A program made the position numbers and the translations under genes. Shown piece after piece: positions 1 through 37,343 of a stretch of 37,343 nt of DNA. This stretch comes from Candidatus Woesearchaeota archaeon (GTDB lineage: Archaea > Nanobdellota > Nanobdellia > Woesearchaeales > GW2011-AR9). How positions within the stretch are numbered: the stretch's first letter is position 1; the number at the start of each line of letters is the position of its first letter. The stretch is taken from positions 1 to 37,343 of the forward strand of contig JAAOXZ010000079.1 of the NCBI GenBank assembly GCA_018221085.1, given 5' to 3'. Below the pieces are notes generated by a model that ran no database searches, was not told the DNA's origin, and saw only the letters and a program-made list of their open reading frames with translations.

Positions 1-125
1 CCTACTCCTTCGTTAGGATTAATGGTAGTAAAGGGATAATTAGCTATTTCTACTTCTGCTAACGTAGCCGCCTTAAAAAAAGTACTTTTCCCCGCTGAAG
101 GTTTCCCCACTAATCCAATTAACAT
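1..125 (-). CDS. Obg-like (YchF/OLA1-type) P-loop GTPase/ATPase, N-terminal fragment running off the window
   Basis: Too short for the ORF track. Reverse strand from ATG at 125..123 reads [41 protein letters not shown]: Walker A GKPSAGKS followed by the YPFTTI.PN switch-I string typical of Obg/YchF proteins. Confidence 0.7.
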
Positions 126-264
126 ATATTAAGAGGAATTAGGTTTCCAATCTAATTCATTGTGTATATACCAAAATCCTTGGATTTCCATTTGAAATCC
201 GATGATTTTCAGTATAATTTAAATCCAAAGAAGTACGTATTTATAAAAGTTAGTTACTTCTTCT

Positions 265-1503
265 TTAATTACGACGAATGTTTCCCCGATAGGGGTTTCC
301 ATTTCCGTTGGGTCTTCTGTTCCCCTGACGTTCTCTTGAGAAAGGTCTTCGTCTTCCTCTAGACCGGTCTTCTACTCGCACCGTTTCTACCCTTTTCAAG
401 TAAGGAGCTTCCACATTTTTCACATCAAACTCTCGATAGGTGTTCAAAATTCGAGAAAAGTTATCATAATCACGCTCACTTAGGAAGTTAACTACTTTTC
501 CTTCTTCTCCAGCTCGAGCAGTCCGACCAATTCGGTGGACATAATCCGTGGAGTCGTTAGGTAGTTCATAATTATAGATATGTGAAACATTATCTATGTG
601 CAATCCTCGTGCGGCTACATCAGTACAAACTAGTACTCCTGCTTTAGCATCGTTAAATGAATTGATGGTTCTAGTTCTTTTGTTTTGTGATAAACCGCCA
701 TGGATAGCAATAGCATCAATTTTGTTCACTTTCAAATTCTTGTAAACAAAATCAGTAGTTCTCCGAGTGTTACAGAAAATCATTGCCAATCCAGAAGTTT
801 CATGCTGCAATAAATGAATTAACAAAGATAATTTCAGATTTCTGGGAACATCGTAGTAGATTTGTTTCAATTTACTAGGATCTACCTGAGTTTTAGCTGA
901 AACTTCCACTGAGTTAGTCATATAAGCATCTGATAAATCTTTAATGTGGGCGGAAATAGTAGCCGAAAAGAATAACGTTTGCCTTTTAGCGGGGCAATTT
1001 TGTATAATCTGTTCTACATCTTCTATAAAACCCATATCAAACATTCGATCTGCTTCGTCTAAAACCAGTACTTTAACGTTTGAAAGATTAATAGTTCCTC
1101 TGCTCAAATGGTCTAATAGTCTACCAGGGGTAGCAACCACTACTTCTGTTTTACGTAAATCATAAATTTGTCTATTAATAGAAACTCCCCCATAAATAGA
1201 TAAAACCTTCAGTTTTCTCTGTGCTAATTCCACTAAAGAACCCTTGACTTGTTCTGCTAATTCTCGAGTTGGAGTTAGTACTAATGCTTGTACTCCTTTT
1301 CCCGGATTAACTTGGTTAACAATACCACAACCAAAAGCTAATGTTTTCCCAGAACCAGTTGCCGATTCTCCGATAACATCTTTACCTTCCATAATTGAAG
1401 GAATAGATAACTCTTGAATTTGAGTGGGTTTTGTAAATTTTAATTTTGTAATTGTTTCTAACAATTGTTGGCTTAAGCCTAATTTTTCAAATAAATTATT
1501 CAT
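265..1503 (-). CDS. DEAD-box ATP-dependent RNA helicase with Arg/Gly-rich C-terminal tail
   Basis: Motifs ATGSGKT (I), PTRELA (Ia), DEAD (II), SAT (III), HRIGRTARAG (VI); GAGGT Shine-Dalgarno before the ATG. Confidence 0.95.
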   Translation of the reverse strand: MNNLFEKLGLSQQLLETITKLKFTKPTQIQELSIPSIMEGKDVIGESATGSGKTLAFGCGIVNQVNPGKGVQALVLTPTRELAEQVKGSLVELAQRKLKVLSIYGGVSINRQIYDLRKTEVVVATPGRLLDHLSRGTINLSNVKVLVLDEADRMFDMGFIEDVEQIIQNCPAKRQTLFFSATISAHIKDLSDAYMTNSVEVSAKTQVDPSKLKQIYYDVPRNLKLSLLIHLLQHETSGLAMIFCNTRRTTDFVYKNLKVNKIDAIAIHGGLSQNKRTRTINSFNDAKAGVLVCTDVAARGLHIDNVSHIYNYELPNDSTDYVHRIGRTARAGEEGKVVNFLSERDYDNFSRILNTYREFDVKNVEAPYLKRVETVRVEDRSRGRRRPFSRERQGNRRPNGNGNPYRGNIRRN

Positions 1504-1687
1504 TTTTTATATACCTCGTATATTAAGCACTTCTATTAGAAAAAGCGAAATGTTGTCCAAGTGCCTTCTCTCATCATTGCTCTCGTTATCCTGATTGATT
1601 TCCGCTACTTTATAAACCTTTCGTTTATTACTACTTTTGGGAGACAATGACAAAAGATTTAAAAATGAACTTGTTTTTATAACATAA

Positions 1688-1915
1688 ATGAAAATCAACA
1701 ATGATTATCGTTCCGGTTTATCTGAAGAAAACAGAGTTTTGTATGATCGTGTTTTTCGGGTTGCTAGGGTAGGATATTCTCAATCAGGACAAACTGGGGC
1801 CGTAGATGCTGTGGTTATGGTGACAAACTCTAGTAATTGGGATAGTCCAGTGGTATTAAAGGCTCTTAAAGATGCCAACCCTCAAGGAACCATAGATGAT
1901 CTATTAAAAAAATAA
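1688..1915 (+). CDS. hypothetical protein (75 aa)
   Basis: ORF with a TATA-like TTTAAAAA 23 nt upstream of the ATG; no family recognised. Confidence 0.45.
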   Translation: MKINNDYRSGLSEENRVLYDRVFRVARVGYSQSGQTGAVDAVVMVTNSSNWDSPVVLKALKDANPQGTIDDLLKK

Positions 1916-1959
1916 CTTCTTTTAACAACTTTTATAATCCCCAACAAAATTTCTATCTG

Positions 1960-2661
1960 ATGCTTAAAATACAACTACATATCCATAGTAAAGAAGATCC
2001 CCGCGATACTCTTTCTTGTACTGCCAAAGATTTAATTGATGAAGCCGTAGAACAGAAATTTGATGTTATGGCCTTTACTTGCCATAATAAAGTTATCCAC
2101 ACCCCAGAATTGGAACAATATGCTAAAAGTAAAAATATTCTTTTAATTTCTGGAGTAGAAAGAAATATTGAAAGAAAAGAAGTTTTATTATACAATATTA
2201 CTGAAGAAGAATCCCAATCTTTAACCACCTTCCAAGAATTAATCGATTTCAAAAAGAAGCAACAACAACAGAATAAACCTTTTTTAGTCATCGCTCCTCA
2301 TCCGTTTTACTTTGGTCCGCCGTGTTTGAAAAAAAAAGTCATTGAATATTTAGACCTATTTGATGCCTGGGAGTATTCTTTTTTTCACACTAAATGGATT
2401 AACCCCAATAAAAAAATGGCGGAATTGGCTCAAGAACACCACAAACCAGTTATTGGTAATTCTGATGTCCATAAAGCCCACACTTTAGAAAGAACTTACT
2501 CTTTACTGGATTCAGAAAAGAATATTCCGGCTATTTTTCAAGCCATTAAAGATGATAAAATAGAGATTAAAACCACTCCCCTTTCTTTTATTTCTTTTGC
2601 TAAACTATTTGTAGTGGTATCAATTACCATAATTAAACGCTGGCTCAAAAAAGAATATTAA
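1960..2661 (+). CDS. PHP-domain metal-dependent phosphoesterase with C-terminal hydrophobic segment
   Basis: N-terminal LHIHS (HxH) and C-terminal GNSDVH motifs typical of PHP/histidinol-phosphatase-like domains; TATA box 21 nt upstream. Confidence 0.7.
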   Translation: MLKIQLHIHSKEDPRDTLSCTAKDLIDEAVEQKFDVMAFTCHNKVIHTPELEQYAKSKNILLISGVERNIERKEVLLYNITEEESQSLTTFQELIDFKKKQQQQNKPFLVIAPHPFYFGPPCLKKKVIEYLDLFDAWEYSFFHTKWINPNKKMAELAQEHHKPVIGNSDVHKAHTLERTYSLLDSEKNIPAIFQAIKDDKIEIKTTPLSFISFAKLFVVVSITIIKRWLKKEY

Positions 2662-2723
2662 ACGTTGCGGAATTCTTGAATACCCACAACTCTTTTAAAA
2701 CTCACTCTTATTTCAACAAAAAC

Positions 2724-3161
2724 ATGGAACACAAAAAACCATATACCAAACCAAGAATAGAAACTCCTCAACTCTTTACATTGACTGCGTCACAAAGTGA
2801 ATTAGCTAACATTGAATATTGTGCCTTTTTAGTTGGAGCCAAAACCGTCGGTCGCACAACTAGGCATAAACTGGGTAGCACGGATTACAAAACAACATTT
2901 CCTATCCACCTTATTGATTTTACATCTCACCTTTGTGGAGGATTTGAGGAGTCATTAGAGGATCCAACTGAAATCTTACCTGATAATGCTGCTGAAATAA
3001 CAGATGGGACATTTAAAGGTATTGAAGTATATATTATTGGTGATAAGAGAACAACAATGGAACAATATTACCATCTACGTCAGTTAATCCCCTTTGAAAT
3101 AAAAATGTTTCCTCGTCCTTTATTTACAAACGAATTACGTGAATTATGTGATTGTCTATAA
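2724..3161 (+). CDS. hypothetical protein
   Basis: The track ORF starts at TTG 2676. The internal ATG at 2724 lies 24 nt downstream of TTTTAAAA (2693..2700), matching the leaderless spacing seen elsewhere. Confidence 0.55.
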   Translation: MEHKKPYTKPRIETPQLFTLTASQSELANIEYCAFLVGAKTVGRTTRHKLGSTDYKTTFPIHLIDFTSHLCGGFEESLEDPTEILPDNAAEITDGTFKGIEVYIIGDKRTTMEQYYHLRQLIPFEIKMFPRPLFTNELRELCDCL

Positions 3162-3184
3162 CTGCTTAATTGCAAACCTAAAAG

Positions 3185-3192
3185 TTTATAAA
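3185..3192 (+). promoter_or_regulatory. TATA box, leaderless spacing
   Basis: TTTATAAA 22 nt before ATG 3215. Confidence 0.6.
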
Positions 3193-3214
3193 TTTCTGTC
3201 CTTTTATTTTAATC

Positions 3215-3832
3215 ATGCCTGCTATAGCAACTAAAGGAAAAAGAGTCCAAGTAGCTACTTATCGCGTTAAATACAAAGACGTTTTTGACATGAAAAAATT
3301 CTACGAAGATCTTCACGATTGGTTAGCTGAAAAAGGGTGGGCAGATTTAGCAGATCCCGGTAGCGACCATTATGAAACTTTTTACTTAGAACAAGTTAAT
3401 CCCGGAGGCTCTAAAGTAATAACTATCAAATGGCGTCCACAAAAAATACCGGAAAAAAATTCTTATTACCGTTATTGGATGGATGTCAATATTGTTTGTA
3501 TCGGATTGGTAAACGTAGATGTAGTTAAAGACGGCGTAAAGTTAAAAGTTAACAAAGGAGAAATGGAAATCACCATCACTGCTTATATGGATCTTGATTA
3601 TCGAGGAGAATGGTCTTCTCATCCCATTCTGAAATTTTTTAACAAAATGTTCCCCGACAGAATTTTCAATAAAGAGCTTTTTGGTGGACATCGAGATGAA
3701 CTTTACCGAGAATCGTATGAGTTACAAACCTTCATCAAGCAATGGTTCAAACTAAAAACATTCGCTCCTTATGCTGATAAAACCTCCTTTTACCCTTCTC
3801 ACGCCTGGCCCAGCCACTTAAAAGAGGAATAA
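3215..3832 (+). CDS. hypothetical protein (205 aa)
   Basis: Long ORF; TTTATAAA at 3185..3192, 22 nt upstream of the ATG; no family recognised. Confidence 0.6.
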   Translation: MPAIATKGKRVQVATYRVKYKDVFDMKKFYEDLHDWLAEKGWADLADPGSDHYETFYLEQVNPGGSKVITIKWRPQKIPEKNSYYRYWMDVNIVCIGLVNVDVVKDGVKLKVNKGEMEITITAYMDLDYRGEWSSHPILKFFNKMFPDRIFNKELFGGHRDELYRESYELQTFIKQWFKLKTFAPYADKTSFYPSHAWPSHLKEE

Positions 3833-3844
3833 AGGTATTCAACT

Positions 3845-4351
3845 ATGACTACTAAAGTAATCTTACCTCCAAATTATCTTGAAAATATTAATGGCAGGTT
3901 AATATTCTTAGCTGGACCCATACAAGGAGCTTACAATTGGCAAGAACAAGCAATTGAAACTCTACAAACTCTCGCTCCAGAATTATATGTTGCTTCTCCA
4001 AGAAGAAGAGAAATAATTAAGAAAGGAGAATTCACTATTGATATGTATAATGAGCAAGTTGATTGGGAAACATATCACTTAAGAAAAGCAGGAGAAAATG
4101 GGGCCATACTATTTTGGCTCACCAAAGAATCTGAACATATTTGTCGAAGAGCTTATGCACAAACTTCTAGATTTGAATTAGCGGAATGGAAAATAAGGCA
4201 CGAAAGAGATGGTTCAAATTTGGTTGTGGGTATTGAAGAAGGTTTTTCCGGAGCTAAATATATTCAAAGAAGATTATCTCAAGATTGTCCTGATGTCCCT
4301 ATTTGTTCTACGTTAGAAGAAACATGCAAAACAGCTATTTTAATTAGTTAA
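3845..4351 (+). CDS. nucleoside 2-deoxyribosyltransferase-like (SLOG-type) protein
   Basis: N-terminal LIFLAGPIQGAYNWQ..A string followed by SPRR and VDWE..L resembles the Nuc_deoxyri_tr2-like family; recognised by memory only. Confidence 0.5.
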   Translation: MTTKVILPPNYLENINGRLIFLAGPIQGAYNWQEQAIETLQTLAPELYVASPRRREIIKKGEFTIDMYNEQVDWETYHLRKAGENGAILFWLTKESEHICRRAYAQTSRFELAEWKIRHERDGSNLVVGIEEGFSGAKYIQRRLSQDCPDVPICSTLEETCKTAILIS

Positions 4352-4364
4352 TTTAAACAGAAAA

Positions 4365-4373
4365 ATTAATAAA
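4365..4373 (+). promoter_or_regulatory. TATA-like element for tRNA-Thr
   Basis: ATTAATAAA ~26 nt upstream of 4399. Confidence 0.5.
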
Positions 4374-4398
4374 GAAAATTCCTAATTCACTTCTTTAC

Positions 4399-4487
4399 GC
4401 CCCTGTAGCATAGTAGCTATTGCGGCAGACTTGTAATTAACAAATCAAGCAATCTGCAGGTCGAGGGTGCAAGTCCCTCCAGGGGCT
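4399..4487 (+). tRNA. tRNA-Thr(UGU) with 16-nt canonical (37/38) BHB intron 4436..4451; no encoded CCA
   Basis: Acceptor GCCCCTG/CAGGGGC, anticodon stem GCAGA/TCTGC, loop CTTGTAA, T stem GAGGG/CCCTC. The intron forms a 4-bp helix CTTG/CAAG flanked by 3-nt bulges TAA and CAA. TATA-like ATTAATAAA ~26 nt upstream. The T loop (TGCAAGT) and D loop are atypical. Confidence 0.75.
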
Positions 4488-4495
4488 GTTTCTTT

Positions 4496-4954
4496 TTAAA
4501 GAAATTTGGGTCGAAGGTATAATTCACAGAGACCCTCAAAGAGTTTTTGAGTGGCCACGTCATCAACTGGGTTTATAACAACTACCAGATAAGACGGGTG
4601 TGCTTTGGCTGCGGTCTGTTCCCCTCTCTGCTTTTCAACAAATTCAAAATGGTGATTGTTTTGGCCCCTACTTGCCGTTTCATCCGGAGGCAGATACATA
4701 TTTAAGTCATATTCTTGAGAAATTTTTTGTGCAGCTCTTACTTTCTTCTCTGATAATCCTTGTTCTCCGCCAACGGAGTACCATCCAGCATCATCCTGCG
4801 GTGGAACAGCGAATGTTAACTCATTATCTTCAATAGCCATAAATTTGAATCCATTTTCAGAAAATCCACTTTCTCTTAAAAATGCAGATAAAACTAAATC
4901 ACTTAACTCTCCCAGAGATTCTTTTGCTTTCATTACTTGTTGGATCAATTTCAT
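4496..4954 (-). CDS. hypothetical protein (152 aa)
   Basis: ORF with a TATA box (reverse strand TTTATATAAC) ~24 nt upstream; visibly more G+C-rich than neighbours. Confidence 0.6.
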   Translation of the reverse strand: MKLIQQVMKAKESLGELSDLVLSAFLRESGFSENGFKFMAIEDNELTFAVPPQDDAGWYSVGGEQGLSEKKVRAAQKISQEYDLNMYLPPDETASRGQNNHHFEFVEKQRGEQTAAKAHPSYLVVVINPVDDVATQKLFEGLCELYLRPKFL

Positions 4955-5060
4955 GTTTTTATCATTATTAGGGGAGTTATATAAAGGTTTTGGTAGACTT
5001 AATATTGGGAGTTATAATCAAAACCATTATAAATGGGAATTATTATTAGCTTAACATCAT

Positions 5061-5083
5061 ATTAACGAGGTAAAAATAAAATG
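5061..5083 (+). promoter_or_regulatory. 23-nt translation-initiation leader ATTAACGAGGTAAAAATAAAATG, identical copy at 5480..5502
   Basis: Exact repeat including the GAGGT SD and the ATG; related versions lie before 5783 and 28264 (CGAGGAATAATAAAATG / CGGAGGAATAATAAAAATG). Confidence 0.8.
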
Positions 5084-5479
5084 ACTTTAGAACAGGATAT
5101 TGAAGAAATAAAAAGGAAAGTAGGAAACTTAAGTAATAAAGACCACACTACAGAGAGAACCGGATTATATATTTTAGTTGCTACTGCTGCACTATTCTCA
5201 TACGGAGCGCAACAGACTAGTGACACGAATTATGATGCCCTTAAAGCCATGAAATTACAAATCGAAGCTATGAAACCACAGGTTCAAGTTGAAAATGTTA
5301 TTGGTTATGACGCACCAGAAAAGTTTTATGAGATTGATGGGCAAAGAGTTTACTTAGAGATTGATGGAAAGCCCGTTGGACAGTATGTCAAAGAAATAAA
5401 AACTGAGCAACCTATTGGCAAATTACCCGTAGAAAAACAAGATGCTCCTATTCGTGGAAGAGCAGAACGTTTAAGATAA
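5081..5479 (+). CDS. small single-pass membrane protein (coiled N-terminus, TM, IDG-motif C-terminal domain)
   Basis: TM segment GLYILVATAALFSYGA; C-terminal FYEIDGQRVYLEIDGKPV; GAGGT SD in a leader identical to that of the next gene. Confidence 0.65.
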   Translation: MTLEQDIEEIKRKVGNLSNKDHTTERTGLYILVATAALFSYGAQQTSDTNYDALKAMKLQIEAMKPQVQVENVIGYDAPEKFYEIDGQRVYLEIDGKPVGQYVKEIKTEQPIGKLPVEKQDAPIRGRAERLR

Positions 5480-5499
5480 ATTAACGAGGTAAAAATAAA

Positions 5500-5757
5500 A
5501 TGGATTATTCACAAAAAAGAGATGTAGTGGTATTGGGACTGGGAACTATGCTTGGTTTTGGTTTTGGTATAAACATTGGAGTTGTTATCCCCTATATAGA
5601 AGAGATTATTGTTCCTAATAACCTAGAACTTACCTGCCAAGAATTAAGTGAAAATAGTAAAGAAGTTAAAATTGACGGCACCCCCTACACATTAAAATGT
5701 GATGAGCAAGGTAGGCCCAGACTTTATGAAACTAAACCAGCAGAAAAACAAGAGTAA
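5500..5757 (+). CDS. small N-terminally anchored protein with 2-Cys ELTC..IDGTPY..KCD.QGRP domain
   Basis: N-terminal TM; paralog of 28264..28596; identical 23-nt leader/SD. Confidence 0.7.
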   Translation: MDYSQKRDVVVLGLGTMLGFGFGINIGVVIPYIEEIIVPNNLELTCQELSENSKEVKIDGTPYTLKCDEQGRPRLYETKPAEKQE

Positions 5758-5782
5758 CAAATAAAATTCGAGGAATAATAAA

Positions 5783-6148
5783 ATGACAGATAATTTAACA
5801 CCAATTGTACTCGCCAATAAGACGATTGGCTACAAAAACGAAACATTGCCACCTAATTTTAAGTATGATTTAATTTTCACGGTAAAAGTTAAACCAGGAG
5901 TTGAAATAGACGGAGAGTTAGTAGCAAGAGTTAATCAAATATGTCCCTCGCAATTTTTATTTGCAAAAGGCATGATCCTGGGATCCACATTACAAGGTTC
6001 TTATGAAACTGGTTTTGGCGTTAAATTAGAAAACAATACCGAAGGCAATTGGCAAGGTAATGCTGCGAAAGTTCCAACTGAGCTTGATGACATAGTAGAT
6101 CAAATTTATGTCGCTGACGGACCAGTAAAACGTCCAGAAAATTACTAG
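5783..6148 (+). CDS. hypothetical protein (121 aa, no TM)
   Basis: SD-led ORF in the same operon; its leader resembles that of 28264. Confidence 0.6.
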   Translation: MTDNLTPIVLANKTIGYKNETLPPNFKYDLIFTVKVKPGVEIDGELVARVNQICPSQFLFAKGMILGSTLQGSYETGFGVKLENNTEGNWQGNAAKVPTELDDIVDQIYVADGPVKRPENY

Positions 6149-6165
6149 AGGTAAAGAAATTAAAA

Positions 6166-6855
6166 ATGGAAAAACTATATGAAGAATGTCAACGGATAGA
6201 AGCCGAAGCGGATGCTGATATTGAAGGTTTTAATAGAGTTCTTGAAGACCTTGAAGCAGTAGATGGTCTTGATATTGCTTTGTTAGAAGATGAAGGCGTA
6301 CCTGATTTCTTTGCTGCAGATTTTGGAACCTCTGAAAACGATGGACAAGATAGACCAAAGAAACCAGTTCTATATAGTATTATCTACAACATTGAAAAAA
6401 CAGTAAAAGAATTTGTTTTTGCCTTACCAGTAGCTCTACACTATCTCGGCATATATAGGGCATCTGATTATGCCTTAAATAACACTCCTCATCGCTCTCC
6501 AAATAAAATAAAAAAAACCTTAGGCTCAATTGTATTGGCTGGAACTATGGCTTTAGGTATGTACTCTGTCCAAGATACTAAAACTCAAAATGATGAAAAT
6601 GCGGTTGCTCATGCCGAAGGAGAATATGCTGCCGCACAAATTAAGAAAAAATCTATTGAAATTCTAGCTGAAGCTGACGCTGAAAAGTACAAAATCCTAG
6701 AAAAAGCTCTTAATCCTAAAACTCCTGCAGAAAGAAAAGAAGTTAGACAATTATTCAATAATTTAGTAAAATATATTGATCTTAGAGAAAGATCTGGAGA
6801 TGTAGTTTGGATGCTTGATGGAGAAAAACCAATTTCTACTTATCGACCTAAATAA
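6166..6855 (+). CDS. membrane protein with acidic (E/V)LYEECQRIEAEADA N-terminal domain
   Basis: Paralog of 11610..12596 over the N-terminal ~50 aa; hydrophobic segments mid-protein; SD AGAGGT. Confidence 0.65.
   Translation: MEKLYEECQRIEAEADADIEGFNRVLEDLEAVDGLDIALLEDEGVPDFFAADFGTSENDGQDRPKKPVLYSIIYNIEKTVKEFVFALPVALHYLGIYRASDYALNNTPHRSPNKIKKTLGSIVLAGTMALGMYSVQDTKTQNDENAVAHAEGEYAAAQIKKKSIEILAEADAEKYKILEKALNPKTPAERKEVRQLFNNLVKYIDLRERSGDVVWMLDGEKPISTYRPK
6175..6218 (+). repeat. 44-nt 5' coding block, 43/44 identical to 11619..11662
   Basis: CTATATGAAGA(A/G)TGTCAACGGATAGAAGCCGAAGCGGATGCTGA in both genes; identity falls off sharply on both sides. Confidence 0.9.
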
Positions 6856-6897
6856 AACAAAACCTTTTACCATGACTTTTGACGAAGAGAAATTAAA

Positions 6898-7209
6898 ATG
6901 ACCACTAATTATGAAATGTTATTGCTTGGCGACCTTGTCCATAATGTATGTGAACAAGGGGGTATGTTAAACCATGTAGATCTTAGACCTTTAGCAGAAG
7001 AACTGGGTTTAGATTTAGATGAAATAATGCAAGAAATTATTCATATCTGCGATACTCAAAATTATAACGTTGGTTGCCATATGCATTGCACCAGAGTGAA
7101 TGTTATTCCCAAATACCAAAAAACAGGAGAGTTAGTTTTAAACAAGGACCACACCGAAGGATTGCTAAAAATCTTAGCTGTACACAAAGGAATCAGAAAA
7201 GATTACTAA
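6898..7209 (+). CDS. hypothetical Cys/His-containing protein (103 aa)
   Basis: Last ORF of the 5081..7209 same-strand cluster. Confidence 0.5.
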   Translation: MTTNYEMLLLGDLVHNVCEQGGMLNHVDLRPLAEELGLDLDEIMQEIIHICDTQNYNVGCHMHCTRVNVIPKYQKTGELVLNKDHTEGLLKILAVHKGIRKDY

Positions 7210-7289
7210 ACAAAACCAAAAACTTTAAAAGTATCCTCATGTTTACCATCAAAATAGATGATAGATGGAAAGTATTCTAGGTATATAAT

Positions 7290-7919
7290 ATGGAAGAACA
7301 ATTAAAAACAGGAACTACTACGGTTGGAATTGTCTGTAAAGATGGAGTTATCCTCGCTGCAGATAAAAGAGCTACTGCTGGTACTATGATAGTGGACAAA
7401 AGAGCAGAAAAAGTTCACTTAATTTCAGATGATGTTGCCGTAACTATTGCTGGAACTGTCTCCGATGCCCAATTATTAATCAAACTTATTCGAGCAGAAT
7501 TAAAATTAAAAGAAGTTAGAACTAGTAAAAGACCAACTATGAAAGAATCTGCTAATCTCTTAGGTGGATTGTTATACTCTAGTATCCGAAGAATGAGTAT
7601 GATTCCCGGTATTGCCCACTTTTTGATGGGAGGAAAAGACTATTTAGGTACGCATTTATATGATTTATTCCCCGATGGCAGTGTCACCAAAGTCAGAGAT
7701 TTTATTTCTTCCGGTTCCGGTTCAGTTTTCGCTTACGGAGTTTTAGAAAGTCATTACACTCCCGAAATAACTCTCGAAGAAGGAATACCTTTAGTTGTTA
7801 AAGCCGTAAATACTGCCTTACAAAGAGATTCTGCTTCTGGAAATGGTATTGATGTAGTTACCATCACCAATAAAGAAATTAAACTAGCACTACACAAAGA
7901 AGTCAATGTTCAATTATAA
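7290..7919 (+). CDS. psmB: proteasome subunit beta
   Basis: Short propeptide then the catalytic TTTVGIVCKDGVILAADKRAT string typical of archaeal 20S beta subunits. Confidence 0.95.
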   Translation: MEEQLKTGTTTVGIVCKDGVILAADKRATAGTMIVDKRAEKVHLISDDVAVTIAGTVSDAQLLIKLIRAELKLKEVRTSKRPTMKESANLLGGLLYSSIRRMSMIPGIAHFLMGGKDYLGTHLYDLFPDGSVTKVRDFISSGSGSVFAYGVLESHYTPEITLEEGIPLVVKAVNTALQRDSASGNGIDVVTITNKEIKLALHKEVNVQL

Positions 7920-7949
7920 ATGAACGTTTAGTTTTCAAACACTATTAAA

Positions 7950-9839
7950 ATGCCCGATATCTTAAAAGAAATTGTTAAAGTACTGCCCGGAGAAAAAATC
8001 TCTGAAGCGACCTTTGAAGCAGCTAATATAGTCCTTTATACTAAAGATAAAGACTTTTTTTTAGATAATCAAGGAAGCATCAGAAAAGCAGTTAGTGAAT
8101 TCAAAAAGAGAATTGAATTACGAGCCGATCCTTCCGTTTGTCTGGGGTTAGAAGAAGCAGAAAAAATCATTAAAGAAATTCTTCCCGTAGAATCAGAAAT
8201 CAAAGATATTATTTTTGATCCTCCACGTTCCGTAGTTATTATCCACGTAGAAAAACCAGGTTTAGCTATTGGAAAACGAGGCGATTTATTAAAACAAATC
8301 AAAGCTAAGACTTTTTGGGTTCCTTTTATCAAAAGAATGCCACCCATACAATCAGAAATCATTGAAGGTATTCGTTCAGTACTTTACCAAAATGCTGATT
8401 ATCGGAAAAAATTCCTTAATAAAACTGGTCATCGAATTTACGATGGTTGGTTGAGGGATAAAAAACACGAATGGATTAGAACTTCCTTCCTCGGGGCTGC
8501 TCGTCAAGTGGGTAGATCGTGTTTACTTTTACAAACCCCTGAATCTAGAGTCTTGCTTGACTGCGGTATTGATGTCAGTGAAGACAGTACTGAAAGTTAT
8601 CCTTATTTAGATGCTCCCGAATTTGATGTTAATGAATTGGACGCCGTCGTTATTAGTCATTCACATTTAGATCATTCTGGATTACTTCCTTATCTTTTTA
8701 AACTGGGCTATAAAGGACCGGTTTATTGTACTCTACCTACTAGAGACATTTCTTCTTTGTTACAACTAGATATGATTAAGATTCAACGTGGAGAGGGTAA
8801 AGAACCGATTTATACTAGCGAAGAAGTTAAAGCTACTGTATTGCATACCATCTGTTTAGATTACGAAGCTGTTACCGACATTACTCCAGACATTAGATTA
8901 ACTTTCTATAATGCCGGGCATATGTTGGGTAGTTCTATCTCTCACTTAAACATTGGTAATGGGTTGCATAACTTGGTTTACACTGGAGACATTAAATACA
9001 GTCGAACCAATTTGTTAGAGCCAGCCAACACCCAGTTTCCTCGAGTAGAAACTCTGATTATAGAAGCTACCTATGGTGGTAAAGATAATGTCATGGTGGA
9101 AACCGAAGCTGACCAATACATGGTTGATGTTATCAAAGATACTATTAAACGGAAAGGAAAAGTTCTGATGCCTGTTTTAGGTTCTGGAAGAGCTCAAGAA
9201 GTAATGATTATTATGGAAAGATTAATTAGAGAAAAACAAATTCCCGACATCCCAGTTTACATCGACGGTATGTTGTGGGACATCACTGCCATTCACACTG
9301 CCTATCCAGAATTTTTGAATCGTAATATCCGTCAACAAATATTTCATAAAGATAAGAATCCTTTTTTGTCACCGATTTTCAAAAGAGTCGGTTCACAGAA
9401 AGAAAGAAAGAAAATTATCTTAGAAGAAGGTTCTTGTTTAATCTTAGCCACTTCTGGAATGTTAACTGGTGGTCCTTCTGTAGAATATCTCAAAAATTTA
9501 GCAGAAGATAAAAGACACACTTTGATTTTTTCTTGTTATCAACCTCCAGGTTCATTGGGCCATCGTATTCGAGGTGGAGAAACCGAACTACCTTTCCGAG
9601 ATCAAGGTAAAACTCATATTCTTAACATCAAAATGGAAATACACAAAGTAGAAATTACTGGTCACTCAGATAGGAGACAATTAATGAATTATGTTAAAAG
9701 ATGTAATCCTTCTCCCAGAAAAGTGATTGTTAATCATGGTGAATCTTCTCGTTGTTTAGATTTAGCTAGTTCTATCCACAAACAGAACAGAATAGAAACT
9801 GTAGCACCTAAAAATCTAGAATGTGTGAGAATAAAGTAA
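7950..9839 (+). CDS. fttA: beta-CASP ribonuclease aCPSF1 (KH + metallo-beta-lactamase + beta-CASP; transcription termination factor FttA)
   Basis: ~630 aa; N-terminal KH-like region, VISHSHLDHSG metallo-beta-lactamase motif, C-terminal GHSD and NHGE motifs. Confidence 0.9.
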   Translation: MPDILKEIVKVLPGEKISEATFEAANIVLYTKDKDFFLDNQGSIRKAVSEFKKRIELRADPSVCLGLEEAEKIIKEILPVESEIKDIIFDPPRSVVIIHVEKPGLAIGKRGDLLKQIKAKTFWVPFIKRMPPIQSEIIEGIRSVLYQNADYRKKFLNKTGHRIYDGWLRDKKHEWIRTSFLGAARQVGRSCLLLQTPESRVLLDCGIDVSEDSTESYPYLDAPEFDVNELDAVVISHSHLDHSGLLPYLFKLGYKGPVYCTLPTRDISSLLQLDMIKIQRGEGKEPIYTSEEVKATVLHTICLDYEAVTDITPDIRLTFYNAGHMLGSSISHLNIGNGLHNLVYTGDIKYSRTNLLEPANTQFPRVETLIIEATYGGKDNVMVETEADQYMVDVIKDTIKRKGKVLMPVLGSGRAQEVMIIMERLIREKQIPDIPVYIDGMLWDITAIHTAYPEFLNRNIRQQIFHKDKNPFLSPIFKRVGSQKERKKIILEEGSCLILATSGMLTGGPSVEYLKNLAEDKRHTLIFSCYQPPGSLGHRIRGGETELPFRDQGKTHILNIKMEIHKVEITGHSDRRQLMNYVKRCNPSPRKVIVNHGESSRCLDLASSIHKQNRIETVAPKNLECVRIK

Positions 9840-9848
9840 GGCTACTTT

Positions 9849-10251
9849 ATGATCAATTTAGATTGTGCTGGTTGTAAAAGAAATTGTTGTACTTTCGCCT
9901 TTAAGAAAATATTTGCCGCCTTAACTCCTCAAGAAGAGGTTGAATTTAAGGATTATTCTATTAAAATAAAAAATGAGGGCGGAGAAATTAGCGTCTTGAA
10001 AAAAGATTCTCAAGGAAATTGTGTTTTATGATGTCAAGGAAGAAAAATGTAAGATTTATTCCAAAAGACCCTTGGATTGTCGTACCTATCCTTTAATGAT
10101 GTGGTTTGACGATAAAATAATCTTTGGATTAGATGGGGATTGTCCCAAAATTAAAGAAATTACTCCGGAAGACATTGAAAAAACCAAACAAGAATGGTTG
10201 AATAGTAAACTACCTCTGTCTTGGATTAAAGCTTACACTGAATTAGAATAA
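9849..10251 (+). pseudogene. YkgJ/UPF0153-family Cys-rich (CxxCxxxCC) protein split by a frameshift into 9849..10031 and 10021..10251
   Basis: The first ORF carries CAGCKRNCC and ends ..GNCVL*. The second continues FYDVKEEKCKIYSKRPLDCRTYP, the usual second half of the domain. The frames switch at the T run 10024..10027. Confidence 0.6.
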
Positions 10252-10263
10252 TTTAACTAAAAT

Positions 10264-10271
10264 TTTATAAA
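10264..10271 (+). promoter_or_regulatory. TATA box (TTTATAAA) for the tRNA-Ser locus
   Basis: 28 nt upstream of the outer acceptor 5' end at 10299; no comparable element before the inner tRNA. Confidence 0.65.
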
Positions 10272-10298
10272 GAATCTTTCTATTTTTATTAACATTAT

Positions 10299-10584
10299 GC
10301 CATCGTCGCATAATCTGGTATTGCGCTGGTCTTGAATTTAAAACTAGTCAACCAGTTTCCTCTGGATACAGAGTGAAATCCAACCTTACTGCCGCGGTCG
10401 CATAATCTGGTATTGCGCTGGTCTTGAAACTTTAGCCTTTGGGTAAAGTCCCAAAAGCAAAGCTTTAGTGAACCAGTTTCCTCTGGATATCCCGGTTCAA
10501 ATCCGGGCCGCGGCGTCAAATAATAGTTGGATTTCACTAGTACCGGAGAATCTTTGATTCTCCTTGTATCCCGGTTCGATGGCG
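10299..10584 (+). other. outer tRNA-Ser-like gene (acceptor, D and anticodon arms, 13-nt 37/38 intron) with its T-arm position occupied by a three-way junction carrying the inner tRNA-Ser
   Basis: GCCATCG (10299..10305) and its exact complement CGATGGC+G (10577..10584). 31-nt and 19-nt blocks are identical to the inner tRNA. 13-bp helix 10372..10384/10526..10538, 7-bp helix 10364..10370/10565..10571, hairpin 10545..10563. No canonical T arm could be folded. Confidence 0.4.
10391..10515 (+). tRNA. tRNA-Ser(UGA), type II, with 42-nt intron 10429..10470 at 37/38; no encoded CCA
   Basis: Acceptor GCCGCGG/CCGCGGC, D loop with GG, anticodon stem CTGGT/ACCAG, loop CTTGAAA, 14-nt variable arm, T arm CCCGG-TTCAAAT-CCGGG, G73. 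Confidence 0.85.
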
Positions 10585-10609
10585 TCATAAATAAAAAAAA
10601 GGTGATAAA

Positions 10610-10810
10610 ATGTTTGAAGAAATTATTTGGTATTTGTTGGTTTTGGATTGTCTTATCTACGCTAGTCTAACTATTACTGCTAGTTGGCATAGTAAAACGG
10701 CACACCACTTTTGGAAAGGAGTTCCTTTACATTGGGGTATGGCCATTTGGTATGCTGTTTTGGTAGCGTGGGTAGGTTATGCTTTATTCAGGTTAGGAGT
10801 ACTATTCTGA
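10610..10810 (+). CDS. small membrane protein (66 aa, 2 TM)
   Basis: Hydrophobic ORF with an AGGTGA SD and no TATA box of its own, directly after the tRNA locus. Confidence 0.55.
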   Translation: MFEEIIWYLLVLDCLIYASLTITASWHSKTAHHFWKGVPLHWGMAIWYAVLVAWVGYALFRLGVLF

Positions 10811-10815
10811 ATAAC

Positions 10816-10823
10816 TTTATAAA
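10816..10823 (+). promoter_or_regulatory. TATA box, leaderless spacing
   Basis: TTTATAAA 22 nt before ATG 10846. Confidence 0.6.
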
Positions 10824-10845
10824 ACCCAAAATATTCCTTTAGTAC

Positions 10846-11565
10846 ATGATTAAAAAGAGGCACCACCCATTTAGATTTATTATTTTTTTATTAATTTTAA
10901 TTGCCATCTACTTTTTAGCTTCTGAAGTCCCATTAGTTAAACAGTATCTTTCTAATCCAGAATCACTCAAAGCCGTAATCCTTGGTTTTGGTATTCTCGC
11001 TCCGTTAGCCATCATTATCTTACAATTCTTCCAAACCACTATTTCCATCCTCCCTTCACAAATTACCACTATTGTCGCTGGTTTTGTTTTTGGACCTATT
11101 TTGGGATTAGCTTATTCCTTAATCGGAGCTTTTTTTGGTTCTATGTTTATATTTCTCATTGCTCGTAAATATGGTAAAAAATTAGCTTTGAAAATCTTTG
11201 AAAAAAAGAGTTTAGTTCATTTTAATGCCCTATTCAAGAGAAAAAAACGTTGGGCCGTTTTATTAACTAGGATGGCCCCTATTTTCCCTAATGATGTCGT
11301 TAGTTTTGGTGCCGGTCTCACAGATATCAAATTAAAATATTTTAATTTGTTTTCTACTATCGGTTTTATTATTCAAATGATCATCTTAACTTACTTTGGT
11401 GCCGAATTATCCACTGGCAAGATTAGTTTACCTTTAATCTTGGTCTCTTCTGCTGTAACTTTGCTTATTTTAATCGCTTTATTCGCTAAACCCATAAAAA
11501 GAATCATTATCAAAGACTTCCACAAGCTTGACAACACCATAGAAAAAGAATTTAAGAAGATTTGA
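10846..11565 (+). CDS. TVP38/TMEM64 (DedA-like, SNARE-associated) family membrane protein
   Basis: Multi-TM; VAGFVFGP..G...IGAFFGSMFIFLIARKYG string typical of the family; TTTATAAA 22 nt upstream. Confidence 0.75.
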   Translation: MIKKRHHPFRFIIFLLILIAIYFLASEVPLVKQYLSNPESLKAVILGFGILAPLAIIILQFFQTTISILPSQITTIVAGFVFGPILGLAYSLIGAFFGSMFIFLIARKYGKKLALKIFEKKSLVHFNALFKRKKRWAVLLTRMAPIFPNDVVSFGAGLTDIKLKYFNLFSTIGFIIQMIILTYFGAELSTGKISLPLILVSSAVTLLILIALFAKPIKRIIIKDFHKLDNTIEKEFKKI

Positions 11566-11579
11566 TTTTCTCCTAAACA

Positions 11580-11587
11580 TTTATAAA
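11580..11587 (+). promoter_or_regulatory. TATA box, leaderless spacing
   Basis: TTTATAAA 22 nt before ATG 11610. Confidence 0.6.
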
Positions 11588-11609
11588 TATAATATCTAAA
11601 AATCCCTTC

Positions 11610-12596
11610 ATGGTAGAACTATATGAAGAGTGTCAACGGATAGAAGCCGAAGCGGATGCTGAAACCGAAATAGCAAGAGATGTTGTTAGGGCTCTTGGTG
11701 AGATAAAAGGACTTGATACAGATATTGCTCGTTTAGAAGACATCGCTGTACCAGACCTTCTTGTTGAAACTTCTGAAAGAATTCCACCAGAACCTTTAGA
11801 ACAAATTGCGTTAGACAGTTCTACAGAACAATACGAACAACAACTAGACTCTTATGCCGAATTAAAAACCCATTACCAAGCTTTGCTGTCAGAAGAAGCT
11901 AGATTATCTAAAAAATACCGTAAAGAAATCAGAAAAGCCCAAAAATATGCTGCTAAACAGGTTAAAAAAGATAAAAAACACTTACAAAAGTTACTTTATC
12001 AATTTGAACAAGAAGATATAGTTGAAGGGAAGGAAGGCATCCAAGTTAAATTAAATGCCCTTTTCCAAGCCGAACAAAGACATTTCCTTAACTACTTAAT
12101 TGACGAACATCCCAATAAGTATCAACAAGATTTCCGCGATTGTTACAACCCCTTACTTCCTTTTCTTCATTTTTCAACTGCAGGAACAGTTCACCAAAAG
12201 ATAATCTTAGATGAACTACAACTCGATCCTCAAGAAAGAAAAGTATTTGAACAATACCAATCAGAAAAGGATGACTTGGAATTAATTATTAATAAAAAGT
12301 TAGGGAAACATCCAAAAAGGACAGATTTAAATCTTGGAGGAGCTACCTTAATTATAAGTGCGTTTTCTTCACTGGGATTTATAGGAATCGCCGCATTAGT
12401 TCATGAGATTTTTGAAATTACGCCTCCAGAACTAGTAATTCCTTTGGTATTTGGACCAGCACTTATGACTACACTAGGGATAGTTTCTGGAATGTATTTC
12501 TCAACCCACCCACAATACAAAGCTAGAAAACAAGCTAAGCAAGATCTAAACAAATTAAAAGCAGAAACCATCAAAATCTTAGCAAAAACCAGATAG
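11610..12596 (+). CDS. membrane protein with acidic ELYEECQRIEAEADA N-terminal domain, coiled-coil middle, C-terminal TM hairpin
   Basis: Paralog of 6166..6855; 44-nt near-identical 5' block; TTTATAAA 22 nt upstream. Confidence 0.7.
   Translation: MVELYEECQRIEAEADAETEIARDVVRALGEIKGLDTDIARLEDIAVPDLLVETSERIPPEPLEQIALDSSTEQYEQQLDSYAELKTHYQALLSEEARLSKKYRKEIRKAQKYAAKQVKKDKKHLQKLLYQFEQEDIVEGKEGIQVKLNALFQAEQRHFLNYLIDEHPNKYQQDFRDCYNPLLPFLHFSTAGTVHQKIILDELQLDPQERKVFEQYQSEKDDLELIINKKLGKHPKRTDLNLGGATLIISAFSSLGFIGIAALVHEIFEITPPELVIPLVFGPALMTTLGIVSGMYFSTHPQYKARKQAKQDLNKLKAETIKILAKTR
11619..11662 (+). repeat. partner of the 44-nt block at 6175..6218
   Basis: See 6175..6218. Confidence 0.9.
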
Positions 12597-12638
12597 TTTA
12601 ACAAAACTTTAATATAATTTGTCTTATTCCTTATTAAA

Positions 12639-13886
12639 ATGCAAGATATCCTAGCTAAAGTTTTGAAGAAAATTAAGCCTACAGCAGCTGAAACTAAGAA
12701 ATTTCAAAGCACTACTAACCAATTCATTAAAAAGCTTAATACTCAGCTTAAAAAAATCCAAGCTAAAGCTATTTTAGGTGGTTCTGGAGAAAAAGATACT
12801 TGGTTATCTGGCTCTCACGATATTGATATTTTTGTCCAATTTGATTATAAAAAATACAAAAACAGTGAAGATCTATCTAACCTCCTAGAAGAAGCCCTTA
12901 AGAAAGCAGTTCCTAAATTTACTCGATTACATGGTTCCAGAGATTACTTCCAAACTAAGCACCAAAATTTCCTTTTTGAAATTGTTCCCATTCTAAAGAT
13001 CACTAAATCTACTCAAGCAGTTAACATTACTGATATTTCTCCCTTACATGCTCAATGGGTTAAAAAATCACCCAAACTAGTTAGAGATCAAATCAGATTA
13101 GTTAAAAAATTTATCAGAGCTAACGATTGTTATGGTGCTGAATCTCATATTGCGGGGTTGAGTGGCTATGTTTTAGAGATTTTAACCATCCATTACGGTT
13201 CTTTTGAAAAACTGATTCGAGCCGCTGCTAAATGGGAACATAAAGATATTTTTGATGTTAAACAATATTACCAAAGACATCAAATTTTCAAAGATATTAA
13301 TCCATCTAAACTTCGTTCTCCCTTAATTGTTATTGATCCAGTGGATAAAACTAGAAACGCGGCCGCTGCCTTCGGTATGGAAAAATTCTTACTCATTAAA
13401 CAAAAAGCTCGAGATTTTCTTAAAGAACCTCATTTAAAATCTTTTGAACGAGAAAAAGTTGATTTTAAAAAATTAGAAAAACAAACTAAATACAATTTAG
13501 TTTATATCGAAATCAATCCTTTAACTGGTAAGGACGATGTAGTCGGTTCTAAGTTATTGAAATCTTTCTTATTATTAAAAAAGAAGTTAATTCCTTTCAA
13601 AATTAAAGAAGCTCAGTGGAAGTGGGATACCAAAGCCATCTTTTATTTTATTCTAGAAAAGAAACAAATTGACCAGTTCTATATTCAAATGGGGCCTCCT
13701 TTGAAGTTTACTGAACACGTAGAAACCTTTAAGAAAAAACACAAAAGTGCCTTCCAAGAAGGGAATAAAATTATGGCTAAGATTCCAGTAGACAATTACA
13801 AATTGGAAGAGTTTGTGAAAGAAGTTCTCCAAGACAAATATATCAAAGAAAGAATCAAGTCCGTAAAATCAATTAAGTTTGGTTGA
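12639..13886 (+). CDS. cca: CCA-adding enzyme (archaeal class I tRNA nucleotidyltransferase)
   Basis: GGSGEKDTWLSGSHDIDIFV nucleotidyltransferase motif and ~415 aa length typical of archaeal CCA enzymes; all tRNA genes here lack encoded CCA. Confidence 0.85.
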   Translation: MQDILAKVLKKIKPTAAETKKFQSTTNQFIKKLNTQLKKIQAKAILGGSGEKDTWLSGSHDIDIFVQFDYKKYKNSEDLSNLLEEALKKAVPKFTRLHGSRDYFQTKHQNFLFEIVPILKITKSTQAVNITDISPLHAQWVKKSPKLVRDQIRLVKKFIRANDCYGAESHIAGLSGYVLEILTIHYGSFEKLIRAAAKWEHKDIFDVKQYYQRHQIFKDINPSKLRSPLIVIDPVDKTRNAAAAFGMEKFLLIKQKARDFLKEPHLKSFEREKVDFKKLEKQTKYNLVYIEINPLTGKDDVVGSKLLKSFLLLKKKLIPFKIKEAQWKWDTKAIFYFILEKKQIDQFYIQMGPPLKFTEHVETFKKKHKSAFQEGNKIMAKIPVDNYKLEEFVKEVLQDKYIKERIKSVKSIKFG

Positions 13887-13895
13887 GTAAATACT

Positions 13896-14498
13896 ATGGA
13901 CTATAAACAGAAAACTATTGAATCCTATAACCAAAACGCAAGGGAATTGTCTGAAAAATTCAAAGAATTAATGAATTTAAAAAGACGAGAATTTCAAAGA
14001 TTTATCGATTTGTTACAAGGTAAAAAAATTTTAGATTTGGGTTGTGGTTCTGGAGATCATTCTCTTTATTATAAAAATAAAGGATTAGATGTTACTTCTA
14101 TTGATTTATCCGAAGAAATGCTTGAATTATGTAAAGAGAAAGGGCTTAACACTTATCTAATGGATATTGAAAATTTAGAATTTAAAAGTGAATCTTTTGA
14201 TGGAATTTGGGCAGTGACTTCTTTGTTACATATTCCCAAATCAAGACTGACAGAAGTTATCAAAAATCTAAATCTACTCCTTAAAAGCGAAGGAATTCTT
14301 TATGTTTGTGTTAAAGAAGGGAAAGGAGAAAAATTAATTGCGGATCAATCTAAAAATACCCAAAGATTTTTTGCGTTTTGGGAAGAAGGAGAGTTAAAGA
14401 AACTGTTCGAAAAGTATTTTATTTTAATTGAAAATAAAAGAGTGCAGTTTAAAAACACTGTTTTTCTACAAGTATTTTTCAGAAAGAAATTATATTAA
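13896..14498 (+). CDS. class I SAM-dependent methyltransferase
   Basis: Motif I ILDLGCGSGDHS, followed by the acidic DL of motif II. Confidence 0.8.
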   Translation: MDYKQKTIESYNQNARELSEKFKELMNLKRREFQRFIDLLQGKKILDLGCGSGDHSLYYKNKGLDVTSIDLSEEMLELCKEKGLNTYLMDIENLEFKSESFDGIWAVTSLLHIPKSRLTEVIKNLNLLLKSEGILYVCVKEGKGEKLIADQSKNTQRFFAFWEEGELKKLFEKYFILIENKRVQFKNTVFLQVFFRKKLY

Positions 14499-14554
14499 TG
14501 TAAATTTCAATTTTAATAACTTTTATATACTTCTAGTTTTCTTTCAAGATTATC

Positions 14555-14953
14555 ATGGCAGAAACAATGAAAGATGCATGTACTCCAATCGAAACACAGA
14601 AATGGCATTGGTACAGTGTTCAAAAAGATTTAGTAGAACAAGGCGGATTAGAAAATGAAGATATTATGATCAATCCACTTTCAGTTAGTGGAGCAAATTG
14701 TGGTGGAGAATATAAGGGAATGAGGTTTATGATAACTTGGGAAAAAGATACGTTTCTTTTACTTTCTTCACAAGAATATATTCCCGAATTAGTTGATGCA
14801 TTTGCAAGTGTTGTAGGATACAAACCCTTTGCTAGATACAAAGAACCAAGCTATGGGTTGGTAACGGTTGAATGGGACAAGCAAGATTCAGAAAGAAAAT
14901 ATAAAGAATTAGAACAAGAAGGAAAACTAGAGTTAACAAAACTTCTTGAATAA
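14555..14953 (+). CDS. hypothetical protein (132 aa)
   Basis: ORF with TTTTATATA 25 nt upstream. Confidence 0.55.
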   Translation: MAETMKDACTPIETQKWHWYSVQKDLVEQGGLENEDIMINPLSVSGANCGGEYKGMRFMITWEKDTFLLLSSQEYIPELVDAFASVVGYKPFARYKEPSYGLVTVEWDKQDSERKYKELEQEGKLELTKLLE

Positions 14954-14969
14954 ATGGTCACTAATTACA

Positions 14970-15284
14970 ATGAAATTTAAAAGTTTTATGTTGGGTATTT
15001 GTTTTGGAGCTGCTACCATTGGCTTAGGACTAACTTATATTGGCGGTACTCTCGCCGAACCTAAACATTCCTATGCCGCTGGAGACCTAAATCAAGACGG
15101 AATTCCCGATATGGTTATTGAACAAGTCAGCGGATACAAAACACCGATGTATGGAGTTCCAGTAGGAAAAGGAATTCTTTACGTTACTGCTAGTGAAATT
15201 AAGAAACGGAGTACTAACTTTGAGCATCCCAAATTTGATTATCAAGGAATGGAAGAATTTCTAAACGAAGATATGTTATTTTAA
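14970..15284 (+). CDS. small membrane-anchored protein with DxNxDGxxD (FG-GAP/Ca-binding-like) loop
   Basis: The track ORF starts at TTG 14946; the first in-frame ATG is at 14970. N-terminal TM; DLNQDGIPDMV. Confidence 0.5.
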   Translation: MKFKSFMLGICFGAATIGLGLTYIGGTLAEPKHSYAAGDLNQDGIPDMVIEQVSGYKTPMYGVPVGKGILYVTASEIKKRSTNFEHPKFDYQGMEEFLNEDMLF

Positions 15285-15285
15285 A

Positions 15286-15594
15286 ATGAGAAAAACTTTA
15301 ACTACTATTCTTGCTGGTGTAATGGCCTTAGGTCTAGCTGGTTGTGATAAAGAATTAGACTACGTACGAATTGATTGTAAAACAGACATCGATGCCATCC
15401 AAGTAGTTGATAATCATAAAAAAGCTGACTTTGATCTAAAAACCATTGAATTATATTCTAAAGGGAAACTAGTCGGAGAATTCAGTTTTATGCCTACTAC
15501 TACTGACGTCAAAAATATCTGGTACCGATGTGAAAACGGCCAAATAGTTAATATTGACAATCGTGGCAACATTTCTTACCGCAAGTCTAGATAA
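15286..15594 (+). CDS. putative lipoprotein (102 aa)
   Basis: Signal peptide ending in the lipobox-like LGLAGC. Confidence 0.6.
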   Translation: MRKTLTTILAGVMALGLAGCDKELDYVRIDCKTDIDAIQVVDNHKKADFDLKTIELYSKGKLVGEFSFMPTTTDVKNIWYRCENGQIVNIDNRGNISYRKSR

Positions 15595-15601
15595 AATTAA
15601 A

Positions 15602-15720
15602 TGTCCCCACGGGGAATTTCATGCCTAAGGTATGAACCTTTTAGCAAATTTGAACCCCGGTCTTAGGCTGTTTACACGAATACCGCAAGCCTATATGCTA
15701 TCCAACTACACTATGGGGAC
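15602..15720 (-). tRNA. tRNA-Arg(GCG) with two BHB introns: 13 nt at 37/38 (15670..15682) and 33 nt in the T loop at 59/60 (15616..15648)
   Basis: Reverse strand: acceptor GTCCCCA/TGGGGAC+A, anticodon stem TAGGC/GCCTA, loop TTGCGG..A, T arm CGGGG-TTCAAA[33 nt]T-CCCCG. Both introns have a 4-bp helix flanked by 3-nt bulges. TATA-like element ~30 nt upstream. Confidence 0.85.
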
Positions 15721-15750
15721 AGTAAATTAAACATCCAAAAAGAAGTCGTC

Positions 15751-15760
15751 TTTAAAAAAT
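15751..15760 (-). promoter_or_regulatory. TATA-like element for tRNA-Arg
   Basis: Reverse strand ATTTTTTAAA ~30 nt upstream of 15720. Confidence 0.5.
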
Positions 15761-15763
15761 TAT

Positions 15764-16555
15764 TTACTTTTTAATTGCTCCGCCACCAGCCGGCAAGAAC
15801 TTAACGATCTCGTCTAAGTCTCCACCTTTCAACTTAGCTTTGATTTTCTTAGCTAAGGCACTTTTCTTTTCTCTGCCACAAACTACTTTCACATATTTAT
15901 TAGTCTTAGTTTTAACTGCCGAAAGAGGACCACCAATTATTACGTCATCAACCAAACCAATACTAAATTCTAATCGTGGATTGAAATACTTTCGTTTACC
16001 ATGTATCATAAAACTACCTTTTGGTAAACCAAATTCTTTCTTCACTTGATTAGATTCAACACCATACACTTCTGCCGTTCCTAAACCTAATTTCCAAGCT
16101 CGGGAATAAGACGCTGTAGCTTGCGCCGCTTCTTTCAAAGTTTCTTCTCCTGCTTCTAAGCCATTCTTAACCACAAAGAAAGGCGAACCTGGCAAATCAG
16201 TATGGAATACTAAATCTCCTTTCTCGGCATGTTTCTTAACTATAATTTCGTTGGAAGTGGCATCTTTTCCTCCCACACATAAGAATCCTTCTGAACTAAT
16301 AAACCAATGGAATTTTTCATACCATTCTCTTTTTATCTCTTTTTTAACTTTTTTCTTCTCTTCCTCTTCTACAAACTTTTCTTCTTCCTTGCCTAATTTC
16401 TCTAATTTCTGCTTACTATCTTCTAAGGCCTTTAAGGCTCCTTTTAATTTCTTCTTGGCCTTTTTAGCTTTATCAAAATAAAGTCCCGCGTTCTCCTCTA
16501 CGGATTTATTCAACTCTAATTCTATTTCCATATGATTAAGAATTATTTCCTCCAT
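15764..16555 (-). CDS. NFACT-family protein with DUF814 (NFACT-R) domain, ribosome quality-control related
   Basis: Coiled-coil N-terminus, then FHWFISSEGFLCVGGKDATSNEIIVKKH...GDLVFHTDLPGSPFFVVK, typical of DUF814. Confidence 0.75.
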   Translation of the reverse strand: MEEIILNHMEIELELNKSVEENAGLYFDKAKKAKKKLKGALKALEDSKQKLEKLGKEEEKFVEEEEKKKVKKEIKREWYEKFHWFISSEGFLCVGGKDATSNEIIVKKHAEKGDLVFHTDLPGSPFFVVKNGLEAGEETLKEAAQATASYSRAWKLGLGTAEVYGVESNQVKKEFGLPKGSFMIHGKRKYFNPRLEFSIGLVDDVIIGGPLSAVKTKTNKYVKVVCGREKKSALAKKIKAKLKGGDLDEIVKFLPAGGGAIKK

Positions 16556-16593
16556 TAAAAAGGTTTAGGTTAACCCGTAACCAAAACGTTACT

Positions 16594-16603
16594 TTTATAT
16601 ATT
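16594..16603 (+). promoter_or_regulatory. TATA box for speH
   Basis: TTTTATATAT ~20 nt before ATG 16623. Confidence 0.55.
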
Positions 16604-16622
16604 TTTTAAGTATTCTCTTCTT

Positions 16623-16982
16623 ATGGCAACTAAAAAATGGTGGGGTAGATCTGTTAGTGTAGATTTACATGATTGTGAGAAAGAGTTACTTCAAGATCCA
16701 GAAAAAATCAAAAAATTCGTCAGAGCATTGTGTAAAGAGATAAAAATGAAAAGACACGGTCCAGTTCGGTTAGAGCGTTTTGGTCATGGTGATTTAAGAG
16801 GCTGGTCGATGCTGCAATTTATCGAAACTTCTTCTATCTCTGCCCATTTTGATGAAAAGAATGGCCGGGCATTTATCGATGTTTTCAGTTGTAAGAAATT
16901 CAATTCCAAAGCCGTTGTTAAATTCTGTCAGAAATTTTTCCACGCCAAATCAGTTACTAATTATGTCGAAGAAAGACTTTAA
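16623..16982 (+). CDS. speH: S-adenosylmethionine decarboxylase proenzyme (pyruvoyl-dependent, SpeH type)
   Basis: ~120 aa; self-cleavage region IETSSISAHF and downstream FIDVFSC match the ES/S...H...D.F.C pattern. Confidence 0.8.
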   Translation: MATKKWWGRSVSVDLHDCEKELLQDPEKIKKFVRALCKEIKMKRHGPVRLERFGHGDLRGWSMLQFIETSSISAHFDEKNGRAFIDVFSCKKFNSKAVVKFCQKFFHAKSVTNYVEERL

Positions 16983-17449
16983 TTGTTACAATCTCTAATA
17001 TCTTCTAATACTATGGCCTTTTCTTGACAGATTAATACTTCGTCATACATCTTTACTTTGGGTATTATTTTAACTTGTCGTAATTCTCCCAGATCATTAA
17101 CGTTATAATCTATATACTTCAAATACGTTCCTGCCTTATCAATTTTAGCGTCACTCAAATCCCTAGTTATCGCTTTTTCTGTTCCAATAATACTCACTGT
17201 CAAACCATCCACTTTAATATTAATGCCATTCTCTACAATTAAAAATAATCTATTGCCCGATCGATCTAAACAAAATTGGTCTTCTCCACCCACATTAGAA
17301 ATTTTTAAACCAATACTAATAGAACATTCTGATTCTGATTCTACTTGGGCCCGACCAAAATTCATAATCACTACTCCTAAAGCTACCGCGAAAGATATTA
17401 ACAGTAATGTGGCCATTAAAGGCGTGATTCCTTTTTTTCCCCAACTCAT
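16979..17449 (-). CDS. archaeal type IV pilin-like protein (class III signal peptide, DUF1628-like)
   Basis: N-terminus MSWGKKG/ITPLMATLLLISFAVALG: a short basic leader followed by the hydrophobic helix typical of archaeal pilins/archaellins. Confidence 0.7.
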   Translation of the reverse strand: MSWGKKGITPLMATLLLISFAVALGVVIMNFGRAQVESESECSISIGLKISNVGGEDQFCLDRSGNRLFLIVENGINIKVDGLTVSIIGTEKAITRDLSDAKIDKAGTYLKYIDYNVNDLGELRQVKIIPKVKMYDEVLICQEKAIVLEDIRDCNN

Positions 17450-17450
17450 T

Positions 17451-17882
17451 TTATCCTTTCCAAACCTTCCCTTTGTATAAAATCTCTTTTATTCGATGCA
17501 TCGGAATAAAAATTTCTTTATTTTTTTCTTTAAGAATCAAAAAAGACTTTTCAATTTTTTTAATTCTTGCTGCAGATAATAAATGGTGCTTTTTCTTAAT
17601 TTTGTCGTGATATTTGATAGTAAACTCTGATTTATTTTTATGATGATGCACCGCATCCAATAATTCCCCTATTGATTTTTTAGTTTTTTTGAAAAAATCA
17701 ACTTTTTTGAAAATCAAGCTAGCAAAGAATAAGATTGATACTCCAGTAATTAAACTAAACACTGGATTTACTAAAAATCCCAAATTACCCAATCCATCCC
17801 AAATTCCTGCCCAAAAAAGAACCATACCCATCACTCCAAAAGCATTCCAAAAATAACGTTTTATTTTATGTCTACTAACCAT
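17451..17882 (-). CDS. 2-TM membrane protein with C-terminal DUF504 (MJ1316-like) domain
   Basis: The C-terminus ..FTIKYHDKIKKK...IKKIEKSFLILKEK.KEIFIPMHRIKEILYKGKVW fits the DUF504 I.y.dr...I..i..s.l....IP.HRI..i...G..w pattern; paralog of the next gene. Confidence 0.6.
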   Translation of the reverse strand: MVSRHKIKRYFWNAFGVMGMVLFWAGIWDGLGNLGFLVNPVFSLITGVSILFFASLIFKKVDFFKKTKKSIGELLDAVHHHKNKSEFTIKYHDKIKKKHHLLSAARIKKIEKSFLILKEKNKEIFIPMHRIKEILYKGKVWKG

Positions 17883-17883
17883 T

Positions 17884-18324
17884 TTATAATTTCCAATAAG
17901 ATTTTCCTTTATGTACTGCTTCGGTTATTCTATGAGCTGGAATAAAAATTTCCCGTTTTCCAGATTTATCTTTAACAATTAGACAATCGTTCTCAAAGTT
18001 CACAATTTTTCCTGCCGGAACAGAAATCTGTTTCTTTTTTACTTTATCGTAATATTTAATATGGAATTCATGTTTTTGAGGATGATTTTTAACCTTATGA
18101 ACAATCTTCCGGACTGCTTTTTCTAAACTGCCGGAAGGATCAAATTCCTTGATAATTAATCCTGAAAAAGTTAGTATGGCAAAACCGACAAACAATGCTA
18201 CCCATTCATTACCTAAGTAAGGTATTTCATAAAGTCCTTCCCATAACCCTTTCCAGATAAAGATGATACCTATCGCTACCAATAACGACCAAATAAAATG
18301 TCTATCTTGTTCTCTTAAAAACAA
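17884..18324 (-). CDS. 2-TM membrane protein with C-terminal DUF504 (MJ1316-like) domain (TTG start)
   Basis: Same architecture: W.G.WEGL membrane domain, then FHIKYYDKVKKK...IVNFENDCLIVKDK..REIFIPAHRITEAVHKGKSYW. Confidence 0.6.
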   Translation of the reverse strand: MFLREQDRHFIWSLLVAIGIIFIWKGLWEGLYEIPYLGNEWVALFVGFAILTFSGLIIKEFDPSGSLEKAVRKIVHKVKNHPQKHEFHIKYYDKVKKKQISVPAGKIVNFENDCLIVKDKSGKREIFIPAHRITEAVHKGKSYWKL

Positions 18325-18423
18325 TGTATCACCTTTTTACTCAGTATCTATTTTTCTAACATATAAATATCTTTCTGAAATAAAAATAGAATATTTTAAA
18401 AACAAATTAAATATCCTTTAAGT

Positions 18424-18984
18424 ATGAAAATCACTGAAGAACAAGCCATTGCTATTCTTAAGAAACATGCCCCCAATGGTAGAGTTTTTCAAATTGTTTT
18501 ACAGCATGGCAAAGCAGTACAATTAGCGGCCCTTTCTATTGCCCAAGCCATTAAAAAAAGAAGACATAAGGTTAATCTAGATTTAATCACTACTGCTTCT
18601 ATCTTACATGACATTGGTCGATTTACTTGTCCACCCAATACCAAATCATCTCTTAAACATGGTATTGCCGGCGCTAAAATACTGAGAAAAGAAAAGTTAC
18701 CTAAACACGCTCGTATCGCTGAAACTCATCTCGGAGCCGGTATTACTAAAATCGAAATTATTAAACAAAAACTTCCTTTACCTAAAAAAGACTTCTTACC
18801 TAAGACTATCGAGCAAAAAGTCATCGCTTATGCCGATAATCTGATCTTGGGAGATCGTCCCGGAACTGTTTCTCAGATTGTGGAACGCTTTGAAAAGGAA
18901 AACTTACCTCTTTCTGCTAAAAAACGATTAATTAAGCTCCACAATGAAATAGAGAAGTTACGTGGCGGACTACAAACATTGTAA
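18424..18984 (+). CDS. HD-domain phosphohydrolase (TIGR00295-like)
   Basis: LHDIGR (HD motif) with upstream H and downstream H..G/AD residues. Confidence 0.75.
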   Translation: MKITEEQAIAILKKHAPNGRVFQIVLQHGKAVQLAALSIAQAIKKRRHKVNLDLITTASILHDIGRFTCPPNTKSSLKHGIAGAKILRKEKLPKHARIAETHLGAGITKIEIIKQKLPLPKKDFLPKTIEQKVIAYADNLILGDRPGTVSQIVERFEKENLPLSAKKRLIKLHNEIEKLRGGLQTL

Positions 18985-19016
18985 CACGACTTCTAAGTAA
19001 CAAAAAACACAGAAAC

Positions 19017-19025
19017 TTTTATAAA
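19017..19025 (+). promoter_or_regulatory. TATA box, leaderless spacing
   Basis: TTTTATAAA 21 nt before ATG 19047. Confidence 0.6.
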
Positions 19026-19046
19026 TCTCCTTCTAAAATTAATGTC

Positions 19047-19325
19047 ATGGCAAAAGTTAATGATCCTTATGATGCAGTGAAGGTAGAAACAGCAGATTAT
19101 ATCTCCAAATTAATCCTTAAAAATCCTAGATTGGCAGAGGTTTATCAGAAGGATCCAGAAAGAGCAGAAAGTATCCTTGAATTTTATACTCATTTAGCTA
19201 TTGGCAATATATTATTAAGTCCTAGTTTAGATGAAATGGTAAGGGAGTTTTTCAATAAAGCAACCAGAGAAACTTTAGATTTAGTCCAAGCCATTACAGA
19301 ATCTGCAGGCAAACCCAAAAATTAA
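19047..19325 (+). CDS. hypothetical protein (92 aa)
   Basis: ORF with TTTTATAAA 21 nt upstream. Confidence 0.55.
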   Translation: MAKVNDPYDAVKVETADYISKLILKNPRLAEVYQKDPERAESILEFYTHLAIGNILLSPSLDEMVREFFNKATRETLDLVQAITESAGKPKN

Positions 19326-19348
19326 TCCAAAAAAGAGGTTCATTGAAA

Positions 19349-19978
19349 ATGGACTTATATGAATTAAAAAAAGAGCAGTACAAATTAGCACCCAAAGTTA
19401 TTCTTAAAGATAATTTCAATAGAATAAAAACCATTGGAGGAGTAGATTGCGTTCAATATCAAAATAAATTAATTGCCTGTGTCGTAGTTTGTGAATTCCC
19501 TTCTTTAAAATTTCTGGAAAAACAAACTGCCATTCTACCTGACCCCTTACCTTTCCGTCCTGGATTTCTAGCTTACCGAGAAATGCCAGCCATTATCGAA
19601 GCGTTTAATAATTTAGAACAAGAACCTGATTTGTTGTTAGTAGACGGCTCTGGTGTCCTTCACCCTAGGAAGTTTGGCATGGCTTCTCATTTAGGTTTGG
19701 CCTTAAACATACCTACTATTGGCATCACTAAAAAAATATCGGTCGGTAGAATTGAAAATAGCAAAGTTTACTTAGAAAAAGAATTAGTTGGTTTTGAGGT
19801 AGAAACTCGAGAACATGCCAATAAACTTTATATCTCTCCGGGCCATCTGGTATCTTTAGGCACTACTCTCAAGACTATCCAACAAAGCATTAAAGTCCCA
19901 CATAAACTACCAGAACCCATCCATCTAGCTCATAGATTAGCTAAGAAAAAACTAAAGAAACTACAAAATGTTAACTGA
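19349..19978 (+). CDS. nfi: endonuclease V
   Basis: GGVDCV, PGFLAYREMPAIIEAF and LLVDGSGVLHPRKFGMASHLGLALNIPTIGITKK match the Nfi family. The ATG at 19349 is preferred over TTG 19343. Confidence 0.9.
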   Translation: MDLYELKKEQYKLAPKVILKDNFNRIKTIGGVDCVQYQNKLIACVVVCEFPSLKFLEKQTAILPDPLPFRPGFLAYREMPAIIEAFNNLEQEPDLLLVDGSGVLHPRKFGMASHLGLALNIPTIGITKKISVGRIENSKVYLEKELVGFEVETREHANKLYISPGHLVSLGTTLKTIQQSIKVPHKLPEPIHLAHRLAKKKLKKLQNVN

Positions 19979-20444
19979 AATAATCAAAAGTAAAGGTATT
20001 TATTCCTTTAAACACACTCCGCTAGGAGGCAATCTAGCCCCACCAGTCTTAGCAGTGCATCCTTATTTTCTTATTCCTGATTTAAGATCTGTTGACGAAT
20101 TCCATAGTGATTACTTAAATAATTTTGAAAGATTAATCAGTACTTATGATGGGCCATTAATCACTTTAGAAAGCTCTGCTAGTTTAAAAAAAACCGCCGC
20201 CCGTTATCAGCACTTAGGTAGAACAGAAAACACCATCTTTATTAAAACGTTTTCCAATACACCCCAACCACGTAGAATGAGCTGGGACGATTGTTTAGCT
20301 TTCCTTAAACAATTTGAAGAACCATTTCTTTTGGTGGGTGGTTATTTTCGAGGGGAATATGGTGGCTGTCTTGGAGCAACCAAAGGACAACTAGATAGGA
20401 AAAAAATAAAATGTATGGTTTTAGAAGAAATCACTTTTTCTTAA
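19968..20444 (+). CDS. hypothetical protein (158 aa)
   Basis: ORF overlapping the nfi stop by 11 nt (same strand, likely co-transcribed). Confidence 0.55.
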   Translation: MLTEIIKSKGIYSFKHTPLGGNLAPPVLAVHPYFLIPDLRSVDEFHSDYLNNFERLISTYDGPLITLESSASLKKTAARYQHLGRTENTIFIKTFSNTPQPRRMSWDDCLAFLKQFEEPFLLVGGYFRGEYGGCLGATKGQLDRKKIKCMVLEEITFS

Positions 20445-20448
20445 TCAA

Positions 20449-20697
20449 TTAATAGGGAATTGGATTTTTCAATAACCACTTAAGACGTTCATGAACTGGC
20501 ATCTTATCATCTCTCATTTCCATCATCGCCAACATACTTTCTAATCTCTTTTCGTCAGAAATGCCTGTTAAATCACAACCAGTACAATGTCTTAAGAATT
20601 TAATTTCTGTACTATCATAACAACACCTTTCATTTGTTACAACTTCTTCAATTAAAATTTGATAATCTGAGTCAACCATACCACCGCCGAATAACAT
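20449..20697 (-). CDS. hypothetical Cys-containing protein (82 aa)
   Basis: ORF only; CC..(x11)..C..C pattern. Confidence 0.4.
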   Translation of the reverse strand: MLFGGGMVDSDYQILIEEVVTNERCCYDSTEIKFLRHCTGCDLTGISDEKRLESMLAMMEMRDDKMPVHERLKWLLKNPIPY

Positions 20698-20780
20698 AGC
20701 GTATATAAACTTAGTGATTAAAGATTCATTGAGTAGGTTTTAGAATAAGATTAAGTAGAAATTCCAGCTAAAACAACAAC

Positions 20781-20790
20781 TTTTATAAAT
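20781..20790 (+). promoter_or_regulatory. TATA box for smc (leadered, purine-rich SD-like stretch before the ATG)
   Basis: TTTTATAAAT 41 nt before ATG 20832. Confidence 0.5.
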
Positions 20791-20831
20791 AAAAACATAT
20801 CCCTTTTAATCAAGCAAAAGAGAGGGAATAT

Positions 20832-23800
20832 ATGACTAAAATCAATCGTTTATCTATCCACGGATTCAAAAGCTTTGCCAATAAAACCGACATTCTTTTT
20901 GATGATAAATTCAGTACTATTCTAGGTCCTAATGGTTCCGGAAAAAGTAATGTCGGAGATGCTATTTGTTTCGTTCTAGGAAGACTCTCTGCTAAATCTA
21001 TGCGGGCAGAAAAAGCCGCCAACCTTATTTTCAATGGTGGGAAAAAGAAAAAACCTGCTGATAAAGGTACTGTGGAAATTGCTTTCTGTAATAAAAATAA
21101 AAAGTTCCCTCATCAAGACCAAGAGATCGTCCTTTCCAGAACTATCACCAAATCCGGCAGTAGTATCTACCGTATCAATGGGAAAAAACACACCCGTACC
21201 GAAACATTAGATCTTCTCTCTGCCGCTAGAATCAATCCTGATGGACACAACATCATCTTACAAGGAGATATTACCCGTTTAGTAGATATGTCCCCAGTAG
21301 AAAGAAGAAGGGTTATCGAAGGTGTCAGTGATATTTCCCTATATGAAGAGAAAAAACACAAGGCCCTCTTAGAGTTAGATAAAGTCGAAGAAAAACTCAA
21401 CAACGCCGAAATAATCCTCAAAGAAAGAAAAACCCATCTCCGAGAATTAAAAAAGGACCGTGATCAAGCTTTAAAATTCAAAGACTTTAAAGAAAAAATT
21501 GATTCTAACAAAGCCACCTATCTTAATATCCAAATCAAACATAAAACTAAAATCAAAAATCAATACGATACTCAAAATACTACTTTCCAAAACAAAATCA
21601 ATCAATTAGCAGGTAAAATTGATCAAATCAAAATAGTAGTTCAAAAAAACAAAGAAAAAATAAAAAATTTAAATCAAGAAATAGAAAACAAAGGAGAGCA
21701 GGGACAAATTAAAGTCCACAAAAATATTGAAGAATTAAAAATAGCTTTGACCAAGAGTAAAACTCGCATCTCTACTTTGAAAGATGAACTCACTAAAATT
21801 GCCCAAAGAAAAGCTCAGTTCCATGAAGAACTTAAGGAACACGATCAAAAAACAATTCAACTAACACAACAAAAACAACAACTTCAAACCCAACTAACAG
21901 ATAAAACTAATCAACAAAACTTGATTGAAGGAAAAATAGCCAATTTCAAGAAGAAGAACAATCTCGAAAGCACCCAAAATCTAGAAAAATCCATTGAGGA
22001 AAAAGATCAAGTTATCGAACAGAAACAGGAAGAAATTCAAACCATTAGAAAACAGCAGCAAGACCTGTACCGAGAAAAAGATCGCGTGGAATACCATTTA
22101 CAAACGCTTGATGAAAAAATAATTAAAGTCCAAGAGATAGAGAAAGAAAATAAAGGACAAGTTAGTCAATTAAAAAATAACAAGAAACAATTTAAACACT
22201 CTACTCTTAAACTCAATAACTGTTTAGAACAAGAAGGTAATTTTGCCTCTCAACTAGCTAACCTCAGAAAAGGAGTTGATTCCTTACAAGAAAAAAAAGC
22301 TCGCTTGGATGCTCAAAATATTTCTCAAAAAGAACATCTTTTCCACAATATTGCTGTTAAAAAGATTTTAGAAAATAAAAAAATCAAAGGCATCTATGGT
22401 ACTGTCGCCCAATTAGGAAAAGTAGATAAGAAATATTCCACGGCCTTAGAAACCGTCGCCGGTTCTAGAACTAATTTTATCGTCGTAGAAAATGACCGAG
22501 TTGCCGCCGAGTGTATTAAATATCTCAAAAAGAACCGCTTTGGTGCCGCTTCTTTTATTCCCTTAAACAAAATAAAATCACATAGTATTTCTACCGAACA
22601 CAAAAAATTAACCAAACGTGCTGGAGTTCATGACTTTGCTATTAAATTAATTAATTTTGATAAAAAATACCACAAGGCTTTTGCTTATGTGTTTGGAGAC
22701 GCTTTAATCCTAGACAATATTGATACTGCCAAAAAAATCGGCATCGGTAAACTGCGAATGGCCACTTTAGAAGGCGATATTGCTGAAAGTTCTGGTGTCA
22801 TGAGGGGAGGATTCAAAAGGAAGAGAAATGCTGCTTCTTTCTCAGAAAGTGGTGCTGATGACGAATTAAAAAAGATTAAGCGACAACTGGAAGAACACCA
22901 TTCTTTAATTACTACCTTACAAACCAGAAGAGAAACCAATGAACAGGAAGTCTCTTCTTTACGTCATCAAAGATCCGAATTAGAAGTAGAAATTATTAAA
23001 ATGGAAAAAACGCTCCATTTAGATACGTCTGATCTAGATGTTTCTCAAGAACAAAAACAAGAATTAAGCCAGAACTTAGTTGCCGTCAATCAACAACTAG
23101 CTCAAATGCAAAAAAATATCGTTTCTATTAACACAGAATTGGCCGAATTAAAAACCAGTCGGCAGTTAATCAAAACGGAAATTTCTCAATTAAAAGATCC
23201 CCAATTATTGGCTCAACTAAGTGCCTTTGAAGAATCTAAAACTCAATTCCGGGAAGAATTAGCCGCCCTTAAAAACGAAATCAAAAATATCGATTTGAGA
23301 ACTACAGACCTCATGGCTCCCGAAAAAAATAAAATTTTAGCTATTTTGAAACAACACCAAAAAGAAGAAACTGATTTCAATCAAGAGATTTCGGGACTTA
23401 AAAATACGGTTAATCTTCAAGAAAAAAATCTTAAAGTCAAAGAAGAAGAAAGCGTGGAGTTCTATTCCAAATACAAAGAACTTTTCAATCACCGAGAAAA
23501 ATTAAGTAATGAGATTAGTCAAAAAGAAGAAGAGGTTGAAAAAATCAGAGATCGTAATCGTTCTTCAGAGATTGAAATTAATAAGGTTTCTTTAAAGAAT
23601 GCCGAAGTTAAGGCCAAACTAGCTGCTTTAGAAGAAGAATTCAAACAGTTTAAAGATACTCCTTTACTAAAAAATAAACCCGAAGAAGAACTGAAAAAAG
23701 AAATTAATCGTTTTGAAGTAATGCTTTCTCAAATGTCAGTCGTTAACATGAAAGCTTTAGAAATTTATGAACGAGTAGAAAGTGAATATCAACGACTAAT

Positions 23801-24323
23801 TGAGAAAAAACAAGGATTACATTCAGAAAAAGGAGACGTCATGTTAATGATGAATGAAATAGAGACTAAGAAAAAAGACCAATTCATGATTGCTTTCAAT
23901 AATCTTAATCAGAATTTCCAAAGAATTTTTGCCACCTTATTCCGGAAAGGGACCGCCCACATGGAACTAGAAAATCCCGACAACCCCTTTGAAGAAGGGA
24001 TGAAAATTAAAGTGAAATTAACCGGTAGCCGCTTTTTAGATATTAAATCTTTATCTGGCGGAGAAAAAACTCTCACTGCTTTATCTTTTATTTTCGCCAT
24101 CCAAGAATACCAACCGGCTTCTTTCTATATCTTAGATGAAATTGACGCTGCCTTAGACAAACATAATTCAGAAACCTTAGCTAAACTAGTTGGAGAATAT
24201 TCTGCTCATGCCCAATATATCATGATTTCTCACAACGATTCTGTTATTGCTGAAGCCAGTACTCTCTATGGAGTTTCCATGGACGGAATGGGTATTTCTA
24301 AGATCACTAGTTTAAAGATTTAA
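20832..24323 (+). CDS. smc: chromosome segregation protein SMC
   Basis: Walker A GPNGSGKSN, long coiled coils, central hinge, signature LSGGEKTLTALSFIFA, Walker B FYILDEIDAALD. Confidence 0.95.
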   Translation: MTKINRLSIHGFKSFANKTDILFDDKFSTILGPNGSGKSNVGDAICFVLGRLSAKSMRAEKAANLIFNGGKKKKPADKGTVEIAFCNKNKKFPHQDQEIVLSRTITKSGSSIYRINGKKHTRTETLDLLSAARINPDGHNIILQGDITRLVDMSPVERRRVIEGVSDISLYEEKKHKALLELDKVEEKLNNAEIILKERKTHLRELKKDRDQALKFKDFKEKIDSNKATYLNIQIKHKTKIKNQYDTQNTTFQNKINQLAGKIDQIKIVVQKNKEKIKNLNQEIENKGEQGQIKVHKNIEELKIALTKSKTRISTLKDELTKIAQRKAQFHEELKEHDQKTIQLTQQKQQLQTQLTDKTNQQNLIEGKIANFKKKNNLESTQNLEKSIEEKDQVIEQKQEEIQTIRKQQQDLYREKDRVEYHLQTLDEKIIKVQEIEKENKGQVSQLKNNKKQFKHSTLKLNNCLEQEGNFASQLANLRKGVDSLQEKKARLDAQNISQKEHLFHNIAVKKILENKKIKGIYGTVAQLGKVDKKYSTALETVAGSRTNFIVVENDRVAAECIKYLKKNRFGAASFIPLNKIKSHSISTEHKKLTKRAGVHDFAIKLINFDKKYHKAFAYVFGDALILDNIDTAKKIGIGKLRMATLEGDIAESSGVMRGGFKRKRNAASFSESGADDELKKIKRQLEEHHSLITTLQTRRETNEQEVSSLRHQRSELEVEIIKMEKTLHLDTSDLDVSQEQKQELSQNLVAVNQQLAQMQKNIVSINTELAELKTSRQLIKTEISQLKDPQLLAQLSAFEESKTQFREELAALKNEIKNIDLRTTDLMAPEKNKILAILKQHQKEETDFNQEISGLKNTVNLQEKNLKVKEEESVEFYSKYKELFNHREKLSNEISQKEEEVEKIRDRNRSSEIEINKVSLKNAEVKAKLAALEEEFKQFKDTPLLKNKPEEELKKEINRFEVMLSQMSVVNMKALEIYERVESEYQRLIEKKQGLHSEKGDVMLMMNEIETKKKDQFMIAFNNLNQNFQRIFATLFRKGTAHMELENPDNPFEEGMKIKVKLTGSRFLDIKSLSGGEKTLTALSFIFAIQEYQPASFYILDEIDAALDKHNSETLAKLVGEYSAHAQYIMISHNDSVIAEASTLYGVSMDGMGISKITSLKI

Positions 24324-24331
24324 AAAAAGAA

Positions 24332-24892
24332 TTAAATTGTATATTTTTTATCTCTAATAATCTCTTGGATTTCTTCGATTTTATTATCTACATCAAAATC
24401 AGATTGTACTGCATGAAGACGAATCTCTTCTAGCTCAAAAAGTATCTTTTCTACTCCTTGTACTCTTTCAGTTCGGTTAAACATACCTTTCTTAGGTAAG
24501 TTACTTGCTCTTGCTTTAGTAAAACGTAAAGCATTATTCACTGCAGTTAAAGCTATTACTAAAACTTCTGTATCTACTTTAGCGCCATATCCTGCATTCT
24601 GACGGTATTCTCTTGCTCTTCTCAAATGCCATTCTACTTCTCTTAAATCGCCTTTTTGTGCACTCATTTTACCATGGCGTAAAGCGATTTTAGTGCCCAT
24701 TCTATGGGCATTCTTAACAATTCCTTCAGAAACGAAAGTAGGTACTTCTCCAGCACGACTAGCTGTCTGCACAAAATATTTTGCTTCTGGAACAAATCCT
24801 TTTTCCGCAAAACGTTTAGCATGATATAAAGATTCTTTTACTCTTCCTTTTGCTTCGTCTAAAAGTTGTTGTTCTAATTGTGAATTATTCAT
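24332..24892 (-). CDS. hypothetical all-helical protein (186 aa)
   Basis: ORF with AAGGAG SD and its own TATA-like element; no family recognised. Confidence 0.55.
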   Translation of the reverse strand: MNNSQLEQQLLDEAKGRVKESLYHAKRFAEKGFVPEAKYFVQTASRAGEVPTFVSEGIVKNAHRMGTKIALRHGKMSAQKGDLREVEWHLRRAREYRQNAGYGAKVDTEVLVIALTAVNNALRFTKARASNLPKKGMFNRTERVQGVEKILFELEEIRLHAVQSDFDVDNKIEEIQEIIRDKKYTI

Positions 24893-24974
24893 TTTTTATC
24901 TCCTTTTTAAGTTTAGTTACTATTAAACAGTAATAAACTACTTATAAACATTTCGGTTATTTCAATAGAAATGA

Positions 24975-26188
24975 TTATACATATCGCGCCGGATTATTCA
25001 GAATATCAATCATTTCTGTCAATCGATAAGATTCTACCAAATTGTTGATAGTTCTCTTCTTGCTTTTATATCCCACTTGAAAACCTGTTCCAAAAGAAAG
25101 CCTTAATTCTTTATTGATTATTGGGCGGTCAGAAATTTTTTTGATTTTTCTCATACTAATGGGTTTACTAAAAACACTTCCTAAAAAGAATTTCTTTTCT
25201 GCTTTTTGTTGTTGTTCTAACTCCGATTTGGTACTGTCTCTTAAATCACAAGAGGCATCAAAATCTACTAATCCCACTCCCAAATAATCTTCATCTTGTC
25301 GATAAATAACTACATTACCTAAATGAGCATTAGTTCTTTCTGGATTATCGCTCCAAGATTGATTATTTCTATCCATTAATCTTTTTAGTCTCCCGGTAAT
25401 AAAACCTAAATCGTGGTAAAGAGAGGAAGCTTTTTGGCGATAATTTCCTAACCATTTTCGGTACTTTTCTTCAGAGTGCTTAAGCAAAGATGTTTCAGCA
25501 AAAGTAAAAAAGAATTTTGCTTCCAAAGCATAAAATAATTCATCTAAGCGGGTATCTCCCAACACCTTAATAATGCTAGTAGCTAATTTTTTACCTTTAT
25601 ACTGGTACGGATACTTGTAAAAACCCACACATTCCATTACGGGTTCTATTCCTTCACTGCGCAACACCCGATTAAATTTAGCAGAATAAGATTTTTCGTA
25701 ACGAGCATTAGCTAAAAATTGCCCTCCTTCAATCCAAGTATGGTCTGGACGATCATTCACACGGATAACTGCAGTGTCATAAATATCTTCTAAAAAATTA
25801 ATCCCTTTCAAACGATATAATTGATTAGTTACTGGATCGATAGTTAAACAAGAACGATAACCACTCCATAACGCAAAAATTTCATCCGCAAAAGGTATTG
25901 ATTCCAGCTGATTTAAATCAAAATAAGGATCGGAAGCATTTAATAAGTTTCCTTGAACTTTATCTTCTGCTGTTTCTGTTGGTTTTGGCATCCCTAAAAA
26001 AATAGGATATATTTCATAAACTGGAGAAGCGATTGCAAAAGGACCATTATGTAACATCGCTGGCACTTTCTTAGAACCTTCTAAAACAGTTTCTTTAGCT
26101 TCTTGAATTACTTCTTTATTTGGATTAGTTCTTTCTATAGAAACTAAGGTGGTTTTTTCTCTTTCCACTAACAAACGGTTGAGAGTCA

Positions 26189-26189
<1 letters not shown>
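24975..26189 (-). CDS. hypothetical protein with protein-kinase-like (APH/choline-kinase-type) signature, translationally coupled to gyrB
   Basis: YRLKG (beta3-Lys-like), RTNAHLGNVVIY (resembles the HGDLHxGN catalytic loop, with Asn at the Asp position), LVDFDAS (DFG/DxD-like). The start ATG shares one base with the gyrB stop (TAATG). Confidence 0.6.
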
Positions 26190-28090
<1,901 letters not shown>

Positions 28091-28263
28091 CTAGTTTCTG
28101 AGTTAAATTTTAAACCTTAAAAAAGTTTACTTATCGTCGACAAAACGTACTAAATCTGAAGACCTTTTTCTTTATAAAGCTTGTGGTTATTTCGGAAAAA
28201 AACACCACAAAACATATAAATCAATCATCATTTTTAACAGCAATTTACGGAGGAATAATAAAA

Positions 28264-28596
28264 ATGGCATTTAGTGGATTTAGTTATGTAATGGGATTTT
28301 TGTTTGGAATGGTAACTATGCCCATAACCGAGTATTGTACAGAAAAAACATCAGAACCAAGGGAAGTTCAACCAAATCAATTAGAACTCACTTGTGAAGA
28401 GTTAGGTAGTGAAGGAAAAGAAGTAACAATTGACGGCACACCCTATGCCTTCTTAAAATGTGATGACCAAGGTAGACCCGTGCTTACACTTTATGAAAGC
28501 AAATCTGCCGAAGTAACTCCAGAATACGGAATGTTACCTGGAGCTCTTTCCGAAAACATCCTTAAAGGTTACGATTCAGACGGTGGAATACAATGA
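28264..28596 (+). CDS. small N-terminally anchored protein with 2-Cys ELTC..IDGTPY..KCD.QGRP domain (paralog of 5500..5757)
   Basis: The ATG at 28264 is preceded by a GGAGG SD. The TATA box at 28171..28178 makes the track GTG start at 28183 unlikely. Confidence 0.65.
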   Translation: MAFSGFSYVMGFLFGMVTMPITEYCTEKTSEPREVQPNQLELTCEELGSEGKEVTIDGTPYAFLKCDDQGRPVLTLYESKSAEVTPEYGMLPGALSENILKGYDSDGGIQ

Positions 28597-28895
28597 CGGA
28601 TGAACATGGTTGTGAAATGAGAGATGAATGTGTTTTGTACCAGCATAGAGAACGCTATAATCAAGGTAGAATAGAAATTCGTATTGATCAATCCTATTGT
28701 GATAGCGTCAGAGAAAGTGATCTCGATAAAACTGGTCATTGTCCGATTTACGATACCTCCATGGAAGGCGTAGCAGCTTTGTTAGAAATGGCTGCAAATT
28801 CTTTTGAAGAAGTTAGTAAAAAATTAGATGGCGTTAATACTGGTCTAGATAAATGTATTGCCCTGTTTAAATATCGTCCCGAAACAGATAAATAA
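28593..28895 (+). CDS. hypothetical Cys-rich protein (100 aa)
   Basis: ATGA start/stop overlap with the preceding gene. Confidence 0.55.
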   Translation: MTDEHGCEMRDECVLYQHRERYNQGRIEIRIDQSYCDSVRESDLDKTGHCPIYDTSMEGVAALLEMAANSFEEVSKKLDGVNTGLDKCIALFKYRPETDK

Positions 28896-28904
28896 TCTCC
28901 GTTT

Positions 28905-29399
28905 CTATCCTTTAAACATATAAGAAAGATTGTTGTATTCGTCTGTTTTGTAAACAGCAATACCTTCATCGTGCCATAGTACGAATTCTTCAATACCTAC
29001 ATCTAAAATCGATTTACTACAGATAGTACAATAAGGTTTTCCTGCCCGAGTTAGCTTTCCTTCTTTGTCAAGTCTAATAAAATATAATCTGGAACCTTTT
29101 ATTTTTTCAGAATTGTGTTTATCTAAAGCATCCATCACTGCTCTTTGTTCAGCATGAACACAACAAGTTTTATCCGTTACTTTTTTGTGATGAGAATCTT
29201 TGGATAAATGACACCTTCTTTGTGCTTCATCATTTCCCGGCGGAGAATTAAAACCCTTACCAAGAATCTCATCATCTTTGATAATCACTGCTCCACACTT
29301 ACTTCGCAAACAAGTAGCTCTCAAAGCTACTTCAGCTGCCTTTCTTAAACACATCTCCGCAATCCTTGCTTCTTCCCCAGTTAAATATCTCATAACCAC
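28905..29399 (-). CDS. dCMP/cytidine deaminase-family zinc enzyme
   Basis: CVHAEQRAV (HAE) and PCTICSKSI (PCxxC) zinc-binding motifs. Confidence 0.85.
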   Translation of the reverse strand: MVMRYLTGEEARIAEMCLRKAAEVALRATCLRSKCGAVIIKDDEILGKGFNSPPGNDEAQRRCHLSKDSHHKKVTDKTCCVHAEQRAVMDALDKHNSEKIKGSRLYFIRLDKEGKLTRAGKPYCTICSKSILDVGIEEFVLWHDEGIAVYKTDEYNNLSYMFKG

Positions 29400-29427
29400 T
29401 CAGAATAACAGACCTTAATAAAAGTTT

Positions 29428-29461
29428 AGGTTCTAACCCATCAACAAATCCGAAACTAGCA
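29428..29461. repeat. degenerate copy 1 of the CcdA-like gene 3' end (cassette boundary)
   Basis: AGGTTCTAACCCATCAACAAATCCGAAACTAGCA; reverse strand would read ..LVSDLLMG*; followed by AAAGATTTATAAA. Confidence 0.7.
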
Positions 29462-29465
29462 AAGA

Positions 29466-29473
29466 TTTATAAA
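29466..29473 (+). promoter_or_regulatory. TATA box with AAAG BRE-like prefix for the methyltransferase cassette
   Basis: AAAGATTTATAAA, 23 nt before ATG 29497; the same 13-mer occurs at 30430..30442. Confidence 0.6.
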
Positions 29474-29496
29474 TCATACTCGGTATTTTCGATGCC

Positions 29497-30357
29497 ATGA
29501 CACAAATAACTGTAGTTACTGATCAAGATTTAGAAAGACAGAGAATATTGGGATTTAATTTAGAAAAGGAAATTGAAAATCCTCGAGACAGTGTTGATCC
29601 AGAACTCTTAAACGTCCTAGCAAATTCAGGAAATACTTCTTATTTAATTGAATTTGATGATGTTAAAGTTCTATCTAGACAATCTGAAGCGTATCCCAAC
29701 CCCACTTTAAATCATTTTGCTCTAGCTCACTATTTAAGAAAACAAGGCGTAACCTCCAAAAAAGTCATAGACTTAGGTTGTGGGGTCGGATTTCTAGGAA
29801 ACTATGGCGCTATTCGTTTAGAACCAGAAGTTATTGTATTCTCAGATTTAAATCCCAATGCCATAAACCAATCCGCTATTTCATATCAACTGAATACTGG
29901 CGTCAATTTACAATCTGCCAAAGAAGTACCTCATCAATATGGAATAGAACTCCAAACCGGAAAACAAACAGTGGATTTAAGAATAGGAAATTCCGCAGAA
30001 ACCTTACACAATTATGATGCCGAAGGTTGCATCAGCTTATGTTCTCCAATGTATTTGCCAGGTATTTGTGAAGTCTTTCCCCAAGCATTTGGATTCTTTG
30101 CCAATGTTGCTAAAAACACTGGCTCTAGATTGTATATTGGACATTCCAATCTTGCTTCAGATTTAGTAGAACAAGCAGCTGAAATGAATGGCTTACGTTT
30201 AACTTCCAAAGAAGAAAAAAGAGTTCCTTTTTTAATTGAATATACTGATGGAAGAGAACAAAGGATATGTGATGGACTTGTTTCTAAAGGATTAGAAATA
30301 GACGAGAATGGCAAAGTGTATCATAAATTAATGGTTTCTGAATTATTTCAAGAATAA
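29497..30357 (+). CDS. class I SAM-dependent methyltransferase (HemK/PrmC-like small-domain type, degenerate NPPY = SPMY)
   Basis: VIDLGCGVGFLG motif I, FSDLNPNAI motif II, CSPMYLP at the NPPY position. Confidence 0.6.
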   Translation: MTQITVVTDQDLERQRILGFNLEKEIENPRDSVDPELLNVLANSGNTSYLIEFDDVKVLSRQSEAYPNPTLNHFALAHYLRKQGVTSKKVIDLGCGVGFLGNYGAIRLEPEVIVFSDLNPNAINQSAISYQLNTGVNLQSAKEVPHQYGIELQTGKQTVDLRIGNSAETLHNYDAEGCISLCSPMYLPGICEVFPQAFGFFANVAKNTGSRLYIGHSNLASDLVEQAAEMNGLRLTSKEEKRVPFLIEYTDGREQRICDGLVSKGLEIDENGKVYHKLMVSELFQE

Positions 30358-30365
30358 TAATCAAC

Positions 30366-30416
30366 TTCTAACCCATCAACAAACTTGGATTAACTAGCAG
30401 AATAATAACTCTAAAG
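30366..30416. repeat. degenerate copy 2 of the CcdA-like gene 3' end (cassette boundary)
   Basis: By my manual alignment about 42 of 51 columns match 31789..31837; reverse strand would read ..LLVNPSLLMG*; followed by AAAGATTTATAAA. Confidence 0.75.
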
Positions 30417-30433
30417 TAGTGAATGACAAAAGA

Positions 30434-30441
30434 TTTATAAA
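30434..30441 (+). promoter_or_regulatory. TATA box with AAAG BRE-like prefix for the protease cassette
   Basis: AAAGATTTATAAA; the ATG at 30491 has a GAAGGT SD. Confidence 0.55.
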
Positions 30442-30490
30442 ACAAATGTTATTATTAAGCTATATTTGTAATTCACGAAGGTAAACTAAA

Positions 30491-31771
30491 ATGAGTAAAA
30501 TAAACACGTTAACTAAAATCGTTGGCAGTACCTTACTAGCTGGAGTTCTGTTTCTTGGGGGACATAGTATTGGAGAGTATAGTGCAACAAATCATTTTAA
30601 ACCAAAAATTGAATTAAAAGAAAAACAAAATCTTGAATTAAAAAAAAAGCTTGATCTAGAGAAAGAAAGGCTTGAATCAGAAAAGGAGCAAAAAATAGAT
30701 TTAGAGAAAAATCTTGAATTAGAAAGGTTGAAAAGAATCGAATTTGAAGAGATATGGGAAGATAGTCTTTTTAACTATGCCCATTTAGGAAAGGTAGATC
30801 TTTCTAGAAAAAAAGTTACACTTGATATTTACATTGATGAAAGTGAAGAACTAGGAGTATACAAAAAAAACAAAGAGAAAATATTCAAGTATGTTTCAGA
30901 TTTCTATAAAAAAATGGGTGTAGATTTAGACATCAGATTTGTTGACACTATTGACCAATCAGCTTTAAAGCCTGCTAAATATCTTGCTATTGAAATATAC
31001 ACTGGGGAAAAATGCGCTCAAAGGGATTGTGAGCTTGAAGGAATAGAAACTTGTAGAATTAGAAAAGAGTATTCGATGGATAAGTTAATGAATATGTATA
31101 CTGCAGGTATAGCACGCATAGATCAAAATATTGCTTTAGCTTGTTACTGTATGGCGGGAAGTTTAGAAGATGCAATAGAGGACTTTTCTCTTGATGAATT
31201 GGAAAAAAGGATTGACACAGTAGAAAAGACCATAGAAAAAGGTATGGAAGAGTATAAAATGATTACAGAAGCATATAGAAAAGGAAGGATTGAATTAGAA
31301 AAATTAAATTTTGTTTTTATTGACAAATTCTTTAATTCCTTCTTCATGGAAAAGAGAAAGAAAATAGAAAAGTTAACAGAAGAGATGTTAATCATGGGTG
31401 AATTAATGAGAGACGTAGATAAAAAAAGAACTAAAAAGAGACCTTCTAATGCTGGAATCAGAAGAAAAGCTGGAACGATTATCCATGAACTTGGCCATCT
31501 TTTTGGATTATACCACAGCGATTCATTTACTAATGATCCAGTACCAGATTATCTTAGTACAAAAAGAGACACACCAAATTATATGGTATCAGTTACAAAC
31601 CCAAATTATTCTATTAGATTTCCTACTGGACATGGATTTAACGAGTTCCAAAAAAGAATGGTTCATAGTTATTTAGGTGGTGGGAAGGTATATCAACAAC
31701 TAGAAGCGGTAAATTTTGATTTTTATAAATATCTTGAACATATTAAAAAAGCGAATAATTATAGGGAGTGA
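30491..31771 (+). CDS. membrane-anchored zinc metalloprotease (metzincin-like HExxHxxGxxH)
   Basis: N-terminal TM, coiled coil, IIHELGHLFGLYH. Confidence 0.7.
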   Translation: MSKINTLTKIVGSTLLAGVLFLGGHSIGEYSATNHFKPKIELKEKQNLELKKKLDLEKERLESEKEQKIDLEKNLELERLKRIEFEEIWEDSLFNYAHLGKVDLSRKKVTLDIYIDESEELGVYKKNKEKIFKYVSDFYKKMGVDLDIRFVDTIDQSALKPAKYLAIEIYTGEKCAQRDCELEGIETCRIRKEYSMDKLMNMYTAGIARIDQNIALACYCMAGSLEDAIEDFSLDELEKRIDTVEKTIEKGMEEYKMITEAYRKGRIELEKLNFVFIDKFFNSFFMEKRKKIEKLTEEMLIMGELMRDVDKKRTKKRPSNAGIRRKAGTIIHELGHLFGLYHSDSFTNDPVPDYLSTKRDTPNYMVSVTNPNYSIRFPTGHGFNEFQKRMVHSYLGGGKVYQQLEAVNFDFYKYLEHIKKANNYRE

Positions 31772-31788
31772 AAAAGAAATTTGAGAGG

Positions 31789-31837
31789 TTCTAACCCATC
31801 AATAGTCCCGGATTAACTAGTAGAACAATACCTAAAG
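31789..31837. repeat. authentic 3' end of the CcdA-like gene (..LLVNPGLLMG*), master copy of the boundary repeat
   Basis: TTCTAACCCATCAATAGTCCCGGATTAACTAGTAGAACAATACCTAAAG, contiguous with the 31791..32621 reading frame. Confidence 0.8.
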
Positions 31838-32621
31838 CAACCATGATTAAACCGCCGATTAACTTAATGATCTGCATTTGTCTTTTACTGATTTGTCGAC
31901 CTTGGAAAGTGTAACCCATTACTCCAATTACCACCGCTAACGGCAGTACATATACTAAATTATACAACAACAAGTAAGCATAACTACCCAAACTATGGGA
32001 GGCATACTTTCCCGCTAACACTCCAGAATAAATTATCGGAAACCCCGCCGTACAAGGTAACTCAATCAAAGAACTAAAGGCTGCTAGGGTTACAGAAGAT
32101 AATATTAAAGCCGGCATCGAAGCAAACATAATTTTTTCTTTCATCCGCTCAATCATTCTTAATAAAGGACCTTTATGTTTCTCCTGAATCATCAAAGTAA
32201 CTCCCTTCCGGAACCAAAAGAATTCCTTGCAATTAATCAATCCAGCAATCAAGGCCAATAAAGCAATCCCAATCCGCAACGGATCGATAAAACCAATAAA
32301 CCTAAAGATATTCAACCACGCTGTCATAAATAAGAAATAAATCACAAACACCATTACCACAAAAGTATAACCCACCACATAGATTCTTTTCCGACTATGA
32401 GATGCTGAAACCAATAAACCCAACAACAATGTCAAAACAAACAAATTACAGGGATTAAAACCATCAACTAAGGCCACAATAAAAGTAAACACTGGCAAGG
32501 GTAACACCAAACCCATATTTTTCAAAAAACCAGAAGATGCCATCTTAGTTAAAAAGAAAAACACCACTATACCTGCTAAAACCAATCCAGCAATTAAAAA
32601 CCTTTTACTTCTAATTCTCAT
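31791..32621 (-). CDS. CcdA/DsbD-like thiol-disulfide transporter membrane protein
   Basis: Multi-TM with two intramembrane Pro-Cys motifs (FNPCNLF, ELPCTAGFP); ATGA overlap with the upstream thioredoxin-like gene. Confidence 0.55.
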   Translation of the reverse strand: MRIRSKRFLIAGLVLAGIVVFFFLTKMASSGFLKNMGLVLPLPVFTFIVALVDGFNPCNLFVLTLLLGLLVSASHSRKRIYVVGYTFVVMVFVIYFLFMTAWLNIFRFIGFIDPLRIGIALLALIAGLINCKEFFWFRKGVTLMIQEKHKGPLLRMIERMKEKIMFASMPALILSSVTLAAFSSLIELPCTAGFPIIYSGVLAGKYASHSLGSYAYLLLYNLVYVLPLAVVIGVMGYTFQGRQISKRQMQIIKLIGGLIMVALGIVLLVNPGLLMG

Positions 32622-33097
32622 TCTAAAAATTTACTAATAATTTCAAAATATTCCTCTTTTGATTTTCCACCAACATAAACATCACAACCCACTAACATAG
32701 TTGGAGTATAATGTGGTTGGATTCTTAATTTCTTCATTTCTAAAGAATCTGCGCTCTCGGATAAATCTAAGAAAGTAATATCTACTCCCAATTCTATCCC
32801 TACATCTCTTATTAACGGAACTACCACACTACAAGCCCCACAATATTTTGATTCCAAAACAACAATCTTATCGTCCAGACTTCTTTCAGTACATAATCCA
32901 TTAGAAAGACTTCCTTCTTTATCTAAAATCACTGCCCCATCTTTCACAGTATATTCAGAAACGGGTAATTCATGGTCTTTAGCACATCCTTGTGCTAACA
33001 TTGCCACCAGTACCAAACCCACCAATAATCCTTTTTTATACATATTCTTCTCTAAAGAGAAAAACCATTTAAATATCTTTCTTTTCTTATGGTTCAT
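32618..33097 (-). CDS. secreted/anchored thioredoxin-fold protein (CxxC)
   Basis: N-terminal hydrophobic anchor, SKYCGACSVVVP CxxC motif. Confidence 0.6.
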   Translation of the reverse strand: MNHKKRKIFKWFFSLEKNMYKKGLLVGLVLVAMLAQGCAKDHELPVSEYTVKDGAVILDKEGSLSNGLCTERSLDDKIVVLESKYCGACSVVVPLIRDVGIELGVDITFLDLSESADSLEMKKLRIQPHYTPTMLVGCDVYVGGKSKEEYFEIISKFLE

Positions 33098-33378
33098 TCT
33101 TTATTTTCTATCTTGATTGCTTTTCCTTTTACTAACGCTTCGGTTACTTTTTCCCTAGCGGACAACAATATCCGATGAAAAGTCGGTTGAGAAACATTCA
33201 TCCTTTCTGCCGCTTTTTTTTGCTCTAGATTCAGAGTATTCTTCAATCTCAATGCTTCTAACTCTTCACGGGAAATGACCACTTCCTCTAATTTTCTTAA
33301 CGGCACTCCCGCTGGTTTAAAGTAAGTTACTTCTGGATTGAAGCGTACTCTTCTTCTTAATCTAGGACGAGGCACCAT
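33094..33378 (-). CDS. DUF134 (UPF0251) predicted DNA-binding protein
   Basis: PRPRLRRRVRFNPEVTYFKPAGVP...EELEALRL......AAERMNVSQPTFHRIL..AR.K matches the family. Confidence 0.8.
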   Translation of the reverse strand: MVPRPRLRRRVRFNPEVTYFKPAGVPLRKLEEVVISREELEALRLKNTLNLEQKKAAERMNVSQPTFHRILLSAREKVTEALVKGKAIKIENKE

Positions 33379-33379
33379 T

Positions 33380-33523
33380 TTATTCCGGATTCATTCTTCC
33401 AGCTCTTCGTCCTCGACCAAAGCCTCTCCCTTGAGGGCAAGGTTTAGCTCCATCACATTTTCCTCGTTGTCGACCAGTTAAGGTACCTTTACCTTCCGGT
33501 CCAGTTCCATCTCTATTTGGCAT
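33380..33523 (-). CDS. DUF5320-family small protein (47 aa)
   Basis: Below the ORF-track size cutoff. Reverse strand reads MPNRDGTGPEGKGTLTGRQRGKCDGAKPCPQGRGFGRGRRAGRMNPE; GGAGGT SD; the stop abuts the DUF134 start. Confidence 0.7.
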   Translation of the reverse strand: MPNRDGTGPEGKGTLTGRQRGKCDGAKPCPQGRGFGRGRRAGRMNPE

Positions 33524-33589
33524 TTTATTTTACCTCCGTTGTTTATAATGAATATATATTCATAACCATTTATAAACTTTTCTATCAAA

Positions 33590-34105
33590 ATGATAACAAT
33601 TATAAACTCCCTTAAACTCCTTTTAACAATGAATCATTCCATCAAAGTAGGTTTTAGTTTTGGTTTAGCCTCTGGTGTCATCACTACTTTAGGTTTAATA
33701 GTTGGTTTACATTCCAGTACCCATTCTCTTTCAGTTATTATTGGTGGTATTCTAATCATTGCCATCGCTGACGCTCTTTCCGATGCTACTGGCATTCATA
33801 TTTCAGAAGAATCAGAAAATAAACATACCACTTTAGAAATCTGGCAAGCGGCTACTGCCACTTTTTTCACTAAATTTATTTTCGCTTTAACTTTTGTCGT
33901 CCCATTATTACTATTTCAACTCACCACTGCCATTATAGTTAGTATTGCTTGGGGCCTCTCCTTACTAACTATTTTCAGTATCTACTTAGCCAAACAACAA
34001 AAAGCTAAAATTTGGAAAGTTGTCGGTGAACACTTATTCATTGCCGTAGCAGTTATCGTTATCACACATTATGTCGGACGTTGGGTTTCTTTATACTTTG
34101 GATAG
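33590..34105 (+). CDS. VIT1/CCC1-related small membrane protein (possible Fe/Mn transporter); true start possibly ATG 33629
   Basis: Multi-TM with IADALSDATGIHISEESE between TM segments. The TATA box at 33569..33576 sits too close to 33590. Confidence 0.5.
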   Translation: MITIINSLKLLLTMNHSIKVGFSFGLASGVITTLGLIVGLHSSTHSLSVIIGGILIIAIADALSDATGIHISEESENKHTTLEIWQAATATFFTKFIFALTFVVPLLLFQLTTAIIVSIAWGLSLLTIFSIYLAKQQKAKIWKVVGEHLFIAVAVIVITHYVGRWVSLYFG

Positions 34106-34157
34106 AACATCAAACAAAAAATTTGTATCTAAAAATTACACTTTTATTGCATATAAC

Positions 34158-34343
34158 CTAATAATCCTTATTTGCTTTATTATACAAGTTTTCTTGAACA
34201 TGTCTTCTAAGTTTTATTGCGTTCTCACTTAATATCTTTGGATCATTCACCACCATGGCCACAACGTCTCTTCTTATTATAATCCCTTCTGGATTATCCT
34301 TCTCTTTCATTCTTACTTCTGTAATTATCTCTCCGAGCCCCAT
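34158..34343 (-). CDS. hypothetical protein (61 aa)
   Basis: ORF only. Confidence 0.35.
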   Translation of the reverse strand: MGLGEIITEVRMKEKDNPEGIIIRRDVVAMVVNDPKILSENAIKLRRHVQENLYNKANKDY

Positions 34344-34411
34344 TTTTGTTATTCCCTCCTTATTTAATTCGTTTTAAAACAATAACAATCATAAGTATAT
34401 AAAGTTTTATC

Positions 34412-36604
34412 CTAAAAAAACCCAATAAACTTAAGGGATGCTTGAAGATCATTTGAACCATAAATTACTCCCTCGTATGTGGATTCTGTTTCTGGCAGCA
34501 GCAACGCCCGCAAATCAAATTGTATCAGAAATAAATCATTAATATTTCCTCCGGCAGAAATATTAGCTAAATGACCATAATGATTATTCTGATTAGTGTA
34601 ACCGTAACGACCTTTAAACAAAAAGTCTTCATAACCAATTATCAAATCTACTCCATGAATATTCTCTGCCAGATCACTAAAATATCCCCCACCAATAAAA
34701 AAGGAATTATCGGCACCATACGTAGTTCTCAATAATAATTCTGGACCCATCAACCGCACATTGAACAATAAGCCATCTAAATCTGAACATAACTTCCTCA
34801 AGACTCGATCATGTTTAGTTTGTTTCCCTGGTTTAGGTGAAGCTTCAATCTGTTCTACTGCCGTATGGTAATCCAGAACTTTTCTACTATCGTCAAACAA
34901 CACCACTGAAGCATCCACTGCCAAAACCATGGCCGGTTCCAACGAATGCGACAATAACCGCTCATAGTATTCATCTCCCAACGCCTGTTCTAAGGATACT
35001 TTTGCTACCACGTACGGAACATCTAAAACCATTCCCGCCCTTAACACCGAATCGGGAAACGTTTTTAGAGCTATAAATGGATTTATTGCCAATCCTTTTA
35101 CTCCTGCCGCCAAATTCAATCGCGGCATCACATCAAAAAGTTCTTTACTATCTCCCCGACTCTTTACTCGTCCGTTTTTAACCACTCGATTGTACCACTT
35201 ATAATCATCATCAAATAGTTCCAAACCAGCAGTTGCCGAATACCAAAATAAATCTTGCTGTTCTTCGGAAAAAACATAAATTAGATTTCTAGTCCTTCCT
35301 TCTCTCATGCTCTTCCACATTTCATTATATTTCCATAGCCATTCTTTACTCTCGGTTTTAAATTCAAAATTTAAAAAAATGTGTCCGGTTTCTTGACGGA
35401 TGTTTCTTTTTTCATAAACAATTCCCAGTCCGTATTTACCGCGTTCCAATACTTTAGCTATTTCAAAAGATTCTGATAGACTTTCCAACGTTTCCGTCTG
35501 CAAATCAAAAATAGCATTAAGATTAATGTCTCTCAAATGAATATCAAAATCAGAAAGTCGATATAATAACACCAATAGTGGATCAATATCAAAAAATTCA
35601 GAAATTTTCACTCCTTCCGTCAATTTTAAATCCAGATTAAAAAAAATCTTACCTCCGTAATGATTTTTTGAAGCTACCACGTGATCAAAAACCCACTCTT
35701 GGTCTCCCAATTTAACATTTTGCGTAAAAGAAACCGCCGTATCTACTTTGCCCTTGCCTTCTAAATTTAATCTGGCCGTGACATAATCATCAGAAATCTG
35801 TAATTCCATTAAATCACTTAATCCTTCAGCCAAATTAACAATATTCCTTAATGATCTATCTTTTAGAGTAATATTACTTAACAGATCTCCATCTATGATA
35901 TTCCTGATGACATCGTCACTGAAAGTGTGATCAAACAAATAATTAGTGTCTTCCAAAAATTCTTCTACTGCTTCTTCAGTGTCTCTTTTTTGTTGTTCAG
36001 TGATGTTATGGTCGTCAAAAAACCCTTCCAAATCTCCTTTGACCACACTCACTATCAACTCATATAAAAATTCTTCAGAATATTGATTGGAATAAATATC
36101 CATCAGATCATCCTTCAATTCAGTAACATTATTTAAAAAAGTATTTCCTACCCAGTCTTTTTCTGAATTGAACAGATTTATGAAACTACCTAAACTAGTC
36201 CCACCCAACCCAATATCATCCAAATAAGTGTTATCTAAATTATCTAAACTTTTGAAATATTCTAAAATCGGTGCATCCCGATAATAAAAATCATCTTCTC
36301 CCAATTTCCAGGTAAATCCCTTTCCCCCAAAATCACCATTTAAATTAAAATCAAATCCTTGGGGTAATTTATAGAATGCGGAAGCACTTCCCAAAATATC
36401 CGAACTTAGAGTAGTCCATCCCAATGGACCTGTAGAAGTGTATTTTTGCGGTTTGTCTAAATCTTCTTGTAGTTTTTTTTCTAAAGTAACTTCTACTTGT
36501 GATTTTTGTTCTCTTGGTTTGAGTTCACCGCCCTTGGAAGGAATTGCAGAACTTAAGGTTAATAACATTCCTAATGAAGCGACGGCATTCTTCCAGAAAG
36601 CCAT
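34412..36604 (-). CDS. large secreted hypothetical protein (730 aa)
   Basis: N-terminal signal peptide MAFWKNAVASLGMLLTLSSA; acidic, Asp/Leu/Phe-rich; C-terminus ends ..SLKFIGFF. Confidence 0.7.
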   Translation of the reverse strand: MAFWKNAVASLGMLLTLSSAIPSKGGELKPREQKSQVEVTLEKKLQEDLDKPQKYTSTGPLGWTTLSSDILGSASAFYKLPQGFDFNLNGDFGGKGFTWKLGEDDFYYRDAPILEYFKSLDNLDNTYLDDIGLGGTSLGSFINLFNSEKDWVGNTFLNNVTELKDDLMDIYSNQYSEEFLYELIVSVVKGDLEGFFDDHNITEQQKRDTEEAVEEFLEDTNYLFDHTFSDDVIRNIIDGDLLSNITLKDRSLRNIVNLAEGLSDLMELQISDDYVTARLNLEGKGKVDTAVSFTQNVKLGDQEWVFDHVVASKNHYGGKIFFNLDLKLTEGVKISEFFDIDPLLVLLYRLSDFDIHLRDINLNAIFDLQTETLESLSESFEIAKVLERGKYGLGIVYEKRNIRQETGHIFLNFEFKTESKEWLWKYNEMWKSMREGRTRNLIYVFSEEQQDLFWYSATAGLELFDDDYKWYNRVVKNGRVKSRGDSKELFDVMPRLNLAAGVKGLAINPFIALKTFPDSVLRAGMVLDVPYVVAKVSLEQALGDEYYERLLSHSLEPAMVLAVDASVVLFDDSRKVLDYHTAVEQIEASPKPGKQTKHDRVLRKLCSDLDGLLFNVRLMGPELLLRTTYGADNSFFIGGGYFSDLAENIHGVDLIIGYEDFLFKGRYGYTNQNNHYGHLANISAGGNINDLFLIQFDLRALLLPETESTYEGVIYGSNDLQASLKFIGFF

Positions 36605-36639
36605 ACTCCCAAGATAAGAAGGAGGTTTAAAAAATTTTG

Positions 36640-36942
36640 CTATGTTTTGTTTATCTTTTCTTCTAATTTACCTTCTTTTCTTTTCTGATTAGCATCGGCT
36701 GCACTACCTAAACCCAACATTCCTCCCATGATAAAACACAAATATCCTCCTGCATTATCTTGGTTGGCCTGTCGATTAATACTCTGTACTAAATACGAGT
36801 TAGAATCATTCTTTTGTTCTATCCGTGTAGCTTCTGCCCTATTCTCCCTAGCATGAGCACACTGGTGATAACCCGAATAAAGAAACAATGCACCAACTCC
36901 CATCAGCAAAACATTTGGCATATATTGTAAATATTTATTCAT
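36640..36942 (-). CDS. small 2-TM membrane protein
   Basis: The ATG at 36942 is preceded by an AGGAGG SD and avoids overlap with the upstream gene; the track start at 36981 is less likely. Confidence 0.55.
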   Translation of the reverse strand: MNKYLQYMPNVLLMGVGALFLYSGYHQCAHARENRAEATRIEQKNDSNSYLVQSINRQANQDNAGGYLCFIMGGMLGLGSAADANQKRKEGKLEEKINKT

Positions 36943-36953
36943 TTTAATTCCTC

Positions 36954-37343
36954 CTATTTGCACATTTGTAACATTCCGCACATCTTACACACTTCCCCTC
37001 TGCTAGGTTCCTGACAAACTTGACAATAGTTCACTTTAGTCTTGCCTTTATATTTTTTTCTCAACTGCGGTAGTGTTTTCAAAAAAACTTGGACTATATT
37101 ATCTTTGACTTTGGGTTCTTTCTTTTCCAGTTCATCCAAAGTTTCCCGTACTCTAGCTCTGAAACTAGCTTTTCGGCAAGGACACGGAGCATATAATACT
37201 GGAAAGTTCTTAATTTGAGAATACCTTTTAATTTCAGCATTTAAACAGAAATATAGCGGTTTTATTCTGGGAACAAACTTCTTATCTCTCACCACTCCTG
37301 TTTCTGGACCTCCACCCATACCCAATTCTAAATTCCCTTTCAA
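36954..37343 (-). CDS. PP-loop ATPase of the NcsA/Ctu1/TtuA (TIGR00269) type, C-terminal part; gene runs off the window
   Basis: CPC.KASFRARVRE.L..LE...P and the terminal zinc ribbon CQVCQEPSRGEVCKMCGM are typical of tRNA 2-thiolation PP-loop enzymes. Confidence 0.55.
   Translation of the reverse strand: MKGNLELGMGGGPETGVVRDKKFVPRIKPLYFCLNAEIKRYSQIKNFPVLYAPCPCRKASFRARVRETLDELEKKEPKVKDNIVQVFLKTLPQLRKKYKGKTKVNYCQVCQEPSRGEVCKMCGMLQMCK

Follow-up and report, generated by a model that had tools for sequence, protein, structure and literature searches.

The described systems closest to the locus studied here are the SPFH/Band-7 proteins (stomatin, prohibitin, and flotillin, as well as HflK/C; PF01145), the stomatin-NfeD operons, tRNA-adjacent genomic islands, and the lineage-specific hypothetical families of DPANN archaea. 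One study reports that the coiled-coil domain of stomatin is necessary for oligomerisation (PMC5456319), and surveys of lineage-specific hypothetical families exist, of which PMC9258230 is an example. The block of five genes (p1 to p5) analysed here lies in a window of 37,343 nucleotides, by which we mean the whole stretch of DNA under study. Like the DPANN hypothetical families, the family of p1 is small, unannotated, and patchy; p2 to p5 differ in being narrower still, at the genus level. Like a stomatin-NfeD operon, the block groups an SPFH-related gene with small membrane proteins in one operon; it differs in that none of its products matched NfeD or an OB-fold (Pfam and NCBIfam) and in that p4 carries a tail fragment only, the genuine SPFH gene being on another contig. 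We read the block as a native, genus-specific accessory operon that occupies a variable slot between tRNA-Thr(UGU) and the promoter of psmB (psmB-aCPSF1) and whose products probably act at the envelope, and we give this reading a probability of about one half.

Organization of the five-gene block

The block and its initiation signals consist of the following elements.

5027..5034, plus strand: operon TATA box TTATAAAT, read from the sequence
5061..5083, plus strand: leader copy 1 ATTAACGAGGTAAAAATAAAATG, with the Shine-Dalgarno (SD) motif GAGG, a 10-nt spacer, and the p1 ATG
5081..5479, plus strand: p1, 132 aa, of an unannotated Woesearchaeota/Nanoarchaeia small-protein family
5480..5502, plus strand: second copy of the leader, without a difference from the first, with the p2 ATG at its end
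5500..5757, plus strand: p2, 85 aa, with an N-terminal transmembrane (TM) anchor and an in-genome paralogue at 28264..28596
5783..6148, plus strand: p3, 121 aa, predicted soluble, with a low-confidence ferredoxin-like model
6166..6855, plus strand: p4, 229 aa, chimeric protein, probably membrane-anchored
6898..7209, plus strand: p5, 103 aa, predicted soluble and largely helical, without GAGG

As described in the first-pass annotation of this DNA, the five ORFs are tightly spaced on the plus strand (5081-7209), with intergenic gaps of 20, 25, 17, and 42 nt, and a single TATA box precedes them. This layout (one strand, gaps of 17 to 42 nt, one TATA box) suggests that p1 to p5 are co-transcribed. 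Given the usual archaeal spacing between TATA box and start, transcription would begin near 5056-5062, leaving a 5' untranslated region of about 20 nt that includes the SD. A scan for internal terminators on the plus strand found none in the block; it used bacterial consensus patterns, which makes it weak evidence in an archaeal host. Codon scoring favoured the annotated frame over the five other frames for every gene. The only public run that contains the locus is a low-depth sediment metagenome with contigs at about 6x, which is probably DNA and probably the source sample.

The 23-nt leaders of p1 and p2 match exactly, as had been noted, and they are the sole pair with fewer than 5 mismatches in the 0.85-Mb genome; nucleotide comparison extends their likeness to 33 nt at 91%. 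Their 17-nt core, GAGGTAAAAATAAAATG, is near to a generic leader in this genome. Three other genes are preceded by it with 1 mismatch, and an SD-like tetramer is found at about 27% of all genes. The GAGG motif lies 9 to 14 nt 5' of the ATG in p1 to p4, while p5 has GAAGAG only, so that the earlier statement that each gene has a GAGG-type SD holds for the first four genes and fails for the fifth. Upstream of the first genes of the neighbouring units (3215, 10846, 11610, and, on the minus strand, 4954), TTTATAAA-type boxes lie at a distance of about 25 nt, and these genes therefore look leaderless, in line with what had been said of the surrounding single genes.

A variable slot between tRNA-Thr and psmB

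The block is flanked by the following features.

4399..4487, plus strand: tRNA-Thr(UGU), its 16-nt intron at 37/38 recognised by ARAGORN when the intron option is set; conserved anchor on the left of the slot
4496..4954, minus strand: 152-aa ORFan, divergent from the operon and inside the variable slot
7290..7919, plus strand: psmB, proteasome beta subunit (Pfam), the conserved right anchor of the slot
7950-9839: aCPSF1/FttA, following psmB

The first-pass annotation had placed the block between an intron-containing tRNA-Thr and psmB, and both identities were confirmed. Default ARAGORN settings miscall the tRNA as Asn. Of 24 genomes of the same family, 23 have the proteasome gene, with identities of 72-83%, and the same tRNA-Thr stands upstream of it in three related genomes. 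What lies between the two anchors differed in every relative examined, being either nothing or unrelated genes: in one relative (G023) a stretch of 520 nt without any long gene separates the tRNA from psmB, a second (G009) has two unrelated genes, and a third (G013) has four. A separate TATA box lies about 25 nt upstream of the divergent ORFan, which therefore looks leaderless. The ORFan has native codon usage and scores best in its annotated frame; it had no match in Pfam, PHROG, NCBIfam, or PADLOC and no paralogue in the genome.

The composition of the block is that of its genome. Its G+C content is 0.349, compared to 0.351 for the genome and 0.343 for the window; gene by gene, the GC z-scores span -0.12 to +1.2, without any elevation of GC3. 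The codon scores of its genes fall between the 22nd and 94th percentiles among 929 genes. The impression that the block is richer in G+C than its flanks was thus not upheld, and the same values speak against the suggestion that a virus or plasmid integrated beside the tRNA-Thr and left a remnant there. The block does adjoin a tRNA gene, its slot varies in content among relatives, and its small ORFs are without known function, all of which would fit such an integration. Yet none of the ORFs between 2676 and 9839 gave an integrase or recombinase match (Pfam, PHROG, and NCBIfam), and no repeat involving 4399-4495, such as a direct (att) repeat of the 3' part of the tRNA, was found when 4300-7400 was searched with 9-nt seeds. 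PHROG searches gave no significant matches, and no relatives came up when IMG/VR was scanned with patterns from the alignments of p1, p3, and p5. Moreover, p2 and p4 have their origin in chromosomal genes of this genome, and p1 has homologues in varied chromosomal contexts. The idea of an integrated remnant found no support in these searches, and we regard it as very unlikely.

No known family was recognised for any of the five proteins when they were first read, and none of them matched Pfam, PHROGs, NCBIfam, or PADLOC, the known defence protein models of the last giving nothing at E <0.02.

p1 belongs to a patchy archaeal family

In a collection of 5.8e9 proteins, p1 has 15 homologues with E values from 1.5e-14 to 1.2e-3. 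They come from metagenome-assembled genomes labelled Woesearchaeota/Nanoarchaeia, with one match in a bin labelled Methanosarcinales. The family shares a very strongly conserved C-terminal mini-domain of 35 residues, with the motif ENVIGxEAPEKFYEIxGQRVYLEIDGKPVExYF, and its alignment (A2) shows 11 invariant columns in this motif. All 11 are present in p1, which combines a hydrophobic segment (aa 29-43) with ENVIGxxxPEKFYEIxGxRVYLEIDGKPV. Every member has one N-terminal hydrophobic segment, followed directly by a Cys in roughly half of the members listed. An ESM Atlas model of one homologue (P0007) is of low confidence (pLDDT 0.44) and gave no usable matches.

Homologues of p1 were found at nine loci in GTDB genomes. 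Of 40 genomes from the same family, 7 have one, each time with different neighbours. Across 15 genomic loci other than the one studied here the neighbours were unrelated and the chromosomal contexts varied. At one locus (L013), the psmB-aCPSF1 pair also lies downstream of a p1 homologue. In our reading, p1 is the one older gene of the operon, from a patchy Woesearchaeota/Nanoarchaeia family. The family, spread through these lineages and unannotated, deserves a definition of its own.

Two candidate relationships of p1 were rejected. A PDB profile match to SpoIIQ (E 0.4) had given a lead to an M23/LytM peptidase (PF01551) origin of the motif; when A2 was compared by hhalign with nine M23 domains taken from related genomes, the probability was 0.15%, which speaks against such an origin, and Pfam M23 was found in none of the 16 family members. 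The "IDG repeat" of p1, once thought to be related to p2, fared no better: BLASTP between the two proteins gave an E value of 0.54, and hhalign of A2 against the p2 alignment (A5) aligned only 9 columns, a 9-residue motif, with a probability of 0.7%.

p2, p3, and p5 are confined to this lineage

The one relative found for p2 is a paralogue in its own genome.

28264..28596, plus strand: p2 paralogue, 110 aa, with leader GAGGAATAATAAA

The two proteins are 49% identical (E 1e-20), as the first-pass annotation had proposed, and the leader of the paralogue resembles that of p3, which had also been noticed. Hydropathy places a TM anchor at aa 12-30 of p2; the C-terminal part behind it is short and acidic and contains two Cys residues that the paralogue keeps. 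No relatives of p2 were found among 40 genomes from the same family or in a pattern scan of all GTDB species; the gene has been duplicated inside its own genome.

For p3, a search of 1.84e9 representatives returned a single homologue, the metagenomic protein P0024 (E 1.1e-4, 31% identity over 116 aa), and none of the 60 relatives searched had it. Its AF2 model (pLDDT 57) has a ferredoxin-like beta-alpha-beta-beta-alpha-beta topology, with generic alpha+beta sandwiches as best fold matches (Z <=7.1). The single homologue of p5 is also metagenomic (P0021, on a 20-kb JGI contig; 63% identity over 80 aa), and its mostly helical AF2 model (pLDDT 69) had no fold match (Foldseek E >0.9; VIA Z <=4.6). 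Readings of p3 and p5 as dUTPase-like or winged-helix proteins, made from their sequences, were not supported by the structure models. Pattern scans of all GTDB species representatives with p2, p3, and p5 found nothing, and p2 to p5 were found in none of the 40-60 related genomes in which they were sought. The earlier description of the block as lineage-specific is borne out by these searches, and p2, p3, p4, and p5 would all be young genes.

p4 is a chimera of resident genes

Three parts of p4, each with likeness to a different source, and a relative of the first part are located as follows.

6166..6315, plus strand: N-terminal acidic module of p4 (aa 1-50), common to two genus-specific 329-aa proteins
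6503..6561, plus strand: hydrophobic segment of p4 KKTLGSIVLAGTMALG, like N-terminal lipobox-type signal peptides
6600..6857, plus strand: C-terminal 84 aa of p4, copied from the part behind the SPFH domain (coiled coil and C-terminus) in this genome's SPFH/Band-7 protein
11610..12596, plus strand: genus-specific protein of 328-329 aa with a coiled coil and two C-terminal TM segments

The N-terminal 50 residues of p4 are shared, at 56-57% amino acid identity, with the protein at 11610-12596 of the window and with one on another contig (C47, 18248-19237). Positions 6166-6218 are 94% identical in nucleotides to 11610-11662, and codons 19-43 of p4 are nearer to the C47 copy. The claim of a p4 paralogue at 11610..12596 can therefore be kept for the first 50-52 aa (56% identity); there is no likeness beyond them. 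A search of 24 related genomes, all from the same family as this one, found no further protein of this 329-aa group. The hydrophobic segment at 6503..6561 is 81-85% identical in nucleotides to the signal peptides of small secreted proteins encoded on contigs C41 and C75.

The C-terminal part matches positions 13754-14011 on the minus strand of contig C63, with 82% nucleotide and 83% amino acid identity (tblastn and blastn). The SPFH protein of this genome is known only as a fragment because the N-terminal part of its gene, at the end of C63, is unassembled. Over the 84 codons compared, dS is 0.78, dN is 0.10, and dN/dS is 0.13, which shows purifying selection on the tail. Two proteins (P0002 and P0003) pass the Band_7 cut-off, and p4 matches only their post-domain tail; with P0003, an independent Band-7 protein of 354 aa, it shares 41% identity there (E 6e-25, pairwise). 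A search of p4 against Pfam with hmmscan (E up to 1) detected no Band_7 domain. A possible SPFH-domain remnant at aa 73-106 was dismissed, its BLASTP match to P0003 being not significant (E 0.31). The source of the SPFH tail, on another contig, and the wider family of p1 are both invisible from the window alone.

Misassembly was considered as a cause of this mosaic and rejected. The junction at 6600 is spanned by an independent Logan contig (6453-6651), and the similar segments are 75-94% identical rather than 100%, so repeat collapse is unlikely. The join at 6218 rests mainly on the original assembly: in the Logan graph, the 44-nt island that ends there branches, with one loose end departing from p4 after 6218, and only a 138-nt Logan contig (6189-6326), with 30 nt on one side, bridges it. 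Judged from these alignments, p4 is a chimera made from pieces of resident genes, and its SPFH tail is the sole notable element of the operon.

A mosaic of this kind raises the question of whether the slot is simply a nursery of genes, gathering duplicated fragments and young ORFs on the transcript of p1, with no complex and with some genes perhaps dispensable or being lost. The three unrelated sources of p4 and the copying of the translation-initiation region before p2 would both be expected from such a process, as would the slot contents that vary across every relative examined. The same can be said of the lack of co-occurrence of the families elsewhere and of the restriction of four of the five to this genome, save that p3 and p5 each have a single stray homologue. 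However, the clear purifying selection on the tail of p4 is harder to reconcile with it, and so are the conservation of p5 (63% identity with its homologue over 80 aa) and of p3 (over 116 aa), the five intact frames with native codon usage, and the retention of the GAGG leader by four of the five genes. We hold this explanation to be possible, if on the unlikely side.

A model for the operon at the envelope

Under the preferred reading, a native accessory operon with products at the envelope, p1 and p2 would each be anchored by a single hydrophobic helix, with their short acidic C-terminal parts outside the cell. The chimera p4 would have been assembled from the N-terminal module of the 329-aa family, a lipoprotein-signal-like segment, and the SPFH/Band-7 coiled-coil tail. 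Anchored in the membrane, it might through this tail join the oligomeric scaffold of the resident SPFH protein, either docking onto it or assembling together with it, thereby bringing to the scaffold an N-terminal module common to two tail-anchored proteins. The soluble p3 and p5 would act as partners. The topology of p1 to p5, the interaction of p4 with SPFH, and any joint function of the five are put forward here as predictions. The standard 19-residue hydropathy threshold is passed by p2 alone; the single hydrophobic segments of p1 and of p4, with 15-17 residues, fall short of it, and p3 and p5 have no hydrophobic segment, signal, or anchor by hydropathy. The first-pass description of the proteins as mostly membrane-anchored is thus strong for p2, applies to p1 and p4 through a short segment each, and does not extend to p3 and p5. 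That p1, p2, and p4 reside at the envelope is plausible, and the operon is probably envelope-associated.

The five proteins had also been proposed to form one lineage-specific complex at the cell surface, by which an episymbiotic DPANN cell would interact with its host. The five families were not found together outside this genome, and therefore nothing comparative joins them into one machine; with p1 homologues standing among unrelated neighbours at 15 loci, with p2 to p5 missing from the results for 40-60 related genomes, and with the absence of a compositional difference, this weakens the proposal. It is further opposed by p3 and p5, which have no signal or anchor, by the absence of any adhesin, pilin, or secretion domain detected in the block (Pfam and NCBIfam), and by the lack of a link from the locus to a host. 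The operon layout would suit such a complex, as would the anchoring of p1 and p2 with small C-terminal parts, the Cys pair that p2 has in common with its paralogue and that would be compatible with an extracellular disulfide, and the small genome (0.85 Mb) with relatives labelled Woesearchaeota/Nanoarchaeia. Taken together, we consider a host-interaction complex very improbable.

A bolder version of the accessory operon would make p4 a "tail-only" SPFH paralogue, without the SPFH domain but with the oligomerising coiled coil retained under selection, that caps or inserts into the resident SPFH scaffold and links it to the N-terminal module known from two tail-anchored coiled-coil proteins. The operon would then be an envelope module associated with SPFH and specific to the genus, put together by recombination among fragments of resident genes. 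We regard this as doubtful; if true, it would exemplify domain shuffling as a way of assembling new genes in an archaeon whose genome is strongly reduced.

The region is an ordinary, fast-changing accessory region, neither a virus remnant nor a conserved surface machine, because four of its five genes are almost without relatives and one is stitched from resident genes. The locus reveals no new machine, mobile element, or defence system. If our reading is right, it is a small example of how genes are newly made in a reduced DPANN genome: an anchored small protein duplicated, a translation-initiation region copied, and fragments of three resident genes fused into one protein, which selection then maintains. 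The products of the block should be annotated as hypothetical envelope-associated proteins.

Comparison with known systems

The likeness of the locus to SPFH/Band-7 proteins lies in the C-terminal coiled coil and tail of p4. In contrast to these proteins, p4 has no SPFH domain, takes its N-terminus from an unrelated family, and includes a lipoprotein-signal-like segment. It is therefore a carrier of the tail rather than a member of the SPFH family, and a fitting annotation should read "SPFH C-terminal-tail-containing protein (no SPFH domain)." With tRNA-adjacent genomic islands, the block shares a position beside a tRNA, between conserved anchors, and a content that differs among related genera. 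It departs from them in having no integrase, att repeats, compositional signature, or mobile-element genes, and in that at least two of its genes were made from resident genes rather than imported.

Genomic context and composition of the operon

The genome is an archaeal MAG of 0.85 Mb in 92 contigs (~90% complete), and the window corresponds to its contig C50. Public collections list the relatives of the MAG under Woesearchaeota or Nanoarchaeia. Five ORFs, p1 to p5, are separated by gaps of 20, 25, 17, and 42 nt. As the first-pass annotation proposed, they are flanked on the left by an intron-containing tRNA-Thr and on the right by psmB. Next to psmB comes aCPSF1/FttA. The tRNA is a clean call by ARAGORN with introns allowed; the default, with this option off, miscalls the same positions as tRNA-Asn(att).

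4399-4487, tRNA-Thr(UGU) with a 16-nt intron at 37/38
4496-4954, divergent 152-aa ORFan, between the tRNA and the operon
5027-5034, TATA box TTATAAAT
5081-7209, forward strand, p1 (132 aa), p2 (85 aa), p3 (121 aa), p4 (229 aa), and p5 (103 aa)
7290-7919, psmB

The proposal that each gene has a GAGG-type Shine-Dalgarno sequence stands for p1 to p4, where GAGG lies 9 to 14 nt ahead of the ATG, but not for p5, which has GAAGAG only. The leaders at 5061-5083 and 5480-5502 are indeed identical (23/23 nt), and the next-best site in the genome has at least 5 mismatches. Copies of their 17-nt core, GAGGTAAAAATAAAATG, precede three other genes of the MAG with one mismatch, and this core differs little from a generic leader in the MAG. 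A genome-wide survey of leaders found an SD-like tetramer in ~27% of 869 genes and a TATA-like box at leaderless distance in 49% of first genes.

The G+C content of the block was thought to be raised but is not: it is 0.349, against 0.351 for the genome and 0.343 for the window. Among 929 genes, p1 to p5 and the 152-aa gene have GC z-scores of −0.12 to +1.2 and codon-usage scores in the 22nd to 94th percentiles, and in all six the annotated frame is far ahead of the other five. All six are genuine coding sequences, and their codon usage is native. None of them had a significant match in Pfam, PHROGs, NCBIfam, or PADLOC, as had been anticipated for the five. The alternative that the block is the remnant of an integrated virus or plasmid is less likely, since a tRNA repeat, an integrase, and viral relatives were all looked for (repeat search, PHROGs, and, for p1, p3, and p5, IMG/VR) and not found.

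A slot of probable high gene turnover

In 23 of the 24 genomes of the same family, psmB is 72 to 83% identical. Three of these also have tRNA-Thr(UGU) upstream of psmB, with different intervening content:

G023, 520-nt gap without a long gene
G009, two unrelated genes
G013, four unrelated genes

Beyond the tRNA, G009 has a homolog of the 205-aa gene of the window (3215-3832), and synteny is thus kept as far as the tRNA. The sequence ahead of psmB is alike in the window (7218-7289) and in G023 (locus L052, ~5960-6043), with a TTTAAAA box (CTTTAAAA) followed by a stretch containing GATAGATG. This likeness places the end of the variable slot near 7215 and suggests a conserved psmB promoter with a ~55-nt 5′ UTR. 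A native accessory operon, specific to the genus and lying where gene turnover is high, fits these observations.

Some other features of these neighborhoods were observed. The 205-aa family is multi-copy, with paralogs on contigs C78 and C41, a 40%-identical homolog placed likewise beside tRNA-Thr in G009 (L062, 4242-4901), and a tandem pair in L016 (2408-3406), 3 kb from a p1 homolog. A small ORF ending in ...D(F/Y)PVHEKYTKEEPVKE, just downstream of tRNA-Thr, is seemingly conserved between G023 (L052, ~5560-5720) and G013 (L053, 4524-4727) and was not seen in the window. The aCPSF1/FttA homolog of a Woesearchaeota MAG (L013, 8445-11888) has 1147 aa, against 629 aa in the window, and matches in two parts (residues 1-371 and 858-1147), suggesting a ~490-aa insertion, possibly an intein.

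A probable mix of one older gene and four young genes

The search of 5.8e9 proteins returned 15 homologs of p1 (79 to 105 aa, E values of 1.5e−14 to 1.2e−3), and those with a named source come from Nanoarchaeia or Nanoarchaeota; p1 is not an orphan. Of 40 genomes in the GTDB family of the MAG, 7 carry a member, and nine loci were found among species representatives. Its alignment has 11 invariant columns and an extremely conserved C-terminal motif, ENVIGxEAPEKFYEIxGQRVYLEIDGKPVExYF, preceded by a variable region with one hydrophobic segment. About half of the members listed carry a cysteine within a few residues past this segment, which looks lipobox-like. The C-terminal half of M23/LytM showed a weak likeness to the motif, and an origin from it failed profile-profile comparison; M23 peptidases (PF01551) were found, one or two each, in 12 of 21 genomes searched, and not in the MAG itself (one of the 21), whose ~90% completeness leaves room for a missed copy.

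Each of the 15 homologous loci has its own set of neighbors, with no relative of p2 to p5 among their products, and the five families were not found together at any of them. A dedicated five-protein surface complex is a less likely reading of the operon. At one locus (L013), the arrangement of the window recurs as p1 homolog, three unrelated genes, psmB, and aCPSF1.

The paralog of p2 at 28264-28596 was confirmed (49% identity, with a common cysteine pair). Neither 40 genomes from the family of the MAG nor a pattern scan across the GTDB species yielded a relative of p2. Its suggested relatedness to p1 is based on a 9-residue IDG(K/T)P motif and lacks statistical support. Exhaustive phmmer against 1.84e9 representatives gave p3 one credible homolog (P0024, 129 aa, 31% identity over 116 aa); p5 has one (P0021, 63% identity over 80 aa), and neither p3 nor p5 was found in 40 to 60 related genomes. 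The AlphaFold model of p3 (pLDDT 57) has a beta-alpha-beta-beta-alpha-beta arrangement matching only generic ferredoxin-like domains (Z ≤ 7.1), and that of p5 (pLDDT 69) is mainly helical with no fold match (Z ≤ 4.6). By hydropathy, the description of the proteins as mostly membrane-anchored suits p2, with its clear N-terminal transmembrane segment, but not p3 and p5, which have no hydrophobic segment.

Compared with its own genome, p4 consists of three pieces of different origins:

residues 1-50, matching the N termini of two ~329-aa proteins (window 11610 and C47:18248)
6503-6561, KKTLGSIVLAGTMALG, 81 to 85% nucleotide identity to the starts of small secreted proteins on C41 and C75
6600-6857, 82% nucleotide and 83% protein identity to the 3′ end of an SPFH gene that lies at the edge of contig C63 with its 5′ part unassembled

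The paralogy proposed with 11610-12596 holds for residues 1-50 only. Identity between the two ~329-aa proteins is 57%; both have an extended coiled coil followed by two transmembrane segments at the C terminus, and no member was found in 24 genomes from the family of the MAG. Over its first 53 nt (6166-6218), p4 is 94% identical to 11610-11662, 5.4 kb downstream. Codons 4-17 are nucleotide-identical to the window copy and codons 19-43 are nearer to the C47 copy (18248-18376), which suggests that the 5′ end is a gene-conversion mosaic among three genes sharing only the N-terminal module. The proteins matching the second piece have lipobox-type signal peptides, and the sequence encoding this signal resembles an internal, not a terminal, part of p4. 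Very similar signals (KTLxxxxLAGxMALGxC) occur at C41 464-778 and C75 4087-4635, 5077-5496, and 5513-6010.

The C63 product (P0002) and an independent 354-aa protein (P0003) both exceed the Pfam Band_7/SPFH threshold. p4 has no Band_7 match in Pfam and aligns only to what follows this domain, the coiled coil and C terminus. Over the 84 codons shared with the C63 gene, dS is 0.78, dN 0.10, and dN/dS 0.13, so the duplicated tail has been kept by selection. A single public run contains the locus, and its independent assembly bridges the junction at 6600; coverage is thinner at the join of the 44-nt island ending at 6218.

Possible role of the operon

The operon fits one older gene (p1) joined by four young ones (p2 to p5). 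The main rival is a gene nursery, with no joint function at all. For the accessory operon, our best functional guess is a role in the envelope: p1 and p2 would each be held by their anchor and expose a small C-terminal part, and p4 would be membrane-anchored, its retained coiled coil docking to the resident SPFH scaffold. The coiled coil kept by p4 corresponds to the region of stomatin that is reported as necessary for oligomerization (PMC5456319).

Follow-up and report, generated by a model that had tools for sequence, protein, structure and literature searches.

The halves of split tRNAs pair with each other over 12 to 14 nt, and partial tRNA copies beside a complete gene are common next to integrated elements in archaea. 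Nanoarchaeum is free of RNase P and makes leaderless tRNA transcripts (PMC10100707). Three kinds of disrupted archaeal tRNA gene are distinguished in reviews (intron-containing, split, and permuted), and tRNA fragments at integration sites have also been described (PMC4033280). The reviews covered here mention no complete tRNA nested in another tRNA gene. The tRNA-Trp intron of Euryarchaeota carries a nested C/D box sRNA (PMC4090602), and nested introns are known in which the splice motif (BHB) forms only after a first step (PMC3978253). For DPANN, splicing endonucleases of broad specificity have been reported, incomplete tRNA sets have already been noted, and these lineages are expected to harbor disrupted tRNA genes that have escaped detection (PMC5829648).

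Here, we describe a small archaeal (Woesearchaeota-like) genome in which a complete serine tRNA gene, wrapped in stems of its own, lies within the resident serine tRNA gene. The analysis covers a stretch of 37,343 nucleotides (the window) and related loci, designated by L and a number. The nested layout is both real and unusual, since it recurs in one distant relative (L084).

Architecture of the nested locus

The outer 5′ part is followed by the inner gene and then by the outer 3′ part (Table 1). Because the 5′ part precedes the 3′ part, this is not the order of a permuted tRNA gene, and the two outer halves are separated by only 198 nt. A repeat search of the region returned direct repeats at 10298-10336/10390-10428 (92% identity) and 10345-10368/10466-10489 (96% identity), confirming the second copy of the tRNA-Ser 5′ two-thirds that a first-pass annotation had placed upstream of the inner gene; TATCCCGGTTC occurs at 10488 and 10567, and GGCGTCA occurs at 10512 and 10581. 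Exact repeats of 31, 19, and 11 nt all fall inside 300 nt. All coordinates of that annotation hold, including those of the clamp, the hairpin, and both outer parts (the 5′ two-thirds and the 3′ acceptor strand). The fold of the region (−107.7 kcal/mol, z = −7.3) was matched by none of 200 shuffles. The neighbors of the locus are chromosomal and syntenic with L242/L243, and a gene about 270 nt upstream of the nested unit is split by a frameshift near 10020-10030. The locus has consequences for annotation as well: the inner gene escapes ARAGORN run with default settings, and a 97-codon antisense ORF spans the nested locus.

Table 1. Features of the nested tRNA-Ser(UGA) locus (positions in the window)
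Feature	Position	Strand	Basis
Archaeal TATA box (TTTTATAAAG), sole promoter of the whole unit	10263..10272	+	Read directly
Outer (resident) tRNA-Ser(UGA) exon 1, positions 1-37, acceptor strand GCCATCG	10299..10336	+	Direct repeat; acceptor and promoter identical in L246/L248
Outer 13-nt 37/38 intron	10337..10349	+	Relaxed BHB: 3/4 central pairs, 6-bp exon-exon helix
Outer exon 2, position 38 through variable arm, ends GGATA	10350..10368	+	Identical to 10471-10489
Helix H1, GGATACAG (10364-10371) with TTGTATCC (10564-10571), closes the cassette	10364..10571	+	Inverted repeat, fold, covariation analysis
Cassette 5′ flank X1: CAG, clamp 5′ strand (10372-10384), 6-nt leader CTTACT	10369..10390	+	Inverted repeat
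Inner complete tRNA-Ser(UGA), acceptor GCCGCGG/CCGCGGC, G73	10391..10515	+	Rfam, ARAGORN -i
Inner 42-nt 37/38 intron	10429-10470	+	Relaxed BHB: 3/4 central pairs and 6-bp helix
Cassette 3′ flank X2: 10-nt trailer, clamp 3′ strand (10526-10538), linker AGTACC, hairpin (10545-10563), TTG	10516..10566	+	Inverted repeats
Outer 3′ remnant: TAT, T-stem 5′ strand CCCGG, TTC, then acceptor 3′ strand (C)GATGGC, G73	10567..10584	+	Direct repeats

The inner gene had been read as a full type II tRNA-Ser(UGA) with an intron, and independent tools agree. It scores 43.6 bits with the Rfam tRNA model, against a threshold of 29; ARAGORN run with introns returns tRNA-Ser(tga) with a 42-nt intron and still calls tRNA-Ser after in silico splicing. 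The 7-bp acceptor stem, long variable arm, T arm, G73, and serine anticodon expected of a type II tRNA-Ser are all in place.

The outer gene is without the 3′ strand of its T stem. No type II tRNA-Ser cloverleaf was recovered from it (10299-10584), as ARAGORN gives no tRNA call for the outer sequence after splicing; restoring 10 nt (AAATCCGGGC) in silico leads the program to call tRNA-Ser. This result bears out the earlier observation that no canonical T arm folds in the outer gene, as would be expected after a 10-nt deletion. At the matching 3′ region, the orthologue L246 reads CCCGGTTCAAA, an intron, and TCCGGGCGATGGCG. Given the upstream frameshift, the gap in the window's T arm could be a sequence error. 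The outer acceptor stems are paired at 7/7 positions in both the window and L084, and the 13-nt outer intron is similar to the 15-nt intron of L081.

A single promoter precedes the outer gene

The TATA box has its 8-mer start 35 nt ahead of the outer +1, and spacings of 32 to 35 nt are found in 44 of 53 tRNA-Ser starts of the clade. As the first-pass annotation had claimed, it is the only one and lies upstream of the outer 5′ end: no TATA box was found within 60 nt of the inner +1, and none was seen in the window ahead of the outer 3′ part. The promoter of the orthologue L246 carries an identical CCTAAAATTTTATAAAG. Both outer genes, in the window and in L084, show the typical 32- to 35-nt TATA spacing, and neither inner gene has a TATA box. 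Transcription would begin at the outer +1 and reach the inner tRNA by way of the outer 5′ part.

The inner gene lies in a structured cassette

The cassette flanks form a clamp, which is a perfect 13-bp inverted repeat (10372-84/10526-38), and X2 additionally carries an 8-bp hairpin with a TTT loop (10545-63); both helices of the first-pass annotation proved to be perfect inverted repeats. The L084 counterpart of X1 is CAAGAAAAAATCTG CGACTAAT, and the clamp there is 12 bp long. Throughout the 37-kb window, the clamp is the only perfect inverted repeat of at least 13 nt within 250 nt. It is also the longest flanking helix among the 65 tRNAs and 60 tRNA-Ser genes examined, in which flanking helices of at least 12 bp surround the two nested tRNAs only.

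Between the window and L084, 6 of 12 clamp pairs and 3 of 7 hairpin pairs are changed on both sides, and none is changed on one side only. With these 9 double and 0 single changes, the two loci differ in sequence and pair perfectly, with zero G-U pairs in 39 bp of clamp and hairpin. X2 is homologous between the two loci (only 7 of 2,000 shuffles score as high); a 12-nt match of X2 to the T-loop introns of L099/L103 is at chance level. We infer that the clamp and hairpin are under selection. They may serve as a processing or stabilizing stem for the embedded precursor, or as structures used in movement of the cassette. Shuffling the clamp 3′ strand left the predicted inner-stem probabilities unchanged in thermodynamic folding, and we rejected the clamp as a folding insulator; because the inner stems form equally well with a shuffled clamp, a role as an insulator or processing stem is without computational support. 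The clamp is kept perfect through 6 double substitutions, which a merely dead shell would not call for; we counted this observation against the view of the outer gene as a dead shell.

Helix H1 is built from the two halves of the target palindrome GGA-TA-TCC together with the cassette ends. The 7-bp helix (GGATACA/TGTATCC) that had been assigned to a three-way junction is present, but it is not independent evidence of design because it is largely the result of insertion into the palindrome GGATATCC. Of the 13-bp and 7-bp helices in which the first-pass annotation sought compensatory changes, the former (the clamp) shows them; H1 in L084 is identical except for one G-U versus A-U pair.

Single genes in most relatives and a second nested case

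About 60 distinct related Woesearchaeota tRNA-Ser(UGA) genes are all single. The nearest relatives, identified through aCPSF1 (89%, 87%, and 84% identical) and the VTT protein, have a single gene or no tRNA nearby. Single genes in related genomes had been named beforehand as pointing to a decayed duplicate, and nearly all relatives (~60 loci) have them. L246/L248 (aCPSF1 83% identical) have one gene, its T arm intact, whose promoter and GCCATCG/CGATGGC acceptor are the same as those of the outer gene. The outer gene is thus the resident, orthologous to the single gene of relatives, and the inner gene appears to be the newcomer. The earlier reading of a decayed outer paralogue used as leader and trailer therefore stands in part: the outer gene has no T arm and supplies the sole promoter, but by comparison with L246/L248 it is the resident orthologue rather than a paralogue.

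L084, a contig of metagenome Ga0180007 from a different lineage (aCPSF1 77% identical), has at 4847-5148 the same nested architecture with an intact outer T arm. Its outer acceptor is GCCAACG/CGTTGGC and its inner acceptor is GCCGTGG, the inner tRNA scores 53.9 bits with Rfam, and the insertion point, between GGATA and TATCC, is that of the window. After removal of the insert and a D-loop intron, ARAGORN calls the L084 outer gene a canonical tRNA-Ser. The gene is uninterrupted in L164/L165, the syntenic sister of L084 (aCPSF1 96%); its 3′ 31 nt are 100% identical to the L084 outer gene, and the differences between the L084 outer gene and L164 are in loops only. The perfect outer tRNA of L084 (insert removed), with differences confined to loops, is consistent with a gene that still functions, and we counted it against the view that the outer gene is disabled. 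Downstream of the L084 inner tRNA comes TATTTTTC, a context typical of terminators (42 of 55 genes have at least four T within 14 nt), and T5 and T6 runs separate this tRNA from the outer 3′ exon. The 3′ flank of L081, a stand-alone gene, is similar to X2 of L084 (a score matched by 9 of 2,000 shuffles), suggesting that a gene was copied as DNA together with its flanks.

Relatives of this tRNA-Ser gene have introns of 13 to 100 nt in the D-loop, at 37/38, and in the T-loop (59/60), and its intron content turns over very fast among close relatives. Partial copies of the same tRNA lie beside the complete gene in many relatives (5′ copies in at least 14; 3′ copies in L007, L062, and L099), and an integrase-bearing element adjoins the same tRNA-Ser(UGA) in L166-L169. 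The 5′ duplication leaders of relatives were rejected as introns, since they form a 2x1 internal loop and not a BHB (partly hand analysis).

A search of 1.6 Mb of related DNA for perfect inverted repeats of at least 11 bp around a T-loop motif returned the window and no other clamped or nested tRNA; it missed L084 only because the T stem there reads CCCAG. Two window proteins looked up by exact sequence were found on no other contig. Among viral contigs, the 3′ junction motif gave 70 matches, all unrelated (phage tRNAs and coding sequence), and no two anticodon arms 60 to 90 nt apart were detected. BLAST against phages and plasmids gave no match.

Splice motifs at the cassette borders

Using a scanner that recovers the clade's real T-loop introns, we found no BHB or relaxed BHB common to the window and L084 at the cassette borders or the inner tRNA ends, and a two-step scan for nested BHBs, after any first-step excision, gave no solution. 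Cuts at the cassette borders that are consistent with the product have 1 to 3 (window) or 2 to 4 (L084) central pairs and a 0-bp exon-exon helix, versus 3 to 4 central pairs and a 5- to 6-bp helix in 16 bona fide T-loop introns. At neither locus does the cassette show the bulges and 4-bp helix that define an archaeal BHB intron at its borders. By ARAGORN, removal of the cassette restores a tRNA in L084 and not in the window. Both forms of the proposal that the locus is a giant intron or a split-tRNA-like arrangement are therefore unsupported, with one splicing step or with two.

Two further candidates were rejected. Release without RNase P could proceed through a BHB formed between the clamp and the inner acceptor stem, but on inspection by hand the leader and trailer lack the appropriate pairing in both loci. 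Sharing of the inner T arm by the outer 5′ part through alternative splicing was discarded because there is no BHB at 10508/10509 or 10576/10577.

Origin of the nested gene

The explanation that we favor, with moderate confidence, is that a second tRNA gene has been inserted into the resident gene, with the inner gene as the working copy run off the outer promoter and the outer gene decaying. A cassette of ~200 nt, comprising a complete tRNA-Ser(UGA) gene and short structured flanks (the 12- to 13-bp clamp and the small TTT-loop hairpin), would have entered the resident single-copy tRNA-Ser(UGA) gene at the DNA level, at the center of the palindrome GGA-TA-TCC that joins the variable arm to the T stem. 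The insertion would have disabled the outer gene, which may now be decaying, intact in L084 and with a 10-nt loss in the window; a decaying shell is the best reading of the window's outer gene. The ordinary end-processing enzymes RNase P (here a predicted enzyme) and RNase Z would free the inner tRNA, its 42-nt intron would be spliced out, and the cell would use the product as its working tRNA-Ser(UGA). In appearance, the insert is unlike an ordinary archaeal intron.

A more tentative possibility is that tRNA-in-tRNA is a working, fourth kind of disrupted tRNA gene with an operative clamp and hairpin, either through non-BHB excision that yields two tRNAs per transcript or as a self-complementing mobile cassette that passes from genome to genome and takes over the function of the essential gene it disrupts. 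Its RNA-level form we consider unlikely: the cassette would be a giant noncanonical intron, or the outer gene a cis-split tRNA, and two tRNA-Ser(UGA) species with different acceptor stems would come from each transcript. After release of the inner tRNA, the clamp would hold the outer pieces together, much as leader/trailer pairing does in the split tRNAs of Nanoarchaeum; trimming and ligation would follow, and the window would be a recently decayed or mis-sequenced copy of the system. The canonical L084 outer tRNA-Ser, recovered without its insert and D-loop intron, speaks for such a system, as do the 7/7 paired outer acceptors of both loci, the 9 compensatory double changes in clamp and hairpin, a clamp length (12 to 13 bp) in the range of split-tRNA pairing (12 to 14 nt), the broad specificity of DPANN endonucleases (PMC5829648), and the precedent of stepwise nested introns (PMC3978253). 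However, no shared BHB or relaxed BHB was found at the borders, at the inner ends, or after a first excision, the insertion site has no flanking exon-exon helix, and the T5/T6 runs of L084 separate the inner tRNA from the outer 3′ exon. The window's outer gene is missing half its T arm, the same anticodon in near-identical bodies offers no obvious benefit, and one gene suffices in close relatives.

Somewhat less likely still is a small mobile element that either duplicates TA in the manner of a MITE or relies on a recombinase cutting with a 2-nt stagger. Its clamp, hairpin, and terminal repeats would provide recognition in the DNA rather than act as RNA structures; insertion into an essential resident gene would be tolerated because the cassette brings its own tRNA-Ser. 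TA flanks the insert on both sides in both loci within a palindromic target, and the joined cassette ends form a TA-centered palindrome, perfect over 14 nt in L084 (TTCTTG-TA-CAAGAA; 6-bp terminal repeat CAAGAA/TTCTTG) and imperfect in the window, as is the repeat. The same site is filled in two lineages and empty in the nearest relatives, the rapid intron turnover of this gene and the lack of G-U pairs in the 39 bp of clamp and hairpin fit such an element, and an integrase-bearing element lies beside the same tRNA in L166-L169. Yet there are just two known instances, no further copy of the flanks occurs in the window or across 1.6 Mb of related loci, the window has no transposase or integrase, viral, phage, and plasmid collections gave no match, and the perfect repeats, subterminal in position, are asymmetric (28 nt extra on the right). 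The partial tRNA copies in relatives (5′ in at least 14; 3′ in L007, L062, and L099), the integrase in L166-L169, and the published tRNA fragments at integration sites (PMC4033280) would also suit a scar of integrase-mediated integration and excision at a tRNA attachment site. We regard this origin as very improbable, since integration yields tandem direct copies around an element and not a nested gene with a different acceptor stem, the halves lie only 198 nt apart with no integrase-bearing element between them, and the structured flanks recur in L084 with compensatory changes. Least credible of all is an assembly chimera of two tRNA-Ser strain variants. Exact repeats of 31, 19, and 11 nt within 300 nt, a metagenomic contig with a frameshift nearby, and two proteins found on no other contig by exact look-up would invite one, but the junctions are not at shared k-mers, and the independent L084 contig (aCPSF1 77%) has the same architecture with a different yet perfectly paired clamp and hairpin.

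Comparison with known systems

The nested gene is a new variant of disrupted tRNA gene. Under the favored reading, insertion of a second gene, it illustrates a way to replace an essential single-copy tRNA gene in place, in which the incoming gene supplies the function while using the existing promoter. It could plausibly be an intermediate in the fast replacement of acceptor stems and introns among close DPANN relatives, and it may bear on the origin of split or permuted genes. If an outer tRNA of the L084 type is matured, a new RNA-processing route is implied.

Like the multiple and noncanonical BHB introns of archaea (Thermoproteales, DPANN), the cassette is a foreign segment at a noncanonical position, and both nested genes keep their 37/38 introns. 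Unlike those introns, the segment is a whole tRNA with no BHB or exon-exon helix and resembles a gene copy with its flanks. As in the split tRNAs of Nanoarchaeum equitans and the tri-split tRNAs of Caldivirga, a 12- to 13-bp helix could join two parts, and complementary sequences of the 12- to 14-nt class follow the 5′ part and precede the 3′ part (13 bp in the window, 12 bp in L084). No BHB, relaxed or otherwise, was found where the tRNA body meets this joining helix. In contrast to split genes, which are separate and have their own promoters, the locus is one transcription unit with a single TATA box before the outer 5′ part, and the 200-nt gap between its parts is occupied by a complete tRNA that has the same identity. 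In its tight promoter spacing the locus resembles the leaderless tRNA transcripts of Nanoarchaeum, which counts against release by RNase P.

The C/D box sRNA in the tRNA-Trp intron is likewise a functional small RNA cotranscribed within a tRNA gene (PMC4090602); there, the host is a canonical 37/38 BHB intron and the guest a guide RNA, whereas the present guest is another tRNA, housed at a site not recognizable as an intron. Where archaeal viruses and plasmids integrate, partial tRNA duplications also leave resident fragments beside a complete copy, and tRNA-Ser(UGA) is targeted in L166-L169; here, however, the arrangement is nested rather than tandem, no element or integrase lies between the parts, and the structured flanks are conserved. 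Finally, polycistronic tRNA precursors matured by RNase P and RNase Z resemble the locus in the putative release route of the inner tRNA, but the partners here are the two halves of one disrupted gene rather than separate genes.

Structure of the nested tRNA-Ser locus

The window derives from the chromosome of a Woesearchaeota/Nanoarchaeota-type DPANN archaeon. Its genes include those for proteasome beta, aCPSF1, a CCA-adding enzyme, SMC, and GyrB, and the top matches of its aCPSF1 are Woesearchaeota MAGs. Two tandem genes carry MJ1316 domains, annotated as recognizing RNA 2′,3′-cyclic phosphate ends, such as tRNA splicing endonuclease produces. Another tRNA in the window (Rfam, 54.6 bits) was miscalled tRNA-Asn(att) by ARAGORN in default mode and was called tRNA-Thr(UGU) with a 16-nt 37/38 intron when introns were allowed.

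The layout described in the first-pass annotation, a complete tRNA-Ser gene inside a second tRNA-Ser-like gene, was recovered in every part and position. The inner gene scored 43.6 bits as a tRNA (Rfam threshold, 29); ARAGORN did not call it in default mode but, with introns allowed, returned tRNA-Ser(UGA) with a 42-nt intron. The outer 5′ part repeats the inner gene in two blocks, and TATCCCGGTTC and GGCGTCA are each present twice. The 289-nt nested region folded far better than shuffled sequences (z = −7.3), and the perfectly paired helix flanking the inner tRNA (the clamp) is the sole perfect inverted repeat of ≥13 nt (≤250 nt apart) in the entire window. Spliced in silico, the outer gene was called a tRNA only once AAATCCGGGC was restored. 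Trust in the apparent 10-nt gap in its T arm is affected by a frameshift ~270 nt upstream (near 10020-10030), where a CxxCxxCC (YkgJ-like) gene is split into two overlapping frames, as either a pseudogene or a contig indel error. An antisense ORF of 97 codons spanning the whole locus is almost certainly spurious; gene callers could label it a hypothetical protein, masking the tRNAs.

Coordinates of features in the window and in related contigs (L-numbers)
Feature	Contig	Coordinates	Strand
tRNA-Thr(UGU)	Window	4399-4487	+
YkgJ-like gene	Window	9849-10251	+
Antisense ORF	Window	10295-10588	-
Outer tRNA-Ser(UGA)	Window	10299-10584	
Repeat, outer/inner	Window	10298-10336/10390-10428	
Repeat, outer/inner	Window	10345-10368/10466-10489	
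Clamp, 13 bp	Window	10372-84/10526-38	
Inner tRNA-Ser(UGA)	Window	10391-10515	
Hairpin, 8 bp	Window	10545-63	
Region 3′ of the outer gene	Window	10585-10612	
Next ORF	Window	10610-10810	
MJ1316-domain genes	Window	17451-18321	-
Palindromic junction	L003	8393-8404	
Palindromic junction	L025	8776-8785	
Leader	L093	6257-6330	
Leader	L242	10202-10270	
Leader	L009, L011, L020, L023, L024 (twice), L032, L062, L099, L103, L114/L040, L117, L243		
Partial 3′ copy	L007	8530-8600	
Partial 3′ copy	L062	5300-5400	
Partial 3′ copy	L099	8820-8900	
Tandem tRNA-Ser genes	L112	8437-8765	
Integrase block	L166	5452-7890	

The resident gene and a second nested case

Approximately 180 related loci, gathered via aCPSF1 and a neighboring membrane protein, yielded ~60 distinct tRNA-Ser(UGA) genes, nearly all single. 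The gene body is almost invariant among these relatives, so the 31 nt that the inner and outer genes have in common are not proof of recent duplication. Acceptor stems and introns are highly variable, with introns of 13 to 100 nt in the D-loop, at 37/38, and in the T-loop (59/60) gained or lost between close relatives. L246/L248 (aCPSF1, 83%) have a single tRNA-Ser(UGA) with an intact T arm and share the promoter (CCTAAAATTTTATAAAG) and acceptor (GCCATCG/CGATGGC) of the window outer gene. The outer gene is thus the orthologue that was resident, and the inner gene is the addition. In L112, a tRNA-Ser(UGA) gene carrying D-loop and 37/38 introns stands in tandem with a tRNA-Ser(CGA) gene ~50 nt away, an ordinary arrangement in contrast to the nested layout.

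A single ordinary tRNA-Ser in relatives had been named as support for a decayed duplicate; almost all of the genes are single, but contig L084 (Ga0180007_10007798; aCPSF1 77% identical to that of the window), an independent case, is nested too. Its outer tRNA-Ser(UGA) (acceptor GCCAACG, D-loop intron) is broken after GGATA. The insert begins CAAGAAAAAATCTG-CGACTAAT, runs through an inner tRNA-Ser(UGA) that is complete (Rfam, 53.9 bits; acceptor GCCGTGG), and continues with TATTTTTCAAAA-CAGATTTTTTCT-GTACA, the hairpin GAAGAGC-TTT-GCTCTTC, and TTG. The outer gene then resumes with TATCCCAG..., its T arm and acceptor intact, and was called tRNA-Ser after in silico splicing. In the syntenic sister lineage L164/L165 (aCPSF1, 96% amino acid identity; shared aCPSF1-NUDIX-promoter order), tRNA-Ser(UGA) is uninterrupted and matches the L084 outer gene exactly over the 3′ 31 nt. 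The nested arrangement is thus real, rare (2 of ~60 genes), and lineage specific.

Anatomy and transcription of the insert

Both inserts lie at the center of the 8-bp palindrome GGATATCC, formed by the variable-arm 3′ strand and the T-stem 5′ strand, with TA on each side. The GGATACA/TGTATCC helix thus follows largely automatically from insertion at this site. Most relatives have a palindrome at this junction (GGATATCC or GGAATTCC, e.g., L003 and L025; longer in L003, GGGAATTCCC), and it is the exact site that the cassette, the inner gene with its structured flanks, occupies.

Compensatory change had been sought in the 13-bp and 7-bp helices. In the one pairwise comparison that the two nested instances afford, 6 of 12 aligned clamp pairs and 3 of 7 hairpin pairs differed in both strands, with no one-sided differences, and the 7-bp helix was invariant. 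Conservation of clamp and hairpin indicates selection. The 3′ flanks of the two inserts are alignable (equal score in only 7 of 2,000 shuffles), and flanking helices of ≥12 bp surround the two nested tRNAs only; those of other tRNAs reached ≤10 bp in one survey and ≤9 bp in another and were AT-rich promoter palindromes. Folding of the inner tRNA is predicted to be independent of the clamp. The L084 3′ flank resembles that of a stand-alone gene with an inner-type acceptor, L081 (9 of 2,000 shuffles as good), and the similarity of its 5′ flank to the TATA-proximal region of the same gene is weak (40 of 2,000), which points to an insert copied at the DNA level from a gene together with short stretches on either side.

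A TATA 8-mer starts 32 to 35 nt upstream of +1 at 44 of 53 tRNA-Ser starts and 35 nt upstream for both outer genes. No TATA box was found within 60 nt upstream of either inner gene, so transcription of the inner tRNA must pass through the outer 5′ part, as first proposed. Runs of ≥4 T within 14 nt mark the gene end in 42 of 55 related genes; L084 has T5 immediately 3′ of the inner tRNA and T6 inside the clamp 3′ strand, so that transcription would probably reach its outer 3′ exon inefficiently. The usual T run is absent after both window genes, and the next ORF, preceded by a GGTGAT motif, begins 25 nt past the outer 3′ end; the tRNA unit may be cotranscribed with it.

Leaders, partial copies, and integration in relatives

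At least 14 relatives carry a structured leader 5′ of tRNA-Ser(UGA). Its first element is a copy of the initial 13 nt of the gene itself (GCCnnnGTCGCAT, agreeing with each lineage's acceptor), followed by a hairpin, (G/T)CGCGAC, 8 to 25 nt, and the full gene. (G/T)CGCGAC pairs with positions 7 to 11 of the copy. The leader forms a 2×1 internal loop instead of a bulge-helix-bulge (BHB) splice motif. The promoter lies 32 to 35 nt 5′ of the copy, and none precedes the real gene. Partial 3′-end copies just 3′ of the complete gene (L007, L062, and L099) follow a short spacer with a same-style hairpin (..AATC YTT GATT..); the L099 repeat is 53 nt, terminator included. In L166-L169, a tyrosine-recombinase integrase, Hjc resolvase, and DNA methyltransferase block directly 3′ of tRNA-Ser(UGA) shows this gene to be a mobile-element integration site in a relative; its D arm and TATTTTTC trailer are like the L084 inner gene.

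Origin of the nested arrangement

We lean toward insertion, into the resident gene, of a cassette with a complete tRNA-Ser(UGA). The inner tRNA would be the working copy, transcribed from the resident promoter and, we infer, freed by end processing (RNase P is putative in this lineage), and the resident gene would be disabled, still intact in L084 and with the T-stem 3′ strand lost in the window. An arrangement that works as a giant intron or a cis-split tRNA, as the first-pass annotation suggested, agrees with the intact L084 outer gene and the compensatory changes, but we consider it unlikely, given the broken window outer gene, the T runs inside the insert, and the missing BHB. Our BHB scanner, built on the standard geometry (4-bp central helix, cuts between nucleotides 2 and 3 of each 3-nt bulge), recovered the T-loop introns of 16 relatives (three or four of four central pairs, 5- to 6-bp exon-exon helix) and the 37/38 introns of the clade, the two in the window among them. 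At the insert borders, cuts restoring GGATATCC gave one to three central pairs in the window and two to four in L084, with no exon-exon helix and no BHB feature common to both loci. Neither wider scans of the two loci nor a two-step search for a BHB formed only after a first excision, as known for nested introns (PMC3978253), gave a consistent motif, and the clamp and the inner acceptor stem are not connected by a BHB.

Somewhat less probable still is a mobile DNA cassette, with the helices acting as signals at the DNA level. The flanking TA, the palindromic target, the joined L084 ends (TTCTTG-TA-CAAGAA), and one site filled in two lineages and empty in sisters would suit it, but we found no other copies in the window or in 1.6 Mb of related loci, no transposase in the window, and no match in viral, phage, or plasmid sets. 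We give little credence to an integration scar and least to an assembly chimera, which L084 counters.

Reviews distinguish tRNA genes that contain introns, are split, or are permuted (PMC4033280), and a C/D box sRNA is nested within a tRNA-Trp intron (PMC4090602); a tRNA inside a tRNA is not described in these sources or in PMC5829648. Increased disruption of tRNA genes is associated with the DPANN endonucleases, and the incomplete tRNA sets suggest undiscovered forms (PMC5829648). Although the BHB that defines both split tRNAs and tRNA introns is missing, the nested case has in common with the former a 12- to 13-bp joining helix and with the latter an interruption of the mature sequence.

Follow-up and report, generated by a model that had tools for sequence, protein, structure and literature searches.

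The window, that is the whole stretch of 37,343 nt analysed here, carries on its reverse strand a gene for a CcdA-like membrane protein of 276 aa (31791..32621), which lies in an operon with a thioredoxin-like gene (32618-33097). The protein has 818 homologs, nearly all of 274-277 aa, and both the list of open reading frames and these homologs indicate an intact gene: its length is that of nearly all of them and its C-terminus is conserved. It has no Pfam or NCBIfam match, and the name CcdA derives only from JGI annotations of some of the homologs. An exact-protein look-up with the CcdA-like protein of the window returned no record, and the contig has no second copy in the collections.

Two unrelated genes on the forward strand lie beyond the stop codon of the CcdA-like gene. 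The nearer one (30491..31771), convergent with it, encodes a membrane-anchored metzincin-type protease, a weak label taken from the motif HELGHLFGLYH and from homologs named 'matrixin'. The more distant one (29497..30357) is predicted to encode a class I SAM-dependent methyltransferase (MTS-like), a label that is also weak (Pfam MTS, E 3e-6). Each unit has its own promoter, a forward-strand BRE/TATA element with the sequence AAAGATTTATAAA, located at 29461..29473 for the methyltransferase gene and at 30429..30441 for the metzincin gene, with distances to the start codon of 23 and 49 nt, respectively; the exact 13-mer occurs at 29461 and 30429 only. Further on lie a cytidine/dCMP deaminase gene on the reverse strand (28905..29399), co-directional with the CcdA-like gene, two small forward-strand ORFs of 137 and 100 aa (28183..28895) for which no homologs were detected in related loci, the promoter and conserved leader of gyrB (28085..28205, reverse strand; ..AACCACAAGCTTTATAAAG..TTTTGTCGACGATAA..) and gyrB itself (26189..28084, reverse strand).

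The terminal ~35-50 nt of the CcdA-like gene are present three times at this locus. Copy C (31789..31838, reverse strand) is the functional 3' end, reading ..ALGIVLLVNPGLLMG*, plus 2 nt; the stop codon of the metzincin gene is 17 nt away from it. Relic B (30366..30416, reverse strand), 8 nt from the stop codon of the methyltransferase gene, is a non-coding copy which would read ..VIILLVNPSLLMG*, with weaker similarity possibly reaching out to about 30425. Relic A (29431..29460, reverse strand) is a short copy whose translation would be LLVSDLLMG*; on one side it touches the TATA box of the methyltransferase gene without a gap, and on the other it lies immediately upstream of the deaminase gene. 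The 14-mer TTCTAACCCATCAA is found on the forward strand without mismatch at 29431, 30366 and 31789, and the window has no fourth site even when up to two mismatches are allowed. Relic B and copy C are 82% identical over 45 nt without gaps (30366-30410 and 31789-31833), and a computed alignment with two 1-nt gaps gives 42 matches in 51 columns, the figure that the initial annotation had estimated by hand. That annotation was also correct in reporting an 18-mer common to A and B (TTCTAACCCATCAACAAA) followed in both cases by the same promoter 13-mer, exactly one forward-strand gene per promoter, and hence a layout of repeat-promoter-gene-repeat-promoter-gene-repeat. The direct repeats at the edges of the modules are thus copies of the 3' end of one target gene. 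Both relics have retained the reading frame and the stop codon (B, FRVIILLVNPSLLMG*), and the differences between B and C are largely synonymous (CTA>CTG, CCG>CCA, CTA>TTG).

The similarity between the copies lies well above background. In 500 shuffles per pair, none reached the observed alignment scores, which were 63 for C-B (shuffle maximum 39), 43 for C-A (39) and 55 for B-A (41). A second control comprised 2,361 gene tails, taken from the window and from about 170 related loci (1.75 Mb). Among them, the CcdA-like gene alone had a genuine, non-low-complexity copy of its tail downstream in direct orientation; the other high scorers (in L165, L008 and L020) were low-complexity or internal repeats. 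Chance similarity was ruled out by these two controls, and the earlier observation that the last ~50 nt of the gene recur twice as relics is confirmed by them together with the three exact 14-mers. A generic intergenic element was likewise ruled out: at up to one mismatch, the core 14-mer was found in 1.74 Mb of related loci only at the three window sites and in one chance match. The repeats could also have been kept for a function, as a protein-binding site, an insulator or terminator, or a 3'-UTR element of the forward-strand genes, with the motif overlapping the CcdA stop codon. The perfect 14-mer core in all three copies beside diverged flanks and the position of two copies 8 and 17 nt past forward-strand stop codons are consistent with such a role, but copy A follows no forward-strand gene, neither strand gave a fold signal, nothing in the region matched Rfam, and, bar the one chance match, the motif is missing from the related loci, L003 and L169 with their metzincin genes among them. 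In relatives, the core sequence simply follows the codons ..LMG* of the gene end. A functional motif is therefore very improbable.

The gyrB promoter and leader are orthologous to the sequence that lies directly 3' of the CcdA-like gene in relatives with an empty site. All 3.6 kb between the gyrB promoter (~28205) and the CcdA stop codon (31791) represent slot content. The initial annotation had placed the array between this stop codon and the promoter of the deaminase gene; the position holds, but the variable region is larger and reaches the gyrB promoter. In L001/L002, L168 and L006 the slot is empty and the CcdA-like gene is followed by gyrB after a gap of 142-183 nt, whereas the gaps in four relatives with an occupied slot measure 581, 772, about 1,470 and 1,536 nt and that in the window 3,707 nt (L212 was left out of these figures because its gyrB lies beyond the contig end). 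Among the closest relatives, occupied slots hold an IS, small ORFs, a deaminase or a homolog of the metzincin. In L089, a deaminase homolog (43% identity) directly follows the CcdA-like gene, which matches the position of relic A before the deaminase gene of the window. The comparison of the junction in relatives, which the initial annotation had suggested, thus yielded empty sites as well as other contents, and the slot is hypervariable between two conserved genes within one Woesearchaeota-like (DPANN) clade. PADLOC matched the generic deaminase domain only, and the idea of a defence island was discarded. A recombination breakpoint within the CcdA-like gene was also rejected, as the identity between the window and L001 does not change along the gene (78% over its final 51 nt, 80% overall).

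Integration hot spots between conserved core genes are a general concept in prokaryotes, and a slot between the syntenic CcdA-like gene and gyrB with different accessory genes in each lineage agrees with it. Homologous recombination in the flanks, however, leaves no duplicated gene ends, and these are the distinctive feature here. Among 172 related loci searched, no clear relic of the locus's own CcdA end was found outside the window. A lenient-gap test picked up, 3' of the metzincin unit of L003, a decayed, colinear resemblance to the CcdA end of that locus (p about 0.004). It gave no significant result for L169, L167 and L089 or for a candidate fourth relic, 'D', beside the gyrB promoter of the window. 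The decayed relic in L003 is independent of the contig studied here and speaks against an assembly artefact, in which strain variants with different slot contents would have been joined in tandem via their shared gene-end sequence. Such an artefact would suit a metagenomic contig that is without a duplicate in the collections and stems from a clade in which the slot is clearly polymorphic. The copies nevertheless differ from each other, their exact shared words of 14-18 nt are below the usual k-mers of assemblers, and the relic-promoter junctions have no long word in common with the CcdA-like gene, so that an artefact appears extremely improbable.

The two inserted genes differ in their distribution. 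Only two full-length homologs of the metzincin were found in 5.8 billion proteins, with 61% and 56% identity in L003-5 and L169, both in the same CcdA-gyrB slot, and their divergence is congruent with the CcdA tree. In L003 and L169 these homologs are preceded by the same promoter as the metzincin gene of the window. Since the gene is confined to the slot and its divergence tracks that of the host gene, it may be old and not recently mobile, an old resident that was lost elsewhere instead of a recent arrival. In L169 it is present without a significant relic. Homologs of the methyltransferase, on the other hand, occur in three other genomic contexts, and at the two of these loci with readable DNA (L173 and L174) the flanks contain no relic and the promoters differ.

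The relics also differ in their relation to the gene end. Relic A is best described as relic B together with the TATA box of the latter, shortened by 29 nt (with TG microhomology) and by 3 nt. For this reason the second repeat may have been copied from the first relic and its promoter as one module, and not independently from the gene end. Both relics resemble real gene ends: relic B is closer to the gene end of the sister lineage L001 (34/39) than to copy C (32/39), and the TTGTTGATGGGTTAGAA version of A and B is a real gene-end allele in L212, while L001 has TTGTTGATGGGTTAG. The relation between A and B raises the alternative of a single true gene-end duplication, at the arrival of the metzincin gene or in an ancestor. 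The methyltransferase ORF, lacking a promoter, would have been taken up later in an event that needed no recombinase, for instance end joining, template switching or repair synthesis, with ~75 nt of 'relic + metzincin promoter' duplicated on both sides of it. Such a course agrees with A being a shortened B that includes the same 13-mer TATA element, with the shared TGCTAGTT and TTTGTTGATGG at which C differs, and with a methyltransferase promoter that is unlike those of its homologs and identical to that of the metzincin gene. Yet no enzyme is known for a target duplication of ~75 nt, and the hexamer GAACCT 3' of the stop codon, present in A and C and absent from B, fits an att-type exchange equally well. 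The promoter type also recurs, with the 16-mer AATGACAAAAGATTTA found at position 1646 of the window as well. Because the same type occurs elsewhere in the window, the identity of the two promoters may not stem from duplication and could reflect a promoter class instead. A single duplication is, in our estimate, unlikely, though by no means negligible.

Retained frames, stop codons and synonymous-type differences would also be expected if the relics were the last remnants of tandem CcdA paralogs that were almost wholly deleted, with the neighbouring genes arriving independently. The family is widespread, and some genomes have two copies (L016/L029). However, tandem CcdA-like genes occur at this position in no relative examined, no further CcdA-like sequence is found upstream of the relics, and both relics are 30-60 nt long and end at a TATA box, an outcome that random deletions would not produce twice. 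Such an origin is quite improbable.

No gene for a recombinase, integrase, transposase or other mobile-element protein was detected in the 37-kb window, in agreement with the initial annotation, which had noted the absence of an integrase; none of the window ORFs has an integrase domain. The units are not bounded by inverted repeats, and the repeats are 30-50 nt long and derived from a gene end. With no transposase in addition, a transposon or IS was rejected. Viral contigs contained no attP-like copy: the long pattern gave 0 matches, and the 36 matches to a 17-mer were all unrelated coding sequence ('VDGLE') without extended similarity. An extrachromosomal copy of the repeat was not found either, nor was an excised or relocated module, as judged from the viral contigs, the slot-only metzincin and the repeat-free methyltransferase homologs. 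Single-stranded DNA folds of the three regions on both strands revealed no attC-type hairpin (z +0.4 to -1.4), no complementary R' box could be read directly from the sequence downstream of TTCTAAC, and no dif-like 11-6-11 dyad was present (best pair 6-7/11 positions, p 0.66-0.99 against shuffles). Of the serial integration of small circles at an attachment site that had been proposed earlier, the repeats and the empty or variable slot stand; small circles and a site-specific recombinase are candidate agents only, as no attP-like copy, hairpin or dyad was found. The initial interpretation is overall partly supported, and the observation beneath it confirmed.

These searches also bear on two other readings of the locus, as a short cassette array of the integron kind (CALIN) or as Xer-dependent modules of the dif type. 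The units are single genes in one orientation with no integrase nearby, and the motif GTTAGAA resembles GTTRRRY, the integron core consensus. Xer-dependent modules (IMEX elements and the pdif modules of Acinetobacter plasmids) are moved by the host recombinase, and they too are small and integrase-less, with short bounding sites. Archaeal integrons, mostly CALINs, have been reported in DPANN-group archaea and share with this locus the single-gene units, the one orientation, the short site-like repeats and the lack of an adjacent integrase (PMC9668308). The attC sites of integrons and CALINs are nevertheless imperfect palindromes that form single-stranded hairpins with paired R''/R' and L''/L' boxes, and no such structure exists here. 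Integron cassettes are mostly promoterless and served by a common promoter, in contrast to a BRE/TATA element per unit; the present array has two units only, and its repeats reproduce the 3' end of a coding gene in direct orientation. In a dif-type site, a 6-nt spacer separates two inverted arms of 11 nt each (PMC8371274); the repeats described here are direct, dyad-free and gene-end-derived. IntI is missing from the window, although this alone is not decisive because CALINs lack IntI. In sum, either system has next to no probability.

A closer resemblance exists to integrative elements and cis-mobilizable elements (CIMEs) that accrete in tandem where a target gene ends, at its 3' side, as described for ICESt1/CIME at fda in Streptococcus thermophilus and for PAISt at bacA in Streptomyces (PMC5704250, PMC4057263). 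There, too, the target gene stays intact, internal repeat copies split the island into modules that may be integrase-less, new arrivals enter at the copy that holds the gene end, and relatives have empty sites. In contrast, the units here measure 0.9-1.4 kb with one ordinary gene each, and neither an integrase nor a transfer gene was detected across the 37 kb. The repeats agree at no more than 82% of positions and are fused to a promoter, and the host is a DPANN archaeon. Known archaeal integrations lie mostly in tRNA genes or split the integrase gene itself. Tandem integration of archaeal mobile elements at one locus and the loss of their integrase genes have also been documented (PMC8371274). 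Archaeal viruses and plasmids with tyrosine recombinases resemble the present case in being stacked at one chromosomal locus and losing their integrase genes later, but they are multi-kilobase elements with replication or virion genes, of which there are none here.

On balance, we consider it probable, though far from assured, that serial target-duplicating insertion, at least twice, at the end of the CcdA-like gene explains this stretch. At least two successive insertions would have taken place at one spot, the last codons of the gene, each adding one gene with its own promoter, leaving a duplicate of the target and keeping the target gene intact. The first duplicate would be the last ~50 nt of the gene; the second would stem either once more from the gene end or from the earlier relic and the promoter beside it. 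A circular or non-allelic DNA molecule with its own copy of the gene end may have recombined with the chromosomal gene end by Campbell-type integration or attP x attB recombination, and repetition of this step would lead to the tandem accretion of integrase-less modules. Relic A, the more decayed copy, would be older, and B younger or refreshed. The catalyst may have been a recombinase encoded elsewhere or host homologous recombination on the identical cores of 14-18 nt, for example by unequal exchange between strains with different cassettes in the same slot. Against insertion stand the shortness of these cores for homologous recombination, the origin of the clear relics from one metagenomic contig only and a metzincin gene that gives no direct sign of moving.

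A further step, which we hold to be doubtful, would make the ~50-nt copy of the CcdA 3' end plus promoter a portable recombination site. With nothing but host recombination or one trans-acting recombinase, related DPANN strains could then swap single-gene cassettes at the CcdA|gyrB slot, stack them or remove them. If this were true, the locus would be functionally analogous to an integron, but without an integrase, in archaea with reduced genomes, and deletion between direct repeats would account for the patchy metzincin and the clean empty sites.

The observation is a modest curiosity that comes from one clear locus. DPANN archaea have small genomes, and their gene gain and loss are little understood. 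Two conserved genes delimit a hot spot here, with contents that vary between nearly all lineages sampled, and one genome has kept, in its duplicated gene ends, a molecular scar indicative of how insertion took place. If this scar is not a reusable site, it is a neat but ordinary record of two insertions; if it is a reusable recombination site, it would reveal a simple, cassette-stacking way of acquiring genes without an element-encoded integrase.

The CcdA-like gene (31791-32621, minus strand; named after its annotated homologs and shortened to CcdA below) ends in a stretch, copy C (31789-31838, minus strand), that recurs in two non-coding duplicates, relic A (29431-29460) and relic B (30366-30416), both of which read in the CcdA frame. 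Relic A faces the divergent start of a cytidine/dCMP-type deaminase gene (28905-29399, minus strand) and is followed on the plus strand by the TATA box 13-mer AAAGATTTATAAA (29461-29473) of the methyltransferase promoter and by the methyltransferase gene (29497-30357). Relic B precedes a second, identical 13-mer (30429-30441), the promoter of a metzincin-type protease gene (30491-31771), both likewise on the plus strand. The exact 14-mer TTCTAACCCATCAA occurs in the window at 29431, 30366 and 31789, and at no further site with up to two mismatches allowed. Relics A and B have an exact 18-mer in common. Aligned without gaps, B and C agree at 82% of 45 bases; two single-base gaps extend the alignment to 51 columns, of which 42 match, the same count that the initial annotation had reached by hand. 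Local alignments scored 63 (C-B), 43 (C-A) and 55 (B-A) against shuffle maxima of 39, 39 and 41, respectively; none of 500 shuffles reached the observed score for any pair, which places the similarity above the shuffled background. The CcdA-frame translations read ALGIVLLVNPGLLMG for C, FRVIILLVNPSLLMG for B and LLVSDLLMG for A, each followed by a stop codon. The repeats and their layout had been described accurately in every detail that ORFs, alignments and translations allowed to be checked. A misassembly is hardly credible, given that the copies are not identical and that no exact word common to them reaches the length of assembler k-mers.

In each of ~170 related loci, both strands were searched for a second copy of the terminal 60 nt of the local CcdA homolog. 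Only the window gave a high second-copy score (51), the best chance matches elsewhere scoring 32-36. In 1.74 Mb, the core 14-mer with at most one mismatch was found only at the three window sites and in one chance match, so the repeats are not a generic element. In a wider control with the tails of all ORFs of at least 120 aa from the loci and the window (n = 2,361), the CcdA tail was among about a dozen high scorers. The other high-scoring tails that were inspected were low-complexity sequences or internal repeats. On these results, we regard the gene-end relics as real and rare; that the repeats represent a functional motif is very improbable.

Compared with C over 13 codons, B carries the synonymous changes CTA>CTG, CCG>CCA and CTA>TTG and the conservative replacements V>I and G>S. 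By a slight margin, it is closer to the gene end of the sister lineage L001 (34/39) than to the window's own (32/39). As the A/B version TTGTTGATGGGTTAGAA is the actual gene end in the related locus L212, and the L001 gene end carries TTGTTGATGGGTTAG, the relics look like once-functional gene-end alleles, not random decay products. An origin from tandem CcdA paralogs is unlikely: both relics have been cut down to a few dozen bases at a TATA box, and tandem CcdA genes are found at this site in none of the relatives. Relic A equals B minus 29 nt (with TG microhomology at the flanks) and minus 3 nt, the TATA 13-mer included. This 13-mer occurs only eight times on both strands of 3.5 Mb of related sequence, four of these being metzincin promoters; its scarcity and the different methyltransferase promoters elsewhere suggest that the repeated unit consists of relic plus promoter. 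A 16-mer, AATGACAAAAGATTTA, is identical at 1646-1665 and 30422-30441, before an unrelated ORF of ~75 aa and the metzincin gene, respectively, suggesting that the genome has a common class of extended promoters or regulator sites; such a shared class may instead be the source of the promoter identity between A and B. A single true gene-end duplication, followed by local duplication of relic and promoter around a captured methyltransferase ORF, is possible, if rather doubtful. After the stop codon, A and C have GAACCT in common; B runs into the methyltransferase trailer instead.

Loci of the clade with CcdA identity of 75% or more have a common backbone, VIT (minus strand) | thioredoxin-like > CcdA > slot > gyrB, the slot being a variable stretch bordered on the gyrB side by the conserved gyrB promoter and leader. 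The slot is empty in L001/L002 (CcdA identity 88%, CcdA-gyrB gap 142 nt), L168 (82%, 144 nt) and L006 (78%, 183 nt). It holds a convergent metzincin homolog in L003-5 (79%, ~1,470 nt) and L169 (80%, 1,536 nt), a co-directional deaminase gene in L089 (76%, 772 nt), a 93-aa gene in L167 (82%, 581 nt), a convergent small gene in L088 (80%), two convergent small genes in L212 (83%), a GC-rich non-coding stretch in L087 (83%) and an rve-type IS in L170/L172 (72%). Both predictions, an empty site and differing contents, are thus borne out among the relatives. The window itself has five genes in a gap of 3,707 nt; the two annotated units do sit in the slot, but the variable region exceeds them. The deaminase gene of L089 comes immediately after CcdA, and relic A in the window marks the exact place of the CcdA end under that arrangement.

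Several further features of the region were observed. The slot of L087 begins with a GC-rich, apparently non-coding segment (1275-1700) amid AT-rich surroundings and without Rfam match. A 137-aa slot ORF has a paralog within the window (28372-28479 vs 5614-5718, 73-93% nucleotide identity over ~100 nt); both are small membrane-anchored proteins with the common pattern ..LELTC.EL....KEV.IDGTPY..KCD.QGRP... Its true start is probably the ATG near 28261, as the listed GTG overlaps the gyrB promoter. The gyrB genes of the closest relatives (L001:5589-8777, L002:3661-6849; 1,062 aa) contain an intein (Pfam Intein_splicing), and that of the window (26189-28084, 631 aa) has none.

Among 5.8 billion proteins, the metzincin-type protein has only two full-length homologs, L003-5 (61%) and L169 (56%), both in the same CcdA-gyrB slot. 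All remaining matches cover only the C-terminal catalytic ~100 aa, and those with an annotated source derive from Desulfobaccales or Thermodesulfobacteriota; identity of the catalytic domain to the matched proteins ('matrixin family'), annotated or not, is 50-59%. The full-length architecture is confined to three Woesearchaeota-like loci. This distribution suggests that the protein acquired a bacterial protease domain. L003 and L169 are 66% identical in metzincin vs 84% in CcdA, and the window is 56-61% vs 79-80% identical to either, a divergence congruent with the CcdA tree. The slots are empty in the window's sister lineage L001 and in L168, the neighbour of L169. Either several losses of an old gene or its passage from one related lineage to another, always into the same slot, would explain this pattern, and at least one of the 'cassettes' may be an old resident. 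Some 30 nt by the metzincin TATA box, TTTTGnnAnTnACTACTnnTTAG, are common to the window, L003 and L169. Beyond TTTTGnnAnTnACTACTnnTTAG, the L003 spacer holds a decayed colinear match to the CcdA end of L003 plus 16 nt (lenient gaps, p ~0.004); no significance was reached by the equivalent tests for L169, L167 and L089, nor for a putative fourth relic next to the gyrB promoter of the window.

The methyltransferase family is rare (19 homologs), and its closest members are spread over three unrelated neighbourhoods: beside a TraC-like ATPase and TFIIB, between Thi4 and a PHP protein, and between an OB-fold protein and MCM. Around the two homologs with readable DNA, L173 and L174, there were no relics, and the promoters differ. 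The closest homolog (75% identity; L173:2092-6914) has a TraC/VirB4-like ATPase gene on one side and a TFIIB gene on the other; the region may represent a related archaeon's conjugative or integrated element.

The gene content of the window is that of ordinary chromosome (proteasome, FttA, CCA-adding enzyme, endonuclease V, SMC and gyrB), and most annotations of CcdA homologs name Woesearchaeota or other DPANN archaea. More distant members of the CcdA-like family (L007-L086, 53-72% identity) occur in bins labelled DPANN, CPR bacteria, Omnitrophota, Planctomycetales and others, which points to wide horizontal spread or binning errors. Rfam detected only two tRNAs, both far from the repeat region. 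Elsewhere, a 39-nt direct repeat (10298-10336 vs 10390-10428, 92% identity, 92 nt apart) comprises in its second copy the 5' part of an intron-containing tRNA (Rfam 10391-10515; missed by ARAGORN); the first copy may be another tRNA or tRNA fragment. Two ORFs of 229 and 328 aa without Pfam match are 90% identical in their first 60 nt (6166-6225 vs 11610-11669), which could reflect an exchange or a duplication of N-termini.

The target gene has stayed intact, each insert is bounded on its far side by a directly oriented copy of the gene end, and the repeat boundary is sharp, 2-5 nt past the stop codon. This geometry is the product expected if the chromosomal gene end recombined with a copy carried by incoming DNA, or by non-allelic DNA, in Campbell-type or attP x attB integration; a repeated event at the copy still ending the gene would stack units, as in accretion. 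Accretion has been described for integrative elements of bacteria and for derivatives of these that lack an integrase (PMC5704250), and tandem integration and integrase loss for archaeal elements (PMC8371274). A dedicated site-specific system is disfavoured by the lack of a recombinase gene within the 37 kb: in agreement with the initial annotation, the scanned window ORFs of at least 90 aa contained no integrase, transposase or other recombinase domain. Viral contigs likewise yielded no attP-like copy, and the small circular site-specific elements proposed earlier are hypothetical. The repeat regions contain no hairpin and no dif-like dyad; an integron-like or Xer-type system, whose defining features were sought and were absent, is next to inconceivable. 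Against plain homologous recombination, the identical cores measure only 14-18 nt. An attractive variant is unequal exchange between strains with different slot cassettes, in which the relic of one would recombine with the true gene end of the other; such an exchange would account for B looking like a fresh coding allele and A being decayed.

The evidence comes from one clear locus. On balance, its sequence is somewhat better read than not as recording serial insertions in a hot spot, each of which duplicated its target, the part of the original proposal that stands apart from circular site-specific elements. The nearest known system is tandem accretion of integrase-less modules at a gene 3' end. 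From known accretion the locus would differ in scale, with single ordinary genes as units, in the fusion of its repeats to promoters and in its DPANN host.
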